This document shows positions 1-64,000 of a DNA stretch of 64,000 bases, piece after piece (within the stretch, counting starts at the first letter, position 1; the number at the start of each line of letters is the position of its first letter). Source of the stretch: an uncultured bacterium (lineage in GTDB: Bacteria > Planctomycetota > UBA1135 > GCA-002686595); NCBI GenBank assembly GCA_943787795.1, contig CALSNU010000002.1, positions 672,001 to 736,000 on the forward strand, written 5' to 3'. Position numbers and translations under genes: made by a program. The notes beneath the pieces are model-generated. The model did no database searches, had not been told where the DNA came from, and saw nothing but the letters and a program-made list of their open reading frames with translations.

Positions 1-693
1 GAGGAACGCGGAGTCGGTGATCAGCTGAGGGCCAGAGAAGGCGCTGTTGCCCAGGTTGAGGAAACACTCGATGCGGTTCGGGTCGGACGTGGCGAGCACG
101 TCCGTGCGGCCGTCGCCGTCGAGGTCGGCGGCGTGGACGGATTGAACGAAGTCCGACTGCACCGAGATCAGCTGCCGGGGGCCGAAGGCGCCGTTGCCGT
201 CGTTCCGAAACCACGAGACGGTGTCATCGTCCTGCGAGGCGACGAGCACGTCGAGGAATCCGTCACCGTTGAGGTCGGCGGTCCAGGTGGAGCGGGCGCC
301 CCGGCAGGCGATGGAGATCGTCCTTCCGAACGAGAACGTGCCATTGCCAAGGTTCGAGAACCACGTGGCGCTGTTGTCCCCCTGGGACGCGACGAGCAGG
401 TCCATGTCGCCATCGGCGTCGAGGTCGGCGGCTTCGATGCAGACCGGGCGGTCCAGTGAGGATGTGAGGTCGTTCGCCTTGTCGAAGAACCCGTTGCCGA
501 GGTTCCTGAAGGTGGTGACTCTGTGGTCAGAGCTCGAGACGGCGGCGACGTCCAGCCGCCCATCCCCGTCGATGTCCACGGCCACGGCGTCGTAGGCACC
601 GTCCATCATCGAGTCCAGGACCTGCTCGGAGCTGAAGCTGGTCTGGGCCTCGGCCCTCTGCGAAGCGGTCAGGCAGACGAGCCCCGCGAGCAT
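1..693 (-). CDS. Secreted FG-GAP/VCBS repeat (beta-propeller) protein, 3' end outside window
   Basis: Manual translation (not in ORF track): MLAGLVCLTASQRAEAQ signal-like start, then repeated DIDGDGRLDV, DLDADGDMDL, DLNGDGFLDV, DLDGDGRTDV motifs with FxNLGNG linkers. Confidence 0.85.
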   Translation of the reverse strand, partial: MLAGLVCLTASQRAEAQTSFSSEQVLDSMMDGAYDAVAVDIDGDGRLDVAAVSSSDHRVTTFRNLGNGFFDKANDLTSSLDRPVCIEAADLDADGDMDLLVASQGDNSATWFSNLGNGTFSFGRTISIACRGARSTWTADLNGDGFLDVLVASQDDDTVSWFRNDGNGAFGPRQLISVQSDFVQSVHAADLDGDGRTDVLATSDPNRIECFLNLGNSAFSGPQLITDSAFL

Positions 694-1423
694 CCAGTGA
701 CGCAACCCTCGCAACGCTGGCCTGAGCCAGGGTCGCGTGTGGGGCGGGAGGGAGCTTGAGAGCACGGTAGTTGCGACAGCTCGACGGAGAGCGGGCACCG
801 GTCTTGCGCGCGTGAGGCCGCCCTCGGCCGTCCTCGTATGGAGGAGGGCCGGTGGTGTTTCGGGCGGACGCGCGCGACGGCAGGTCAACGCGGAGAGAGG
901 GAGGAGGAGAGCGGTCGCCGGGGCGACCTGTATCCACTGTATGGACGGCTCACGGACCTGCTGTGGGCGTCTCGAATTGCCCGCCCTCGGGGTCGAAGCG
1001 AGACACTCTCTTGAGCCGAGAGCGTTCCAAGGGTCCCTCCAGGGGAGGCGAGCCGGGGGACCTCAAGCGTTCAGGCGTTGATCGGCAGACCCCCTACCGG
1101 GCGGGGCCCGTTCTGGGCTTGAACTGGAGCCCGGAGCCTCCGGAGCCTCCGGGGCCGGGGTCCTCTCGAGCGCCGGGATCAGACCCCGTCGGGCGCGGGC
1201 CGCTCCAGCCGGCGCGGGGGCGGTGGGGTGGCTCGAATGGAGGCTCGTCTCTGTTCGGGGTGGCGGCTCGCCGCTACGGTTCTCTCTCCGCTCCCCATCC
1301 CTGCTCGGTGGCGGCTGCCAGGCGGCGTTGATTCCGGACGTCGATCCGGATGTGTCCCTGACCGCAGGGCCTCAACCGCCCCGCCCACCGCCGAGCCGAC
1401 ACGACCCACCAAGGTCGACATCG

Positions 1424-3265
1424 ATGACACCCGCAGCCAACTCCACCGCGCCTGGCCCTGACCTCCCCGAGATCACCGACCGGAGGTTCTTCGGGCACCC
1501 CCTCGGGCTCGCCGTCCTGTTCTTCGCAGAGATGTGGGAGCGCTTCTCGTACTACGGGATGCGGGCGCTGCTGATGTTCTACCTGACCAAGCACTGGCTG
1601 TTCTCGGACGGCGATGCGGGGGTCATCTACGGCGCCTACACGGCGCTGGTCTACATCACGCCCGTGCTGGGCGGCTACCTCGCGGACCGGTATCTGGGCC
1701 AGCGCAAGGCCGTCCTGTTCGGCGCGGTCCTGCTCACCCTCGGCCACTTCTTCATGGCCTTCGAGGGAGATGGGGGCACGGACTCGGCGGCGCTGAGCGT
1801 CTTCTGGCTCGCCCTCGCCTTCATCATCGTGGGCTCGGGCTTCCTCAAGGCGAACATCTCGGTGATCGTCGGCCAGCTCTACCCGCTGAAGGACATCCGC
1901 CGGGACGGCGCGTACACGATCTTCTACATGGGGATCAACCTGGGCGCTGCGGGCGGCGCGCTCCTCTGCGGATGGCTCGGCGAGAAGTATGGCTGGAGCT
2001 ACGGGTTCGGCGCTGCGGGCTTCGGCATGCTGCTCGGGTTGCTGGTCTTCATCTGGGGTAAGCCGCTCCTCATGGGCCGCGGCGAGGCGCCCTCGGAGGC
2101 TCGGCTCAAGGACCGGTCCCTGGGCCTCCCGTTCGAGTGGATCCTCTACGCGGTCGGCGTGGGGGCCGTGGGGGTCTGCTGGTACCTCATCCAGAACCAG
2201 GACGTGGTCGGGGCCCTGCTCTGGGGCGTCGGCCTCGCGCTGATCCTGTTCGTCCTCGGCATCGCGACGTTCCAGCTCGCGCACGGCACCATCGACCGCG
2301 CGCCCAAGGGACCGCTGCAGGTCTACATCGCGGGCAGCGTGATCGCCCTGCTCGGCTACCTGCTCCAGTTCGCGCCCGTCGGGCTCCCCAGCGCCACGCT
2401 CAGCGGCCTGATGGGTGTGGGCGGCCTGATGGCCGTCGGTGCCACCCTTCAGCAGGTGGTCACCTTCCGGAGCCCGTCGCGGGATCGGATCTTCGCGGCC
2501 ACCTTCCTGATGGTGGGCTCGATCCTCTTCTGGGCGCTCTTCGAGCAGGCGGGCAGCTCCCTTAGCCTGCTCACGGACCGCATGGTGGATCGGAGCCTCG
2601 CGAGTGGGGAGGTCCCCGCGTCGATGTTCCAGTCCATCAACGCGATCTACATCATCCTCCTGGCTCCGGTGTTCGCCTCGATCTGGACCTACATGGGGCG
2701 CCGGGGCATCGAGCCGTCGGCGCCGGCGAAGTTCGGCCTGGCGATGATCCAGCTGGGCGCCGGCTTCCTCGTGCTCGTCCACGGCGCGGAGGCGGGAGAG
2801 CTCGGCGAGCTGATCCCGGTCATCTACATCCTGTTGATCTACCTCCTGCACACGACCGGAGAGCTGTGCCTCTCGCCGGTGGGGCTCAGCGCCATGAACC
2901 GCCTGGCCCCTGCGCACCTGGCGTCCATCGTCATGGGCACCTGGTTCTTCGCCTCGGCCACGGGCAACTTCGTGGCGGGCAAGATCGCGGCGGCGTCGGG
3001 GTCGGATTCGCTCAAGGGCGGGAGCGAGGAGATGGTGCCCGGGAGCCCCGACGCCATCAGCTACGTCACCACCGTCACCGACGTCTACACGACGATCGGC
3101 TGGACCGCGGTGATCGCCGGGGGCGTGGTGATTGGGCTCTCTCCGCTCGTGAAGAAGATGATGCACCTCGACACCCTTGGGTCGGTGGATCACGCCCTCG
3201 CAGGCGAGTCCGAACTGGCCGAGCCCCAGGCCGCGGGCGTCGACACGTCTGGCGAGGGCCGCTGA
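1424..3265 (+). CDS. POT/PTR2 family proton-dependent oligopeptide transporter
   Basis: FFAEMWERFSYYGMR (ExxERFxYY), GGYLADRYLG, FYMGINLG, ELCLSPVGLS motifs; start moved to ATG 1424. Confidence 0.95.
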   Translation: MTPAANSTAPGPDLPEITDRRFFGHPLGLAVLFFAEMWERFSYYGMRALLMFYLTKHWLFSDGDAGVIYGAYTALVYITPVLGGYLADRYLGQRKAVLFGAVLLTLGHFFMAFEGDGGTDSAALSVFWLALAFIIVGSGFLKANISVIVGQLYPLKDIRRDGAYTIFYMGINLGAAGGALLCGWLGEKYGWSYGFGAAGFGMLLGLLVFIWGKPLLMGRGEAPSEARLKDRSLGLPFEWILYAVGVGAVGVCWYLIQNQDVVGALLWGVGLALILFVLGIATFQLAHGTIDRAPKGPLQVYIAGSVIALLGYLLQFAPVGLPSATLSGLMGVGGLMAVGATLQQVVTFRSPSRDRIFAATFLMVGSILFWALFEQAGSSLSLLTDRMVDRSLASGEVPASMFQSINAIYIILLAPVFASIWTYMGRRGIEPSAPAKFGLAMIQLGAGFLVLVHGAEAGELGELIPVIYILLIYLLHTTGELCLSPVGLSAMNRLAPAHLASIVMGTWFFASATGNFVAGKIAAASGSDSLKGGSEEMVPGSPDAISYVTTVTDVYTTIGWTAVIAGGVVIGLSPLVKKMMHLDTLGSVDHALAGESELAEPQAAGVDTSGEGR

Positions 3266-3372
3266 GCCGCAGAGGCGGTCGGGGGGCCTTTCGCCACCTG
3301 GCCAGGTAGGCACGGGCGGGCGCGTGGGTAGGGTGGAAGCGCAGCCTCGCATCCCCTGCCCACGGACCGCCC

Positions 3373-4644
3373 ATGACTCTCCTGCTCAGCTCGCTCCTCT
3401 TGCTCGTCTCCCCGGGCCCCGAGGCCCCCGAGGTCCTCGGAGTCCTCGGAGCCCTCGGAGTCCCCGAAGTCCTCGGAGACGCCGGCCCGCAGGGAGGGCT
3501 TGGTGATCGCGCCGACCAGGTGGCACCCGGCTTCGAGGGCGTCCGATGGTCGGTGGAGGAGGAGCCGAAGAAGGCAGCCTCGCAGCGGCCTTCGAGGCCG
3601 CAGTTCCTCTCGTCTTCTCCTGCTCCCCCGAAGGGCGCCGGGCTTGAGGCCTGGGCCGGCCGGGTGGTGGTCCTGCTCCAGCTCCCCAACGACCGTGGCG
3701 GGGCCGAGCAGCTCGACTTCCTGGGGACGATCCAGGAGGCCAACGCCGACCGGGGGTTGGTGGCCGTGGTCCTCCTCCCTGGCCCTGACGAGGAGCCGGT
3801 CGATCAGCCAGGGGACGGGCGCGGCGATGACACGCCCGAGGGGACCGTCAGCGACTCGGCGGAGGCGTCCAGCTCCGGGTCCGACGGCGACGGAGGGTTC
3901 GCTCCGATCCGGCCAGGGCTGAAGACCGGCCTGGTGCCCGAGGGTTCCCCCTGGAGTCCAGCGGGCGGAAGCCGTGCGCTGGTCATGGGGCCGAGCGGAG
4001 AGCTCCTCGGGAGCTGCGAGCTGCCGGGGGAGGAGGACGAGGTCCTGGAGCTCTTCTCCGCGGCGCTCCTGCGCTACCCCGCTCCGCGCCTGGAGAGCCC
4101 CCTGCCCGAGGAGCTCGCCGACGCCGGCGCGCTCTACTTCGGCGGGGAGTGGTCCAAGGCGCGGAAGGCCGCCGCGAAGGTCGCCAAGCGCATGGCGCGC
4201 AAGGACCCCGACGTCGCCGCTCGGGGGGACGCGCTCGGACGGATCATCGACGGCTTCGAGCGGGACCTCTTCGTCGCCTTCACCGAGGCCGAGGGAGGGG
4301 GCTACTCCTCGATGGAGCGACTGGCGACCATCGCGGCCGCCGCCCAGCGCGGGTTCCCCCGCAGCAAGCTGGCCAAGTTCGCCAAGGGGACCCCTGACCG
4401 CCTGGCACGCGCGGGCGCGCTCTCGGGGTTCAGCAGCATCAGCAGCTGGGTGCTCGCGAGCGAATACGTGGAGATCCTGGAGGATCGACCCCCGCTCTTC
4501 CCCGTGGTGGTGGACTCCAAGGCCAAGCGCTTCGCCAAGGAGCTCTCGTCGCTCCTGGCGCGAACGTCCAACTACGGCGGCGACCTCACTCGCAGGGTCC
4601 AGTCGCTGCTGACGCGCTACGAGGCCGCCAAGGCGACACGCTGA
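3373..4644 (+). CDS. Secreted hypothetical protein (possible Cys-less thioredoxin-like domain plus helical C-terminus)
   Basis: Hydrophobic N-terminus; WAGRVVVLL..GLVAVVLL..ALVMGPSGEL resembles TlpA-type strands without CxxC; coding-like codon usage. Confidence 0.6.
   Translation: MTLLLSSLLLLVSPGPEAPEVLGVLGALGVPEVLGDAGPQGGLGDRADQVAPGFEGVRWSVEEEPKKAASQRPSRPQFLSSSPAPPKGAGLEAWAGRVVVLLQLPNDRGGAEQLDFLGTIQEANADRGLVAVVLLPGPDEEPVDQPGDGRGDDTPEGTVSDSAEASSSGSDGDGGFAPIRPGLKTGLVPEGSPWSPAGGSRALVMGPSGELLGSCELPGEEDEVLELFSAALLRYPAPRLESPLPEELADAGALYFGGEWSKARKAAAKVAKRMARKDPDVAARGDALGRIIDGFERDLFVAFTEAEGGGYSSMERLATIAAAAQRGFPRSKLAKFAKGTPDRLARAGALSGFSSISSWVLASEYVEILEDRPPLFPVVVDSKAKRFAKELSSLLARTSNYGGDLTRRVQSLLTRYEAAKATR
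3433..3477. repeat. Intragenic 9-bp tandem repeat (gtcctcgga-like x5) encoding VLG/ALG/VPE
   Basis: gtcctcgga gtcctcgga gccctcgga gtccccgaa gtcctcgga. Confidence 0.8.
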
Positions 4645-4865
4645 GGCGGTTGGTGCCATCGTCTGACCCCAGGGGGCCCGGCGCTAGGTTCCTTGGACAT
4701 GAGCTGGATACGAGGGGCACGAGCGGGGTGACACGGCTGGGGTGACACGAGCGGGTGCCACGGTCGGGCCACATGGGCGGCCAGGAGGCCCGCGGCGCCC
4801 TTGGGCCGGAGGCTTGCGGGTGAGGGTGCTCTCTCCGTGGCACCGCTTGCGCTACGTTGGCGACC

Positions 4866-6488
4866 ATGAATCGCCTCTCTGCCCCCATCACGCTCACCGT
4901 CTTCAGCCTGGCCTTCAGCGCGTCCTGCTCGGAGGCCCCCGGCCCCGCAGAGATGGTGGAGATGCCCGCGCGCGCAGGATTCGAGAACACCGGCCCCTAC
5001 CCCGGCTTCACCCTGTTCGCGCCCCTCGATTCCCGGCGCGTCATCCTCGCCGACATGGCGGGTGAAGAGGTGCACCACTGGGACACGCCCCTCAAGCCGG
5101 GGGACTCTTGCTACCTCACCGAGCGGGGCACGGTCCTCGCTTGCCAACGCTACACCGACGACACGTTCTTTCAGGACGCTGGAGGCCACGGGGGCAAGGT
5201 CCTCGAGCTCGGCCACGACGGGGAGATCCTGTGGACGTTCGATTGGAACGGCGAGCACGGCTCCCAGCACCATGACGTGGAGGAGCTCCCCAATGGGAAC
5301 CTGCTGTTCGTGGCCTGGGATCGGATGACCCGCGAGGACGCCCTCGCCGCTGGCCGCGACCCCGAGCTGCTCGAGGGGGACGAGTGGTGGGCCGGCGCCG
5401 TCTACGAGGTGCGCCCAACTCGCCCGGAGGGCGGCGAGATCGTGTGGTCGTGGCACTCCATGGACCACGTGGTGCAGAGCTACGACGAGGACCTCGCGGG
5501 CTACGTGCGGGACGCCTCCGAGGCGCCCCACAAGATCGATATCAACGGGGACTTTGACCCCGACCCGCCGAGCAAGGAGGAGCAGGAGGAGGACGCCAAG
5601 CAGATGGCCGCCATCGGCTACGCGGGCGGCGGCGACGACGATGGGGGCGATGACGACACCAAGGCGGACGGCAAGGCCGACGACGAGGACAAGGAGGAGG
5701 ACAAGGAGGACCCCGCAGACGCCGCGCGCAAGGCGCGCGTCAAGGGCGCCGACTGGATGCACACAAACGCGGTGGCCTACAGCGCGGAGCTGGACCAGAT
5801 CGCCATCAGCGTCCGCCGCTTCGACGAGATCTGGATCATCGACCACGCCATCTCCCGGGAGGAGGCCAAGGGACCCAAGGGGGACCTGCTCTACCGTTGG
5901 GGGAACCCCTTCGCCTATGGCATGGGTGCCCACGCGGATCGGCCGCTCCTGGGACAGCACAACGTCCAGTGGGTCCCGGAGGGGTACCTGGGGGCCGGGA
6001 ACCTGATCGTCTTCAACAACGGCAACCGCGAGCGCAAGTGGTCCACGATCGTGGAGTGGTGGGCGCCGAGGGACGAATCGGGCCGCTACACGCGGGAAGA
6101 GGGCCAGCCCTTCGGGCCGACCGAGCCCCAGTGGGACTGGGCCGCGAGCGAGCCGGAGAGCTTCTACTCACCGTTCATCTCGGGCGTGCAGCGCCTGCCC
6201 AACGGCAACACCATGGTCTGCAGCGGCGCCCCCGGCCGCGTGTTCGAGGTCGCCCCCGACGGCGAGATCGTGTGGGACTGGCGCAGCCCCTTCACCGCGC
6301 CCGAGGGCACCGAGCAGGATCTCAAGGAGTGGCCCACGGCCATGTTCCGCGCCCTCCGCTATGGCCCGGACCACCCCGGCATCGCGGCGCTCCGCGCCAA
6401 GGGCGTCGCCCTCCCCCTCGACCCCGGAGTGGGCCCGCCCACCAACCAGTACGTCCCGCCCGCCGACGACGAGCCTGAGGAGGACTGA
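4866..6488 (+). CDS. Arylsulfotransferase (ASST)-like beta-propeller, probable lipoprotein
   Basis: QHHDVEELPNGN, DWMHTNAV, LLYRWGNP, GQHN, ISGVQRLPNGNT motifs; signal peptide with Cys; acidic insertion. Confidence 0.85.
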   Translation: MNRLSAPITLTVFSLAFSASCSEAPGPAEMVEMPARAGFENTGPYPGFTLFAPLDSRRVILADMAGEEVHHWDTPLKPGDSCYLTERGTVLACQRYTDDTFFQDAGGHGGKVLELGHDGEILWTFDWNGEHGSQHHDVEELPNGNLLFVAWDRMTREDALAAGRDPELLEGDEWWAGAVYEVRPTRPEGGEIVWSWHSMDHVVQSYDEDLAGYVRDASEAPHKIDINGDFDPDPPSKEEQEEDAKQMAAIGYAGGGDDDGGDDDTKADGKADDEDKEEDKEDPADAARKARVKGADWMHTNAVAYSAELDQIAISVRRFDEIWIIDHAISREEAKGPKGDLLYRWGNPFAYGMGAHADRPLLGQHNVQWVPEGYLGAGNLIVFNNGNRERKWSTIVEWWAPRDESGRYTREEGQPFGPTEPQWDWAASEPESFYSPFISGVQRLPNGNTMVCSGAPGRVFEVAPDGEIVWDWRSPFTAPEGTEQDLKEWPTAMFRALRYGPDHPGIAALRAKGVALPLDPGVGPPTNQYVPPADDEPEED

Positions 6489-6654
6489 ACCGGGAGAGTG
6501 ATCCCGACGGTCCATCGACCCATCCGCCGGTCCCCGCAAGAGGGTGAGCGCCGCCGAGTTCCCTCGCCTGCCCGAGGACCGCGAGGCCCCCGGGCCCCCG
6601 GTGGAGGACGTGGTGGGCGCGGTGCTCGGCGAGGCGCCTTCGGTCGGAACCGGG

Positions 6655-8655
6655 CTAGTCGCCGAGGGTCGTGAGCTCCTCGGCCACGAGCTTGCCGTCT
6701 CCGTTGAAGTCGAGCTTGTCGAAGCTCTCGCGCGAGCTCCGCGGGATCTCCGTCCGCGGGACGACGCCCCCGTTCTTGTTGGCGATGCCCTTGAGGTGGC
6801 GTTGGACGCGAGGCTCCAGCACAACGAACTGTGGGTCGTCCGGGGCGAGCGTCGGGTCTTCGCTGGCGAGCACGTAGTCCACGAAGCCGATGAGCATCTC
6901 GTCGTCCGTGTCGGGGCCCCACCCCACCGCGCGATCCGGCGCAGGGTTGGCGAAGTTCTTCGCCGAGTTATCGAAGAGCGCCCGCACGTCGATGCGCTCC
7001 CCCGCGCGGAGTTCCAGCGGGTCCTTCCGGTCGTAGGCCAGCTGCCAGTTGAAGTCGTAGCGGGGCACGTCGAGCACCGTGCGACGCTCGCCGCGGGCAG
7101 TGACGTGGTCGAACTGGAATGATTTGCCCCGCAGGTGCATGTGCGGCATGAACGAGGTGATGCGCAGGTCGCGCACGGCGATGCCGACGGCGGAGTCCGC
7201 GTGGCCTTCGGCACCGGCAGGGATCCGGAAGCTCCGGTTGCTGATCCCGGCCGTGCGGACGACGTGCGCAGGGCGCCACTCGGGGTCGGTCGACGCGAAG
7301 TGCACGCCGACGGCGGACCGGTCCTTCCGAGCGGTTCCGGTCGGCGTGTAGTGCAGCTCGAACATGAGCACGGTGCCGGCGCGGAGGAGGCGAGCGTGCC
7401 CCTCGGGGCAGCTGGCGGGCTCGGCCCCAGGCGCCCATGCCGCGAAGAAGCCGCGGCGCTCGTCGAGCAGGTCCCACCGCTTGAAGCGACCGTTCTTGAA
7501 CGCCTCCGCGGGGAGCGCGTAGGCGATCACGTGGTGCACGACGTCGATCGATCCGGGGCGGACCTCGATCGCGTCGATCCACGCGTCCTGCTCGAGACCC
7601 GTGGGGACGGCGAAGTACTGATAGTCGACGCGCCCTTCGGCCGGCACTTCGAAGGCCCGCGGCATGCTGTAGATGGCGTCCGGCTCCCCGAGCGCCCACG
7701 CGGCGTCCTTCGGAGGGCTCGCGAGGGGGAGGTGTGCGGGGTCGCCCTCCGGCTTGCCCGCCTCGATCCACCGCGCGAGTTGCTCGCGTTCGCCGGGGAG
7801 GAGCGACCGATCATTCGCCCAGGGGCTCTCCCCGCCGCCCGTGTGCGCGGCGAACCAGGGGGGCATCAATCCCTCGTCGATCACGCTCAGCAGCATGGAG
7901 GCGCGCCGGGAGACCGACTCGTAGCTGTCGAGGGCGAAGGGGGCCACGCCTCCCTCGCGATGGCACTCGACGCAGCTCCGCTGGAGCAGGCGAGAAATGT
8001 CGCGGGCGTAGGTCACGTCGCCGCCCACCTGGGGGGTCGAACCCTCGTGCTCGATGGAGCAGCCGGGAGCCGTGGTCGCAGGGACCTTGACCTCACGGCC
8101 GGCGGCGAGGGCGACGAGGGCGTCGCGCAGGTAGTGCTGGCGCGCCTCGGGCAGCGCGAAGCCGATGCCGTACTGGTCGTTGACCGCGCCGCGGTAGCGC
8201 AGGGTGCCGCGCGCATCGACCACGAAGACCTCGGTGGTCGTGCGCGCGTCGAGGGCGCGCGCCAGGGCGCCATCTGTGTCCTGGACGATCGGAGCCTCAA
8301 GGCCGTGGCGTTCGCCGTGGGCCCCCAGGGCGGCCGTGTCGTCGAGGCCCTGCACGCCCACGTGCACGAACCCGAAGCCGAGCTGCTTGGCCCATGCCTC
8401 GGTCCGCGCGAGTTCCGGGAAGAGCTTCTGGCCCACGGGGCACGTCACGCTGGTCAGCGCGAGCACCGTCCCCTTCTCTCCGGCGACGTCACGCCAGTTG
8501 AAGGGGGCTCCTTCTAATTCGGCGCATGTGACGTCGGGGACCCAGGTGCCGACCCCGAGTTCTCGCTGCTCACGGGGCGTCAGAGGGCTGGCGGCCCGGT
8601 CGAGGTCGGGGAGGGCGGGCGGAAGGAGGAGCGAGGCACAGGCGAGGATGAACAT
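6655..8655 (-). CDS. Redoxin + c-type heme + copper type II (PHM/DBH-like) monooxygenase domain + EF-hand fusion protein
   Basis: TCP and YRGAVNDQY redoxin; CVECH; HH..ELHY and PHMHLRG..DEM Cu-ligand motifs; PRYDFNWQ; C-terminal DFNGDGKL. Confidence 0.85.
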   Translation of the reverse strand: MFILACASLLLPPALPDLDRAASPLTPREQRELGVGTWVPDVTCAELEGAPFNWRDVAGEKGTVLALTSVTCPVGQKLFPELARTEAWAKQLGFGFVHVGVQGLDDTAALGAHGERHGLEAPIVQDTDGALARALDARTTTEVFVVDARGTLRYRGAVNDQYGIGFALPEARQHYLRDALVALAAGREVKVPATTAPGCSIEHEGSTPQVGGDVTYARDISRLLQRSCVECHREGGVAPFALDSYESVSRRASMLLSVIDEGLMPPWFAAHTGGGESPWANDRSLLPGEREQLARWIEAGKPEGDPAHLPLASPPKDAAWALGEPDAIYSMPRAFEVPAEGRVDYQYFAVPTGLEQDAWIDAIEVRPGSIDVVHHVIAYALPAEAFKNGRFKRWDLLDERRGFFAAWAPGAEPASCPEGHARLLRAGTVLMFELHYTPTGTARKDRSAVGVHFASTDPEWRPAHVVRTAGISNRSFRIPAGAEGHADSAVGIAVRDLRITSFMPHMHLRGKSFQFDHVTARGERRTVLDVPRYDFNWQLAYDRKDPLELRAGERIDVRALFDNSAKNFANPAPDRAVGWGPDTDDEMLIGFVDYVLASEDPTLAPDDPQFVVLEPRVQRHLKGIANKNGGVVPRTEIPRSSRESFDKLDFNGDGKLVAEELTTLGD

Positions 8656-9638
8656 GGCGCGAGTCTGCCAACGATCCAGGCGGAGGTGGGGCCTCCTGGA
8701 CCGTCAGTGCGCTGGGCCGGTCGGGTCGGCCACGGGAGCCTCCACTCTGAAGGGGTCTTGCCCGGAGCGTAGTGGGCCTGAGTCCATCCGAGGCGCGTCC
8801 GATCCGTGTCCAGGGGGACTGCGGCGCGCGCCAGGCCCGTTGCTGTACGACGTGTGACCGTCCTCCACCCGTGGCCTGGACCGATCCAGGGCGACACCTC
8901 GCCCCCCACGGAGTGCGACACGTGCGAATCACAACTGCTGCCATCGCTAGCTCGATCCTGATGGGCTGCCCGGCCCACGGATTCCAAGAGGGGACGACAG
9001 ATCCTGACATCGAGGAGATCCTGGAGTTCTCGGTCTCGGGCCTGGTCGGAACGTCGCTCGACTACAGGTGTCAGCGCGAGTCCTGGAGCGGGGTGATCTC
9101 GGATGAAGCGCCCGCCGGCCCCGACCTTCTCGGGAGTGCCCTCAGGGCGGCGACGGGCGAGGCGCCCACCCTGCTCTGCACTCCCCAATTCGTGAGCGAT
9201 GTCGCGGCAACCACGGCGGTGATCTCGGGCGCGGATCTCAACCGAGACTGGCTCGCGGAGGAAGAGAACCTGCATGTCAAGCGGCATGGCCCGCGCAAGC
9301 TCGTCAAGCGAATGCACCCCGACGCGCCGCCGAGCTACGCCATGTTCGAGAGAGACGTTGTGCTGTACGGAGCTCCGGACGTTGGGGGGGAGCGGGTGGA
9401 GGGGAGGAAGGGGGTCAGGCGACGACGCCCAGCCGACGGGTGCCCGCCGTCGGTCACGGCGCCCGAGGGCCGCGCGCCCGGGCGAGGTGGGGCATTTGGA
9501 CGCATCTCGCGGGTTCAGCGCGGGTTGGTGGACCCCTCGATGTCTCAGCTTCGTCCTTCCTTACCCGAGGGTGCGACTCGCTCGCACCTGTCCGACCTCG
9601 TCCCCTCACGCGCTCGCCGTCACGGGTACCCTTTCACC

Positions 9639-11807
9639 ATGAGCTCGCCCCTTCTCCGCCGCCTCGCCCTCGCCTCCATCGCCGCCGCTGTGCCGGGTCT
9701 CGCCTCGGCCCAGTACCAGCTGGTCTGGGAGGACCAGTTCAACGGCAACAACCTCGACCTCACCAAGTGGGAGCCCATGGTCGGCAACGGTTGTCCGGGC
9801 CTTTGCGGCTGGGGCAACAACGAGCTGCAGTACTACCGGGCGGAGAACGCCACCGTCTCCAACGGCACGCTCAAGATCACGGCGCTCCAGCAGAACTTCG
9901 GCGGGGCGCAATACACGTCGGCGCGGCTGCGCACGGCGAACAAGGCGGACTTCACCTACGGCCGCTTCGAGATGCGCGCGAAGATGCCCGCAGGGCAGGG
10001 CCTCTGGCCCGCTTTCTGGATGCTCCCCACCGATTACGTGTTCGGCGGCTGGGCGGCCAGCGGGGAGATCGACGTGATGGAGTACCTCGGGAACGACACC
10101 CGCACGGTCTACGGCACGATCCACTACGGGGGCGAGTACCCCGCGAACACCTACTCCGGCGGCTCCCGGACGGTGCCGTTCGGTAACCTGGTGGACGACT
10201 TCCACGAGTACGCGGTGGAGTGGGACGAGTTCGAGATGCGCTGGTACCTCGACGGCCAGCTCTACTCCACGAAGACCTCCTGGTGGAGCTCCGGCGGCGC
10301 CTACCCCGCGCCCTTCAACCAGCGCTTCCACATGCTGCTCAACCTCGCGGTGGGCGGGAACTGGCCGGGGTCGCCCAACGGATCGACCCAGTTCCCTGCG
10401 ACGATGGAGGTGGACTATGTCCGCGTCTTTCAGGAGGGGGGGACGAACCCCAACGCCTGCGTTCAGGTCTTCGACGACATGGAGCTCGCGGACCCCGCGT
10501 CGGACTACTTCACCTTCGGCGGCCCCTCCTCGGGCGGTCAGGTGAGTACCGAGGTCGGGGACCATCCTCCCGTCGCCGGCAGCCAGTCTCTCGACGCCAA
10601 CTGGGGCAATCTCTTCAACTCGCCGGGGTTCCTCGGCGGCTTCGGAAAGACGCTCCCCCTCGACCTCTCGAACGCCACCCACTTCGAGTTCTGGATCAAG
10701 CCCAAGTCCAGCCAGGACCTCGTGATTGAGATCAACCTGCAGGACGACGACAACGGCGACAACGTCATCCCCTCGGTCCCGGACGGGGCGGACGACGAGT
10801 TCCAGTACGAGCTGCACATCGCCGCAACGGGGACCGAGATCGTCAGCGGCGCGGGCTGGCAGAAGGTCTCCATTCCGATCTCGGAGTTCACCGACGACAA
10901 CAGCTACCACACGGGCGGAAACGGGATCTGGGACCCCACGCCCACCGGCGCGGGGGGCAACGGCCAGATGGTCAACGTGGTCTTCGCCCTGGTGAGCCTC
11001 AACGGCCTCCCCGCCGAGTTCAAGACGGACCAGTGGGAGTTCACCCGCAAGGGGTCGATCGCGGGCCGGGTCTGGGCGGATGAGAACGGAGACGGGATCG
11101 ACAACCTCGAGTATGGCCTCGAGGGCGTGAGCCTCCGCCTCATCGACGACCAGTCGGGCAGCGTTGTCGGTGTGTCCACCACGGACGCCGACGGCCGCTA
11201 TGCCTTCGCAGACCTCGCAGACGGCGACTTCGCCGTCGAGGTGATCCCGTCGGGCCTGCCCTTCGGTGCGACCCCGACCTTCGACCCCGATGGCGTGAAT
11301 ACCCCAGGCGCCTTCGCCGCCACGCTCGGCTGCGGTGAGGAGCTGGCGGACCAGAACTTCGGCTACAAGCCCTACTTCCTGGGCCAGACCTACTGCTCCC
11401 CCGCCAGCCCGAACTCAACCGGCGGCCCCGGGGAGATCTCGGCCAGCGGCTCCGTGATGACGGCGGACAACGACGTGGTCCTCTTCTGCTCGTCCCTGCC
11501 TTCGAACCAGTTCGGTTACTTCCTCACCTCCATGACCCCTGGGTTCCTCCCGAACCCGGCGGGGAGCCAGGGCAACCTCTGCGTGCTCGGCGACATCGGC
11601 CGCTACATCGGCCCCGGCCAGGTGCAGAACAGTGGGCTCCTGGGCCTCGTCTCTCTGGGCATCAACCTGGACCAGATGCCGCGCCCGACCGGCCCCATGG
11701 CCGTGCAGCCGGGGGACACCTGGTACTTCCAGTTCTGGCACCGGGACGGCAGCGCCTCGGGGCCGGTGTCGAACATGACCGACGCCTTGCAGATCCAGTT
11801 CCAGTAG
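9639..11807 (+). CDS. Secreted GH16 beta-glucanase (laminarinase-like) with CBM-like, SdrD/Cna-B-like and lineage-typical C-terminal domains
   Basis: Signal peptide MSSPLLRRLALASIAAAVPGLASAQ; GWGNNELQYY, GLWPAFWML, catalytic EIDVME; SIAGRVWADENGDG; C-terminal YCSP..NSTG..TWYFQFWHRD. Confidence 0.92.
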   Translation: MSSPLLRRLALASIAAAVPGLASAQYQLVWEDQFNGNNLDLTKWEPMVGNGCPGLCGWGNNELQYYRAENATVSNGTLKITALQQNFGGAQYTSARLRTANKADFTYGRFEMRAKMPAGQGLWPAFWMLPTDYVFGGWAASGEIDVMEYLGNDTRTVYGTIHYGGEYPANTYSGGSRTVPFGNLVDDFHEYAVEWDEFEMRWYLDGQLYSTKTSWWSSGGAYPAPFNQRFHMLLNLAVGGNWPGSPNGSTQFPATMEVDYVRVFQEGGTNPNACVQVFDDMELADPASDYFTFGGPSSGGQVSTEVGDHPPVAGSQSLDANWGNLFNSPGFLGGFGKTLPLDLSNATHFEFWIKPKSSQDLVIEINLQDDDNGDNVIPSVPDGADDEFQYELHIAATGTEIVSGAGWQKVSIPISEFTDDNSYHTGGNGIWDPTPTGAGGNGQMVNVVFALVSLNGLPAEFKTDQWEFTRKGSIAGRVWADENGDGIDNLEYGLEGVSLRLIDDQSGSVVGVSTTDADGRYAFADLADGDFAVEVIPSGLPFGATPTFDPDGVNTPGAFAATLGCGEELADQNFGYKPYFLGQTYCSPASPNSTGGPGEISASGSVMTADNDVVLFCSSLPSNQFGYFLTSMTPGFLPNPAGSQGNLCVLGDIGRYIGPGQVQNSGLLGLVSLGINLDQMPRPTGPMAVQPGDTWYFQFWHRDGSASGPVSNMTDALQIQFQ

Positions 11808-11843
11808 CGGCCCAGAGCGGCGGCGTCCTGCTCTGGCTCCCCG

Positions 11844-11878
11844 AAGGCCCCCTGCGACCCTGGTCGCTGGGGGCCCTT
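11844..11878. terminator. GC-rich hairpin after the GH16 gene (putative intrinsic terminator)
   Basis: ggccccc-t-gcgac/gtcgc-t-gggggcc stem between convergent genes; weak U-tract. Confidence 0.6.
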
Positions 11879-11918
11879 ACCGTTGGCGGTGGAGCGCGGC
11901 GCCCTCTCCGGTGGCTTG

Positions 11919-11995
11919 CAGCACCGTGGAGTCCAGCACCGTGGAGTCCAGCACCGTCGTAACTCCAGCACCGTGGGGCCCAGCACCGTGGGGCC
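11919..11995. repeat. Intergenic minisatellite, five ~15-bp CAGCACCGTGGRGYC units
   Basis: Units start at 11919, 11934, 11949 (17-bp variant), 11966 and 11981. Confidence 0.9.
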
Positions 11996-12026
11996 CTGTG
12001 CCGTAGAACCGGGCACCTGGGAAGCC

Positions 12027-12785
12027 TCAGGGGGCCAGGTGACTCAGGGCGAACGAGAAGAGGAAGCCCAGCACGGCGAAGATGCCCGCCCGGTTCCCCG
12101 TGCCCTCGACGGACTCCGGGATCATGGTGTCGACGATCATGGTGAGCATGGCGCCAGCAGCCAGAGCCGTGGTGGCAGCGACGATGGCGGGCGAGACGCC
12201 GTCGAAGGCCAGGTAGCCCACGAGCGAGGAGAGGCCGCAGGCGACTGCGATGGCGGACCAAACGCCGAACACGTAGCCGGCCGAGCGACCCGAGCGCTTC
12301 ATGCCGTCCGAGCTCGAGAGCCCCTCGGGGAGGTTGGAGAGGAAGATCGCCACGACCGTCGCCACGCTCACCGCGCCGCCGTGCAAGATGCTCAGGCCGA
12401 TGGCGATGGACTCGGGGATCCCGTCGAGGAGGGCGCCCACGGCGATGGCCGCGCCGCTGCCGGACTGCTCGTCCTCGCTGGGCTGGCGGTCCCCCGAGCG
12501 CTTGCGCTCCTTCGCCCCGCGCGCCGCCAGGAGCGCGTTGGCCCCCGCGTAGAGGCCGGCGCCCACGAGGAAGCCTACGGCCGCCGCGCCCGTGCCCGCC
12601 TCCTGGAACGCCTCCTCCATGAGCTCGAACGACAGCGCGGAGATGAGCACGCCGCTCCCGAAGGCCATGACCGCGGCCACGACGGCCTTCGGCACCTGCA
12701 CGAGGAAGCCGACTGCGGCGCCCACCACCAGCGCGCCGCCCGACACTGCGCCCCAGAAGAGCGCCTGTACCCAGAGTTGATCCAT
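12027..12785 (-). CDS. ZIP family metal (zinc) transporter, ZupT/GufA-like
   Basis: MAFGSGVLISA, LLDGIPESIAIG, FLSNLPEG, TMIPES motifs; multiple TM helices. Confidence 0.9.
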   Translation of the reverse strand: MDQLWVQALFWGAVSGGALVVGAAVGFLVQVPKAVVAAVMAFGSGVLISALSFELMEEAFQEAGTGAAAVGFLVGAGLYAGANALLAARGAKERKRSGDRQPSEDEQSGSGAAIAVGALLDGIPESIAIGLSILHGGAVSVATVVAIFLSNLPEGLSSSDGMKRSGRSAGYVFGVWSAIAVACGLSSLVGYLAFDGVSPAIVAATTALAAGAMLTMIVDTMIPESVEGTGNRAGIFAVLGFLFSFALSHLAP

Positions 12786-12854
12786 GGAGATCCCCGACCT
12801 GCGGGGCGGCTCATCTTGCCGGATCCACGGGCGAACGCGTCGCCCCTCGCCTCA

Positions 12855-14061
12855 TCAGGCGGCGGTTCCCCTGCGGGGGTAGGTCAGCCGACGCCAGAGG
12901 AGCTCGAAGGGGCCGCCCTTTATGCGGGCCATCCACAGGCTGCTGAGGACCACCTGGGCCGTGAAGATGAGCGCCGCGAGCCCGACGAGCTGGGGGCGGG
13001 AGAAGTCACCAAGGCGCCCCGCTCCGTGCCCATAGAAGATGAGGCCAGCGACGATGTTCTGGCCCAGGTAGTTGGTCAGCGCCATGCGTCCGGTGGCTGC
13101 GAGGCCGCGCCGCAGCCGTGCGCCGAGGGAGCTCGCGCACCACACGGCGACGAGTCCGGCGTAGCCCGCGGAGAGGGAGAGGCCCCCGAACTGGTGCAGG
13201 AGCACGTCGAGGACGCGCATCCCGACGGTCGCGTCTTCGCGCCCGTGCAGGAGCAGGGACGCGCCCTCCAGGGTGAGCCCGAGGGCGAGGCCGCCGATCG
13301 CGAGGCGGCGGTGGAGGTGCCTCGCGCTGGGTTCGGCCCAGCCCTTTCGGAGCAGCGCGGCACCCACGAGGAACAGGGCCATGATCCGCCAGTTGAAGGC
13401 GATGATCGACGAGAGGAAGAGCCAGAGAACGTAGACCTGGCCGCGGGCGGCGGAGCCCTCGAGGAAGGTGCCCTCCGCGAGCGCCTGGTCCAGCGCACGC
13501 TCGCCATCGCCGCCGCTGGCGCCGTCGATGTAGACGCCCTCGAAGATGCACCGAGAGCGTGACCCCGACGGCCAGGAAGGCGCCGGAGATCCAGAGCATC
13601 GTGCGGGGCGAGCAGCGGCGGAGCAGGAAGAGCGCCGTTCCCGCCACGGCATAGGGCAGCAGGATGTCGCCGAAGAAGATGCAGACGCCGTTCAGCACGC
13701 CGAAGGCGGCGAGGACCGCGAGGCGGCGGGGGTAGAACGAGCGGGGGTTCACGCCCCGCGCCTCGGCCCTGTCCACCTGCAACGCGAGGCCCATGCCGAA
13801 GAGCAGGGAGAACAGCCCCATGAACTTGTTCTCCGCGAGGGCGCGGATGAGGGCGGCGGTCCAGGCGCCGGATCCATCGCCCGTCTCACCGATGGCGCCA
13901 CCGGCAGCCCAGAGGCTCGGCGCGTCGCCGGCCTCGGAGAGGGGGAGGCCGAGGAACGGCAGGTTCACCAAGAGGATGCCGAAGAGGGCGACCCCACGGA
14001 GCACGTCTAGGAACTCGATGCGGTCGCTGGAAGGGGTCGGGCGGGCAGCTGCGACGGACAA
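12855..14061 (-). pseudogene. DUF418/YeiB family membrane protein with a frameshift near 13550 (or sequencing error)
   Basis: N-half (RIEFLDVLRGVALFGILLVN, KFMGLFSLLFG, GDIL) and C-half (GRMALTNYLGQ, GPFELLWRRLTY) lie in different frames; junction CTC TCG GTG C ATC TTC GAG. Confidence 0.85.
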
Positions 14062-14178
14062 GGTGGCTCCGGGGGAAGGCGAGGCGCTGGAGGCAGGGTG
14101 CCCCAGCGAGCATAGGAGATGGGCGCCAGGGGCGAGGGGCGGGTCGACGGTCAGGGGGAGCAGGGTTAGGGTTCGTCC

Positions 14179-14553
14179 ATGAAGCTCGGCGCACAGCAGC
14201 CTCGGCTCGCTCCGGTGATCCCTGGCCCACTCCTCGCGCTCATCGTCTACGCGGTGCTGGTCCGCGTGATGTCGATCTACGGCCTGGTGACCCTCTCATT
14301 TCCGAAGATCGAGGGCCCGCCGGTGGACCGCACCCCCGGGACCGCGCTCGTGGTGGTGATGTCGGTCATTCACCTGGGCTTCGCGGTGGTCCTGGTGGGC
14401 CTCTTCCGCAAGAGCCGACGCGCCCCCGCGGGGGTTCGCCGGGCCCACCTTGCGGGCTGCGTGTTCGGCGCCGCGCTCCTCGTGCTCCTCCAGTGGAGCG
14501 CGCTGAGCGGGCTGGGTGTCATGCACTCGGTGCTCGACAACGCGGGGCGCTGA
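14179..14553 (+). CDS. Small membrane protein (about 3 TM), unknown function
   Basis: Three hydrophobic segments; start uncertain. Confidence 0.55.
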   Translation: MKLGAQQPRLAPVIPGPLLALIVYAVLVRVMSIYGLVTLSFPKIEGPPVDRTPGTALVVVMSVIHLGFAVVLVGLFRKSRRAPAGVRRAHLAGCVFGAALLVLLQWSALSGLGVMHSVLDNAGR

Positions 14554-14770
14554 CCCCGCTGCGCGGGGGCAGCGTCGGCCCCCCCCGAGAGGCCCCCCCG
14601 AGAGGCTCCGCCCGCGCGAGTTCGGATTCGAGACGGAGCCGCGGCGGGTAGTTGAGTTCCAGCTAATGGGCAGGGGTTATCCCTGACGATAGCCGCGGGG
14701 ACGGACGAGAGAGGGCCCCTGCAGCGTGGGGGGCCGCCTCGCCCCGCCTCGGATCACCGCCTGAGCCTCC

Positions 14771-15937
14771 ATGAACTGCCCCTCCAAAGCCCGCGTCCTG
14801 CTCGTCGATGACGAGCCCCTCGTCTCCAGCGGCCTGCGCCGGATACACCAGCAGTCCTTCGACTTCGTCTGCGCCAGCAGCCCCCAGGAGGCCATCGAGC
14901 GCCTCGAGCATCACGGTCCCTTCGCGGTCGTGGTGTCTGACTACCAGATGCCTGCCGTCAACGGCGCCGAGTTCCTGAGCGAGGTCGCGGAGCGTTACCC
15001 GGACACGAGCCGGGTCATGCTCACCGGGCACGGCAACCTCGCGACGGCGGTGGATGCCGTGAACCGCGGCAGCATCTTCCGCTTCCTCATGAAGCCCTGC
15101 GACCCGGCCCTCTTCCGCAAGGTTGTCAGCGACGGTGCGGAGCAATTTCGGCTGCGCCGTGCGGAGCAGGACCTGCTGCGCGAGACGGTCCAGGGCGCCG
15201 TCGAGGTCCTCGTTGAGGTGATGGCCCTCAACAACCCCAAGGCGTTTGGCCGCTCACGCCGCGTTCAGCGTCTCGTGGCCGCCGCGGCGAAGGAGCTCGG
15301 ACTCCCGTCCACTTGGGAGCTCGAGACCGCCGCGCTGCTCTCTCAGCTCGGCCACGTCGCCATCCCTGACGTGATCCTCGAGCGCGCGAGCATGGGGCAG
15401 ACCCTCTCGGAGGATCAGGCCCGCATGCTGGACGAACACCCGCAGCTCACGAGTCGACTCGTCGGCAAGATCCCGCGCCTTCAGACCGTGGCGGCCATGA
15501 TCGCGCCGGGCGCCGCTGATGATGGAACCGCCGATGTGGCGGTCCAGGTCGCGGCCCGTCTGCTTCGTGCCGCGACCGACTACGAGGAGTTGATCGCGCT
15601 GGGGGCGGAGCCGCAGCAGGCGCAGGCGGCGCTCGCGGACCCAACCCGCGGTCATGACGCGCGGACGGTGCATGCCGTGGCCAGCGCGGGTGCGGAGCTT
15701 CACCGCTCGACGCTCCAGGCGGTCCCGGTGGCGAAGCTCCAGCCCGGGATGATCCTCGCGGAGGACCTGCGCGCCATGGGCGGCGGCCAGGTGATCCTCA
15801 AGCGTGGCGTCGAGCTGAGCGAGAGCTCCCTCCAGCGACTGCGCAACTACAGCGCCGCAGAGCTCCTCCAGACCGACTCCGTGAGGGTGTTCCTGCACGG
15901 GCAGGCGGTTGCGGCGGACGCCGCCGTCGCGGCCTGA
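14771..15937 (+). CDS. Response regulator with degenerate HD-like output domain (RpfG-like)
   Basis: REC motifs LLVDDEP, VSDYQMP, MLTG, KP; HD position reads LLSQLG. Confidence 0.88.
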   Translation: MNCPSKARVLLVDDEPLVSSGLRRIHQQSFDFVCASSPQEAIERLEHHGPFAVVVSDYQMPAVNGAEFLSEVAERYPDTSRVMLTGHGNLATAVDAVNRGSIFRFLMKPCDPALFRKVVSDGAEQFRLRRAEQDLLRETVQGAVEVLVEVMALNNPKAFGRSRRVQRLVAAAAKELGLPSTWELETAALLSQLGHVAIPDVILERASMGQTLSEDQARMLDEHPQLTSRLVGKIPRLQTVAAMIAPGAADDGTADVAVQVAARLLRAATDYEELIALGAEPQQAQAALADPTRGHDARTVHAVASAGAELHRSTLQAVPVAKLQPGMILAEDLRAMGGGQVILKRGVELSESSLQRLRNYSAAELLQTDSVRVFLHGQAVAADAAVAA

Positions 15938-15941
15938 AGGA

Positions 15942-16268
15942 TCAGGCGCGGGCCTCGCGAGCGCGCAACGCCAAGGCCGCGGCGATCGCGGCCGCCGCGG
16001 GAAGCCAGAGGGGCACCTGGAGCTCCCAGTCTCCGGGGCCTCGCCGTCGCCACTCGGGCGTGAAGCGCAGGGGCTCGCTGTTGCCCGCGATGTAGAACGT
16101 CTCGCGAACCTCTCGATCGGATCGCGTGACCCGAAGCCGTCCGTGTTCGAGGCGGCACGAGACGCCGCCCCCGCCCCAGCCCGAGTAGACGGCGGCGTTG
16201 ATTGGATAGAGCAGCAGGAGCAGCGCCGCGAGCACGAGGCATCCGTGCCGCGCGCCGCGTCGGCTCAA
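15942..16268 (-). CDS. Small membrane protein, translationally coupled to the upstream Cys-rich gene
   Basis: TTG start overlaps the upstream TGA (TTGA); N-terminal TM and C-terminal QVPLWLPAAAA TM. Confidence 0.6.
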   Translation of the reverse strand: MSRRGARHGCLVLAALLLLLYPINAAVYSGWGGGGVSCRLEHGRLRVTRSDREVRETFYIAGNSEPLRFTPEWRRRGPGDWELQVPLWLPAAAAIAAALALRAREARA

Positions 16269-16588
16269 GCGTCGGTGGCCTTGGTGGAGCAGCAGGCGCT
16301 GGTGCACGCCTCTTCGGCCACCTGAGCCGCGGCGGGCTCGTCCGCCGGGCAGATCATGTCCTCGTCGGGGCAGACGTCGGGGGCGAAGCAGTCGGGACCC
16401 GCGGGGCAGAGGGTGTCCTCGTCGCCGCAGACGGCGCTGTCGAAGCAGCCGCCCTCGGTGCAGCAGCTCGCCTCGCCACCAGCCGCCGGCGCGGGGCTGG
16501 CGGAAGCCTGGTCGATGCCCTGGAAGGCGAGGACCGAGAGGGCGAGGGTGAGGACGCCTGCGGTGGTGATAGCCATGAGTTGCTTCAT
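16265..16588 (-). CDS. Small secreted cysteine-rich acidic protein (107 aa, 11 Cys)
   Basis: Signal-like MKQLMAITTAGVLTLALSVLAF; CC..CFDSAVCGDEDTLCP..CFAPDVCPDEDMICP..CTSACC. Confidence 0.7.
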   Translation of the reverse strand: MKQLMAITTAGVLTLALSVLAFQGIDQASASPAPAAGGEASCCTEGGCFDSAVCGDEDTLCPAGPDCFAPDVCPDEDMICPADEPAAAQVAEEACTSACCSTKATDA

Positions 16589-16744
16589 GCGTGTGACCGT
16601 ACACCGCGCTTGCCTATTTGGGGAGAGCTCCTTTTTGGGGCTGGGGATTGTCCTCGGCACGCTCCAGGGCTCTCTTGTGGCCGGAACTTGTCGGTCAGGA
16701 TGAGCGTCCGCGACCCACAAGACGCGCCACAGACCCCCTCCGCC

Positions 16745-18286
16745 ATGCAGCAGACCGCTATTTCCCTCCTCGCCCTCGCCCTGACCCTCTCCTGCGCCGC
16801 GGTAGGCCCCCAGCAGCAGGTGGCGAAGGCGGCTCCCGCGCCGCGCGGGATCCCCTCCGTTGAGCTCTTCCAGACCACCCGGGGCGGCGACCGGCTGAAG
16901 CTGGTGGAGGTCTCCGCGGCTCCGGCCGCGGACGGGGCGCGCCGGCTGACCCTGGACCCCTCGACCACCTTCCAGACTCTCGAGGGCATCGGCGGGTCGT
17001 TCACCGAGGCCAGCGGCCAGGTGCTCACGGAGCTCTCGGCGGGCAAGCGGGACGAGGTCCTCAAGGCGTACTTCTCGCCCGAGGGCGCGCACTACTCCCT
17101 GACGCGAACCCACATCGGGAGCTGCGACTTCTCGGTCAAGCACTACAGCTACGCGCCGGTCCCCGATGACGTGGCCCTCGAGCACTTCACCATCGAGCCC
17201 GATCGCAACTACCTGCTGCCCATGATCAAGGACGCGCAGCAGGTGGAGGGCGCGAGCTTCAAGGTGCTCTCTTCTCCGTGGACCGCGCCGCCCTGGATGA
17301 AGGACAACGGCTGGTGGCACGGCGGCGAGCTGAAGCCCGAGCACTACTCGACCTTCGCCGACTACATCGTCCGCTACCTGAAGGCGTATGAGGCGGAGGG
17401 CATCCCGGTATGGGGGATCACCCCGGAGAACGAGCCGCTGGGCAACGGCGGGAACTGGGAGAGCCTGCACTTCAACGCCGAGCAGATGCGGATGTTCATC
17501 GCCGATCACCTCGGGCCGGCGCTCGCGGCGTCCGGCCTCGACACCACCCTCTGGATGTACGACCAGAACCGCGAGGAGGAGATGATCGAGTGGGCGAACG
17601 TCATCCTCGGGGACGAGCGCGCGGCGTCCTTCGTGGACGGCATGGCGGTGCACTGGTACCAGAGCACCGTGGACGTGGGCGGCGACGCCCTCGACCACGT
17701 GCAGCAGAAGTTCCCGGACACGCCCATCCTCCACTCCGAGGGCTGCATCGACGCCATGGGCGACGACGAGCCGGTGGGTTGCTGGCTCGAGGACGACTGG
17801 TACTGGCGCCCCGCGGCCACGGACTGGGGCTTCATCTGGGCGCCCGAGGAGGACAAGCCGGCCCACCCGCCGTACCGCCCCTTCTACCGCTACACCCGCG
17901 ACCTGATCGGCGGCCTCAACCACGGCCTGGTGGGCTGGATCGACTGGAACATGGTGCTCGATACCCGCGGCGGCCCGAACCACGTGCGGAACTATTGCCT
18001 CGCGCCGGTGATGATCGACAGCGGTCGGGACCACGTGTACTACTCGCCGCTCTACTACTCGGTCGCCCACTTCAGCCGCTTCATGCGCCCCGGCGCGAAG
18101 CGCATCGCCATCGACGGTCACGACGACGACCTCATGGCCACCGCCGTGCAGAACCCCGACGGCTCCATCGCCGTCGCGGTCTTCAACCTGACGATGGAGC
18201 CCGTGGACTATGCGGTCCAGCACGGGGACGACACGATCCCCGTCACCATCGAGGGACAGGCGCTCCAGACCCTCGTGCTGCGCTGA
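16745..18286 (+). CDS. GH30 glycoside hydrolase (glucosylceramidase/beta-1,6-glucanase-like), probable lipoprotein
   Basis: RTHIGSCDFS, SPWTAPPWMK, GITPENEP acid/base, AVHWY, HSEGC nucleophile, WIDWNMVLD..GGPNH, HFSRF. Confidence 0.93.
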   Translation: MQQTAISLLALALTLSCAAVGPQQQVAKAAPAPRGIPSVELFQTTRGGDRLKLVEVSAAPAADGARRLTLDPSTTFQTLEGIGGSFTEASGQVLTELSAGKRDEVLKAYFSPEGAHYSLTRTHIGSCDFSVKHYSYAPVPDDVALEHFTIEPDRNYLLPMIKDAQQVEGASFKVLSSPWTAPPWMKDNGWWHGGELKPEHYSTFADYIVRYLKAYEAEGIPVWGITPENEPLGNGGNWESLHFNAEQMRMFIADHLGPALAASGLDTTLWMYDQNREEEMIEWANVILGDERAASFVDGMAVHWYQSTVDVGGDALDHVQQKFPDTPILHSEGCIDAMGDDEPVGCWLEDDWYWRPAATDWGFIWAPEEDKPAHPPYRPFYRYTRDLIGGLNHGLVGWIDWNMVLDTRGGPNHVRNYCLAPVMIDSGRDHVYYSPLYYSVAHFSRFMRPGAKRIAIDGHDDDLMATAVQNPDGSIAVAVFNLTMEPVDYAVQHGDDTIPVTIEGQALQTLVLR

Positions 18287-18301
18287 GTTGCCGGAGCGGG
18301 C

Positions 18302-19006
18302 TCACTGCACGTGGACGTGGAGGGCCCACGCGGGGCCTTGGTGCTCACGCAGGGCCAGGCGCTGGCCATTGACGCCGATGTCGAGGCGCAGGCCGCCTGC
18401 GGGGCCACGACGTGGAAGCGGTTGATCCACGGCCGTTCCCCCTCCCGCCCACACCTGCGACGCGAGAATCCACGTCTCCCCGGCCTCGCCGTCGGCGTTC
18501 TCGGAGGTCTGCAGCGCGTCCTCCCTCCAGTAGGCGGCGTCCCGGGCCGAGCCCGGGAGGATACCGTGCGTCACGGAGGGCTCCCCTTCGCCGAGGAAGG
18601 CGAGACGATAGCGCGTGGCGCAGACCTCACCGAGGGGCATGAGCAGCGCTGCGGCGTGCGTGGCCTCGGCGCCGACGGCCTTGAGCTCTTCGAAGAGCTC
18701 GGCCGTACTCACTTCGAAGCGCTCCAGGGAGAGGAGCGCCTGCCCCTGGACCTCCTCGGTGCGCTCGGTCCAGGTGGAGCCGTTAGCGCCTGCGAGCCCG
18801 TAGCGGACTCGCCTGAGACCTTCACCAAGATGGAGCCGCCAGGCGCTGGAGCCGATTCGGGGGCTGGTGTTGATCCTCTGAACCGACCAGCGGCCAGGGG
18901 CAGGGCTCGGGCCCGTGGCCTTCGCCCCATCCAGCCCCTTGAGGGAGAGAGGCGAGGTGGCGTCCAGGAAGAGGGCGAGGGCGGGAAGGGGGTGGGACTT
19001 CGACAT
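18302..19006 (-). CDS. Hypothetical protein, paralogue of 19138-19926
   Basis: Shared blocks WRLxxGEG..VxYG, ELxxxLxxxGA, GxLPG..DAAxW, ILASxxW. Confidence 0.6.
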   Translation of the reverse strand: MSKSHPLPALALFLDATSPLSLKGLDGAKATGPSPAPGRWSVQRINTSPRIGSSAWRLHLGEGLRRVRYGLAGANGSTWTERTEEVQGQALLSLERFEVSTAELFEELKAVGAEATHAAALLMPLGEVCATRYRLAFLGEGEPSVTHGILPGSARDAAYWREDALQTSENADGEAGETWILASQVWAGGGTAVDQPLPRRGPAGGLRLDIGVNGQRLALREHQGPAWALHVHVQ

Positions 19007-19137
19007 CGGCGGGGGAGGCTTGTGGGCGCGTGGCCTGCCCTTGGGGCTGGCCTTCACACCCACATGCACCTCCCCGCGAATCCCGGACATCGAATCCGAA
19101 GAAAGCGCCCGGTGGCCGCGGCTTGCCGCCGCTTCGG

Positions 19138-19926
19138 TCAGTCGGCGACCACGAAGAGCACCCACGCCGGAGTGGAGCTCTCCCTGAAGGTCTGGCGCTC
19201 GCCGTCGAGCTTGTAGGTGGCTTCGAACCGGTTCGCGTCGACCGGGCCGGCGGCACGGCGGACCTCCGGCGAGGTCCGGGATCCATCGGTCTCGCCCCAG
19301 TGCTCCGAGGCGAGGATCTCCACCTCGCCCTGGTCCGCGACGACGCTGCCGATGGCCTGGCGGCTGCTGCCCTTCCAGACCGCGGCGTCCACGGTGGCCC
19401 CCGGGAGCATCCCGGTGCTGGTGGTTGTTCCCGAGGAGGAGGGGGAGTCGGAGGAGGCCGTCAGGGTGGCCCTGACGCCGGCGGTCGCCCTGAGGCTCGC
19501 CTCGAGCTCGATGGACTTCTCCTCGTCGGCGCCGAGGCCCTCCAGCGCCTTCAAGAGCTCCTCGGCGTCGACGTCCTCGAGCTCCATGGTCAGGTCGAGC
19601 TCGGTCCTTCCGAGCAGCTCCGTGGTCGAAGTGCGGCTCTTGCCGCCGATGCCGATGAAGCCGTAGGTGACCGACTCGATCCCCTCACCGAACTGCAACC
19701 GCCAGGTCCCGCTGCGCCGTCCGTCGACGGTGGTGACCGTCTCGAGGTTGCTGTCCCCCTCGTCGAAGACCTGCTCGGCCTCCCATCGTCCGGCGCCGAT
19801 GGAGACCTCGGCGGCTGCGACGGTGGACGCGGGCTCCGCCTCATCGCTGGTGCTCTCCACCTCGACGCTGAGGCTACAGGCGGTGAGGAGGGTGAGGGGC
19901 GCTGCGAGGAGGGGGAGGTGCTTCAT
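19138..19926 (-). CDS. Hypothetical lipoprotein
   Basis: Lipobox LTAC after a hydrophobic signal; coding-like codon usage. Confidence 0.75.
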   Translation of the reverse strand: MKHLPLLAAPLTLLTACSLSVEVESTSDEAEPASTVAAAEVSIGAGRWEAEQVFDEGDSNLETVTTVDGRRSGTWRLQFGEGIESVTYGFIGIGGKSRTSTTELLGRTELDLTMELEDVDAEELLKALEGLGADEEKSIELEASLRATAGVRATLTASSDSPSSSGTTTSTGMLPGATVDAAVWKGSSRQAIGSVVADQGEVEILASEHWGETDGSRTSPEVRRAAGPVDANRFEATYKLDGERQTFRESSTPAWVLFVVAD

Positions 19927-20118
19927 GGTGACTGGGGGGGGCTGGGTACTGGTTCAGGGTCCCTACCCGCGGGGCCTGGTGGATATTCGAGGGGCGCGTT
20001 CTTGTTGGGGACTTGCCCCTCGACGTTTCCCGGACATGGCTCGGGGCCTCGAGTCTCCCTAGGGAGGGCTGCGCCACCTGGCCGGGCGGCGGAGCAGCAT
20101 GGAGGACCCGACGGAGTG

Positions 20119-20422
20119 TCAGGACGCGCCCACCACCGCCGAGGGGCCAGTGAGGATGCCGAGACCCTCGGCCGAGAGGCTCGCGAACGCTGGTTTGCCG
20201 GCGATGGACGTGAAGAGCTCGGAAGCCTGGCCATCGAGGAGGGCCAGGTGGCCCCATGGGACGTGGACGCCGCCCTAGGCGCTGGACCCGTCATGCGCGA
20301 GCCAGCCCTTGGAGACGAGGCCCGGGGATGGTGGCGAGGATGGGCGCGAGCTCGTTGCAGGCCTGCTCGCATGGACCGCGGGAGAGCCTCTCCAGCCGCA
20401 AGTTGAGGACGAACGTGTGCAT
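20119..20422 (-). pseudogene. YdhR-family (putative monooxygenase) pseudogene
   Basis: Manual translation MHTFVLNLRLE..ACNELAPILATI/PGLVSKGWL..SA*GGV..ASELFTSIAGKPAF..GILTGPS; frameshift at about 20325 and in-frame TAG at 20275-20277. Confidence 0.7.
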
Positions 20423-20582
20423 GGGACCTGGGAGGGGGGAGCGGAAGGCTGGCGCGGGGCCGAGGGGAGGCGCAGGCCGCGGGCGCGGGACGCCCCCGGA
20501 TGTCCGTCAAGGGTCCGGGAGCAGCGGAGCGGGATCTCCGGGAGCCCTTGAACGGCCCTCTCCGTTCGCGTCTCCTCGCCCC

Positions 20583-21604
20583 ATGGTCCGCCTGCTCGTC
20601 TTCCTCGCCCTCGCGGCCTCAGGTCTCGGCGCCGCGTGGTGGCTCGGGGAGGCACCGCACCGGTCCGACGCGGTCCAGGCTGCGGAGCGCCAGGCACCCT
20701 CGGCTCGACCCGGAGCGGCAACTCTCGCTTCCCTCGGCCGCAAGGAGGCCCGCCGCGCCGCCGGGGCCCCCGTCGCGACGAGCGGGCCCTTCGCTGAGTT
20801 CGAGGGACGACCCGCCGCGGAGATCGACGACGACGGACTCGCGGAGCTCCTGGCCGCGCTCCGCTGCGACGAGGTGCGAATGAACGCCACGAGAGCGGCG
20901 TCGACGCTGAGCTGGCACGTGAGGGACGGCGGGGCCGCTCGCCGGATCGCGGCCCTCGCCACGCCCCTGCTCCGCTCCGACGATCGGCAGCAGCGCATCA
21001 TGGTCACCGCCCTCTGCATGCACATCGCGACCGTCGAAGCGGAGGCCGGTCGCCCCTCGAGGCCGCCGGCTCGATGTGACCGAGGCGGCCATGCGCTGGC
21101 TCGGGGGTCCTGGGAGCGCACCCCGACGCCCTCGACTTCGAGACGTGCTACGCGCCCTACCAGTGGCGGGCCCGGCGCTTCTGCGAGGCCCTCGAGCCCC
21201 ACGTCCGCCAGGACCTGCGCGAGCTCCTGCTCCGTCCAGTCCCCCCCGACGAGCAGCCGAACGAGGCCCGCTTCGAGGCCGCCTGGATCCTGACCCTGGC
21301 CGGCGCCCCCTGGACCGAGGACGCGGCCGGCGTCCTCGTGGAGCACCTCGCGGACAACGGCATCTCCGAGGACGCCGTGCGCGCCATGTACGCCCTCAAG
21401 CGCCTCGGGCCTGCCTCCCTCCCCGCCCTCGAGGCCGCCCGCGCCACCTCCACCGACCCCCAGCAGCGCCTCGCCGCCGAGCTCGTCCTCGCCGAGCTCC
21501 ACACCCCCGGCTCGAGCCGCGCCTTCGGCCGGAAGGCCCAGCGCATCTTCGACTCCGCCGTCCCCTTCCCGGCCGCGGACTGGTCGCCACGGTTCATGTG
21601 GTGA
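20583..21604 (+). pseudogene. Membrane-anchored HEAT-like helical protein interrupted by two frameshifts (about 21072 and 21105)
   Basis: MVRLLVFLALAA.. frame shifts into VTEAAMRWL, then at a G5 run into GVLGAHPDALDF..EHLADNGISEDAVRAMYALKRLG. Confidence 0.6.
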
Positions 21605-21710
21605 GGCGCCTGCGAGGCGCTGCTCTTCAGCCCTTCCGAGTCCGCCTTTGGGCGGAAGCACGCGCGATGCCACCTCCCCACAGGCCGCGGCGCGGGGTAC
21701 AACCGTCGCC

Positions 21711-22784
21711 ATGAGCAAGTCACGAGTCCTGGTGATCGGATGCGGGAACATGGGCGCCTCCCACGCGCGCGCCTACGCGGCCCTCGACGAGTTCGAGCTG
21801 GTGGGGGTGGTGAGCCGGGGGCCGGAGAGCCGAGAGGCCCTCAGCGCCGAGCTCGGCGGGGTGCCGACCTACGGCGACGCCCTGGCGGCCATCGCCGAGG
21901 CGAAGCCGGACGCGGTGTCCATCAACACCTACCCGGACACCCACTACGAGCTCTGCAAGGCGGCCCTGAACGCGGGCGCCCACGTGTTCATCGAGAAGCC
22001 CCTGGCGGAGACCCTGGAGCAGTGCGAGGAGCTCGTGGCCCTCTCGAGGTCGAAGGGCGTCGCCCTCGTGGTCGGCTACATCCTCCGCGTCCACCCTGCC
22101 TGGACCAAGTTCATCGAGGTCGCGCGCACCCTGGGCAAGCCCCTGGTGATGCGCATGAACCTGAACCAGCAGAGCCGGGGCAAGGAGTGGGCCACCCACC
22201 GGGCCCTGATGGACTCGATCTCACCCATCGTGGACTGCGGCGTGCACTACGTGGACGTCATGTGCCAGATGACCCGCTCCAAGCCCGTCCGTGTCTCCGC
22301 CATCGGCGCCCGCCTGACCGAGGAGCTCAAGCCCGGCATGTACAACTACGGCCAGCTCCAGGTCACCTTCGAGGACGGCTCGGTCGGCTGGTACGAGGCC
22401 GGCTGGGGCCCGATGATGAGCGAGACCGCCTTCTTCGTGAAGGACGTGGTGGGCCCCGAGGGCTGCGTCTCCATCGTGGACCGCGAGACCGGCGAGCGCA
22501 GCGACGACAGCTCCGACATCGACGCCCACACCAAGACCAACACCCTCCGCGTCCACCACGCCGCCCGGGACGAGAACGACGAGTTCCTGACCCCCGACGA
22601 GTGGATCGACACCACCGACGAGCCCGACCACGACGGCCTCTGCCTCCGCGAACAACAACTCTTCGCCCAGGCCATCGCCGGCACCTTCGACCCCGCCGAC
22701 CATCTCGAGGACGCCCTCAACGCGACCCGCATCGTTCTCGCCGCGGACGAGTCGTTCCGGTCGGGGGACTCGGTCAGACTCTGA
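21711..22784 (+). CDS. Gfo/Idh/MocA family NAD(P)-dependent oxidoreductase
   Basis: VLVIGCGNMG Rossmann motif, HVFIEKPLA, DCGVHYVD. Confidence 0.93.
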   Translation: MSKSRVLVIGCGNMGASHARAYAALDEFELVGVVSRGPESREALSAELGGVPTYGDALAAIAEAKPDAVSINTYPDTHYELCKAALNAGAHVFIEKPLAETLEQCEELVALSRSKGVALVVGYILRVHPAWTKFIEVARTLGKPLVMRMNLNQQSRGKEWATHRALMDSISPIVDCGVHYVDVMCQMTRSKPVRVSAIGARLTEELKPGMYNYGQLQVTFEDGSVGWYEAGWGPMMSETAFFVKDVVGPEGCVSIVDRETGERSDDSSDIDAHTKTNTLRVHHAARDENDEFLTPDEWIDTTDEPDHDGLCLREQQLFAQAIAGTFDPADHLEDALNATRIVLAADESFRSGDSVRL

Positions 22785-23000
22785 GCGATCCATGGGGGGC
22801 GGCTCGCGCGACGCTCCGCTCCGCCTCGATAGGAGACGTCGGCCTGGCGGCATCTCTGGAGGGTGCGCTGGAGCCCGTCGCGCCGCAAGTGCTCTCCGCA
22901 AGGGGACCGATCGCACGGTGACCGGATAGTCTTCCGCAGGAGCGTGTGCCTCCGACGCTGGGTCCCATTCGCTGCTCTCCTTGCTGCCTCGAACCACGCC

Positions 23001-23858
23001 ATGACCTCCGACTCCCCGAAGCGGGCCACGCTCGCCGCAGTTGCGATCTGCAAGAACGAGGAGCGGGACATCCGGGGCTTCCTCGACCACCTCTTGCCGT
23101 GGATCGACGAGGTGGTGGTGATCGACGACGGCTCCACGGATCGGACGCTCGAGATCCTGAGGGCCGAAGGCGACCGAGTGACGGTCATCGAGCGGTCCAT
23201 GGATCCAGTGGATGGGTTCGCCGGCCAGCGAAACGCCGGCATCGACGCGGCGCGGTCGGACTGGCTGATCCACATGGACATCGATGAGCGCGTCACCCCG
23301 GAGCTGGCGCGGGAGATCCGGGCGTCGATCGATGGGACCGATCTGAACGGGCTCCGCTATCGACGCACGAACTACTTCCTCCACCGCCCGATGCGGGCAG
23401 GCGGCTGGGAGACCTGGAACCGGCCACAAATTGCCCGACGCGGGAGCCACCGCTTCAAGAACCGGATCCACGAGGAGTGTGTGATCGACGGCGGTGAAGA
23501 TCGGATCGGGCAGCTGGAGTCGAGAATGCCGCACCTCATCGACGGGAGTTACACCGAGCGGCTCGCCAAGAGCTTCCAGTACTGCCAGGTGGTGGCCGAC
23601 CAGAAGCTTGAGCAAGGCGAGCGGGTCCGCTTCTCGACCCTCCTTCTCCGCCCGGCGCTGCTCTTCATCAAGCGCTACCTCATCCAGCGAGGGATCGTTG
23701 ACGGGATTCCCGGGCTGATCGCCGCGCTCAATACTTCGGGGGCCGAGTTTCGTTCCCTCGCGATCGTCTGGGACCGACAGAACAAGGTGCCTCGATCGGA
23801 GCTAGAGGCCGAGATCGCAAGCCGGTGGTCGGCTGACGCCGGGCGCTCTGCTGACTGA
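23001..23858 (+). CDS. GT2 glycosyltransferase (WaaE/KdtX-like)
   Basis: ICKNEE, IDDGSTDRT, FAGQRN, MDIDE, IHE, GIVDGIPG. Confidence 0.9.
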   Translation: MTSDSPKRATLAAVAICKNEERDIRGFLDHLLPWIDEVVVIDDGSTDRTLEILRAEGDRVTVIERSMDPVDGFAGQRNAGIDAARSDWLIHMDIDERVTPELAREIRASIDGTDLNGLRYRRTNYFLHRPMRAGGWETWNRPQIARRGSHRFKNRIHEECVIDGGEDRIGQLESRMPHLIDGSYTERLAKSFQYCQVVADQKLEQGERVRFSTLLLRPALLFIKRYLIQRGIVDGIPGLIAALNTSGAEFRSLAIVWDRQNKVPRSELEAEIASRWSADAGRSAD

Positions 23859-23927
23859 GCGGGCGGTACTGTGCCATGAACCCTCAAGCCTGAACCCTGA
23901 GCACGGGGCCTGGATGAGCCCTGTCCT

Positions 23928-25169
23928 TCAGGTCGTTCGGCGGAGCCTCCTGCGGAGAAGGCTGATGCTCCGACGGAGGCTCTCTGGGAGCCAGGGCAGC
24001 CGCCGGAGCAGCCATGCCGGCGGGTCAAACCTCGAGATCGGCAGCCCGGCATCCACGAGGGGGCTCGCGGACAGTGCTGTTGCTATCACTTCGCCGTACT
24101 GGCGAGCGCACTCGGCGAGGGAGAAGCGGGCCCGGGCCTGTTCTTGGACCCGGGCAGACATCGATTCGATCTCGACCTCGCCCCGCGCGATCTCGGCGAT
24201 CGAGGAGGCCATGCCTGCCGCGTCGCCCAGCGGGTGAAGGAAGCCAGTCACCCGGTCCTCGACGATGAAGTCTGTGATGCCCTCGATGACCCAGCAGATG
24301 GGCACGCAGCCGGCCGCCATGGCCTCCAGGAGAGCGTTCGGACAGCCTTCGAACTGCGAAGGAAACAGGAACACGTCGCAGGACGCGAGGTACCCGGGGA
24401 TGACCTCTCGGTCGAGGAGTCCGAGGAACGAGACCTGGCCGGACTGCACCCAGGGCGCGAGCTCGCGCCGGAGCTCTCCCTCGTCGACCCCCTGCCCTCC
24501 GATGGAGAGATGGAAGTCGACCCCGGAGCCCTCAAGGGCCTGAAGGATGGGGGGGAGGAAGAGCACGCCCTTCTGGCGATGCTCGAGCCGACCGAGGAAC
24601 CCGAGCTCGATCCGCCGTTGGCTCGTTGACGTCCGAGGGGGCGCATCGAAACGCTCGGTGTCGACGCCGTTCGGAATCAGCTGGATGAGGCCCGGGTCCA
24701 CCGCGTAGTCCGCGGTGAGGTCGCGGCCGAGGCGCGGTGTCAAGGCGACGACGGTGCTGACCCGCTCGAGGCCCGTTGCGGCGAAGAGATATTCGTCGTG
24801 CAGCGCGTTGGCGCACCGGGAGATCACGCGGACCCGTGCAGGGAGGTGCGGGATCGATGCGAGGATCGGCCGCGAGTTGACGGGGACGACGATATCAATG
24901 CCCTCGACCTCGCACCAACTCACGAACGCCTCGACCTGCCTCCGCAGGGACCACGTCCGTGGGGCAAGCCTGACGCACCCCTCGTCTGCGTAGCTCGGAT
25001 TCCAAAGGCTGTTCGACTCCGTCCCCACGGCTACGCACCTGACATCGATTCCCCGGGTGCGAAACTCATCGCGGTGGTTTCGATAGAAGGTAAACGTCCC
25101 GCCTTCCTTGGGAACGGATCCGTAAGCCACGCGTATCCCCACCGGGTCAACCTCGGAAGCCTGTTGCAT
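23928..25169 (-). CDS. GT4 glycosyltransferase
   Basis: IPNGVD, GRLEHRQKG, PSQFEGCPNALLEAMAAG. Confidence 0.9.
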   Translation of the reverse strand: MQQASEVDPVGIRVAYGSVPKEGGTFTFYRNHRDEFRTRGIDVRCVAVGTESNSLWNPSYADEGCVRLAPRTWSLRRQVEAFVSWCEVEGIDIVVPVNSRPILASIPHLPARVRVISRCANALHDEYLFAATGLERVSTVVALTPRLGRDLTADYAVDPGLIQLIPNGVDTERFDAPPRTSTSQRRIELGFLGRLEHRQKGVLFLPPILQALEGSGVDFHLSIGGQGVDEGELRRELAPWVQSGQVSFLGLLDREVIPGYLASCDVFLFPSQFEGCPNALLEAMAAGCVPICWVIEGITDFIVEDRVTGFLHPLGDAAGMASSIAEIARGEVEIESMSARVQEQARARFSLAECARQYGEVIATALSASPLVDAGLPISRFDPPAWLLRRLPWLPESLRRSISLLRRRLRRTT

Positions 25170-25250
25170 GGCAGTACTCTACCCGTAGTGCGCCCTTCCG
25201 GATTGGGTCGAGCTGAGGGAGAAGCCCCCGTCACAGCGAGGGTCAGCGCC

Positions 25251-26333
25251 TCACCGATGGGCCGAGTTGATAGCCGCGGTGAACGCTTCTGCAGCAGCGC
25301 CTGTGGACCACGAAGCGACGACGTGCGCGCGCGCCTCGCGCCCCATCTGCTGTCGGCGAAGGGGGTCCACCACGAGTTCGGTGAGCGCCGCCGTCCACTG
25401 CGCCTCGTCCGCGCAAAGGAAGCCGTCGACACCGTCCCGAAAGAGAGCCCGGTGGGAGCGGCAGTCCGAGGCGACGACCGGGAGGCCGAGGGCCATGTAC
25501 TCGATGCCTTTGAAGCCACACTTGTAGCTGTTGGGCACGGATTCACGGAGCGGGTAGACCCCGAGGTCGACCCCGCGCATGGCGTCGCGGGTGGCGTGTT
25601 CGCTCGCCCAATCGATGGACTCGATGAGCTCGAGGGTGAGGCCAGGAATGCTCCCGAGCTCATCCTCGAAGAGCGAGCTACCGAGGGTGCCGACCACGCG
25701 CAGGGTCACTGGATGTTGCTCTGCGACCGTCCGGAGGGAGGGGCCGAGGATCTCGACGATGTCCTCGCCGTAGGTCTTGCCGTTACCGATCCACCCGATG
25801 GTCACCGGTGCCCCGCTCGACAGGGGTGGCTCGAGGACGTCATAGGCGGCAAGATCAACGCACGAGGGGACCAGGTGGACGTTGGAGTTGAACCGGCTCG
25901 CGTAGTCACAGAGGTTCTCGCAGCCGGCCGTGACCACGCTGGCGACACTGAAGAGCACCTCTGCATTGGCAACTGTCCTCGGGTTGGCGTTCCAGGAGGG
26001 CGTGTCGTCGATATCGAAGATCACCACCTTGCCCAGGCGGCGGAATAGCTTGGCCAGCGCCACATGCCACCGCGAGTACTGCTTCTGGAACACGACGGTA
26101 TCGCACGTGAGCGCCCGCAGGGCTGCCAGCGCGATCCGTCGCCGAGAATCAGCGATGACCCACGATGAGGTGAAGCCCTCGTCGAGCAGCGGCCGCTCCA
26201 GCCAGTATCCCCGAACCCGGCTGCTCGCCTTGGAGCGATCACCGAGGGCGAGCCACAGAATAGAACGGCGCCCCTCGGGGCCCGAAGGGCTCATCCCAGG
26301 CCCTAGGCCGTCCGAAGGGGAGGGCGGGTTCAT
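25251..26333 (-). CDS. GT-B (GT4-like) glycosyltransferase
   Basis: ASSRVRG, FDIDD, IGWIG, KCGFKGIEYMALGLPVVAS. Confidence 0.87.
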   Translation of the reverse strand: MNPPSPSDGLGPGMSPSGPEGRRSILWLALGDRSKASSRVRGYWLERPLLDEGFTSSWVIADSRRRIALAALRALTCDTVVFQKQYSRWHVALAKLFRRLGKVVIFDIDDTPSWNANPRTVANAEVLFSVASVVTAGCENLCDYASRFNSNVHLVPSCVDLAAYDVLEPPLSSGAPVTIGWIGNGKTYGEDIVEILGPSLRTVAEQHPVTLRVVGTLGSSLFEDELGSIPGLTLELIESIDWASEHATRDAMRGVDLGVYPLRESVPNSYKCGFKGIEYMALGLPVVASDCRSHRALFRDGVDGFLCADEAQWTAALTELVVDPLRRQQMGREARAHVVASWSTGAAAEAFTAAINSAHR

Positions 26334-27712
26334 CCGCCCTTGGCTCTCACGCCGAGCCCGAGAATCGCGGAGTCCGGTCGAAGGTGGGTTCGCACCGCGA
26401 GAGCGAGCGCGATCATGATCATCGTCAGGGTGAAGCCTCGTGTGGTTGAAATGGCGGCATGACCGACGAGGAACCAGATGGAGGCGGCTGCGAACATTGC
26501 ATAAATGCTCGCGGAGGCTTGCGTCGACGCTTCGCTGTCGCCGGCTCGCTGGCGTCCAAGGCCCGTCACAGTGCTCGTCAATAACCAGACGAGGATGACC
26601 GCCGCAACGGCGCCGAATTGGTACATCGTGCGCGGGACCAATGCATGGGAGTCGTACCAGGGAACGGTGCCACGATTGAACTTCGTTCGCTTACCAGCGT
26701 CGTTGCCATAGCCCATGATCGCGGCCTCCGGATGGTCAAGAACCCACAGGAAGGGGTAGATATAGCTTTGGAACCTTCCGGCTTCGTTCGAACTCTCGAA
26801 TTGACCGCCGGCCCGAACACCGTCGATCATGGCTCCGAACCGTTTATCGTAACGGTCGATCATTAGGGCGTCAGAGTCCTTGGGCGCCATGTAGGCGACC
26901 GCACAGACAGCGACGATGAGCGCTGTGCTTGTGCGTCGAGTCTTGACCGATCCCTTGACGAGGAGGACAGCACACGCCGCACCGAGGGCGACGAGGCCGC
27001 CTCGTGAATAGGTCGCGAGGGCGCCAAAGGCAACAAGGGCAGCCATGGCGCCCCTGAAGCGATTCCAGACGGAGCTGGGACCCGCTGCGATCAATGGCAT
27101 GCAGGCGACGATCGGCCACATGGAGGCAAGGAAGCCAGCTGTGATAGTGCTGGTTCCGATCAGGGTGTTGCCCCGCATTGCGTATTGACTATCCAGCCGA
27201 ACGAACTTCGCGGCCGGATTGAGGAAATCGGCCCGCAGGAGGGGCTCGATCAGGCTTCGGGTGAAGGGGAGTGAGGACAGGATCGAGAACGCTGCGCTGA
27301 AGCAGCTCCCAGCGATGATGGTCTTGATCAGCAGGTCGAAGCTCTCTCGCCGCGCGGCCAGCTTGTAAAACGCGACCGCCAACATCCCGGAGGACACGTA
27401 GCGCGCAGCCATGTAGGCTGCGTTGGTCGTCGACGTGAGGAGAACCGCGCAGTTGATCTGAGAGATCAGGATCAAGACCATGAACGCAGCGAAGAGGTTC
27501 TTCGCGCGCCGGATGAAGGCTCCCGTGGGATAGGGCAGGGTGTAAGCCAGAGCGAACGCGAGCACTCCGAGGACGTCGAACAAGTAGACGGGAATCCCAG
27601 CTGGGCCAATCCTGGCGCGGGGTGCAGCCAGCAGCATGAAGACCGCTGCGCACACCGCGAGGAGCGCCCTCTGCTGGCCAGTCGATGCGAACCCTCGTGT
27701 TTGTCTAGCCAC
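26330..27712 (-). CDS. O-antigen polymerase/ligase (Wzy/WaaL-like) membrane protein
   Basis: Many TM helices; ATYSRGG and GYG..SH motifs; located inside the GT cluster. Confidence 0.75.
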   Translation of the reverse strand: MARQTRGFASTGQQRALLAVCAAVFMLLAAPRARIGPAGIPVYLFDVLGVLAFALAYTLPYPTGAFIRRAKNLFAAFMVLILISQINCAVLLTSTTNAAYMAARYVSSGMLAVAFYKLAARRESFDLLIKTIIAGSCFSAAFSILSSLPFTRSLIEPLLRADFLNPAAKFVRLDSQYAMRGNTLIGTSTITAGFLASMWPIVACMPLIAAGPSSVWNRFRGAMAALVAFGALATYSRGGLVALGAACAVLLVKGSVKTRRTSTALIVAVCAVAYMAPKDSDALMIDRYDKRFGAMIDGVRAGGQFESSNEAGRFQSYIYPFLWVLDHPEAAIMGYGNDAGKRTKFNRGTVPWYDSHALVPRTMYQFGAVAAVILVWLLTSTVTGLGRQRAGDSEASTQASASIYAMFAAASIWFLVGHAAISTTRGFTLTMIMIALALAVRTHLRPDSAILGLGVRAKGG

Positions 27713-27848
27713 GGGTGATCCTCCGTTGCCGGCGCACCGGGAGAGGATTATTGACGGACCGAACCGCGGTCCGGGTCTTCGCCATGGGTCTAGAGCGCTG
27801 GAGGGACGACGCTGGTCCTCGCTTCTCGACTCGGAGCTTCATCGCGAC

Positions 27849-28754
27849 TCAGCGATGCCTCCAACGGAGCCGCAGTGGGTTCCAGACTCGATTCCTGAAG
27901 GACTGGATCACACGCGAGACCCTTAGTCGGCGAGGACTCCGGGTCGAACTCACCTCTGGAGTGATTTCACTGGGCTCGTAGCCGAAGCGCTGAGCCATCT
28001 GGATCGTGGCGGAGTTCGGCGTGAAAGAGAAGGACTCATTCGTCCGCCACTTCTCCAGTGACTTCCCGTGAACTTCGGCTCCCACGGCGGGGTCTTCCTC
28101 GAGGCCGACGAACTTCAGAACCCGCTCAAAGCACTCCTGTGGGTTGCTGACCATGTCCTCATAGGCGACGCCGAGATAGTCACCGTGGGGGAGCATGGAT
28201 TGGAAGGCGAGGAGGTTCTGATGGATCGAGACCCACCCGTCCTGCCGCGTCTGGGGTGCCGTGCCGAACAGCTCCCATGCCGAGTGGAGGACGGCGGCGG
28301 GGTTGCGGACAAGGCCGATGAATTTGACCTCTAGATCGGTCTCCTGGGCCCACTCGAGCATCAGGGAAAGGGCCGACCAGTGCGCGAGGTGCTGGGGTGA
28401 CTTCTCGAAGAAGACGGGCTGGGCGAACTGGCGGCACATGGCCTCCCAACCCTCGAAGACGAGTCGCCGGTCATCCCCAGGGAGCGTGAAGTCGGGGAGG
28501 TTCCCGCGCAGCTGGCTGACCAGGAGCGCCCGTGCGCCCTTCTTGCCACCGTACCCCTTGTATCTGTGGCCATCAGCGAAGTGGCGGCTTGGCATACCGA
28601 GGACCACCGCGCTCTTGAGCCAGTGGTGCGTCTCGTTGTACGAGTGGGCGCAGTAGCTCGCGTGCTGAACGTCACGGTGCCGACAGAGCTCGCGCTCGAA
28701 TTGCGTGGAGCCTGACCGCTTGTCCGAAAGGAGGATGACGACTGTCGGTTTCAT
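27849..28754 (-). CDS. PAPS-dependent sulfotransferase family protein
   Basis: SDKRSGST 5'-PSB loop, FEKSP, LVRNP..S 3'-PB motif, YEDMV. Confidence 0.88.
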   Translation of the reverse strand: MKPTVVILLSDKRSGSTQFERELCRHRDVQHASYCAHSYNETHHWLKSAVVLGMPSRHFADGHRYKGYGGKKGARALLVSQLRGNLPDFTLPGDDRRLVFEGWEAMCRQFAQPVFFEKSPQHLAHWSALSLMLEWAQETDLEVKFIGLVRNPAAVLHSAWELFGTAPQTRQDGWVSIHQNLLAFQSMLPHGDYLGVAYEDMVSNPQECFERVLKFVGLEEDPAVGAEVHGKSLEKWRTNESFSFTPNSATIQMAQRFGYEPSEITPEVSSTRSPRRLRVSRVIQSFRNRVWNPLRLRWRHR

Positions 28755-29030
28755 GGACGGGCTGGTGTTCCGGGGCCCCTGCCTCCGTGGAGGATCGACC
28801 CCCGGCAGAACCCTACTTCACTGTGCCCGTGGGGGATCTTCAACTTGAGGCAGATTCGCTGCTACCTCCGTGGGAGCCTGGGAGCGGTGTGACCGTTTCG
28901 AGGCAATTGGGCCTGTATTCGCGGTGGCCGACGATTGAGAGCTACTCTTCTGTCAAGCCACTTCGTCCCTTGCCCCCTGAGGGTCAGCTCGGATGGAGGG
29001 TCAAGCCGGCACAGCATCCGCCACAGTCAC

Positions 29031-30011
29031 GTGAACGCAGCAGCCCAGTCCAGCGCGAGTATCTCGGTCGTGATCCCGACCTACCAGCGCGCAGAGCTCC
29101 TCGAGGAGGCCATCATCTCGGCGGCGAGCCAGTCGATAGCGCCCGCTGAGATCGTCGTGGTGGACGACGGCTCGACGGACGCGACGGCGGAGGTGGTCGA
29201 ACGTCTCCGCAGCGAGCTCGGACCAGAGATCGAGGTCATCTATCTGAGCCAGGTCCGGAGGGGTGGAAACGCAGCCAGGAACGCAGGGGTGCGAGCGGCC
29301 TCAGGGGACTGGATCGCATTTCTTGACAGCGACGATCTCTGGGTCGGGGACAAGCTGGAGAAACAGCTGGCACGCGTCGCGCTGTCGCCAGGCAGCGTGG
29401 CCTGCTACTGCGGGCTGAGGGGGTTCAGCGAGGAGGGCCAGCTTCCCGAGGAGCATCGCGCCTTCCCGGAGGGCGATCTGAGCTCGAGCCTCCTCGTACG
29501 GGACGGGACGGCGCCCACGTCGTGCTACCTGGTCAGGCGCTCGGTCCTGCTCGAGGCAGGTCTATTCGATGAGGAGCTGCAGGCCCGCCAGGACTGGGAC
29601 ATGTGGATCAGGGTCTCGATGTATGGCGCGATTGTCAGCGTTCCGGAGCCCCTCACCCGGTTCAGGCACCACGACGGGGAGCGTACGGCGAGCGATCCCA
29701 GCCGTGAGCTTCGGGCCTACCGCGCGATTCGCATCAAGTACCGCGACCGGCTCCGGGCCCTGCCCCTGGAAGCGAGGATGGCGGCGCGGTCGGCCTATCA
29801 CCGCCGCGTGGCCCGCGTCCGCCGCCACTACGAGGGGCGCTGGTTTCGCGGCCTGAGTCACGGCCTGGCGGCCTGGGCGGTCAGTCCCCTGGAGCGAGAC
29901 AACTACTTCATGCTCGTGGGGTTCTTGCTCCCGGATTGGGTTCGACGTCCGGTGAGAGGTGCATGGAATTCGCTTTTTGGGTCAGCGGGTTGGGGCGTCA
30001 AGACCCATTGA
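29031..30011 (+). CDS. GT2 glycosyltransferase
   Basis: SVVIPTY, VDDGSTD, ARNAG, FLDSDD, QDWDMW. Confidence 0.92.
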   Translation: MNAAAQSSASISVVIPTYQRAELLEEAIISAASQSIAPAEIVVVDDGSTDATAEVVERLRSELGPEIEVIYLSQVRRGGNAARNAGVRAASGDWIAFLDSDDLWVGDKLEKQLARVALSPGSVACYCGLRGFSEEGQLPEEHRAFPEGDLSSSLLVRDGTAPTSCYLVRRSVLLEAGLFDEELQARQDWDMWIRVSMYGAIVSVPEPLTRFRHHDGERTASDPSRELRAYRAIRIKYRDRLRALPLEARMAARSAYHRRVARVRRHYEGRWFRGLSHGLAAWAVSPLERDNYFMLVGFLLPDWVRRPVRGAWNSLFGSAGWGVKTH

Positions 30012-30335
30012 CGATCAGATCGAGGCGGAGCTGGCCTGTCGGAGACAGCGCCCTGGCCGTCGGCGGAGATCGCCCCTTCATCCGCCGGCGAGTCCTGAGC
30101 TGTTCCTGAACGCCGGCGGGTCGAACGGGAATATGGGCGAGGAGGGTGGGTGCCTCGTCTCCTTGGTAGCCGATAGCTCCCCCTAGGCGGGACCCTATGC
30201 CGTTCGACCGCCTCGCAGCGGCGCACCGCGAGAAGGTGTCAAGGAGTCATGTACGTAGCCCCCTTCATGGCTCTGCAGTGCGGTAAGTTTCGCGGGGAGT
30301 GTCCGTGGCGGCGTTCCCACCACCTACCGATCAAG

Positions 30336-31339
30336 ATGAAGATTCTCCTCACTGGTGCCGCTGGTTTCATAGGAATGCACACGGCCCTGCGCCTGCTAGA
30401 GCGGGGTGACGAGGTCGTCGGTGTCGACAACCTGAACGACTACTACGACCCCACCCTGAAAGAGGCCCGCCTCGCTCGCCTGCAAGAGCACGCGGGCTTC
30501 ACCTTCCACCGCCTCTCCATCGAGGATGAAGCCGCGGTGGCGAAGGTGATGAAGTCGGCGGGACCTCAGCGGGTCGTGCACCTCGCGGCGCAGGCGGGGG
30601 TCAGGTACTCCTTGACCAACCCGAAGGCGTATATCGACGCCAACCTGCAAGGCACGCTCTCGATCCTCGAGGGGTGCAGGCACCACGCCGTGGAGCATCT
30701 CGCGTATGCGAGCAGCTCAAGCGTCTACGGCGGTAATAAGCGCTTGCCGTTCGCGGAGTCGCAGAGCGTGGATCACCCGGTCAGCCTCTACGCGGCGACG
30801 AAGAAGTCGAACGAGTTGATGGCGCACACCTACAGCCACCTCTTCGATCTTCCGACGACTGGGCTTCGTTTCTTCACGGTCTATGGACCCTGGGGTAGGC
30901 CCGACATGGCCCTCTTTCTCTTCGCCAAGGCGATCCTCGACGGGCGGCCGATCGACGTCTTCAACCACGGGAAGATGACCCGGGACTTCACGTACGTCGA
31001 TGACATTGTCGAGGGGGTGATCCGCGTCCTCGACAAGCCGGCGACGCCCGCGTCGACGTTCGATCCGCTCGACCCGGACCCCTCGACGAGTTCCGCACCT
31101 TACCGCGTCTTTAACATCGGTAATTCACAGCCGACGCCGCTGATGGACTACATCGGCGCGTTGGAGAAGGAGCTCGGGATGGTCGCGGAGAAGAACTTCC
31201 TCCCCATCCAGCCGGGGGATGTGACCGCGACCAGCTCGGACACCTCGGCGCTTGAGGAGTGGGTCGGCTTTCGGCCCAAGACGACTGTTGAAGACGGCGT
31301 GGGCCGCTTCGTGGCCTGGTATCGGGAGTACTACCAGCA

Positions 31340-31343
<4 letters not shown>
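30336..31343 (+). CDS. UDP-glucuronate 4-epimerase-type NAD-dependent epimerase
   Basis: [40 protein letters not shown]. Confidence 0.95.
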
Positions 31344-32617
<1,274 letters not shown>

Positions 32618-32726
32618 TGAAGAAGCGCCTGTCGCGGGAGATTCTGAGGCAAATGGGGACCAGGCCCGTGGGCCGCCATCGTGCGGATATGTGGCCCTGT
32701 GGCGCTCTCGGAGAGGGCGGAGCTCG

Positions 32727-33854
32727 ATGAGAGTTGCTTACTACTCGAACCAGTTCGTGGCAAGCCGGGGGCACGGGATCACCCGCTACTCCCGGAGCCT
32801 GTTCCGCGCCCTTCGGGCGACTCAGGCGTCGCTCGAGGTCGTCCCCGTGACAAGCTGGAGCCCGGAGTCGATCGAGGGCTTCGACGCGCTCCGTGAGGAC
32901 ACCGGAATCGAGGTCCTGCCCTGGGGACGGCGGCTCACGCCGCTTGCCTGGACCCTCCTTGGCGCGCCCGCAATCGAGCGCTGGCTCACGCCAGGATTCG
33001 ACCTGCTCCATGTTCTCGCGCTGGGATACCCGGTGCCCTCGCGCCTGCCCTGGGTGGTCACGATTCATGACATCGGGCCGTTGACCCATCCGCAGTACTT
33101 TCCGAAGTCAGACGCCGCGTTGATGAGGCGTGGACTCCGGCAAGCGGCCAGGTCCGCATCGGCGATGATCTGCGTTTCGCAGGCGACCGCGGACGAGGTG
33201 GAGGCTCACCTCGGTGGCACCGTTGCGGACAGGCTGCACGTTGTTGGGGAGGGGGTCACCCGTCGCGCGCGGTCGAACCCAGAGGGACCGCAGGCCGAAG
33301 TTGCGGACGGGCTTCCGGTCGGGACTCCCTTCCTCCTCGCCGCTGGCGGCGCGAGCCCCAGGAAGAACCTCGGGAGGCTGCTGTCATCGTTCGAGGGGCT
33401 GGCGGATCGGATCCCTCACCACCTGGTGCTTGTGGGGGGGAGTGGTTGGGGTCACTGCGACCTCGCCGCGAGGATCGAGGCGTCGTCATTCACAGACCGG
33501 ATCCACCGCCTCGGCTACGTCACGGACGACCAACTGGATGCCCTCTACGGTGCGGCGGCAGCCTTCGTTCACGTGTCTCTCTTTGAGGGGTTCGGCCTGC
33601 CCTTGCTTGAGGCCATGGAGGCGAGATGTCCGGTGGTGACCTCGAGCGTGTCGTCCCTGCCGGAGGTCGCAGGTGACGCCGCTGTCCTGGTGGATCCACA
33701 CGACGTGGAGGCCATCTCAGAGGGCATCCTTGCGGTCGTCTCAAGCGCCGATCTATCGGCTGAACTGGTGGAGAAGGGAGAGCTTCGGGTGAGCGAATTT
33801 ACCTGGGAAGCATGCGCTCGTCAGGTGGCCGACATCTACCGAGGAATCGCATGA
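32727..33854 (+). CDS. GT4 glycosyltransferase (MtfB-like)
   Basis: GITRY, VTIHD, PRKNL, SLFEGFGLPLLEAM, SLPEVAG. Confidence 0.92.
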   Translation: MRVAYYSNQFVASRGHGITRYSRSLFRALRATQASLEVVPVTSWSPESIEGFDALREDTGIEVLPWGRRLTPLAWTLLGAPAIERWLTPGFDLLHVLALGYPVPSRLPWVVTIHDIGPLTHPQYFPKSDAALMRRGLRQAARSASAMICVSQATADEVEAHLGGTVADRLHVVGEGVTRRARSNPEGPQAEVADGLPVGTPFLLAAGGASPRKNLGRLLSSFEGLADRIPHHLVLVGGSGWGHCDLAARIEASSFTDRIHRLGYVTDDQLDALYGAAAAFVHVSLFEGFGLPLLEAMEARCPVVTSSVSSLPEVAGDAAVLVDPHDVEAISEGILAVVSSADLSAELVEKGELRVSEFTWEACARQVADIYRGIA

Positions 33855-34837
33855 GCGCGGCGGGTCAACTGCCTGGGGCCTTCATGTTCTCGATGGACTT
33901 CGAGCTCTACTGGGGCGTGCTGCACAATCGGAGCCTTGACGACTATCGCGACAGGCTCCTGGGTGGACGCGAGGCGATCCCGAAGATCCTCGCGCTGGCT
34001 GAGAGGTACGGGGTGCACGCCACGTGGGCCACGGTGGGGTTTCTCTTCCTGGATGGTCTTGAGGACTTCGAGCGATTCCGTCCGGCTATGGAGCCTTCCT
34101 ATTCGGACCACCGATACTCGCCCTACGATTTTGTGGATCGCCTTGAGGGTCGGATCCCGCATGAGCTGCTCTTCGCGCGCGAACTTGTGAAGCAGATTGC
34201 GGCCACGCCTGGCCAAGAGGTTGCGACGCACACCTACTCGCACTTCGACTGCCAAGCTGAGGGGGTCTCGCTGGCCGAATTCGACGCTGACATCGCCGCC
34301 GCGTGCGAGGTTGGGTTGGAGCTCAGGATCGAGACCCAGAGCATTGTCTTTCCCCGGAATCAGTTCCTTCCTGCGCACCTGGAGGTGATCCGAAGTCACG
34401 GCATCAGGGCCTTCCGCGGAAACCCGGACCATTGGGCATACAACTTCTCAGGGGGCGCGCACGCAGAGTCGAGATGCCGGAGGTTCAGGATGTTGGATGC
34501 CCACATCGATCTCTCTGGGCCCCTGACCTCCGAGTGGTCAGGTCGAGGTGCGGAGCCACCCGCCGACCTGCCTGCGAGTTGGTTCCTTCGGCCGGAGCGC
34601 CCGGGCTTGGCGCCTCTACGCTGGATGCGTCTCCGACGCATCAAGCGCGCGATGGATCACGCGGCGCGCACGGGAACGGTCTTTCACCTGTGGGCCCACC
34701 CGCACAACTTCGGCGGCGATGTCGAGAGGAGCACCTGGTTCCTGGGGGAGGTCTTCAAGCACTACGAGCACCTTCGAGAGCGCGAGGGGATGAGGTCCAT
34801 GAGCATGGGCGAGGCCTCTGAGGCTGCTCGTGGGTGA
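33851..34837 (+). CDS. Polysaccharide deacetylase (CE4-like)
   Basis: SMDFELYWG, ATWATVG, EVATHTYSH, VFPRNQ, HLWAHPHN. Confidence 0.9.
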   Translation: MSAAGQLPGAFMFSMDFELYWGVLHNRSLDDYRDRLLGGREAIPKILALAERYGVHATWATVGFLFLDGLEDFERFRPAMEPSYSDHRYSPYDFVDRLEGRIPHELLFARELVKQIAATPGQEVATHTYSHFDCQAEGVSLAEFDADIAAACEVGLELRIETQSIVFPRNQFLPAHLEVIRSHGIRAFRGNPDHWAYNFSGGAHAESRCRRFRMLDAHIDLSGPLTSEWSGRGAEPPADLPASWFLRPERPGLAPLRWMRLRRIKRAMDHAARTGTVFHLWAHPHNFGGDVERSTWFLGEVFKHYEHLREREGMRSMSMGEASEAARG

Positions 34838-35035
34838 GCGGTTCGATCCCCTAGGCCACTCCTCGCGTATCCTGACTTCGCCGCAATCGCTCCAGCCTCG
34901 GCGAGGTGTCGATCGATCATCACCTGCAGTGGGACGGTAAGCCCCCAACCACCACCAGCTTCGTCCGACGATACGCTCTTCGCTCATTTGCAGTCTCTCC
35001 TCTTCGCGGACTGAGCCTCCTCAACCCAAAGCACC

Positions 35036-36196
35036 GTGGAACCTGTTCGTGTACTCCGGATTCAATCGAGGATCTGCATCGGTGGGCCTTCGTTGAATAC
35101 GACCTACCTGTCTCAGTACCTCGCCCCTCTTGGATACGAGACCATCCTGGCTGGAGGTGCTCTCGACGACGGAGACCAGAGTTCGATCCCGGAGGCGAAG
35201 CGTCGCGGGGTGGAGGTCGTTGAGCTTGGTTCCATGCGACGATCCCTGGGCCCTGTCGCGGATCTCCTCGCGGTCTGGCAGATCATCCGCTTGATCCGCA
35301 AGTTCCGCCCCAGCGTCGTCCACACTCACACGGCCAAGGCCGGTGCGATCGGACGTTTCGCCGCGTGGCTATGTCGTGTCCCTGTTGTCGTCCATACCTT
35401 CCACGGACACGTCTTCGAGGGCTACTTCACGCCTCGGGTCAGTCGGATGTTCCAGCGGGTAGAGCGGGTGCTGGCGGGTATGTCAGATCGGATCATCGCG
35501 ATCAGTCCCTCTCAACTCACAGACCTGTCATCGAGATTCAAGATCGCCAGGCCTGAGAAGTTCGCGTGTATCCCCCTCGGCTTCGAGCTTGATCAATTCA
35601 AGAACTGTGGCGAGCACTTGGGGGAACTTCGAGCTGAGTTCGGCCTCGGCGCCGAGGTCGTCCTCGTTGGTCTCATCGGTCGGCTGGTGCCGATCAAGAA
35701 CCACAGGCTGCTCCTTGAGGCCATTGCCAGATTGGACGTGACGGCGGAGGTCCGCTTCTTCATCGTCGGCGACGGACACATACGCAGGGAGCTCGAGCAA
35801 AAGGCGACCGACTTGGGCATCGCAGACCGGGTGATCTTCACAGGCGCACGGTATGACACGGCGCGGATCTATGCGGACCTCGATATCGTGGCCCTGACCT
35901 CGATCAATGAGGGAACGCCGGTGACGCTCATCGAGGCGATGGCGGCGGGCAAGTCGATCGTGACCACGGATGTCGGGGGGATTCGAGACATCCTCCCCAA
36001 GGGCTACGGAGCCGTGGTTCCCAGTGGCGACGTGGCGGCATTCGCGGAGGCCCTGGCGAGGTTCATCGACGACGAGGGCGCTCGTGCGTCAGCGGTGAAC
36101 GCGTCGCAGGCTGACATCGCTCGCTTTGAGGTCGACCGTCTCGCAGGCGACGTTGATCGGCTCTATCGCTCACTCCTTAACCTGGAGCCCCGTTGA
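35036..36196 (+). CDS. GT4 glycosyltransferase
   Basis: VHTHTAKAG, HTFHG, GRLVPIKN, SINEGTPVTLIEAM. Confidence 0.92.
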   Translation: MEPVRVLRIQSRICIGGPSLNTTYLSQYLAPLGYETILAGGALDDGDQSSIPEAKRRGVEVVELGSMRRSLGPVADLLAVWQIIRLIRKFRPSVVHTHTAKAGAIGRFAAWLCRVPVVVHTFHGHVFEGYFTPRVSRMFQRVERVLAGMSDRIIAISPSQLTDLSSRFKIARPEKFACIPLGFELDQFKNCGEHLGELRAEFGLGAEVVLVGLIGRLVPIKNHRLLLEAIARLDVTAEVRFFIVGDGHIRRELEQKATDLGIADRVIFTGARYDTARIYADLDIVALTSINEGTPVTLIEAMAAGKSIVTTDVGGIRDILPKGYGAVVPSGDVAAFAEALARFIDDEGARASAVNASQADIARFEVDRLAGDVDRLYRSLLNLEPR

Positions 36197-36284
36197 TCCT
36201 GGACGAGGACCGTGGCGGTTCGGAGTCGCCCCGGACGGGACGCCCTCGCGCACGGCTGGTAGCCCCATCGGGGCGGTATTCCTG

Positions 36285-37406
36285 ATGAAGCAGACAGTAG
36301 TGCACCTCATCAACGACCTGGAGCGGGCGGGCGCGCAGCAGATGGTGCTCTCGATCGTCAGGGCGCATGACCGGGAGCGCTTCGAGCCGGTGGTCGTCAT
36401 GTGGGGGGGGCCTGGCGACCTGAAGCGCGCCTTCGCGGAGCTTGGAGTGGAGGTGGTCGACCTCGGCGCGCGACGCAAGCTGAGTGCCGAGGCGTCCTGG
36501 AGGCTCGTGGGGCAGTTGAGGCGCCGGAAGCTCGCCGTGATTCACACCCACTTGTTTCACATGCATGTGATGGGGCGCCTCGCTGCACTTCTCGCAGGGA
36601 GTCAGGTCGTGGTCTCAACACACCACAACCTTCGTTCGGGCAATCACCCTCTCATGCGGGTGGCGGAGCGGTGGACCCGGCCTTTGACCACCGCAACCAC
36701 CGCCGTGACCGAGGCAGCGGAGTCGACATACTTCGGCGATAGCGCGCCGTTCTCAGAGGAGCTCTTCCTCGAAGGACGTCGCCACTTCACGATCTCGAAC
36801 GGTCTTGCGACGGAAGATCTTGATGGGGTCCGGCGCGATACGGACCGGGCAGCCGTCCGCGCTGAGCTTGGCCTCGAGGGCGACTTCGTCCTGGCCTGCG
36901 TCGGACGCCTTCACCCGAGCAAGGGCCACGAGGATCTGTTGCAAGCGATGAGTGAGGTCGTACGGGTGAACGACGGTGTGAGGCTCCTCTTGGTGGGTGA
37001 GGGCGCGCTTCGCCCCGCGCTGGAGTCATTGATCCAGGAGCTCCGATTGGGTTCCGTGGTGACCCTCCTCGGGCATCGGTCCGATGCTGCGCGGATTGTC
37101 GCGGCGTCAGACGCCTTCGTTCTCCCCTCTGTGGTCGAGGGCTTCGGGCTCGCGGTGGCCGAGGCGATGATGTTGGGGGTGCCTGTCATCGCGACGAACC
37201 TAGACTCGATCCAGGAGGTCGTTGGGCCATGCGGGGTACTCGTCCCCCCCCGATCACCCCACGCGTTAGCGGATGCGATACTCAGTCTCGTGAAGGACCG
37301 ACCGCAGCGATCCGAGGAAGGCATGGATCGCGTACGAGATCGATTTGATATCCGTGCCGTGGTGCGCCAGTACGAGCAGCTCTACGCTCTTCTCATTGAC
37401 TTGTAG
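36285..37406 (+). CDS. GT4 glycosyltransferase
   Basis: IHTH, GRLHPSKG, PSVVEGFGLAVAEAM. Confidence 0.92.
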   Translation: MKQTVVHLINDLERAGAQQMVLSIVRAHDRERFEPVVVMWGGPGDLKRAFAELGVEVVDLGARRKLSAEASWRLVGQLRRRKLAVIHTHLFHMHVMGRLAALLAGSQVVVSTHHNLRSGNHPLMRVAERWTRPLTTATTAVTEAAESTYFGDSAPFSEELFLEGRRHFTISNGLATEDLDGVRRDTDRAAVRAELGLEGDFVLACVGRLHPSKGHEDLLQAMSEVVRVNDGVRLLLVGEGALRPALESLIQELRLGSVVTLLGHRSDAARIVAASDAFVLPSVVEGFGLAVAEAMMLGVPVIATNLDSIQEVVGPCGVLVPPRSPHALADAILSLVKDRPQRSEEGMDRVRDRFDIRAVVRQYEQLYALLIDL

Positions 37407-37546
37407 GCCGGCCAGTAGGATCGGTGTACTGTTCCGATGACAACGCCGCGCGTTAGTGTGGGGCTAATGGCCCAGTCTAGACGTTACGTGGGGGTCCCGA
37501 TGCAGACCTAGCCATGCTGCAGGTACTTGGACGAGAGAAATAAACC

Positions 37547-38299
37547 TTGAAGGCGACTCATCTCTACTTTCTAAATCGCGTCGAAGCACTTCAGTCCTCT
37601 TCGTGCGCTTGGAGCACGCTCGACTTTGGTTGCGGGCACGGTGAGGTTGTTCAGGAGGGAGTGCGTCGTGGCCTCGACATGTTTGGGTGCGAGTACGCCG
37701 GGCCAGGGGGCCACCTGGATATTCCTGAGCACATCTCAGAGGCTGGCCTCGCGGACCGAGTCCGGCTCACTGACGGGAAGGTGATTCCCTTCGATGACGG
37801 CGCCTTTGACCTCGTCATCTCCAATCAGGTCTTCGAGCACATTCCTAACTTCAACGAGAACCTACGGGAGATAGGACGCGTTCTCGGCGGCGGCGGGACC
37901 TTCATCAACTTCTTCCCGCACAAGGGCACCGTCTTCGAGGTCCATTGCCGAGCCCCCATGCCGCACTGGTTCGGAAGCAACGTGGTCCGGGCTCCGCTGT
38001 TGCTTGCCGGGAAGCTCTCAGGTCTTGGTCGCCGAAAGAAGGAGCGGAACCCCATTCGTTGGGTCCGCTTCTGGTTGAGTTGGCTTGAGGGGAACACGTT
38101 CTACCGAAGCAAGCGCGATGTCCTGAGGTCGTATCGAGATGAGGGATTCCAAGATGTCGAGATCGATACCCTTGGTTACGTCCTTGCCCGCCACCGAGGG
38201 TCGACCTGGGCCCTGATCCGATTCATGCCCTTCTCTGAGCGCCTCGCGCAGCGTTTCTTCGGGCTGATGATCGTCGCACGCAAGGGGCCTCGAGATTAG
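37547..38299 (+). CDS. Class I SAM-dependent methyltransferase
   Basis: LDFGCGHG, IPFDDGAFDLVISNQVFEH. Confidence 0.88.
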   Translation: MKATHLYFLNRVEALQSSSCAWSTLDFGCGHGEVVQEGVRRGLDMFGCEYAGPGGHLDIPEHISEAGLADRVRLTDGKVIPFDDGAFDLVISNQVFEHIPNFNENLREIGRVLGGGGTFINFFPHKGTVFEVHCRAPMPHWFGSNVVRAPLLLAGKLSGLGRRKKERNPIRWVRFWLSWLEGNTFYRSKRDVLRSYRDEGFQDVEIDTLGYVLARHRGSTWALIRFMPFSERLAQRFFGLMIVARKGPRD

Positions 38300-38628
38300 G
38301 GAGGCACTGGGTCGGGGCTTCCCACGCCCAGGGGAGGCGTTGACCTCGAGCCGCTCGCGGGGCGTTGCCTGAGGCGGTGTTGCGGGCGGTGGCCTCGTGT
38401 GAGAGACCATGAGTTGCCGCTGATTCTGTAGTTGGGGACCCCACCCCCTCCATCAATGGGCGCTCGACGGCGTCGGCCATCGACACCTCCGTCTTCTATG
38501 GGGTATTGTGGAAGTACCGCGGCCTCATTCGTCCTTCCTTGACGGATGGGTGAGGGGTGGGCGGTGTCGAGGCGTGGCCTCGGTGCCCCGGTCTCTGGTG
38601 CCGCCAGCCCTGCCAGGTCAGGCTTGAT

Positions 38629-39426
38629 ATGGATCAGCCTTCGAATTCGGGATCTTCCCATCCGCGCGCGGCGGCCCCCTTGGATGGGGTGGGAGAGGCT
38701 GTAGGAGAGCGGGTTTGTCGGAGTCAGGCTCCGGCTCGGGGGGGCGAGCGGTGGGCCTCCAGGAGGGCGCGGCGGAAGGTCGGATATCGGATCGGGGCCA
38801 CGGTGGGGGCGGTGTTCCTGGCGGTGTTCTCTTGGGGGGACGATGGGCAGGTGCTGGCCAAGGGGCCGGCGAATCCTGGGCATGGGGCGTTGGAGTGCGC
38901 GGACTGTCATGACTCGGCGCCGGGGACGGTGCGGCAGCAGGTCCAGGCGGCGGTGGCCTTCGGGCTGGGGCTGCGGGAGACGGCGCCGGCTATCGGGCGG
39001 CTGCCGGTGACGAATCGGATCTGCCTCGACTGCCACGAGCGGGAGGAGGACCACCACCCCACCCACGTGTTCACCCAGCCCAAGTACGCGGACGAGCGGG
39101 AGGAGATCGCGGCGCACCTGTGCATCACCTGCCACCGCGAGCACAGCGGGCGGCACGTGGAGAATACGGGGCAGTTCTGCGCGACGTGCCACTCGGGGAT
39201 GGAGGTGCGGGAGGATCGGATGACGCCGACCCACGCGGCCCTGGCCGCGGAGGAGCGGTGGGACACCTGCCTGCGCTGTCACGACTTCCATGGGAACCAC
39301 CACCACGAGTGGCCCGAGTCGTTGGAGGAGGCGTTCGGGGGCCGGGAGGTCCTTCGCCACCTGGACAGCGGGACGCCTATGTACGGAGAGAAACGGGAAC
39401 CGGCGCGGACGTCGCGCGACCGATAG
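38629..39426 (+). CDS. Membrane-anchored pentaheme c-type cytochrome
   Basis: Five CxxCH motifs (CADCH, CLDCH, CITCH, CATCH, CLRCH) after an N-terminal TM; start uncertain. Confidence 0.88.
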   Translation: MDQPSNSGSSHPRAAAPLDGVGEAVGERVCRSQAPARGGERWASRRARRKVGYRIGATVGAVFLAVFSWGDDGQVLAKGPANPGHGALECADCHDSAPGTVRQQVQAAVAFGLGLRETAPAIGRLPVTNRICLDCHEREEDHHPTHVFTQPKYADEREEIAAHLCITCHREHSGRHVENTGQFCATCHSGMEVREDRMTPTHAALAAEERWDTCLRCHDFHGNHHHEWPESLEEAFGGREVLRHLDSGTPMYGEKREPARTSRDR

Positions 39427-39442
39427 GGTCAGGGTGCTTCTG

Positions 39443-40261
39443 ATGTTTGTCCGAGCCTCCGTCCTCCTCGGCCTCGCGGCCCTCTGCATCTACCTCTTCG
39501 TGACGGCGCCGCCGCCGCTGGAGGAGGAGGGCGCGGTGGAGGCCTCGGTGCCCATCGAGGAGGCCTTCGCGGTGCTGGCGCGGGAAAACGACGTCGCGCG
39601 GACGCTGTGGACCCGCGAGATCGTGGGCGCGGGCAAGAAGGTGGGCCTGAGCTTCGCCGAGGACTGGGAGGACGACGGGGTGGACGCGGGGCCGCTGCCG
39701 GCGCTCTTCCTCAAGGAGACCTCCCGGCAGCTCAACCGCAAGCCGGCGCCCCTGGCGCTCTACCTCGGCTCCGACGCGCCGATCGTCGAGGGGAACCGCT
39801 TCGATGGACAGCAGGCCGAGGAGTTCGCCCAGCTGCGCGCCACGGGCGACCCGCGGTTCTTCCTGGACCTCGAGTTCGGACTGCAGACGGCGATGTTCCC
39901 CGACGTCGCCGGCGCGGACGCCTGCGTGACCTGTCACAACGCCCACGTGGACTCGCCCCGGGACGACTGGGCGCGGGGCGACGTGATGGGGGCGACGACC
40001 TGGACCTACCCCGAGGCCACCGTCTCCCTCGACCGGCTCGTGGAGCTGATGGACGTCTACCGCGAGTGCACGCGCCTCGCCTACGAGCGCTACCTCGCCA
40101 AGGCCGCGACCTTCGAGGAGCCGCCCCCCGTGGGGGACCGCTGGCCCCGCGAAGGTGAGCGCGTCCTCCCGAGCGCGGACGTCTTCATGGAGGAGATCGA
40201 GCGCAGCGTCTCCCGGGACACCGTCGCGTCGCTCATCGGCCTCGTCAGGTCGCGCCGCTGA
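39443..40261 (+). CDS. Monoheme c protein, DUF3365/Tll0287-like
   Basis: N-terminal TM; PLPALF, SDAPI..N, ACVTCHNAH..W..GDVMGA. Confidence 0.8.
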   Translation: MFVRASVLLGLAALCIYLFVTAPPPLEEEGAVEASVPIEEAFAVLARENDVARTLWTREIVGAGKKVGLSFAEDWEDDGVDAGPLPALFLKETSRQLNRKPAPLALYLGSDAPIVEGNRFDGQQAEEFAQLRATGDPRFFLDLEFGLQTAMFPDVAGADACVTCHNAHVDSPRDDWARGDVMGATTWTYPEATVSLDRLVELMDVYRECTRLAYERYLAKAATFEEPPPVGDRWPREGERVLPSADVFMEEIERSVSRDTVASLIGLVRSRR

Positions 40262-40263
40262 CC

Positions 40264-40746
40264 GTGCGCTACCCCGCCCACACGAGGCGCCCGATCTTCT
40301 GGGGCACCCTCGCGCTGGTCCTCGCGCTGCTGCCCTTCCTGGGCGTGCCCACGCCCGAGGGCCTGCGGTCGATCTACGCGGACCCCACCTACCGCGTGGT
40401 GACCGGCTTCGCCCTCACCGTCCTCGTCGCGTTCCAGTGGGCCTACGTGGTCCTGCGGCGGCGCCCGGGGACCGACGTGAAGGCGCTGCTGGTCCAGCAC
40501 CTCTGGATCGGCGCGGCGGCGCCGATCCTGCTGATGATCCACGCCCTGTCCTCGGGCTACGGCTACCAGGCCGCGCTCGTCTGGGTCTTCCTCGCGAACT
40601 GCGTCCTCGGCCTGCTCAGCCCACGGATCCCCGGGCGTCAGCTCCGAGGGCTCGAGCGGCTCTGGCTCCCGCTCCACATCGCGGGCTCCATCAGCGTCGT
40701 CGCGCTGATCGCCATCCACGTGGTGGTCGTGACGCGCTACCACTGA
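40264..40746 (+). CDS. Four-TM membrane protein with heme-b-ligand-like histidines
   Basis: QHLWIG..IHAL and LHIAG..IHVV His pairs on two helices. Confidence 0.7.
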   Translation: MRYPAHTRRPIFWGTLALVLALLPFLGVPTPEGLRSIYADPTYRVVTGFALTVLVAFQWAYVVLRRRPGTDVKALLVQHLWIGAAAPILLMIHALSSGYGYQAALVWVFLANCVLGLLSPRIPGRQLRGLERLWLPLHIAGSISVVALIAIHVVVVTRYH

Positions 40747-40759
40747 GCGGCGCCGCCGC

Positions 40760-40978
40760 TCAGCCGCCGAGGAACAGGTCGAGGACGCTGTCCGCGGTGC
40801 TGACGGTCTTCTTGAAGAACTCCGTGTAGCCGCAGTCGCTGCAGGTGATGTGCGTGAAGCGCTGGTTCTGGATGTCGAAGAAGCGGGAGAGGCCGTCGCC
40901 TGTGGTGCGGATGACGCCGTGATCGAACTGGCGGCACTGGCACTTGGGACACTCGTACTGATGGCGCTCTTGGGGCAT
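40760..40978 (-). CDS. Zn-ribbon protein (DUF2082-like)
   Basis: CPKC..SRFFDIQN..CSDCGYTEFF. Confidence 0.85.
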   Translation of the reverse strand: MPQERHQYECPKCQCRQFDHGVIRTTGDGLSRFFDIQNQRFTHITCSDCGYTEFFKKTVSTADSVLDLFLGG

Positions 40979-41244
40979 GGGGGCTCCGTCTTGGGGTGGA
41001 TTCGGGTCGGGCCGGGGGCGGGCACGCCTCGCGGGCCAGGGGTCATTACGGGGCAGCCGTGAGGTTATTCACGGCCGGGCAAGGGGTCCCTGGGGGCCGC
41101 CGGGGCCCGCTCGGCCCATTGGGACCGATTGACGCGCATGGTCCGGGCTTCGGTGCGTAGCCTCGATCGAAGCGGGCCGATAGGTGCCGCAGGGGAGCCG
41201 CCCTCCCCGAACCACTCGCCCCCGCGGCGAAGGAGACCCCAGAC

Positions 41245-42432
41245 ATGAACATCCAACGCTCCTCAACGGGGCTCATCGCGGCGCTGGCCGTGGCTGGACT
41301 GACGTCCGCCGCGCTCACGCCCACCGGACCGAACGAGGGCTGGGCTTCATCGAGCATGAAGCACCGCGCCTCCGAGAAGTTCGACTACGTCCTCGGCCAG
41401 GAGAAGTGGCAGTCCCTGGGGGACGAGATCACCCTCTTCGGCCAGGAGTTCCCCGTCGAGATGATCGGCCCCGTGCACTTCGAGATCGACTCGAACGGTG
41501 ACGGCCGGGTCGACCGTGACATCAAGGGTTCCGACGGCTTCGTCGACCTCAAGGGCGAGGACGCCGAGGGCCAGGTCTTCCACTACGGCGTCCGCTTCCG
41601 CAACGACGGCGAGCGCAAGTGGAGCTGGACCGCCTCGGGCGCCATGACCGGCAAGGTCGAGGGGCTCACCATGGCGGTCATCGACGCCAATGCCAACGGG
41701 CGCTACGACGACCTGGGCGTCGACGGCCTCGCCATCGGCAAGGACCGCGGCGCGGGCTACGTCTCCCGCATCGTCAGCATCGACGGCGAGCTCTTCGAAT
41801 TCGAGGTCAACGCCGACGGCACCGAGGTCAAGACCCGGCCCTACACGGGCGAGACGGGCCTCCTCAAGCTCAAGACGATCAAGGGCATCAAGGCCAGCGT
41901 GGTGACGGCCATCGCCCGCCAGGGCAAGGACGTGTCCTTCCAGATCGCCGGCGCCAAGAAGGGCATGGTGGTCCCCGTCGGGGACTACGTCCTCGCGGAC
42001 GCCTTCCTGAAGGGCGGCTCCGAGACGGCGCGGATCCGCATGGGCCGCATGGAGCGGCTGGAGGTGGCCACGGACGGTGAGGTCGAGCTCCAGCTCGGCG
42101 GCCCGCTCGTGGGCGAGGTCCCCACGCCTCGTCTGCAGGACGGCAAGGCGGTGGTCAGCCCCAACGTCCAGGTCTTCGGCTCGCTCGGCGAGGAGTACTA
42201 CGACTTCCAGCCCAAGGGCAAGGTCCCGACCTTCGAGCTCTACGACGCCAACACCGGCAAGCGCCTGCAGAAGGGCAAGTTCCCCTCTGGCTGATGAGGC
42301 TCGGCCCTCCCGGTCACCGTGGGTGTACCGAACCAAACCGACCTTGACGTGATGGTCCTCAGCGAGCGGAAGATGTTCGGCAAGCTGAAGGCGAAACCCC
42401 GCCAACGGAAGGGGCCGCGCTCGCCGCGCTGA
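41245..42432 (+). CDS. Secreted beta-rich protein; candidate selenoprotein with tandem UGA-UGA at 42292-42297 (conventional call ends at 42294)
   Basis: AAGGAG RBS; signal peptide; DSNGDG and DANANG Ca-loop-like motifs; GKFPSG-TGA-TGA-GSALPVTVGVP..FGKLKAKP..TGA at 42430-42432; SECIS-like hairpin; hairpin terminator only after 42432. The CDS is well supported; the extension is inferred. Confidence 0.65.
42311..42330 (+). promoter_or_regulatory. Putative bacterial SECIS element
   Basis: CGGT-CACC-[GTG]-GGTG-(T bulge)-ACCG; G-starting loop 21 nt after the second UGA and 24 nt after the first. Confidence 0.6.
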
Positions 42433-42471
42433 CGGCTCCACCGATCCCCGCCGGGTCGGGGACCCAGGAAT

Positions 42472-42515
42472 CGAGAGAGGCCCCGCCCAGCGACCACTTG
42501 GCGGGGCCTCTCTCG
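42472..42515 (+). terminator. Perfect 16-bp stem hairpin (putative terminator)
   Basis: cgagagaggccccgcc - 12-nt loop - ggcggggcctctctcg. Confidence 0.75.
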
Positions 42516-42582
42516 TCGTTCCAATGGACCGGCGGACAAGAGGTCCAAGGGCGCCATTCTGTGCGGCAGCGGGTCCTTGGGT

Positions 42583-43325
42583 GAATAGGAGGATGGGAGT
42601 AACGGGCGGGGCGCGGCCCAGGGAAGGGCCGCCGACGCCGGGTTGACCTGGGGCTGGAGAGGAAATGCCAAGCCCGCAGAGCTCGGAGTCCCATGATTAC
42701 GCCCGGACGCCGCACAGTCCAACCACGAGGAGTAGCGGGCGCCCGGTGGGGGACATTGGCTTCGAGGTGGGCCTTGGGCCGTGGAGGGACTCGACTCAGG
42801 CGAATCCAGTTGTGGCTCGGGGCATGCGGGCGCCAACGCCGGGCGCCGACTCCCGGGGCTCGCCGCTCAGGCTGAGGTCGAGGAGGATCTCCCGCGTCGC
42901 GAGCGGGTCCGAGATCGTGGTGACGCGATGGCGGCCCCCGCGACCCTTGGGGTATCGCAGCACGTCCGCCGCGAAGGTCCGACGGAGGAGCTCGGCCCAG
43001 CTATGCGCCCTGCCCGAGCGCAGGGATCGCCCTCGCCGACGTCCCGGTGCCGCGGGGAACCGCGCGGCACGGCGGCATCGCGCGGTGGCGACGAGAGGGC
43101 GAGAACGCCGAGGCACGCCCACCGGTGCTGCCGCGGGTGGGGGACCAAGGCGACGAGCCGCTAGAGGAAGGCGAGAGGGGGGTCGAAGGCGAAGGCTCGC
43201 GCGCCGTCGCGGCGGACGGCGAGCTGGCCTTGCGCGAGGGCGGGGCAAGCGACATTGCGCCCGGGGCGTTTGAGCCGAAGGCCTTCCTCGGCCTCGAGGT
43301 GGATGGCCGCGTGGAGGGGGTCCCG
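42583..43325 (-). mobile_element. Decayed IS91/ISCR-family rolling-circle transposase remnant
   Basis: LHAAI..FDPPLAFL*RLVALVPHPR..LGVLA, then frameshifted SWAELLRRTFAADVL..ISDP..REIL; in-frame TAG at 43161-43163; oriIS-like CTCCTATTC near 42583. Confidence 0.75.
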
Positions 43326-43554
43326 GCCGAGCTTCCATTGAACTCCTCAGGTGGCACGACGTTCGTCTCGGTGGCGCGCAAGCTCACAGCCGGATCGCTG
43401 GCCTCGAAATCCTGCACTCACGCTCGCAATCCGATCTGCTAGTCAGGGCCAGTCATCGGATCGTCGAGTATCGCCTGGGTCCGAATATCAAGCGATGATA
43501 TAGTCTTCAAGACCCTATTTCTGGAGATGCAATCGCACCACAAGAGAGTGAAAA

Positions 43555-44337
43555 GTGAACGAAGATAGACGCTCCATTTCGGACGAGATTCCGGTTAAGC
43601 GGGAGGGGCTCGGGGAGCAATCGGAGGGTGGCGAGCTAAATTCGAACATCCATTCGGCTGACGCTAAAGTATTCATAATTGGACTCAATAAGACCGGTAC
43701 GACCTTCATGGGCGACCTCTTGTCCAACGCCGGTCTTCGAGTCGAGGGCTACAGCGGCGCAATGCTCATGGAGTACCGCCAGAGTGGATTCACGGACCTT
43801 ATCAAGGATCACATACGCCGGTTCGACGCGTTTCAGGATCTCCCTTGGCCCTTCATGTACAAGCATCTGGTGAATGCTTACCCCGATGCGCTCTTCATAC
43901 TCACCACTAGGTCCAGCAAGGAAGTCTGGTACAACTCAATACGCAGGCACAGCCTGACGTTGAACCCGTTCCATAGCGGCACCAAGTGGGCGTATGGTCT
44001 GATGTATCCCAATTGGCATAGGGGGGAATTTGAGGATGCCTATGAACGTCACAACCAAGGGGTGATTGACGCAGTGCCAAGTGAGAGATTACTTCTTGTC
44101 AATATAGATCAAATTGATAAGGGCACTATTACTTCAATGGGGCGGTTTCTTCATCGAGAACTCGCGATGAGTTTAGAGAGGGTCAATGGTGGCGATGAGC
44201 GCCTGGCGCAGACGAACCTGCGCATGGTGCTGCTGAATAGACTGTTCCAGTTACTGCACGCGTTCGAACGACCGGAGTTCGGTCGATCTTCGAACGTGGT
44301 CTACAGGTTGATAAAGGCGATCTCTGGCAAGGGGTGA
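43555..44337 (+). CDS. Sulfotransferase-family P-loop protein (AT-richer)
   Basis: KVFIIGLNKTGTT, DLPW, YPDALFILTTR..WYNS, RHN..RLL. Confidence 0.85.
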   Translation: MNEDRRSISDEIPVKREGLGEQSEGGELNSNIHSADAKVFIIGLNKTGTTFMGDLLSNAGLRVEGYSGAMLMEYRQSGFTDLIKDHIRRFDAFQDLPWPFMYKHLVNAYPDALFILTTRSSKEVWYNSIRRHSLTLNPFHSGTKWAYGLMYPNWHRGEFEDAYERHNQGVIDAVPSERLLLVNIDQIDKGTITSMGRFLHRELAMSLERVNGGDERLAQTNLRMVLLNRLFQLLHAFERPEFGRSSNVVYRLIKAISGKG

Positions 44338-45020
44338 ATTCGATCGCGCGATGGCACTCGCTGCGAGAACTGACTCTCAAGTCTCTCCACGGGTCCGCCC
44401 CCCCCGACCACACATCGGGAGCGTGGCGCGCATGCGGCCTCCAGAGGCCGAACTCAACTGGTGTGAAGGCGGAGTTTCTTGGGCCCTGGCGCGGGCCAAC
44501 TCACTCTTCCCAGGCAACCGGCGTCAACGATCTGGCACCGCGCGCTTTGTATGAACGGTCAGAGAAGTTGTCTCATGTGATGGCCAGGCTCGGCCGAGGG
44601 CAGTCTTGGGGTCGGCCACGAGCGCGGAGCGTCCTCCGCTGGGCTCGTCGCCAGCATCATTTGACCCGCGCTGCGAGCGACAAGCGTGGATCTGGCCTCC
44701 GGTGCGGCCCTCCGCCCCCTTTTTCTAACCTTCGCTTTCTGGTCAGGAGCCCTTGGTTCGCACAGGCACGCGTTGGGGAAGGGCGACGCCCGATCCGTCT
44801 GCGACAGCCCGCCCACGAACTGTGGCGGGCTGGCCCATCGGCTATGCGGCCCGTGATGAGAGCCTGCCGACGCTGTCAAGAAACGGCTGAGGGGGACCGT
44901 CGTCGCTGGAGCTGCTGCTCGCCATGTCTCCCAGCTCAGTTGATCACCGCCCAATCGGGCGGTCTCCTGCTCTTGCTGATGGGCGGCGCAGCCTGGTCGG
45001 GCAGAAGGCGAGGCCAAACC

Positions 45021-46010
45021 TCAGGAGAACAACTCGTTTGTGAAGGCGAAGTAGTCATCCCCCAGGGCGTCGTGGAACTCAGAATACTCTCTCTCCAGGT
45101 CCAAAGAGGTTCCAGGATCAAACCTCGAGATCGCCACGGCTCTCAAGGTCTCGTCACCGGAGTGTTCCAGGGCTTGCCTCCAGAAGTACGACCCGCGATA
45201 ACTATAGGTGTCACTGGTGACATGGGGTTTAGCCACGCTTCCGATGTGGTAGACCGAAGCGGGGTCACCCCGCCCATCTTGGTGACGGGCAACGAACTCA
45301 AAGTGCAAACCGTCCCGTACGCCCAGCAAGAAGATGAGCTTGAGCGTGTCGATATAGTCCTTATGTGGCTCGAACATATTGCTCTCATTTACGCCCATCT
45401 CCGCTAGGGCAGCCTTGGCCTGATCATTGATCTTGTCCCAGCGATACAGCCTTGAGTCGACCTTGTACTTTCGCATGATTCGCTTCATGTTGTTGATCTG
45501 AAAGTAGATGAGGAAGGTCTCTGGGGTAACGATCCCAAGGGAGTCGTTACGGAACATGAAGGTGGCCGCTGCTAGCTGATTTTCCTCTGGAGAAGACATT
45601 TGATGTATCAGTGATCCATCCATGACGAAACAGTCGTAGTCCATGATTCCGAAGTCCAATCGCCAGACCCTCAGTAGCGTATTTAGAACCTGGTGGTGGT
45701 GCAGGGGGACCTGACTGATGAGGAGTGGGTAATCAGGCAGATTCTCACGGATCCACTCGTTCTCTTCATCGCTGAGTCCGTTGGAGACGAGGACGACTCG
45801 GCACTCGCGCTCGATCTTCTTCATCGCCAATTCAGCGATATGGAGGCTCGCTGGCATGAGCACGACGAAGTAGGTCCTCTCGACCTGTGTCAGGGCAGAC
45901 AGTTGCCTCTTCAAGGACCACCGCGCGGGCAAGCGCCGGATCGCGCGGCTGATGAGTTCGAGTCTTCGTGAGGGCATGTCTGTTGTCGGGACGCAGGCAG
46001 AGAGTTCCAA
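45021..46010 (-). CDS. Hypothetical protein, possible GT-A glycosyltransferase (AT-richer)
   Basis: FGIMDYDCF DxD-like motif, YIDT, YHIG; start uncertain. Confidence 0.6.
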   Translation of the reverse strand: MELSACVPTTDMPSRRLELISRAIRRLPARWSLKRQLSALTQVERTYFVVLMPASLHIAELAMKKIERECRVVLVSNGLSDEENEWIRENLPDYPLLISQVPLHHHQVLNTLLRVWRLDFGIMDYDCFVMDGSLIHQMSSPEENQLAAATFMFRNDSLGIVTPETFLIYFQINNMKRIMRKYKVDSRLYRWDKINDQAKAALAEMGVNESNMFEPHKDYIDTLKLIFLLGVRDGLHFEFVARHQDGRGDPASVYHIGSVAKPHVTSDTYSYRGSYFWRQALEHSGDETLRAVAISRFDPGTSLDLEREYSEFHDALGDDYFAFTNELFS

Positions 46011-46365
46011 GCGTAACTCCTGGCCGAGCCGAGAGTCTCAGGGAGAGGTTCGCTACTCGTCGGGATCATCCTGTTTGGGCTTCCCCTCGCGGCGGGCAAG
46101 AGGCCCAGGTTGCAGTCTTGTAGAGGTGACGAGCGAGCGTGCGGCGAGGGGGTAGGAAAGCGTAGCCGTCACCCCGGGGATCAGGGCACCGGGTCACGCG
46201 CTACCAAACATCACGGATGGATCTGATTCGCCTTGCGCGTGAGCGGTGAAGGAGAGGCTCCCGCTTGTCGATCGCTTCGCGGGGCTTCTATTGATTCCAG
46301 GGCGGATCGTGGCGTGCGATCTAGACTCCAGCGAGTCCCCTCAGTTCCTCCATCGGAACCCCTCC

Positions 46366-48792
46366 ATGCGCACCGCCACGTTCCTCGTCTCCGCCGCCCT
46401 CGCCGCCGCCGTTCCCGCTCCCGCACAGGAGGGCTACCGCCTCCCGCCTCAGGAGGTCGTCGACCTGGTCACGGCGGCCCCCGCGCCGTCGGTCAGCTTC
46501 AGCCCGACGGGCGCCTGGATGCTGATGACCCACCGGGAGGCCCTGCCCTCCATCGAGGACCTCACGCGGCCGATGCTGCGCCTCGCGGGCATGCGCATCG
46601 ACCCCCAGGCCGCCGCGCGCTTCACCACCAGCTTCGGGTCGCGGGTGGTCCTCTCGCCGCTCATGAATGGGGACACCGAGGGGACCCCCGACGCGGAGGT
46701 TCAACTCCCCGCGGGCGCCCGGGTGGCGGGCACCTCGTGGTCGCCGGACGGCGCGCGCTTCGTGGTGACCGTGGTCACTGACGGCGGCAGCGAGCTCTGG
46801 GCGGGCCGCAGCGACGGCGGCGGCGCCACCCGCCTCGTCACCGACCGGCTGCACACCCTGACCGGCGGGCCGAGCTGGGGACGCGAGGGGGACACGGTGC
46901 TCTGCCGCCTCGTGCCGGAGGACCGCGGCGAGGCGCCCGTGGCGTCCACGGTGCCCACCGGGCCCAACGTCCAGCAGACCGACGGGAGCAAGTCGCCCCT
47001 GCGCACCTACCAGGACCTGCTCACCAGCGCCCACGACGCGGACACCTGGGAGTATCACGCCACCAGCGAGTTGGCGCTCGTCGACCTCGACACCTCCGAG
47101 GTGAGGTCCCTGGGCACCGGGGTCTTCTCCAGCGCGAGCCTCTCGCCCGACGAGCTCTGGCTGATGACCGCGCGCGTCCAGCGGCCGTACTCGTACCTGA
47201 TGCCCTCGTACCTGTTCCCCCAGCGGATTGAGGTGGCCCCGGTCGCCGACCTCGATTCGCCCTCGGTCACCTTCGACATTCCGCTTGGCGAGGGCATCCC
47301 CATCGGCGGCGTCCGCACGGGCCCCCGGAGCTTCCAGTGGGCCGCCAGTCGCCCTGCGACGCTCTTCTGGGCGGAAGCTCTCGACGGCGGGGATCCCAAG
47401 GCCGAGGCGGCGCACCGGGACCGCTGGATGGCAATCAGCGCGCCCTTCGCCCGGACCGCCGACGGGACCCTCGCGGCGGAGGAGGTCGTGCGCGTCGAGC
47501 ACCGCGCCCGGGGGCTGATGTTCCTGGAGGACCCCGGCCGCCTGATCACCTCGGAATACGACCGGGACCGACGCTGGACGCGGACCCTGCTCCACCAGCT
47601 GGGCGGAGAGGGGGAGCCGTTGGTGCTCGAGGATCGCAGCTCCCAGGACCGATACGCCGATCCGGGCACCCTCGCCATGGTCGCGGGGCCCTACGGACGC
47701 ATGGTGGTGCGTCAGCACGGGGACGGCGCCCTCCGCACGGGCCGCGGCTCGAGCCCGGACGGGGACCTGCCGTTCCTCAGTCAGCAGGACCTCAGCACCG
47801 GGGCGACCAAGGTCCTCTGGCGCTGTGAACCAGGCGCCTACGAGACGGTGGCTGCGCTCCCATGGGAGCCCGGGATCTTCGGGCGCTTCATTACGCGCCG
47901 TGAGTCGAAGACGGCGCCCCCCAACTACGCGATCCGCACGCCGGGGCTCCCGGGGTTCGACGCCGTCACCGACTTCCCCGACCCGCAGCCGAGCCTGCGC
48001 GGGATCAAGAAGCAGCGGGTCACCTACGACCGCGCCGATGGCGTGCCCCTCTCGGCGACCCTCTACCTGCCGGCGGACCACCAGCCCGGCGAGCGCCTGC
48101 CGCTGCTCGTTTGGGGCTACCCCCGGGAGTTCAACGACGCCAGCACCGCGGGCCAGGTCAGCGGCTCCACGGACCGCTTCACCCGCCTCTCCGGCACCAG
48201 CCACCTCTTCCTGGTGACCCAGGGCTACGCGGTGATGGACGGCGCCACCATGCCGATCATCGGGGACGCGGAGACCATGAACGACACGTTCATCACGCAG
48301 CTCGTCGCGTCGGCCCAGGCCGCCATCGACGCGGCGGCGGAGCTCGGCGTGGCGGACCCCGAGCGGGTCGGGGTCGCGGGCCACAGCTACGGCGCGTTCA
48401 TGACCACCAACCTGCTGGCCCACTGCGATCTGTTCCGCGCCGGCATCGCGCGCAGCGGCGCCTACAACCGGACGCTCACGCCCTTCGGGTTCCAGTCCGA
48501 GCGCCGCACGTTCTGGGAGGCGCCGGAGACGTATTTCGCCGTCTCGCCGTTCATGCACGCCCACAAGATCAACGAGCCGCTGCTCCTCATCCACGGTGAA
48601 GCGGACAACAACTCGGGGACCTTCCCCGTGCAGTCGAAGCGGCTCTATCAGGCGGTCAAGGGGAACGGTGGCACGTCGCGGCTGGTGATGCTCCCGGGAG
48701 AGAGCCACGGGTATCGCGCGCGTGAGTCGGTCCTTCACGTGCTGGCCGAGATGGTCCAGTGGATGGACACCCACGTGAAGGGCGAGGGGTGA
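46366..48792 (+). CDS. S9 family serine peptidase (glutamyl endopeptidase-like), secreted
   Basis: GHSYGAFM nucleophile, ARSGAYNRTLTPFGFQ, HGEADNNSGT, ESHGY. Confidence 0.95.
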   Translation: MRTATFLVSAALAAAVPAPAQEGYRLPPQEVVDLVTAAPAPSVSFSPTGAWMLMTHREALPSIEDLTRPMLRLAGMRIDPQAAARFTTSFGSRVVLSPLMNGDTEGTPDAEVQLPAGARVAGTSWSPDGARFVVTVVTDGGSELWAGRSDGGGATRLVTDRLHTLTGGPSWGREGDTVLCRLVPEDRGEAPVASTVPTGPNVQQTDGSKSPLRTYQDLLTSAHDADTWEYHATSELALVDLDTSEVRSLGTGVFSSASLSPDELWLMTARVQRPYSYLMPSYLFPQRIEVAPVADLDSPSVTFDIPLGEGIPIGGVRTGPRSFQWAASRPATLFWAEALDGGDPKAEAAHRDRWMAISAPFARTADGTLAAEEVVRVEHRARGLMFLEDPGRLITSEYDRDRRWTRTLLHQLGGEGEPLVLEDRSSQDRYADPGTLAMVAGPYGRMVVRQHGDGALRTGRGSSPDGDLPFLSQQDLSTGATKVLWRCEPGAYETVAALPWEPGIFGRFITRRESKTAPPNYAIRTPGLPGFDAVTDFPDPQPSLRGIKKQRVTYDRADGVPLSATLYLPADHQPGERLPLLVWGYPREFNDASTAGQVSGSTDRFTRLSGTSHLFLVTQGYAVMDGATMPIIGDAETMNDTFITQLVASAQAAIDAAAELGVADPERVGVAGHSYGAFMTTNLLAHCDLFRAGIARSGAYNRTLTPFGFQSERRTFWEAPETYFAVSPFMHAHKINEPLLLIHGEADNNSGTFPVQSKRLYQAVKGNGGTSRLVMLPGESHGYRARESVLHVLAEMVQWMDTHVKGEG

Positions 48793-49168
48793 CCGGGCGA
48801 CCCGCGACCTGGCCTACCGCCGACGCTGTGATCTGGCTCCTTCAGGGCTGACGGGCCAGAAGCTCAGACCGCGGGTCCGGGAAGGCGGGCTCCAGCAAGG
48901 TGCGGGGCGGGCGTTGCTGAGCCTGTTGGAGCGATCGGCTGGGGGTGAGGGATGGTCAGCGGGTCGGCTGTGAGGCGGGCACCGGCTCACAGCTCCCAGG
49001 GGGCAGGGGGCGCGGTTCTTGGCGGGGAGTCCTCCTGCTCCGGCCCCTTGGTTAGGGGTAACCGCTAGGTGTTGGCCTGGGGTGGCTGGCCCAGGACACC
49101 GGGGTAGCTTGAGATTGGGTGCGGGCCGTGGCTCGTTCCGCCTTTCTCTCCCTCCTTTCTCGCCCGCC

Positions 49169-50095
49169 ATGATCTCCACCGTCCTCCTGTTAGCCCTCTC
49201 CGCTAGTCCAGCTCCCCTCTCTGCGAACACCCCTGCTGAGGGCTGCACGCCCGGTTATTGGAAGACCCATCTGGAGCGATGGGATGGTGTTGGCTCGAAC
49301 GACTTCACCCAGTCCGTGGTGGCCAGCCTCTCCTTCAACGGGGTGTTCGGAGTGACCTCCACAGAGTCAGGGCTGGCCGAGACGGCGACCCTCTTCGACG
49401 CGACGTCGCTCATGGGTGGGGGCCTCGAAGCCCTCAACCGTCACGCCGCTGCGGCCGCCGCGAGCGCGGACTCGGTCGACTATTCGATCACCCTTGGCCA
49501 GGTCATCGATACCTATCGGTCGGCCGTGCTTGGCTCCGCCGGCATCGAGTCCACCAAGGCGATGCTCGAGGGCTATAACGAGCTCGGATGCCCGCTCCAT
49601 AACTCTCCGCCGCCCCCCCCGATCACCTTTTGCTTCGCGGACCAGGGCGACTGCCCCTGCGCGAACGAGTCGCTGCTCGGCGGCTGCGGTAACTCCTCTG
49701 GGCTCGGCGCGCTCATCGGCACGGCTGGCTCCTCGAGCGTGGCGGCTGACGACCTCAATCTGATCGCGACCCAGCTCCCCGCCAACGCGACCGTGCTCTT
49801 CCTTGCGGCCAACATGCTCAGCCGCTCGCCCTTCATGGACGGGCTCCTCTGCATCGGCGGGCCGGGCTCCAAGATCTACCGGCTCCCCCCCGCCACCACT
49901 TCTGGAGCGGACGGGAGCGCGACCCTCGGGTCCGGTCTTGTGGCCCTGTCCAACACCAACGCGGTGCCCATCAAGGGCGGGATCATCCCCGGTGATACGT
50001 GGTACTTCCAGACGTTCTTCCGCGACATGGGCGCGGGCGGATGTGGGACGGGCGCGAACACCAGCAACGTCGTGGGTGTGACCTTCACCCCCTGA
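49169..50095 (+). CDS. Secreted protein with GCTPGYWK domain and lineage-typical C-terminal domain
   Basis: Signal peptide; EGCTPGYWKTH; Pro linker; FC..CPCAN..GCGNS..GLLCIGG..TWYFQTFFRD..NTSN. Confidence 0.8.
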   Translation: MISTVLLLALSASPAPLSANTPAEGCTPGYWKTHLERWDGVGSNDFTQSVVASLSFNGVFGVTSTESGLAETATLFDATSLMGGGLEALNRHAAAAAASADSVDYSITLGQVIDTYRSAVLGSAGIESTKAMLEGYNELGCPLHNSPPPPPITFCFADQGDCPCANESLLGGCGNSSGLGALIGTAGSSSVAADDLNLIATQLPANATVLFLAANMLSRSPFMDGLLCIGGPGSKIYRLPPATTSGADGSATLGSGLVALSNTNAVPIKGGIIPGDTWYFQTFFRDMGAGGCGTGANTSNVVGVTFTP

Positions 50096-50197
50096 TCGGT
50101 CCTCGATCACCCAGAGATTCACGGCGTCGGGGCCGTCGCGCCGGGCGCGGCGGCCCCGACGCCCATTGGTGGGCCCCCCCGCCGCTAGACTCAGGCG

Positions 50198-50875
50198 ATG
50201 CGGAACCCGGCGCCCATTCTCTCCCTCGTCCTCCTCGGCTGCTCGTCGGCTCCCGGCGAGCTCTCCTACCCCCTCGACGCCCCGTCGCCGGAGGGGACCT
50301 TCGACTGGTCGGACCCCGAGGCCTTCGGGTGGAGCGATCGCTTCGGGGGCGGCCTCGCCCTCATGGGGCGCGCGGACTACGCGCCGCCGCACCGCTCGCC
50401 CCTGGCCATCGCGCTGCTGGACGGGGTCGAGTTTCGCAGCTTCGAGCTCGAGGCGGACCTCTTGCAGTCAGGCCGGGAGTACGGCCACCGGGACCTGTGC
50501 CTGTTCCTGGGCTTCGAGGCGCCAGACCGCTTCTACTACGTGCACATGGCCACCACCCCGGATCAGAACGCCCACAACGTGTTCCTGGTGGACGGGGCCC
50601 CGCGGCGGAATTTGATCGCGCCGAGGGAGCGCGGCGTGGAGTGGGGCCAGGAGGAGTGGCACCACGTGAAGCTGGTGCGGGACGTGGACGCGGGAACCAT
50701 CCGGGTCTGGTTCGACGACATGGAGACCCCGGTGCTCGAGGCAGAGGACCGCACCCTCGAGTGGGGCCGGGTCGGCTTCGGGTCCTTCGATGACGAGGGC
50801 ATGATCCGCAACCTCGAGATCCGCAGCGCCCAGTCGCGGCCGGTGGATCCGCAAGGGAGCCCGTTCGGGGGCTGA
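50198..50875 (+). CDS. Lipoprotein with ConA-like/DUF1080-like domain
   Basis: Lipobox LLGC; FYYVH, WHHVKLVR, GRVGFGSFDD. Confidence 0.7.
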   Translation: MRNPAPILSLVLLGCSSAPGELSYPLDAPSPEGTFDWSDPEAFGWSDRFGGGLALMGRADYAPPHRSPLAIALLDGVEFRSFELEADLLQSGREYGHRDLCLFLGFEAPDRFYYVHMATTPDQNAHNVFLVDGAPRRNLIAPRERGVEWGQEEWHHVKLVRDVDAGTIRVWFDDMETPVLEAEDRTLEWGRVGFGSFDDEGMIRNLEIRSAQSRPVDPQGSPFGG

Positions 50876-50903
50876 CTCACTCGGGGCGCCCGCCCGCGCG
50901 GCC

Positions 50904-50968
50904 CGGTCCAGGGACTCGGTCCAGGGACCCAATCCAGGGAACCAGTCCAGTGACCCTGCCCAGTGGTC
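50904..50968. repeat. Intergenic degenerate 13-bp tandem repeat x5
   Basis: cggtccagggact cggtccagggacc caatccagggaac cagtccagtgacc ctgcccagtggtc. Confidence 0.8.
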
Positions 50969-50989
50969 AGGGCCGCGCACACCGGCTCG

Positions 50990-51940
50990 CTACTCGCCGC
51001 CGCGCTCGCTGCTGGGCTCCTGATTCGGCTTCATTCCGGACCACTCGCGCCAGTGCTGGTCGATGGCGGCCTTCTCGCCAGGGCCGTCGTGGAGGAAGAC
51101 CCGATAGCGCAGGCGCAGGGTCTCGCCCTTCGCGAGCGCGTGATCGCCCGTGCCCTTGGGCTTGCGCTCGAAGTGGTGGACGCCGAAGGGGTTGGCGCCC
51201 ACGAGCCCGTAGTCCCGGGCGTGCCACCAGCTGGGATGGCGCAGGTTGTCGGGGTGGTCAAGGACCGCGACGCCGAGGACGCGAGTGTCGCCTTCGTGGG
51301 GGACGGGGCCCCAGTAGTCCACCCAGCGCGCCCGCTTGCCCCAGATGTCCTCGTCGCCCTCGCTGTTCATGGCGGTGCCCGCTGCCACCTCGCCCTTGGG
51401 GCGCAGGGCGGGGTGCAGCCTGAGCGCGAAGGTGCCCTCCTTGGTGTCCCCGAAGGTCACGTCCTCCAGCGCGGTGAGCCGGAGGTCGAGGTCGATGGCG
51501 CGGCCGCCCTCGAGGTCCTGGAACGTCATCGTTCGGGCCTCCTCCAGGAGGCTGACGTCCTCGCCCGTGACCCAGCGGTGCCTCGACGTCACGCGGGCGG
51601 CGCCGTCCTCCTCGACCACCACGACCTCGCCCGCGGGCGCGATCCGCGCGCCGTCCCGGTCGTGCCAGAAGTCGTGGCCGTTCACGTCGCCGTGGGCGAA
51701 CCAGAGCGACGTGTGGTGCGGGTGGTCCGAGGACTCGCCGCTGCGCCCCTCTTCCATGGGGAAGGCGCGGGTGACCTCGACGCCGCCGGGGCCGAGGACG
51801 GGCCAGAGGAAGGGCACGCGGTCTCCCTCGCCGTGGTGGAAGGTGGCGAAGGGCCCCGCCGGGGTGGAGATCTGGACCTCGCCCTCGCCGAGCGCGAGCG
51901 GGAGGGCGAGGAGGGCGGCGAGGGCGTGGGAGGGCTTCAT
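50990..51940 (-). CDS. DUF6807 (formerly Pfam 'PmoA') family secreted protein
   Basis: PFLWPV, DHPHHTSLWFAHG, FGDTKEG, WVDY, DHPDN..WHARDYG..ANPFG. Confidence 0.85.
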   Translation of the reverse strand: MKPSHALAALLALPLALGEGEVQISTPAGPFATFHHGEGDRVPFLWPVLGPGGVEVTRAFPMEEGRSGESSDHPHHTSLWFAHGDVNGHDFWHDRDGARIAPAGEVVVVEEDGAARVTSRHRWVTGEDVSLLEEARTMTFQDLEGGRAIDLDLRLTALEDVTFGDTKEGTFALRLHPALRPKGEVAAGTAMNSEGDEDIWGKRARWVDYWGPVPHEGDTRVLGVAVLDHPDNLRHPSWWHARDYGLVGANPFGVHHFERKPKGTGDHALAKGETLRLRYRVFLHDGPGEKAAIDQHWREWSGMKPNQEPSSERGGE

Positions 51941-52005
51941 GGGGTCGAGGCTATCGGGGTCTGGCGCGCGCGGCGATAGTAAGCCGTCTCCCCAGGAGGA
52001 CCCCC

Positions 52006-52932
52006 TTGAACCAGATCGCCGCGCTCCTCGCCCTCGCCCCGCTCCTCGCCATGTCTGCCTGCTCCACGACCGCCGCCCGCGCCGGGGACGGACCGTTGAT
52101 CCGGGTGGCGCACCTGGGGTCGGAGGGCGCCGATCCGGAGGGCTTCGCCGCCCTGCGGACCTCTTTCGCCGCGGCGAACCCGGGCTATGACGTGCAGTGG
52201 ACCGAGGACCTCGCGGCCCTGCCCGCGGAGGACAGGGATCGCGTCGCCTTCGTCCAGTCGGGCGATCCCGCCAGCGAGGCCCTCGGGGTGGGGGACGTCG
52301 TGCTGCTCCGTCCGGGCCAGTCCCACGCCGCGCCCCAGGGCTGCCGCGCCGTGGTGTTCGCGGTCCCCGAGCCGCTCCCCGCGGAGCTGCCCGCGGTGAT
52401 CCGGCCGGACTGGGACGAGAACATCACCGATACGCCTGGCGGCTGCGCTGAGGAGACGGGCGCCTATCGGCGGATCCTGCTCACCTGGCTCCCCACGGTC
52501 GGCCCCTACGTCTACCGGGCGCTCAACTGCCATCGGGTGCGCATCACCGACTCCTTCGCCCACTACCACCCGTTGGTTGGGGGCTTCGACGAGTTCTACC
52601 TGGTGCAGATGGTGCAGCCCGGCGCGGTCCTCTACACGAGCACCAAGGTGGCGCGCATGGAGGATCCGGGGTCGGTGACCGCGGACGAGGCGGCGGTGAT
52701 GATCGACCGGCATGAGCTGGCGGTCGGCGACCTGGTCTACCTGCCCAGGGGCACCATGCACCGGGGCTTCGGCGGCGTCCTCGCCCAGATCATCACCACG
52801 CCCGGCTTCAAGCCGGGGGCCGAGATCGGGCTCGACCACCACCTCAAGGCGATCAACGACCGCCTCGCCCTCGAGGGTAAGGCCGCGCTGCCCTACCGCG
52901 AGAAGTCCGCGGGTCGCGCGGTGGTCAAGTAG
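52006..52932 (+). CDS. Cupin-like lipoprotein
   Basis: MSAC lipobox; HYH..DEFY and GDLVYLPRGTMH cupin motifs. Confidence 0.7.
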   Translation: MNQIAALLALAPLLAMSACSTTAARAGDGPLIRVAHLGSEGADPEGFAALRTSFAAANPGYDVQWTEDLAALPAEDRDRVAFVQSGDPASEALGVGDVVLLRPGQSHAAPQGCRAVVFAVPEPLPAELPAVIRPDWDENITDTPGGCAEETGAYRRILLTWLPTVGPYVYRALNCHRVRITDSFAHYHPLVGGFDEFYLVQMVQPGAVLYTSTKVARMEDPGSVTADEAAVMIDRHELAVGDLVYLPRGTMHRGFGGVLAQIITTPGFKPGAEIGLDHHLKAINDRLALEGKAALPYREKSAGRAVVK

Positions 52933-52942
52933 CCGGGACGCC

Positions 52943-54202
52943 TCAGCGCCCGGTCGGCGCCGCGGCCCCGGCGGCCCCGGCGGCCGGGCGCTCGAGCTCG
53001 ACGAAGGCCCGCCAGACCGCGTCGTCCCCGTCCAGCGCGCGCGGCGGCAGCGGGTGGGAGGCGGTCGTGGCCGTGAGCTGGCTGCGGTCCAGGACCGTCA
53101 AAGGGCCCTCGAGGAGGAGCCCGTCGCGTCCCAGCATGGCGGCCCGGTCCAGGCCGAGCGCGTCCGCGAGGAAGGCGACCACCGCGCGGCGCTTGCTCGG
53201 GCCGTAGTCGTGCTGCTCGTCGGCGAAGTGGGCGTTGTTCACCGCCTCGGGCGCGCCCAGGGCGCGGTACACGTCGCGCAGGTAGGGATACTCCACCTGG
53301 GGCGTGTTGCGGGTCCAGTCGCCTCCCACGGACACGAGCAGCTGCGGGCGCGGCGCGGCGAGGGCCGCGAACTCGACGTTGCTGATGCGCAGACGCGGCC
53401 CCTGTGCGTCCGCGGGGACGTCATGGACGGGCAGGCCGGACTCGCAGTCGCAGCCGCCGAAGAAGTGGGCGGAGACCATGACCACCGGGGCGCACACGCC
53501 GATGCGCGGGTCGAGGGCGGTGGCGAGGAAGGTCTGGGTGCCGCCGCCGGAGGAGCCGGTCATGGCCACGCGGTCCGGGTCCACGTCGAGGTGCTCTAGG
53601 GCGGCGTCGAGGATCCGCATGGAGTTGAAGGTCTGCAGCGCCGTGGTCTCCGGCCGCCGGTGGGTGACCTGGTGGGACTCGCCCCAGCCCATCATGTCCC
53701 AGGTGATGACCACCGCGCCGCCGCGAGCGAGCAGCCCCGCCAGGCGCTGGACGTCCCCCTGGAAGCGACCCTCGGGGTCCGTGTCCGTGCCTCGAAAGTG
53801 GCCGTGGCTCCGCAGGACCAGGGGGCGGGGGCCCTCGCTGGCGGCGGGCTCGTAGACGTTGGCGTGCACGAACAGGCCCGGCAGGGTCTCGAAGCGCACG
53901 TTCGACACGGCGTAGCCGTCCAGCGCCCGCTGGCCCGTGGTCTTGACGCCCACCTCTCCCGCCGCGGGGAACGGATCGAGCCGCAGCATCTTCGCCAGGT
54001 GTCGGCGGATGCGCCCGGACCGCGCCTCCCAGGAGCCCCGGTCCGACCAGGTCCCGCGCGCCTCGGCCAGCGCCCGGGCTCCGACCTTGTCGCCCACGTC
54101 GTGGGGTCCGGGCCACGGGTCGTCCTGGGCCGCGGGGGCCGCGCTCAACAGCAGCGCGACGATCCCGGCGGCGGGCGCGAGGCGTCGTCGGCGTGCGGTC
54201 AT
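52943..54202 (-). CDS. Alpha/beta hydrolase, acetyl xylan esterase-like
   Basis: HGH, WDMMGWGES, TGSSGGGTQ, GGCDCES, LAAPRP, GDWT, HDY. Confidence 0.88.
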   Translation of the reverse strand: MTARRRRLAPAAGIVALLLSAAPAAQDDPWPGPHDVGDKVGARALAEARGTWSDRGSWEARSGRIRRHLAKMLRLDPFPAAGEVGVKTTGQRALDGYAVSNVRFETLPGLFVHANVYEPAASEGPRPLVLRSHGHFRGTDTDPEGRFQGDVQRLAGLLARGGAVVITWDMMGWGESHQVTHRRPETTALQTFNSMRILDAALEHLDVDPDRVAMTGSSGGGTQTFLATALDPRIGVCAPVVMVSAHFFGGCDCESGLPVHDVPADAQGPRLRISNVEFAALAAPRPQLLVSVGGDWTRNTPQVEYPYLRDVYRALGAPEAVNNAHFADEQHDYGPSKRRAVVAFLADALGLDRAAMLGRDGLLLEGPLTVLDRSQLTATTASHPLPPRALDGDDAVWRAFVELERPAAGAAGAAAPTGR

Positions 54203-54426
54203 GAGGGAGGAGGAGGAGCGGCGCATGGGGGATCGGCGACCTCCCAAGGGTAGCGGAGGTCCGTGAGACCGTCGGAGCGGTCCCTGCGGGGGCCGGTATC
54301 CTCGGGAACGGAGCGGCGCGCAGGGGCCGGCTCCCAAGACGTGCAACCCGAGCCCGAGAGCTCCACCCCATGAAGGACACACCCCGACGCGACCTCCGAT
54401 CTGGCCCCGGTCTCCTGCGAAGGGGG

Positions 54427-56301
54427 ATGCGCCTGGGACTGCTCCTGCTCTGCGCCGCGTCGGTCCCGGCCAGCGCCTCCGCGCAGATGCCGAAGGAGGA
54501 CGTGGTGGACGTCCCCGCCGTGGCGGAGGGCCTGTGCGTCAGCAACCTGTTCCAGACGAACATGGTCCTGCAGCGCGATGAGCCCATCGCCCTCTGGGGC
54601 TGGGCCGCTCCGGGGGAGCGCGTCACGGTCATGTTCGGCGGCGCGTCCGCTGCGGCGACGGCGGGCGATGATCGTCGCTGGCGGGTCACGCTCCCCGCGC
54701 AGCCGGCAAGCGCCGAGGCCGCGACCCTCGTGGTCCAGGGCAAGGGCGAGCGGCTCGAGCTCGGGAACGTCCTCGTGGGGGACGTCTGGGTGCTCGGCGG
54801 CCAGAGCAACATGGAGTTCGAGCTCGCCAAGGTGGAGAACGGCGCGCTCGAGATCGCGTCGGCCAACTACGACCAGATCCGGATCCTCACGGTGCCTTAC
54901 GGCAAGAGGGCCGAGCCGCGCATGGGCTTCCCGCGCCTCCACGAGTGGAGCGATTGGTTCGGCCGCCACTTCCGCAAGGGCGACTGGGACGTGTGCACCC
55001 CGCAGGTCGCGAAGGAGCTCTCGGCCATCGGCTACACCTTCGCGCGCCGGGTGCACATGGCCTCGGGCGTGCCCATCGGCGTGATCGACGCCTCGCGCGG
55101 GGGGACGACCGTCGAGTCGTGGACGCCCCGCGAGGTCCTCGACGGCATGTCGAGCGAGACGGTGAAGGCCAAGCTCGCGGACTGGGACCGCAAGCTCGCC
55201 GACTGGGACGCGGAGGCGGACCTCGCGACCCGGGTCCAGCGCCACCAGCAGCGCATGGCGCGCTTCGAGAAGGAGGGCCGCGCGGTGTCCGACAAGGACC
55301 GCGTCCCGCCCGCGGACCTCAAGCCGGGGCCGAAGGCCGACCAGAACCTCCCCGGCGCCTGCTTCGCCGGGATGCTCCAGCCCCTCGCTGGGCTCTCGGT
55401 CAAGGGCGCCATCTTCCACCAGGGCTACAACAACGCTCTGGACGGCATGCGCGGCGTGCGGCTCTACCGCGACGTGTTCCCCGTCATGATCGCCGAGTGG
55501 CGCCGGGCCTTCGGGGACGACCAGATGCCCTTCGGCATCCTCTCCCAGTGCACCGACGGCTACCCCCAGACCCGCGACGACTACCTGGAGAAGATGCTCA
55601 ACGCCGGGATCCATATCCGGGCGGAGCACTACCGGACCTTCCTCGATCTTCACGAGGCGGGGGACCGCAACATTGGCTTCGCGAGCACCTATGACCTGCG
55701 CCGGCGCTGGTACCACCCGCAGGTCAAGGTCCCCGCGGGCGAGCGCATCGCGCGCTGGGCGCTCTCGACCCAGTACGGCTTCGGCCGCCAGCTGCTCTGG
55801 AAGCCGCCGGCCCTCGTGGGGATGTCGGCCAAGGACGGCGCCCTGTTCCTCGAGCTGGACGCCGAGGTGATGGACCCCGAGGACGGCGTGATCGAGGGCT
55901 TCGCCATCGCCGGAGAGGACCGGCGCTTTCAGCCCGCCGAGGTCGCCTACGTGCAGAAGGGCGAAGACGACCGCGGCCGGCCGCGCCTTGACCGCAGACG
56001 TCTGGTCCTCACGAGCCCGCTGGTGGAGGCCCCGGTCCACTTCCGCTACGCCTGGGGCCGCAATCCCATGGGCAACCTCCAGGTCACCGGCAACAAGGAC
56101 CTGCCCTTCGCGACCCAGCGCAGCGACGACTGGGACATGGGCACGGTGCCGCTTGGGGTCCTGGACTCGAAGATCGACGGGGCCATGACCCGCAAGCAGA
56201 AGAACGAGGTGCGGCGCGCGCTCCAGGCGGAGGACGCGCGCCGTCGTGCGGCCGAGGCGGCCGCGCTGCTCGACGCCGCGGGCGGCGACGGGCAGCGCTG
56301 A
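54427..56301 (+). CDS. Sialate O-acetylesterase (SASA) family
   Basis: NMVLQRD, GDVWVLGGQSNM, GGTTVESW, HQGYNN, YHPQVK..GER, RYAW. Confidence 0.9.
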   Translation: MRLGLLLLCAASVPASASAQMPKEDVVDVPAVAEGLCVSNLFQTNMVLQRDEPIALWGWAAPGERVTVMFGGASAAATAGDDRRWRVTLPAQPASAEAATLVVQGKGERLELGNVLVGDVWVLGGQSNMEFELAKVENGALEIASANYDQIRILTVPYGKRAEPRMGFPRLHEWSDWFGRHFRKGDWDVCTPQVAKELSAIGYTFARRVHMASGVPIGVIDASRGGTTVESWTPREVLDGMSSETVKAKLADWDRKLADWDAEADLATRVQRHQQRMARFEKEGRAVSDKDRVPPADLKPGPKADQNLPGACFAGMLQPLAGLSVKGAIFHQGYNNALDGMRGVRLYRDVFPVMIAEWRRAFGDDQMPFGILSQCTDGYPQTRDDYLEKMLNAGIHIRAEHYRTFLDLHEAGDRNIGFASTYDLRRRWYHPQVKVPAGERIARWALSTQYGFGRQLLWKPPALVGMSAKDGALFLELDAEVMDPEDGVIEGFAIAGEDRRFQPAEVAYVQKGEDDRGRPRLDRRRLVLTSPLVEAPVHFRYAWGRNPMGNLQVTGNKDLPFATQRSDDWDMGTVPLGVLDSKIDGAMTRKQKNEVRRALQAEDARRRAAEAAALLDAAGGDGQR

Positions 56302-56316
56302 CCGCAACCCTCGCCG

Positions 56317-57729
56317 TCAGTCGTCGTCCTCCAGGGACAGCTCGTCGGCCGCGCCGGAGATCCCGAGGAAGGGATCCCACTTGGCGTCCACGAAGACCCC
56401 CTCCGCCAGGGCGGCGAAGAACTCGGCCTGGGTGATGACCACGTCGTTCTCGTCCCTGTGGACGGTCATCCCGTCGCTGCGGATCCCCGTCCCGAGGATC
56501 TCGAAGTCGACGGCCCCGCCGATGGTGACGGAGGTCACCGGGCCGCGCAGCCGCGCGTCGGTCTGGGGGTCGTCGCGCTCCAGGCGGCTCGCCACCGGCG
56601 AGGTCCCGTCGAGGAAGCCGCGCACCTGGACGAGGTCGCCCACGGACAGATCCGCCAGGGTGAACGGGTCCACGTTGGCGCTGCTGTCGTCCTCCAGCTC
56701 GGTCTCGGCCCGCACCTCCCACTGGACGCCCAGGACGGTGACCGTGGCGGCCGCGAGGTCGACGGCCTCCACCTCCCACTCCGTCCGGATGGCGCCGGTG
56801 GACTGGATCTCGCAGGTCTCCGCCACGAGGAACCCGTCGGCCGCGATGGCCCCCTTCACCTGGACCTTGACGTTGTCCGCGAGGCTGGAGACGTCGCCGT
56901 TGAGGAAGGTCGTGGCGCCGTCGGTGCGTACGGGGAAGCCGAGGACGCGGAAGTCCGCCGGGCTCGTGAAGTCCGTGATGTAGCCCTCCAGCTCGAGCCG
57001 CGCGCCCGCCTGGCCGCCGAGGCCCTCCACCGGCTCGACCTTGCTGGCCGCGAGGTCCGAGGGCGCCGTGAAGCCGGCCGGGGCGGCCTTGACCTCCACC
57101 CGGTCGCCGTCGGCGACCACGCCGCCGGGCAGGTTGCTCGTGTCCGCGCCGCTGTAGTCCACGGCCAGCCCGCCCAGGTCGAAGGTCGTCCCGGTGGCGT
57201 TGGCCGCCGTCCCCACGACCTTGTACTCGGCGAGCGCGCCCTTGGCCTCGAGGTAGGTGGCGACCACCGACCCGTCCGCGGTCCGCGGCCCGCTCACCTC
57301 GAGCAGGTCGCCGGGCGCGATGAGCTCCAGGGCCGTGCCGTCGACCACCGTCTGGGCGTTCACGCGCACGGTCTGCCCGAGGACCACGAGGGTGCCGAGG
57401 CCGAGCTCGGGGTCGCTCACGATGGCGGAGGTCACCGGCCCCTTGATCTCGGAGCGGTAGGTGAGCGCCGCGGCGACGCCGGTGCTGAAGTCGCCCTGGA
57501 CCTCGACCACCTGACCGACGCGGAGGTCGGACTGCAGGGCGGTGGCGCCGTCCTTGGTGATCGTCGCCCCCGACGTGTCGAAGTGCACGCCGTTCACGAT
57601 GACGCTGCCGAACCCGTCGATGGGGCCGGACGAGAAGCCGGTGGGGACGCCGCCGCTGCCGCTGATCCCGCCGCTGCAGGCGGCGATCAGGAGCGCGAGG
57701 ACCAGGGTCGTGAGTCGTTGGATGGTCAT
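56317..57729 (-). CDS. DUF5666 repeat lipoprotein
   Basis: IAAC lipobox; GGISGSG..GPIDGFGSVIVNGV; repeated LxxGDxVEVxG..A units. Confidence 0.88.
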   Translation of the reverse strand: MTIQRLTTLVLALLIAACSGGISGSGGVPTGFSSGPIDGFGSVIVNGVHFDTSGATITKDGATALQSDLRVGQVVEVQGDFSTGVAAALTYRSEIKGPVTSAIVSDPELGLGTLVVLGQTVRVNAQTVVDGTALELIAPGDLLEVSGPRTADGSVVATYLEAKGALAEYKVVGTAANATGTTFDLGGLAVDYSGADTSNLPGGVVADGDRVEVKAAPAGFTAPSDLAASKVEPVEGLGGQAGARLELEGYITDFTSPADFRVLGFPVRTDGATTFLNGDVSSLADNVKVQVKGAIAADGFLVAETCEIQSTGAIRTEWEVEAVDLAAATVTVLGVQWEVRAETELEDDSSANVDPFTLADLSVGDLVQVRGFLDGTSPVASRLERDDPQTDARLRGPVTSVTIGGAVDFEILGTGIRSDGMTVHRDENDVVITQAEFFAALAEGVFVDAKWDPFLGISGAADELSLEDDD

Positions 57730-57751
57730 GGATTCGATGGTGGTTTGCCGG

Positions 57752-58615
57752 TCAGTTCTGCACCGGTCCGGGAACGGCAGGTTCCCCCGGACGGCTCTCG
57801 TCGTGCGGGCTCTCACCCACGATCTGGAACGCCCCGAGTCCGAGGCTCATCCTCCGTTCCTCGTCCGCGGGGTGCTTCCCGCGGTCGCGCTCGGAGAGCC
57901 AGCGGTCGAGGTCCTCGAGGAGCGCCTGGGTGCGCTCCGCCGAGTAGCGAAGGAAGTCGTCCGCGCACCCTGCGGGCACGTTGTCGTACTTCACCTTGCT
58001 CTGGTACCTGCGCGCGCCAGGAGCGGCCTGCAGGTTGTGGTCGATGCTCTCCAGGAGCTCCGCCGTGTCAGTGCCGAGGATCCGGATGATCTCCGCCGGA
58101 TCCTTCGCCGGGACGTAGCCTCGCGCGGTCATCCGCAACTGGCCGGACACCTCCTCGAGGGCGCCGGCGGCGAGAAGCTCCTCCGCGATGGAGCGGGGCT
58201 TCATGTCTCCGCTGTGTCGCTTGCAGAGCTCGGTGAAGCTCCGCTCACCGGAGAGTGGGAGCGGGCGCGGGGTCCCGTCAGCGGCGTGGAAGTCAGGATC
58301 GCGGAGCCATGCCCCGAGGACGCTCGCGGCTCGATTCCGCCGCTCCTCGGGCGCGGGCACGGTCACCCCTCGCTCCCTGAGCAACCTCGAGACCTCCTTG
58401 CGGTGGAGTCCGGTGAGCACCGAGACACGGGCCTGGGTCGGCGGCTTGCCGTCGAGGCCGAACTCGTCGTGGGCCACGTGCACGAAGGTTCGGCGCACTA
58501 CCTCGGTCACAGCGTCACACGCCACCCCGTTCCGCAGGAGGACGCGGACGAGCGGTCGGAGGATCCGCGCAGCGGCCCCTAGCAGGGCTCCTTGGGAGTC
58601 GGGTCGAGCGTTCAT
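57752..58615 (-). CDS. DUF6502 family protein (N-terminal HTH-like)
   Basis: LRPLVRVLLRNGV, ARVSVLTGLHRKEV, VLGAW..DP, SFTEL, IDHNL, LDRWL. Confidence 0.88.
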   Translation of the reverse strand: MNARPDSQGALLGAAARILRPLVRVLLRNGVACDAVTEVVRRTFVHVAHDEFGLDGKPPTQARVSVLTGLHRKEVSRLLRERGVTVPAPEERRNRAASVLGAWLRDPDFHAADGTPRPLPLSGERSFTELCKRHSGDMKPRSIAEELLAAGALEEVSGQLRMTARGYVPAKDPAEIIRILGTDTAELLESIDHNLQAAPGARRYQSKVKYDNVPAGCADDFLRYSAERTQALLEDLDRWLSERDRGKHPADEERRMSLGLGAFQIVGESPHDESRPGEPAVPGPVQN

Positions 58616-58650
58616 GGGTCTGCCATCACCTTCGACCATCGTTGGGCTAG

Positions 58651-58670
58651 TGGGGGAAATTATTCCCCCA
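58651..58670. promoter_or_regulatory. 8-4-8 inverted repeat, candidate operator
   Basis: TGGGGGAA-ATTA-TTCCCCCA, 35 bp upstream of the DUF6502 start. Confidence 0.6.
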
Positions 58671-58858
58671 ATAGTCGCCGGAGGTTCATAAAGGGACGCC
58701 GGGGGGCCTGTCGCGGGCCTCAAGGGGTCTTCAGGGGCTCGAATTGGAGGTGCACGGGCGCCGACCGGCGGGGAAGATCGTGGATCCGCGTCATGATCCA
58801 TGGCGCCCTCCTCAAGGACGCCCCCCTGAGCCCGTCGCCACCGCTGGCGCAGGAACCC

Positions 58859-60055
58859 GTGACAGAGCCCACCCTCGACCTCGACCGCTGGCGGCGGCGC
58901 CTCTCCAACGAGCTGTGGGGGAGTGTGGTGCCCTTCTGGATGGAGCACTCCCTGGATCGGGAGCTCGGCGGCTACTTCAACCTGCTCGATCGAGACGGCG
59001 GGCGCTTCGGCGACGACAAGCACGTCTGGCTTCAGGGCCGTCAGGTGTGGATGCTCTCGAAGCTCTTCGGGGACGGAGGGGATGAGCGACACCTGGAGGC
59101 CGCGCGGCTCGGCGCCGAGTTCCTGCGCGAGCACGCGGTGGGGCCCGACGGGCGGGCCTACTTCCAGCTCCGCCGCGACGGCGCGCCGGTGGGGATCCAG
59201 CGGAAGATCTTCTCGGAGTGCTTCCTCGTGATGGCCTACGCGGAGTACGCCCGGGCCAGCGGCGACGCCACCTATCGCGTCCTCGCCCTGGAGCTCTTTG
59301 ACCGGGTCCTGGCTCTCGTGGACGATCCCACGCCCCTGGGGCGCCCGGTCCTCGCCGGTCAGCGGCCGGCCCAGGACCTCTCGGTCCCGATGATCCTCCT
59401 GAACCTCGTGGCGGAGTTGCGCGGTGCGCCGGGCTCCGACACCTTCGCGGATCGGCCCGACTACGACGACATCGAGCGTCGCTGCGTGGCGCGGATGCTC
59501 CTGCACTTCGACCGGGGGCGCGGCCTGGTCCGGGAGCAGGTGGCGCCGGACGGGACGCCCATCGACGCGCCCGAGGGTCGGCTCCTCAACCCCGGGCACG
59601 CGGTGGAGGCGGCCTGGTTCCTGGCCGAGGTCGCGCACCGAGTCGGGGACGCGGGCCTGGAGGCGGACGCCTTCGCCATGATGGAGGGGGCCCTGGACGC
59701 GGGGTGGGACGCCGAGCACGGCGGCCTCCTCTACTTCCTCGACGCGGACGGCTTCAGCCCCACCCAGCTCGAGTGGTCCATGAAGCTGTGGTGGCCCCAC
59801 TGCGAGGCCATGATCGGCACGCTCATGGCGTGGCGGCGCACCGGGGAAGCGCGCTGGTGGGAGAGCTTCGACCGCATCGCGACCTGGACCATGGACCGCT
59901 TCCCCGACCCCGAGCACGGAGAGTGGTTCGGCTACCTCACCCGCGAGGGCGAGGTCTCGCAGCGCTTCAAGGCGGGCCCGTACAAGGGCTTCTTCCACGT
60001 GCCCCGCGCCCTGTGGATGTGCGAGCGGTTGCTTGGTGCAGCGGGCACCGAGTGA
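58859..60055 (+). CDS. N-acylglucosamine 2-epimerase (AGE family)
   Basis: PFW..HSLD..GGYF, KHVWLQGRQVW, NPGHAVEAAWF, KLWWPHCE, GEWFGYL, KGFFHVPR. Confidence 0.93.
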   Translation: MTEPTLDLDRWRRRLSNELWGSVVPFWMEHSLDRELGGYFNLLDRDGGRFGDDKHVWLQGRQVWMLSKLFGDGGDERHLEAARLGAEFLREHAVGPDGRAYFQLRRDGAPVGIQRKIFSECFLVMAYAEYARASGDATYRVLALELFDRVLALVDDPTPLGRPVLAGQRPAQDLSVPMILLNLVAELRGAPGSDTFADRPDYDDIERRCVARMLLHFDRGRGLVREQVAPDGTPIDAPEGRLLNPGHAVEAAWFLAEVAHRVGDAGLEADAFAMMEGALDAGWDAEHGGLLYFLDADGFSPTQLEWSMKLWWPHCEAMIGTLMAWRRTGEARWWESFDRIATWTMDRFPDPEHGEWFGYLTREGEVSQRFKAGPYKGFFHVPRALWMCERLLGAAGTE

Positions 60056-60064
60056 TCCTGGCGC

Positions 60065-61438
60065 CTAGCGGATCACGTGCCACTTGGTCTGGCGGCCGCC
60101 GATGTAGCGCACGGTCTTGCCGTCAAACCAGGCGTCCTGCTCGAGCTTGATCTGCACGGGCTGCCCGCCCCATGCGGAGCAGGGCACGGTGACGTTGCCC
60201 TCGATGGCGTAGCAGGTGCCCGCGCGCAGGCGCCAGTCGCCCTTGATGGGGGTGGGGCCCTGGTTGTCCCACATGCCGATGGTGGGACCGGCGGCGTGGC
60301 CGTGGAAGCCCACGGGGTGGGTGTAGACCGAGCAGGAGATCCCCTCGGCCTCGGCGAGCCGCCGGGTCTCGGCGAGCACGTCGTTGCCCGTCCGGCCCTG
60401 GGTGAACGATCCCGTCAGGAGGTCCTGCCAGCGGTTGCCCACCGCCATCGCTTCCTTGAGGGCGTCCGGTACGCCCTCCTCGCCGATCTTGAGCACGTAG
60501 GCCATCTCCTGGGTGTCGGTGCAGAGCCGCAGGTAATGGATGCCCACGTCGGTGTGGAGCACGTCCCCGCGCCGGATGACCTGGTGCTCCACGCCGTAGA
60601 AGCTGGAGCCATCCGGGGGCACGAGGCCCTCGCGCTGCACGTTGCAGTAGGGCATGAACCAGACCGGGAGGCCGAGGTCGGTGAAGCGCTGGCGGAGGAA
60701 CCAGGCCACGTCGTCGGTGGTGGTGACGCCGGGGGTGATCGCGTCGCTGGAGAAGGCGTCCCGGATGGCGCCCCGCGCCAGCAGCATGAGCTGCGGGTAG
60801 ACCTCCATCTCCATCGCGGTCCGGGTCTCCAGCCAGCGGATACAGAGCGGCTCGGCGGGGACCATGCGTGCCCGCAGCGTCTCGGGCAGCGCCACCTCAA
60901 GCCGTGCCCGCAGGCCCGAGCTGAGGCCGTCGCCCACCGCCCAGTGCTCCGACGTGTTGACGCCGATCGCCCGCGGGTTCCGCTCGGCGATCACTTCCGC
61001 GAGGCGCGCCCACTGCTCGTCGAGGGAGCCCCCGTCCCAGGCCGTCTCGTACAGGTCCCCGAGGCCGTAACGGCTCACCGTCAGCCGCTCCACGCCCTCA
61101 TCCACGCCGCGGTCGTGGAAGACCAGCATGGTGGTGCGGCGGGCGGCGAAGACGGGCGCGGGCACCAGGGTCAGGTAGACCGGGTCCTCCGCGTACTCGC
61201 GGTTGATCACGACCCACATGTCGATCCCCGACTCACGCATCAGCCGCGGGAGCAGGTTCTCCAGCCGGTCCTCGAGCATGCGATTCACGGCCTCGGCGCG
61301 AGCTCGCTCGGGCAGCACGGCGGGCGTGCCTGGAACGGTATAGCCCTGGTTCCAGAGGTCCTGGACGTCCTGGGCCTGGGGGCCCGCGGTCGGGGCGGGC
61401 GCGGAGAGCGTGGCGTGGAGCAGGAGGGCGGTGATCAT
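60065..61438 (-). CDS. M24 family metallopeptidase (Xaa-Pro-like), secreted
   Basis: REYAEDP, HTDVG..TDTQ, YTHPVGFHGHAAG, YAIE, LEQD. Confidence 0.9.
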   Translation of the reverse strand: MITALLLHATLSAPAPTAGPQAQDVQDLWNQGYTVPGTPAVLPERARAEAVNRMLEDRLENLLPRLMRESGIDMWVVINREYAEDPVYLTLVPAPVFAARRTTMLVFHDRGVDEGVERLTVSRYGLGDLYETAWDGGSLDEQWARLAEVIAERNPRAIGVNTSEHWAVGDGLSSGLRARLEVALPETLRARMVPAEPLCIRWLETRTAMEMEVYPQLMLLARGAIRDAFSSDAITPGVTTTDDVAWFLRQRFTDLGLPVWFMPYCNVQREGLVPPDGSSFYGVEHQVIRRGDVLHTDVGIHYLRLCTDTQEMAYVLKIGEEGVPDALKEAMAVGNRWQDLLTGSFTQGRTGNDVLAETRRLAEAEGISCSVYTHPVGFHGHAAGPTIGMWDNQGPTPIKGDWRLRAGTCYAIEGNVTVPCSAWGGQPVQIKLEQDAWFDGKTVRYIGGRQTKWHVIR

Positions 61439-61510
61439 GGCTGGGTGGGCTGGGGTCCGCCCCATCCTGCCACGATCCGCGCGACCCGCTCCCCGGCTTC
61501 TTCCCCCTCG

Positions 61511-64000
61511 TTACTGGCGCTCGAAGGCGCCGTGGTCCACCACGGGCGCGGGCCCGGCCCCGGTGTCCGGGGTCAGCGGGTCGTCCACGCGCCGGGTCTG
61601 GCCCGCGAGGTCGAAGGGGACCTCCTCGGTCCGATCTCCATCCGCGTCCAGGTCCGCGCGGTCCGGCGGCACCATCGAGACCGAGGCCGCGTCGATACAG
61701 GGAGACCCTGCGGCCAGCCGGTAGTCGTTGTCGAGGAACGTCAGCGGGTTCCCATCCGGGCCGGCGGGGTCGAGGAAGAGCGGGTCGGTGTCGATGAGGT
61801 TCGACGCTCCGAGCAGGGTGCTCCCCTCCGTCAGGGCCAGGTTGATGGCCCCACCCTGGAGATTGGTCCAGTGGACCTCGAGGGTCGACCCCGGCGAGTT
61901 CGCGGTGATCTGGTCGAAGCCGGCGCTGCTCGAGTTCTGCCAGAAGATCGAGTTGACCACGACCGCGCTCATCCCGAAGTCCAGGGACATTCCCCCTCCA
62001 ACTCGAAGCGCGTCGTTGAGGACGAAGGTGCAGTTGGAGACGCGCGTGGTCGCGAGCCCCGCGCCGGCGATCGCGCCGCCCGAGTCGTTGGCGAAGTTCC
62101 CGGCGAACACGCACTGGTCCACGAGGTTCACCTCCGGTGCGCTGCCGGGGCCCCCGGCGGCGTACAGGGCGCCGCCGAAGAGGGCGGCGTTCTGGAGGAA
62201 GGTGCACCGGCTGACCACCGCGGGGGCGCCGACCGAGCCGCCCAGGGTGACCGTCCCGGCTCCGGTGGCGGTGTTGTTCGTGAACGTGCACCCGTCGACT
62301 TCCGCGGCCCCCAGGTTGAGGGCGAGGGCGCTCGAGCTGGCGGCGGCGTTGCCCTCGAAGACGCAGTCGATGATCCGCGGACCGGCGGGGGAGAGGGCCG
62401 GGGCGGAGGCCCGGATGGCGCCGCCGCTCTGGGCCTGGTTGCCCTCGAAGACGCAGTCGACCACGGTGATGGCGCACTGCCGCGCGAAGATCGCGCCGCC
62501 GTCCCCGTTGGACGGGCCGGCGGTCGAGGGGTGCCCATCCCGGATCGTGAGGCCCTGGATGGTCGGGCGGACCGAGGCCGGCGGGAGGTAGGCATAGAAG
62601 GCCCTGCCGCTGTGCTCGAGGTCGATGGTGCAGGCGCCGGGACCGTTGGCGCTGCGGACGGTGAGGTCACGGGGGCCGAGGTCGAGGTTCTTGTTGTCGG
62701 GCCCCCGGTAGACCCCGTCCTCCATCCGCACCTCGTCCCCGGAGAGGGCGACGGCGAAGGCGGCGGCGAGGTCCTGGAAGGGGGAGGAGGCCGAACCGTC
62801 GCCGCCCGGAGGCGCGGCGGCGTCCACGTGCCAGGTGGCGTTCTGGGGCTGGCACTCGTCCGGGATCCCGTCGCCGTTCAGGTCGTCGCTGGTGCCGCTC
62901 GCGATGTCGCAGGGGTCCGCGATGCCGTTCCCGTTGCAGTCCGCCTGGCACGTGTCGGGGATGCCGTTGCCATCGCAGTCGTCGGCGCCCTCGAGGAGGT
63001 CGCAGAGGTCGCCGCGCCCGTTGCCGTCGCAGTCGGGGGTGAGGTTCGAGCACTGGATCGCCACGACCCGAAGGGGCGCGCCGAGCACAGAAGCCATGGC
63101 GCCTGAGCGGGTCACGACGAGGAATGTGAACTCGAGGGTGGTGGCCCCGGGGGGCAGGGCAGGGATGCCGATGCTCGCGTTCAGGACGCCGCTGGCGGGG
63201 ATCGTCCCGAGCACGAGCTCCTGCGTGGGCACGGGCCCTATGCCGGGCGTCGCCCCGGCAGCGCGCGTGACGTCGAAGAAGAAGGGGGCCGCGGGGACCA
63301 GGTGGAGCCGCGCGACCGCGCCGGGTGTCCCGCGGACCTCGATGGGGTGGAGGCTCTGGGCTCGAACGAAGATCGGTGTCTCGTGATCCTCCGAGGCGCC
63401 GGGCAGGGTCCGGACGAGTCCGGCGCCCGCGAAGGGCAGGCCGCTGGCGCCCGGCGGGCCCGCGAATGAGCCACCGCCTGCGCCCCCCGCGGAGGTCGTG
63501 TCCACGAGGATGAGCCGCGTGAGGGCGTCCGTGGCGGCGCCGTTTCCTCCGTCCCCACCCGGGAGCGGGATGAAGTCGCCGTTCTCGCCCCCGGCGCCTC
63601 CGGTCGCGCTGCACCCCGAGAGGAACAGCCTGGACCCCTCGGCGCGCAGCCCCAGAGGGCCGCCCGTGAGGACTCGAGCTGGAGCCCGTCGCCGCCGTCG
63701 CCGTCCGTACAGCTGAGCTCATCCACGCCGTCGCCGCCCTGGAAGACCGAAGCCCGCGCTGAGAAGCGGAGGACGCCGTCGAGGTGCGCCCCCGCGCCGC
63801 CGACGGGATCGAAGGCCTGGGTCGAGTCCGCGGCGGGTGCGCCGACGAAGACGCAGCGTGCGACGGTGAGCTCGCCAGCGAGGCCTTCGGCATCGAGCGT
63901 CGAGCGCTGGGCATCGAGGAGGGGGTCGGTGACGCCCTCGAACCTGAGCCCGTGGAGGAGGACGGGCTGAGTGGACGAGAGCGAGCGGATGACGAGCCGA
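61511..64000 (-). CDS. Large secreted beta-helix protein with DCxGNG Ca-binding repeats and GGAI repeats; 5' end outside window; frameshift at about 63640-63680
   Basis: DCDGNG/DCNGNG repeats; FEGN..GGAI units; YRLAAGSPCIDA..DHGAFE tail; upstream segment RLVIRSL..GGDGLQLESS lies in another frame. Confidence 0.8.

Follow-up and report, generated by a model that had tools for sequence, protein, structure and literature searches.

A predicted bacterial Sec-Sec selenoprotein of Planctomycetota with two consecutive UGA codons and a single SECIS hairpin

The window, a 64,000-nucleotide stretch of a Planctomycetota genome, contains an open reading frame (41245-42294, +, 349 aa) whose product ends in KGKFPSG at TGA TGA (42292-42297). 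The same frame continues for 44 sense codons to a TGA at 42430-42432. An earlier note, made from the letters, had taken this arrangement for a gene encoding an exported selenoprotein with two adjacent selenocysteine (Sec, U) residues, and the frame, its end and its extension are indeed present in the sequence. The note had also stated that neither part of the protein contains Cys, and the 395-aa read-through translation, with TGA as Sec, has no Cys elsewhere. The features of the gene are as follows.

41230..41235 (+), Shine-Dalgarno-like AAGGAG read from the sequence, 9 nt upstream of the ATG
41245..42432 (+), full gene of 395 codons and a stop, with two UGA codons read through, in agreement with the homologues
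41245..41316 (+), probable cleavable signal peptide, approximately residues 1-24 (boundary estimated; low pLDDT)
41338..41856 (+), N-terminal all-beta domain, residues 32-204, with two Asp-rich DxNxDG/DxNxNG loops (pLDDT 96.9)
41851..42102 (+), middle beta-sandwich domain, residues 203-286 (Z 6.8, rmsd 3.5, 83 aligned to 4ecn_A)
42103..42402 (+), C-terminal FnIII/Ig-like beta-sandwich, residues 287-386, bearing the predicted Sec pair in a loop
42292..42297 (+), TGA TGA, predicted Sec350-Sec351, in the loop between strands 340-345 and 357-360
42298..42429 (+), 44-codon tail with strands 357-360, 367-375 and 379-385, then a basic flexible end
42311..42330 (+), bacterial SECIS hairpin with apical loop CGUGG (42318-42322), 23 nt past the first and 20 nt past the second UGA
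42467..42522 (+), strong GC-rich, terminator-like hairpin past the true stop

The gene is solitary; a small zinc-ribbon gene runs divergently from it, and the strong hairpin lies behind it. The strength of this hairpin, to which the earlier note had pointed as terminator-like, was borne out (z -6.0), but it has no U-run and was not called by a terminator search. The zinc-ribbon gene (40760-40978, -; 72 aa; DUF2082 through a homologue in L026) is kept in four same-genus loci. A three-gene cluster at 38557-40746 (+) encodes a multi-CXXCH cytochrome c-like protein, a Tll0287-like protein, and a small membrane protein; in the flanks examined, no relative had these upstream cytochrome-like genes as neighbors. 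The frame at 42796-43338 (-) has no Pfam match. It contains a stretch that we take to resemble the C-terminus of IS91-like transposases and is possibly a remnant.

The TGA TGA was found in the contigs of all four sequencing runs checked (two DNA and two RNA libraries), with no differing letter at 42292-42297, which speaks against a sequencing error. No flag marked either of the two DNA runs as the possible origin of the window; the runs holding most of the 64-kb stretch are marine. The RNA-library contigs span parts of the gene including the UGAs, by which transcription is not proven. TGA is the stop of 1612 of the 1952 long genes in the genome; as the main stop, it indicates no change in the genetic code. 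Fifteen of the 1952 end in TGATGA, and we compared the coding potential of the sequences behind them. The tail of the gene at 41245 was by far the most coding-like (score 0.25). Among the other 14, two tails scored 0.09 and 0.11, where the next gene lies in frame, and 12 were negative. No second UU gene was found in the genome, which is 85% complete.

A search with the read-through protein matched 221 of 339 genomes of the class, and at least one TGA was present in 137 of the 150 matches listed (of 319). Our analysis used 91 loci. Besides the window locus and its paralogue, these were the 29 top remaining matches and 60 others that were picked. Since nine of the ten stop-free matches reaching the site were among those picked, Cys-only forms are over-represented in the 91. 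The aligned pair was CU in 50 loci, UU in 21, CC in 8, CxxU in 8, UC in 2, SC in 1, and SU in 1, which includes each of the states predicted by the earlier note (CC, CU, and UC). All 91 have Cys or Sec at position 351, and neither TAA nor TAG occurred at the pair in any of them. Among these and further loci, Ser, Thr, or Gly can replace the partner residue (SU/TU variants).

Conservation downstream of the UGAs had likewise been anticipated and was found. Complete (closed) tails of 36-59 codons were present in 89 of the 91 homologues, with TGA as the stop in 41, TAG in 35, and TAA in 13 (48 TAG/TAA). The tail residues V361, F378, and G379 were kept in 82, 85, and 79 of the 91, respectively, and a Cys-Cys homologue aligned straight across the pair and the tail. 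Four close relatives showed 12 synonymous versus 4 non-synonymous differences in tail residues 363-386 (approximately 15 and 57 sites, respectively), the same substitution pattern as in the gene body. These comparisons indicate that the tail is conserved and under purifying selection. TGATGA itself persists in relatives down to ca. 33-38% identity.

In a sample of the phylum, 77 of 301 genomes matched at E<=1e-25. The family profile found 1897 representatives at E<=0.001 and 223 at 1e-30. Of the best 150, 110 end at the pair, 33 pass beyond it, and 7 are fragments; automated annotation thus does cut the protein short, as had been expected. The paralogue in the same genome (locus L022; G000:C1:989305-990450, +) reads CU and has the same SECIS at 23 nt. 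A conserved gene of ca. 800 aa, with no Pfam match and no useful PDB match, follows in 18 loci of the paralogue clade.

The hairpin behind the UGAs of the window gene (23-mer, -10.2 kcal/mol; loop CGUGG or GUG) is bulged, and strict perfect-stem scans miss it or score it weakly. By itself, it is not stronger than shuffles (z 0.2-0.4). With its energy this unremarkable, the case for the SECIS-like hairpin of the earlier note is made by conservation and covariation. Using the pattern of a CG(U/G) loop on a stem of three or more pairs, we found one and the same distance from the UGA to the loop start, exactly 23 nt, in all of the single-UGA genes of a first set (61 of 61), taken among the 91 loci, whereas the pattern is present in none of the nine CC/SC genes. 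In the two UC genes, the SECIS lies one codon nearer and is still 23 nt from the UGA. Across 24 hand-picked rows, 93% of the cells of the six-pair stem were paired, with two-sided changes in five of the six pairs; slid controls gave 14-62%. In the eleven codons after the pair, six of nine relatives had no synonymous change (gene-body pS 0.11-0.48). The hairpin agrees with the bacterial SECIS consensus of G in the first two loop positions and a spacing of 16-37 nt, as given in the available text of PMC13188914. Rfam returned nothing near gathering scores. A genome-wide scan for UGA plus a hairpin at 23 nt was rejected as a detector, as it gave noise (59 sites versus 46-123 at other distances).

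Each of the 21 UU genes has one hairpin, located 23 and 20 nt from the two UGAs in 13 genes, including that of the window, and 26 and 23 nt in 8. With a single hairpin, one SECIS must serve both codons. In a second set of 61 further loci, some of which repeat the first set, the loop lies 20 nt from a single UGA in L143, L144, L145, L170, and L178 (four of these also match the pattern at 26 nt) and 26 nt from it in L171. The pattern had no match in three single-UGA loci of this set (L177, L194, and L195) or in the UU locus L159. The distances of 20 and 26 nt that UU requires thus also occur in genes with a single UGA. Elsewhere in the genome, 19 candidate Sec sites were compared: the best loop was at 17-24 nt in 15 and at 28-38 nt in three; one had none.

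For the 91 rows, a quick tree built after removal of the motif placed 19 UU and 2 UC genes in one branch (98), with UC nested inside the UU clade, and a second pair of UU genes among CU genes. In a second tree of 63 rows (45 of the 91 and 18 new phylum loci), UU appeared in additional branches, among them the paralogue clade, and the state changes involving UU numbered 6-7 (seven in all, six of them forced by starred branches). A single UU clade of 14 UU rows and one UC row, the latter put into the test after the first tree had been seen, was rejected (p-AU 4e-9). Because the trees are unrooted and quick, they show repeated exchange between CU and UU and not its direction. Six of the eight CC copies are from genomes that also yielded a UU or CU copy.

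The search for selA, selB, selC, and selD proposed in the earlier note found the complete set: selA, selB, selD, and tRNA-Sec were all above cut-off in the genome (84.9% complete), and selD has one in-frame TGA of its own. ARAGORN found only one tRNA with a UCA anticodon, which is the tRNA-Sec. A coding-potential scan of the genome gave 122 candidate read-through sites, mostly a stop plus the next gene; several have motifs that we take to be those of FdhA, AhpD, PrdB-like, and UxxC thioredoxin-like selenoproteins. selA was present in 76 of 79 family-bearing genomes, among them 18 of the 20 other UU genomes (the three negative ones are 73-78% complete), and in 44 of 45 genomes without a strong family match. 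The gene is therefore nearly universal in the class, and its co-occurrence with the family is consistent with Sec insertion but cannot discriminate. In total, selA was found in 120 of 124 tested genomes of this Planctomycetota class; the available text of the 2026 review PMC13188914 mentions neither Planctomycetes nor diselenide.

The structure of the protein was modeled from 72 sequences, folded with Cys in place of Sec. The model (mean pLDDT 92.4, pTM 0.86) is all beta with no helix. A hydrophobic N-terminal stretch was found in 89 of the 91 homologues, a lipobox-like motif in none, and a Tat-like motif in one. Together with the lack of a lipobox and of membrane helices further on, the hydrophobic N-terminus suggests that the protein is soluble and exported. 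In the N-terminal domain, D147 and D160 are invariant; the two Asp-rich loops carry what we take to be a calcium-binding motif and may bind calcium. This domain had no Foldseek match at E<=0.001 (best VIA Z 5.0), which does not show a new fold, and the match of the middle domain to 4ecn_A is of middling score. The C-terminal domain matched FnIII/Ig domains (best Z 7.8, rmsd 2.9, 85 aligned, model range 287-385). As the earlier note had supposed for the last beta domain, the tail completes this domain in the model: it supplies three of the strands, so a protein ending at residue 349 would lack part of the sandwich. Foldseek with the whole model gave only TM <= 0.2, no Pfam or NCBIfam family matched the protein, and a PDB sequence search returned two weak rows at chance level. 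No match was found on plasmids, and no other conserved Cys was found in the mature protein among the 91 homologues.

That the protein contains at least one Sec residue is, from the evidence above, virtually certain, and it is highly probable that residues 350 and 351 are both Sec. A double stop or a sequencing error followed by a relic tail is scarcely credible. TGA being the main stop, the fifteen long genes ending in TGATGA, and the gene callers that end 110 of the best 150 representatives at the pair would all suit it; however, Cys-Cys homologues align through the tail, the tail appears to be under purifying selection and completes the modeled fold, TAA and TAG are absent from the pair in the 91 homologues, the SECIS covaries, and the run contigs agree on TGATGA. 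It is also distinctly improbable that only the UGA located 23 nt from the loop encodes Sec and that the ribosome gets past the other through near-cognate insertion of Cys or Trp, or only seldom, so that the product would be UC/CU-like or scarce and the tandem would act as a selenium-dependent throttle. The strictness of the 23 nt in the first set (61 of 61) implies that 20 or 26 nt may be suboptimal there, UC is nested in the UU clade, and efficiency per UGA is limited according to the available text of PMC4513850. Yet one substitution, to TGC, would suffice for efficient Cys incorporation, and TGATGA nonetheless persists to ca. 33-38% identity and recurs on separate branches. Moreover, single-UGA relatives use 20 and 26 nt, and the sole tRNA with a UCA anticodon is the tRNA-Sec.

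In the decoding that we propose for two Sec residues, SelB-GTP-Sec-tRNA on the hairpin 23 nt downstream would decode the first UGA. The ribosome would then advance one codon, leaving the hairpin 20 nt off, and a second SelB complex would reuse it for the second UGA. Failure at either UGA would end translation and leave the last domain without three strands, and the amount of full-length protein would depend steeply on the selenium supply. Recoding in E. coli reaches 30-40% per UGA, according to the available text of PMC4513850. Two UGAs in a row could therefore be inefficient, with roughly a tenth of the product full-length by the E. coli figures, and such an output would be sensitive to selenium. 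After export, the selenols would meet an oxidizing compartment and would be expected to close to a vicinal diselenide. The pair, placed at the tip of the Ig-like domain in a Gly-rich loop, would switch reversibly between diselenol and diselenide as a redox couple, in exchange with a partner or as a sensor of oxidants, with position 351 as the main reactive atom and 350 as the resolving partner.

With moderate confidence, we regard the function as that of an exposed extracytoplasmic redox pair, acting in redox exchange or sensing. It is rather unlikely that both UGAs encode Sec and the pair is a soft-metal or metalloid site (Hg, Cu, etc.) on an exported binding protein. Exported Ig-like domains often bind ligands, and CU is the commonest state in the family (50 of 91). 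CU is described as rare and tied to heavy-metal handling in the available text of bioRxiv 10.1101/2022.07.06.499078. In contrast, the partner residue moves (CU, UC, and CxxU) or becomes Ser, Thr, or Gly, which we infer to fit redox chemistry better, no further conserved Cys is available in the mature protein, and the 13 recurrent neighbors scanned included no metal transport or resistance family. Redox or sensing is favored over metal binding because of this movable or dispensable partner and the anti-sigma fusions described below. What remains is shared by a selenium throttle or store and other roles. In the UU clade, no conserved operon, substrate, or partner was found.

Among 20 distant loci related to the scaffold, 17 have no Cys or Sec in the loop, and the fold thus does not need the pair. 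The same applies to L023 (178-2370, +; G000:C3), a 730-aa distant paralogue with a long N-terminal extension, which ends in TGATGA with a non-coding tail beyond it. The distant locus L208 reads UC. The genes of L199 and L201 (2 of the 20) combine the scaffold and a homologous tail with a zf-HC2 finger at the N-terminus and a membrane helix. A single in-frame TGA lies in the Gly/Ser loop, which is enlarged, and each gene is located directly behind a sigma-70-family gene.

L199:640-2664 (+), zf-HC2 anti-sigma fusion
L201 (gene on the - strand, UGA at 779-781), zf-HC2 anti-sigma fusion
L219 and L220, flanks of the two fusions

In L199 and L201, the hairpins begin 18 nt behind the UGA and are no stronger than shuffles, so Sec in these proteins rests on the two loci; both are candidate selenoprotein anti-sigma factors. 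The zf-HC2 finger, the membrane helix, and the adjacent sigma gene are all absent from the window gene. The database proteins P0158, P0163, P0166, P0172, and P0178 end in similar Gly/Ser-rich stretches. We tentatively propose that Sec would be inserted twice from one coding-region SECIS to give a natural vicinal diselenide, that the site has been retuned (CC, CU, UC, UU, and CxxU) as an extracytoplasmic redox sensor, and that a one-Sec module may serve as an anti-sigma input domain; this combined reading falls somewhat short of an even chance.

The C-terminal arm of mammalian thioredoxin reductase is Gly-Cys-Sec-Gly, and many members of the family likewise have G-C-U-G in a flexible, Gly-rich stretch. 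A thioredoxin reductase of this C-terminal GCUG type was rejected: no FAD/NADPH domains were found (no Pfam match), the protein is all beta, and the motif is internal, 44 residues from the end. The N-terminal domain of DsbD and SoxY are Ig-like periplasmic thiol carriers. The window protein, a predicted exported Ig-like sandwich bearing a reactive chalcogen, may be comparable to them, and the GGC(U)GG stretch of the family may resemble the SoxY arm; unlike in DsbD and SoxY, the motif is internal and not C-terminal. Structure matches of the C-terminal domain were generic FnIII/Ig only (Z up to 7.8 with the whole-protein model), DsbD-N and SoxY were not among the 50 matches listed, and neither had a sequence match in the PDB sequence search.

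The window family resembles the bacterial SelB/SECIS selenoproteins in its in-frame UGA, Cys homologues, consensus hairpin, and Sec machinery. Table 1 of PMC13188914, in the available text, holds 119 prokaryotic selenoprotein families/subfamilies, none with the motif UU; its two-Sec entries are UxxU, UxxxxU, or single-site motifs. Unlike these catalogued SelB/SECIS families, the UU genes have one hairpin for two consecutive codons. In a comparison by name and motif, nothing in this catalogue fits the window family. The main texts of BSepDB and deep-Sep (PMC13326102 and PMC12013277), as available, contain no "consecutive" or "adjacent" Sec; the database and supplements could hold UU members. 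Consecutive Sec-Sec has been predicted from sequence, as here, in the algal PDI_e with the motif GUGUU, which is called the first such case (available text of PMC7539508). PDI_e is eukaryotic, PDI/thioredoxin-like, and stated there to be without a bacterial homologue, whereas the window protein is all beta. Since eukaryotic SECIS elements reside in the 3' UTR, PDI_e is free of any spacing constraint. A PDI_e or thioredoxin fold was ruled out for the window protein by the helix-free model and the lack of a Pfam match. Bacterial proteins with a CU motif include extracellular SaoB/SaoC, MerT, and HgcA (bioRxiv 10.1101/2022.07.06.499078, available text). SaoB, SaoC, SaoL, HgcA, and KCU-star share with the window family the alternation of vicinal CU and CC and the truncation at UGA in databases, and some are extracytoplasmic (same text). 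Unlike them, the window protein has no NCBIfam match and no such operon. The string "Sec-Sec" is absent from the available text of that preprint.

In the literature available to our search, Sec-Sec occurred only in the algal PDI_e, and neither a bacterial Sec-Sec nor a description of the window family was found. As far as this literature goes, a predicted bacterial Sec-Sec with a clear spacing signature is undescribed. The gene very probably encodes a real, uncatalogued, presumably exported selenoprotein of 395 aa with three all-beta domains and Sec350-Sec351; its decoding and its redox use would be as proposed above.

In bacteria, the SECIS closely follows the UGA that it serves, and insertion is slow and incomplete each time; the UU genes imply that one hairpin is usable twice in succession. 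The distances of 20, 23, and 26 nt form a natural spacing series for probing SelB reloading, which bears on the production of multi-Sec proteins. The family also varies sulfur and selenium naturally on a shared scaffold, with a vicinal diselenide possibly among the forms, and is both large (223 representatives at E<=1e-30) and mis-annotated (110 of the best 150 cut at the UGA). The anti-sigma fusions hint at a role of Sec in signal sensing.

Several other sites of the same genome (G000) deserve mention. One frame on C4 has two spaced TGAs, at 265626 and 265386 (-), with a strong hairpin after each (loops at 18 and 21 nt), and is a candidate for a two-Sec protein. Eight further candidate Sec sites have coding-like sequence on either side and hairpins at 17-24 nt: C2:620327 (-), C2:428135 (-), C6:581711 (+), C1:1123128 (-), C5:48764 (-), C7:99960 (+), and C2:479457 and 479166 (-). 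Six others (C1:189924, C1:753692, C2:496831, C4:789560, C6:69376, and C6:70103) we take by their motif to be thioredoxin-like UxxC sites; in two of the six, the CG-loop hairpin is unusually distant, at 38 nt.
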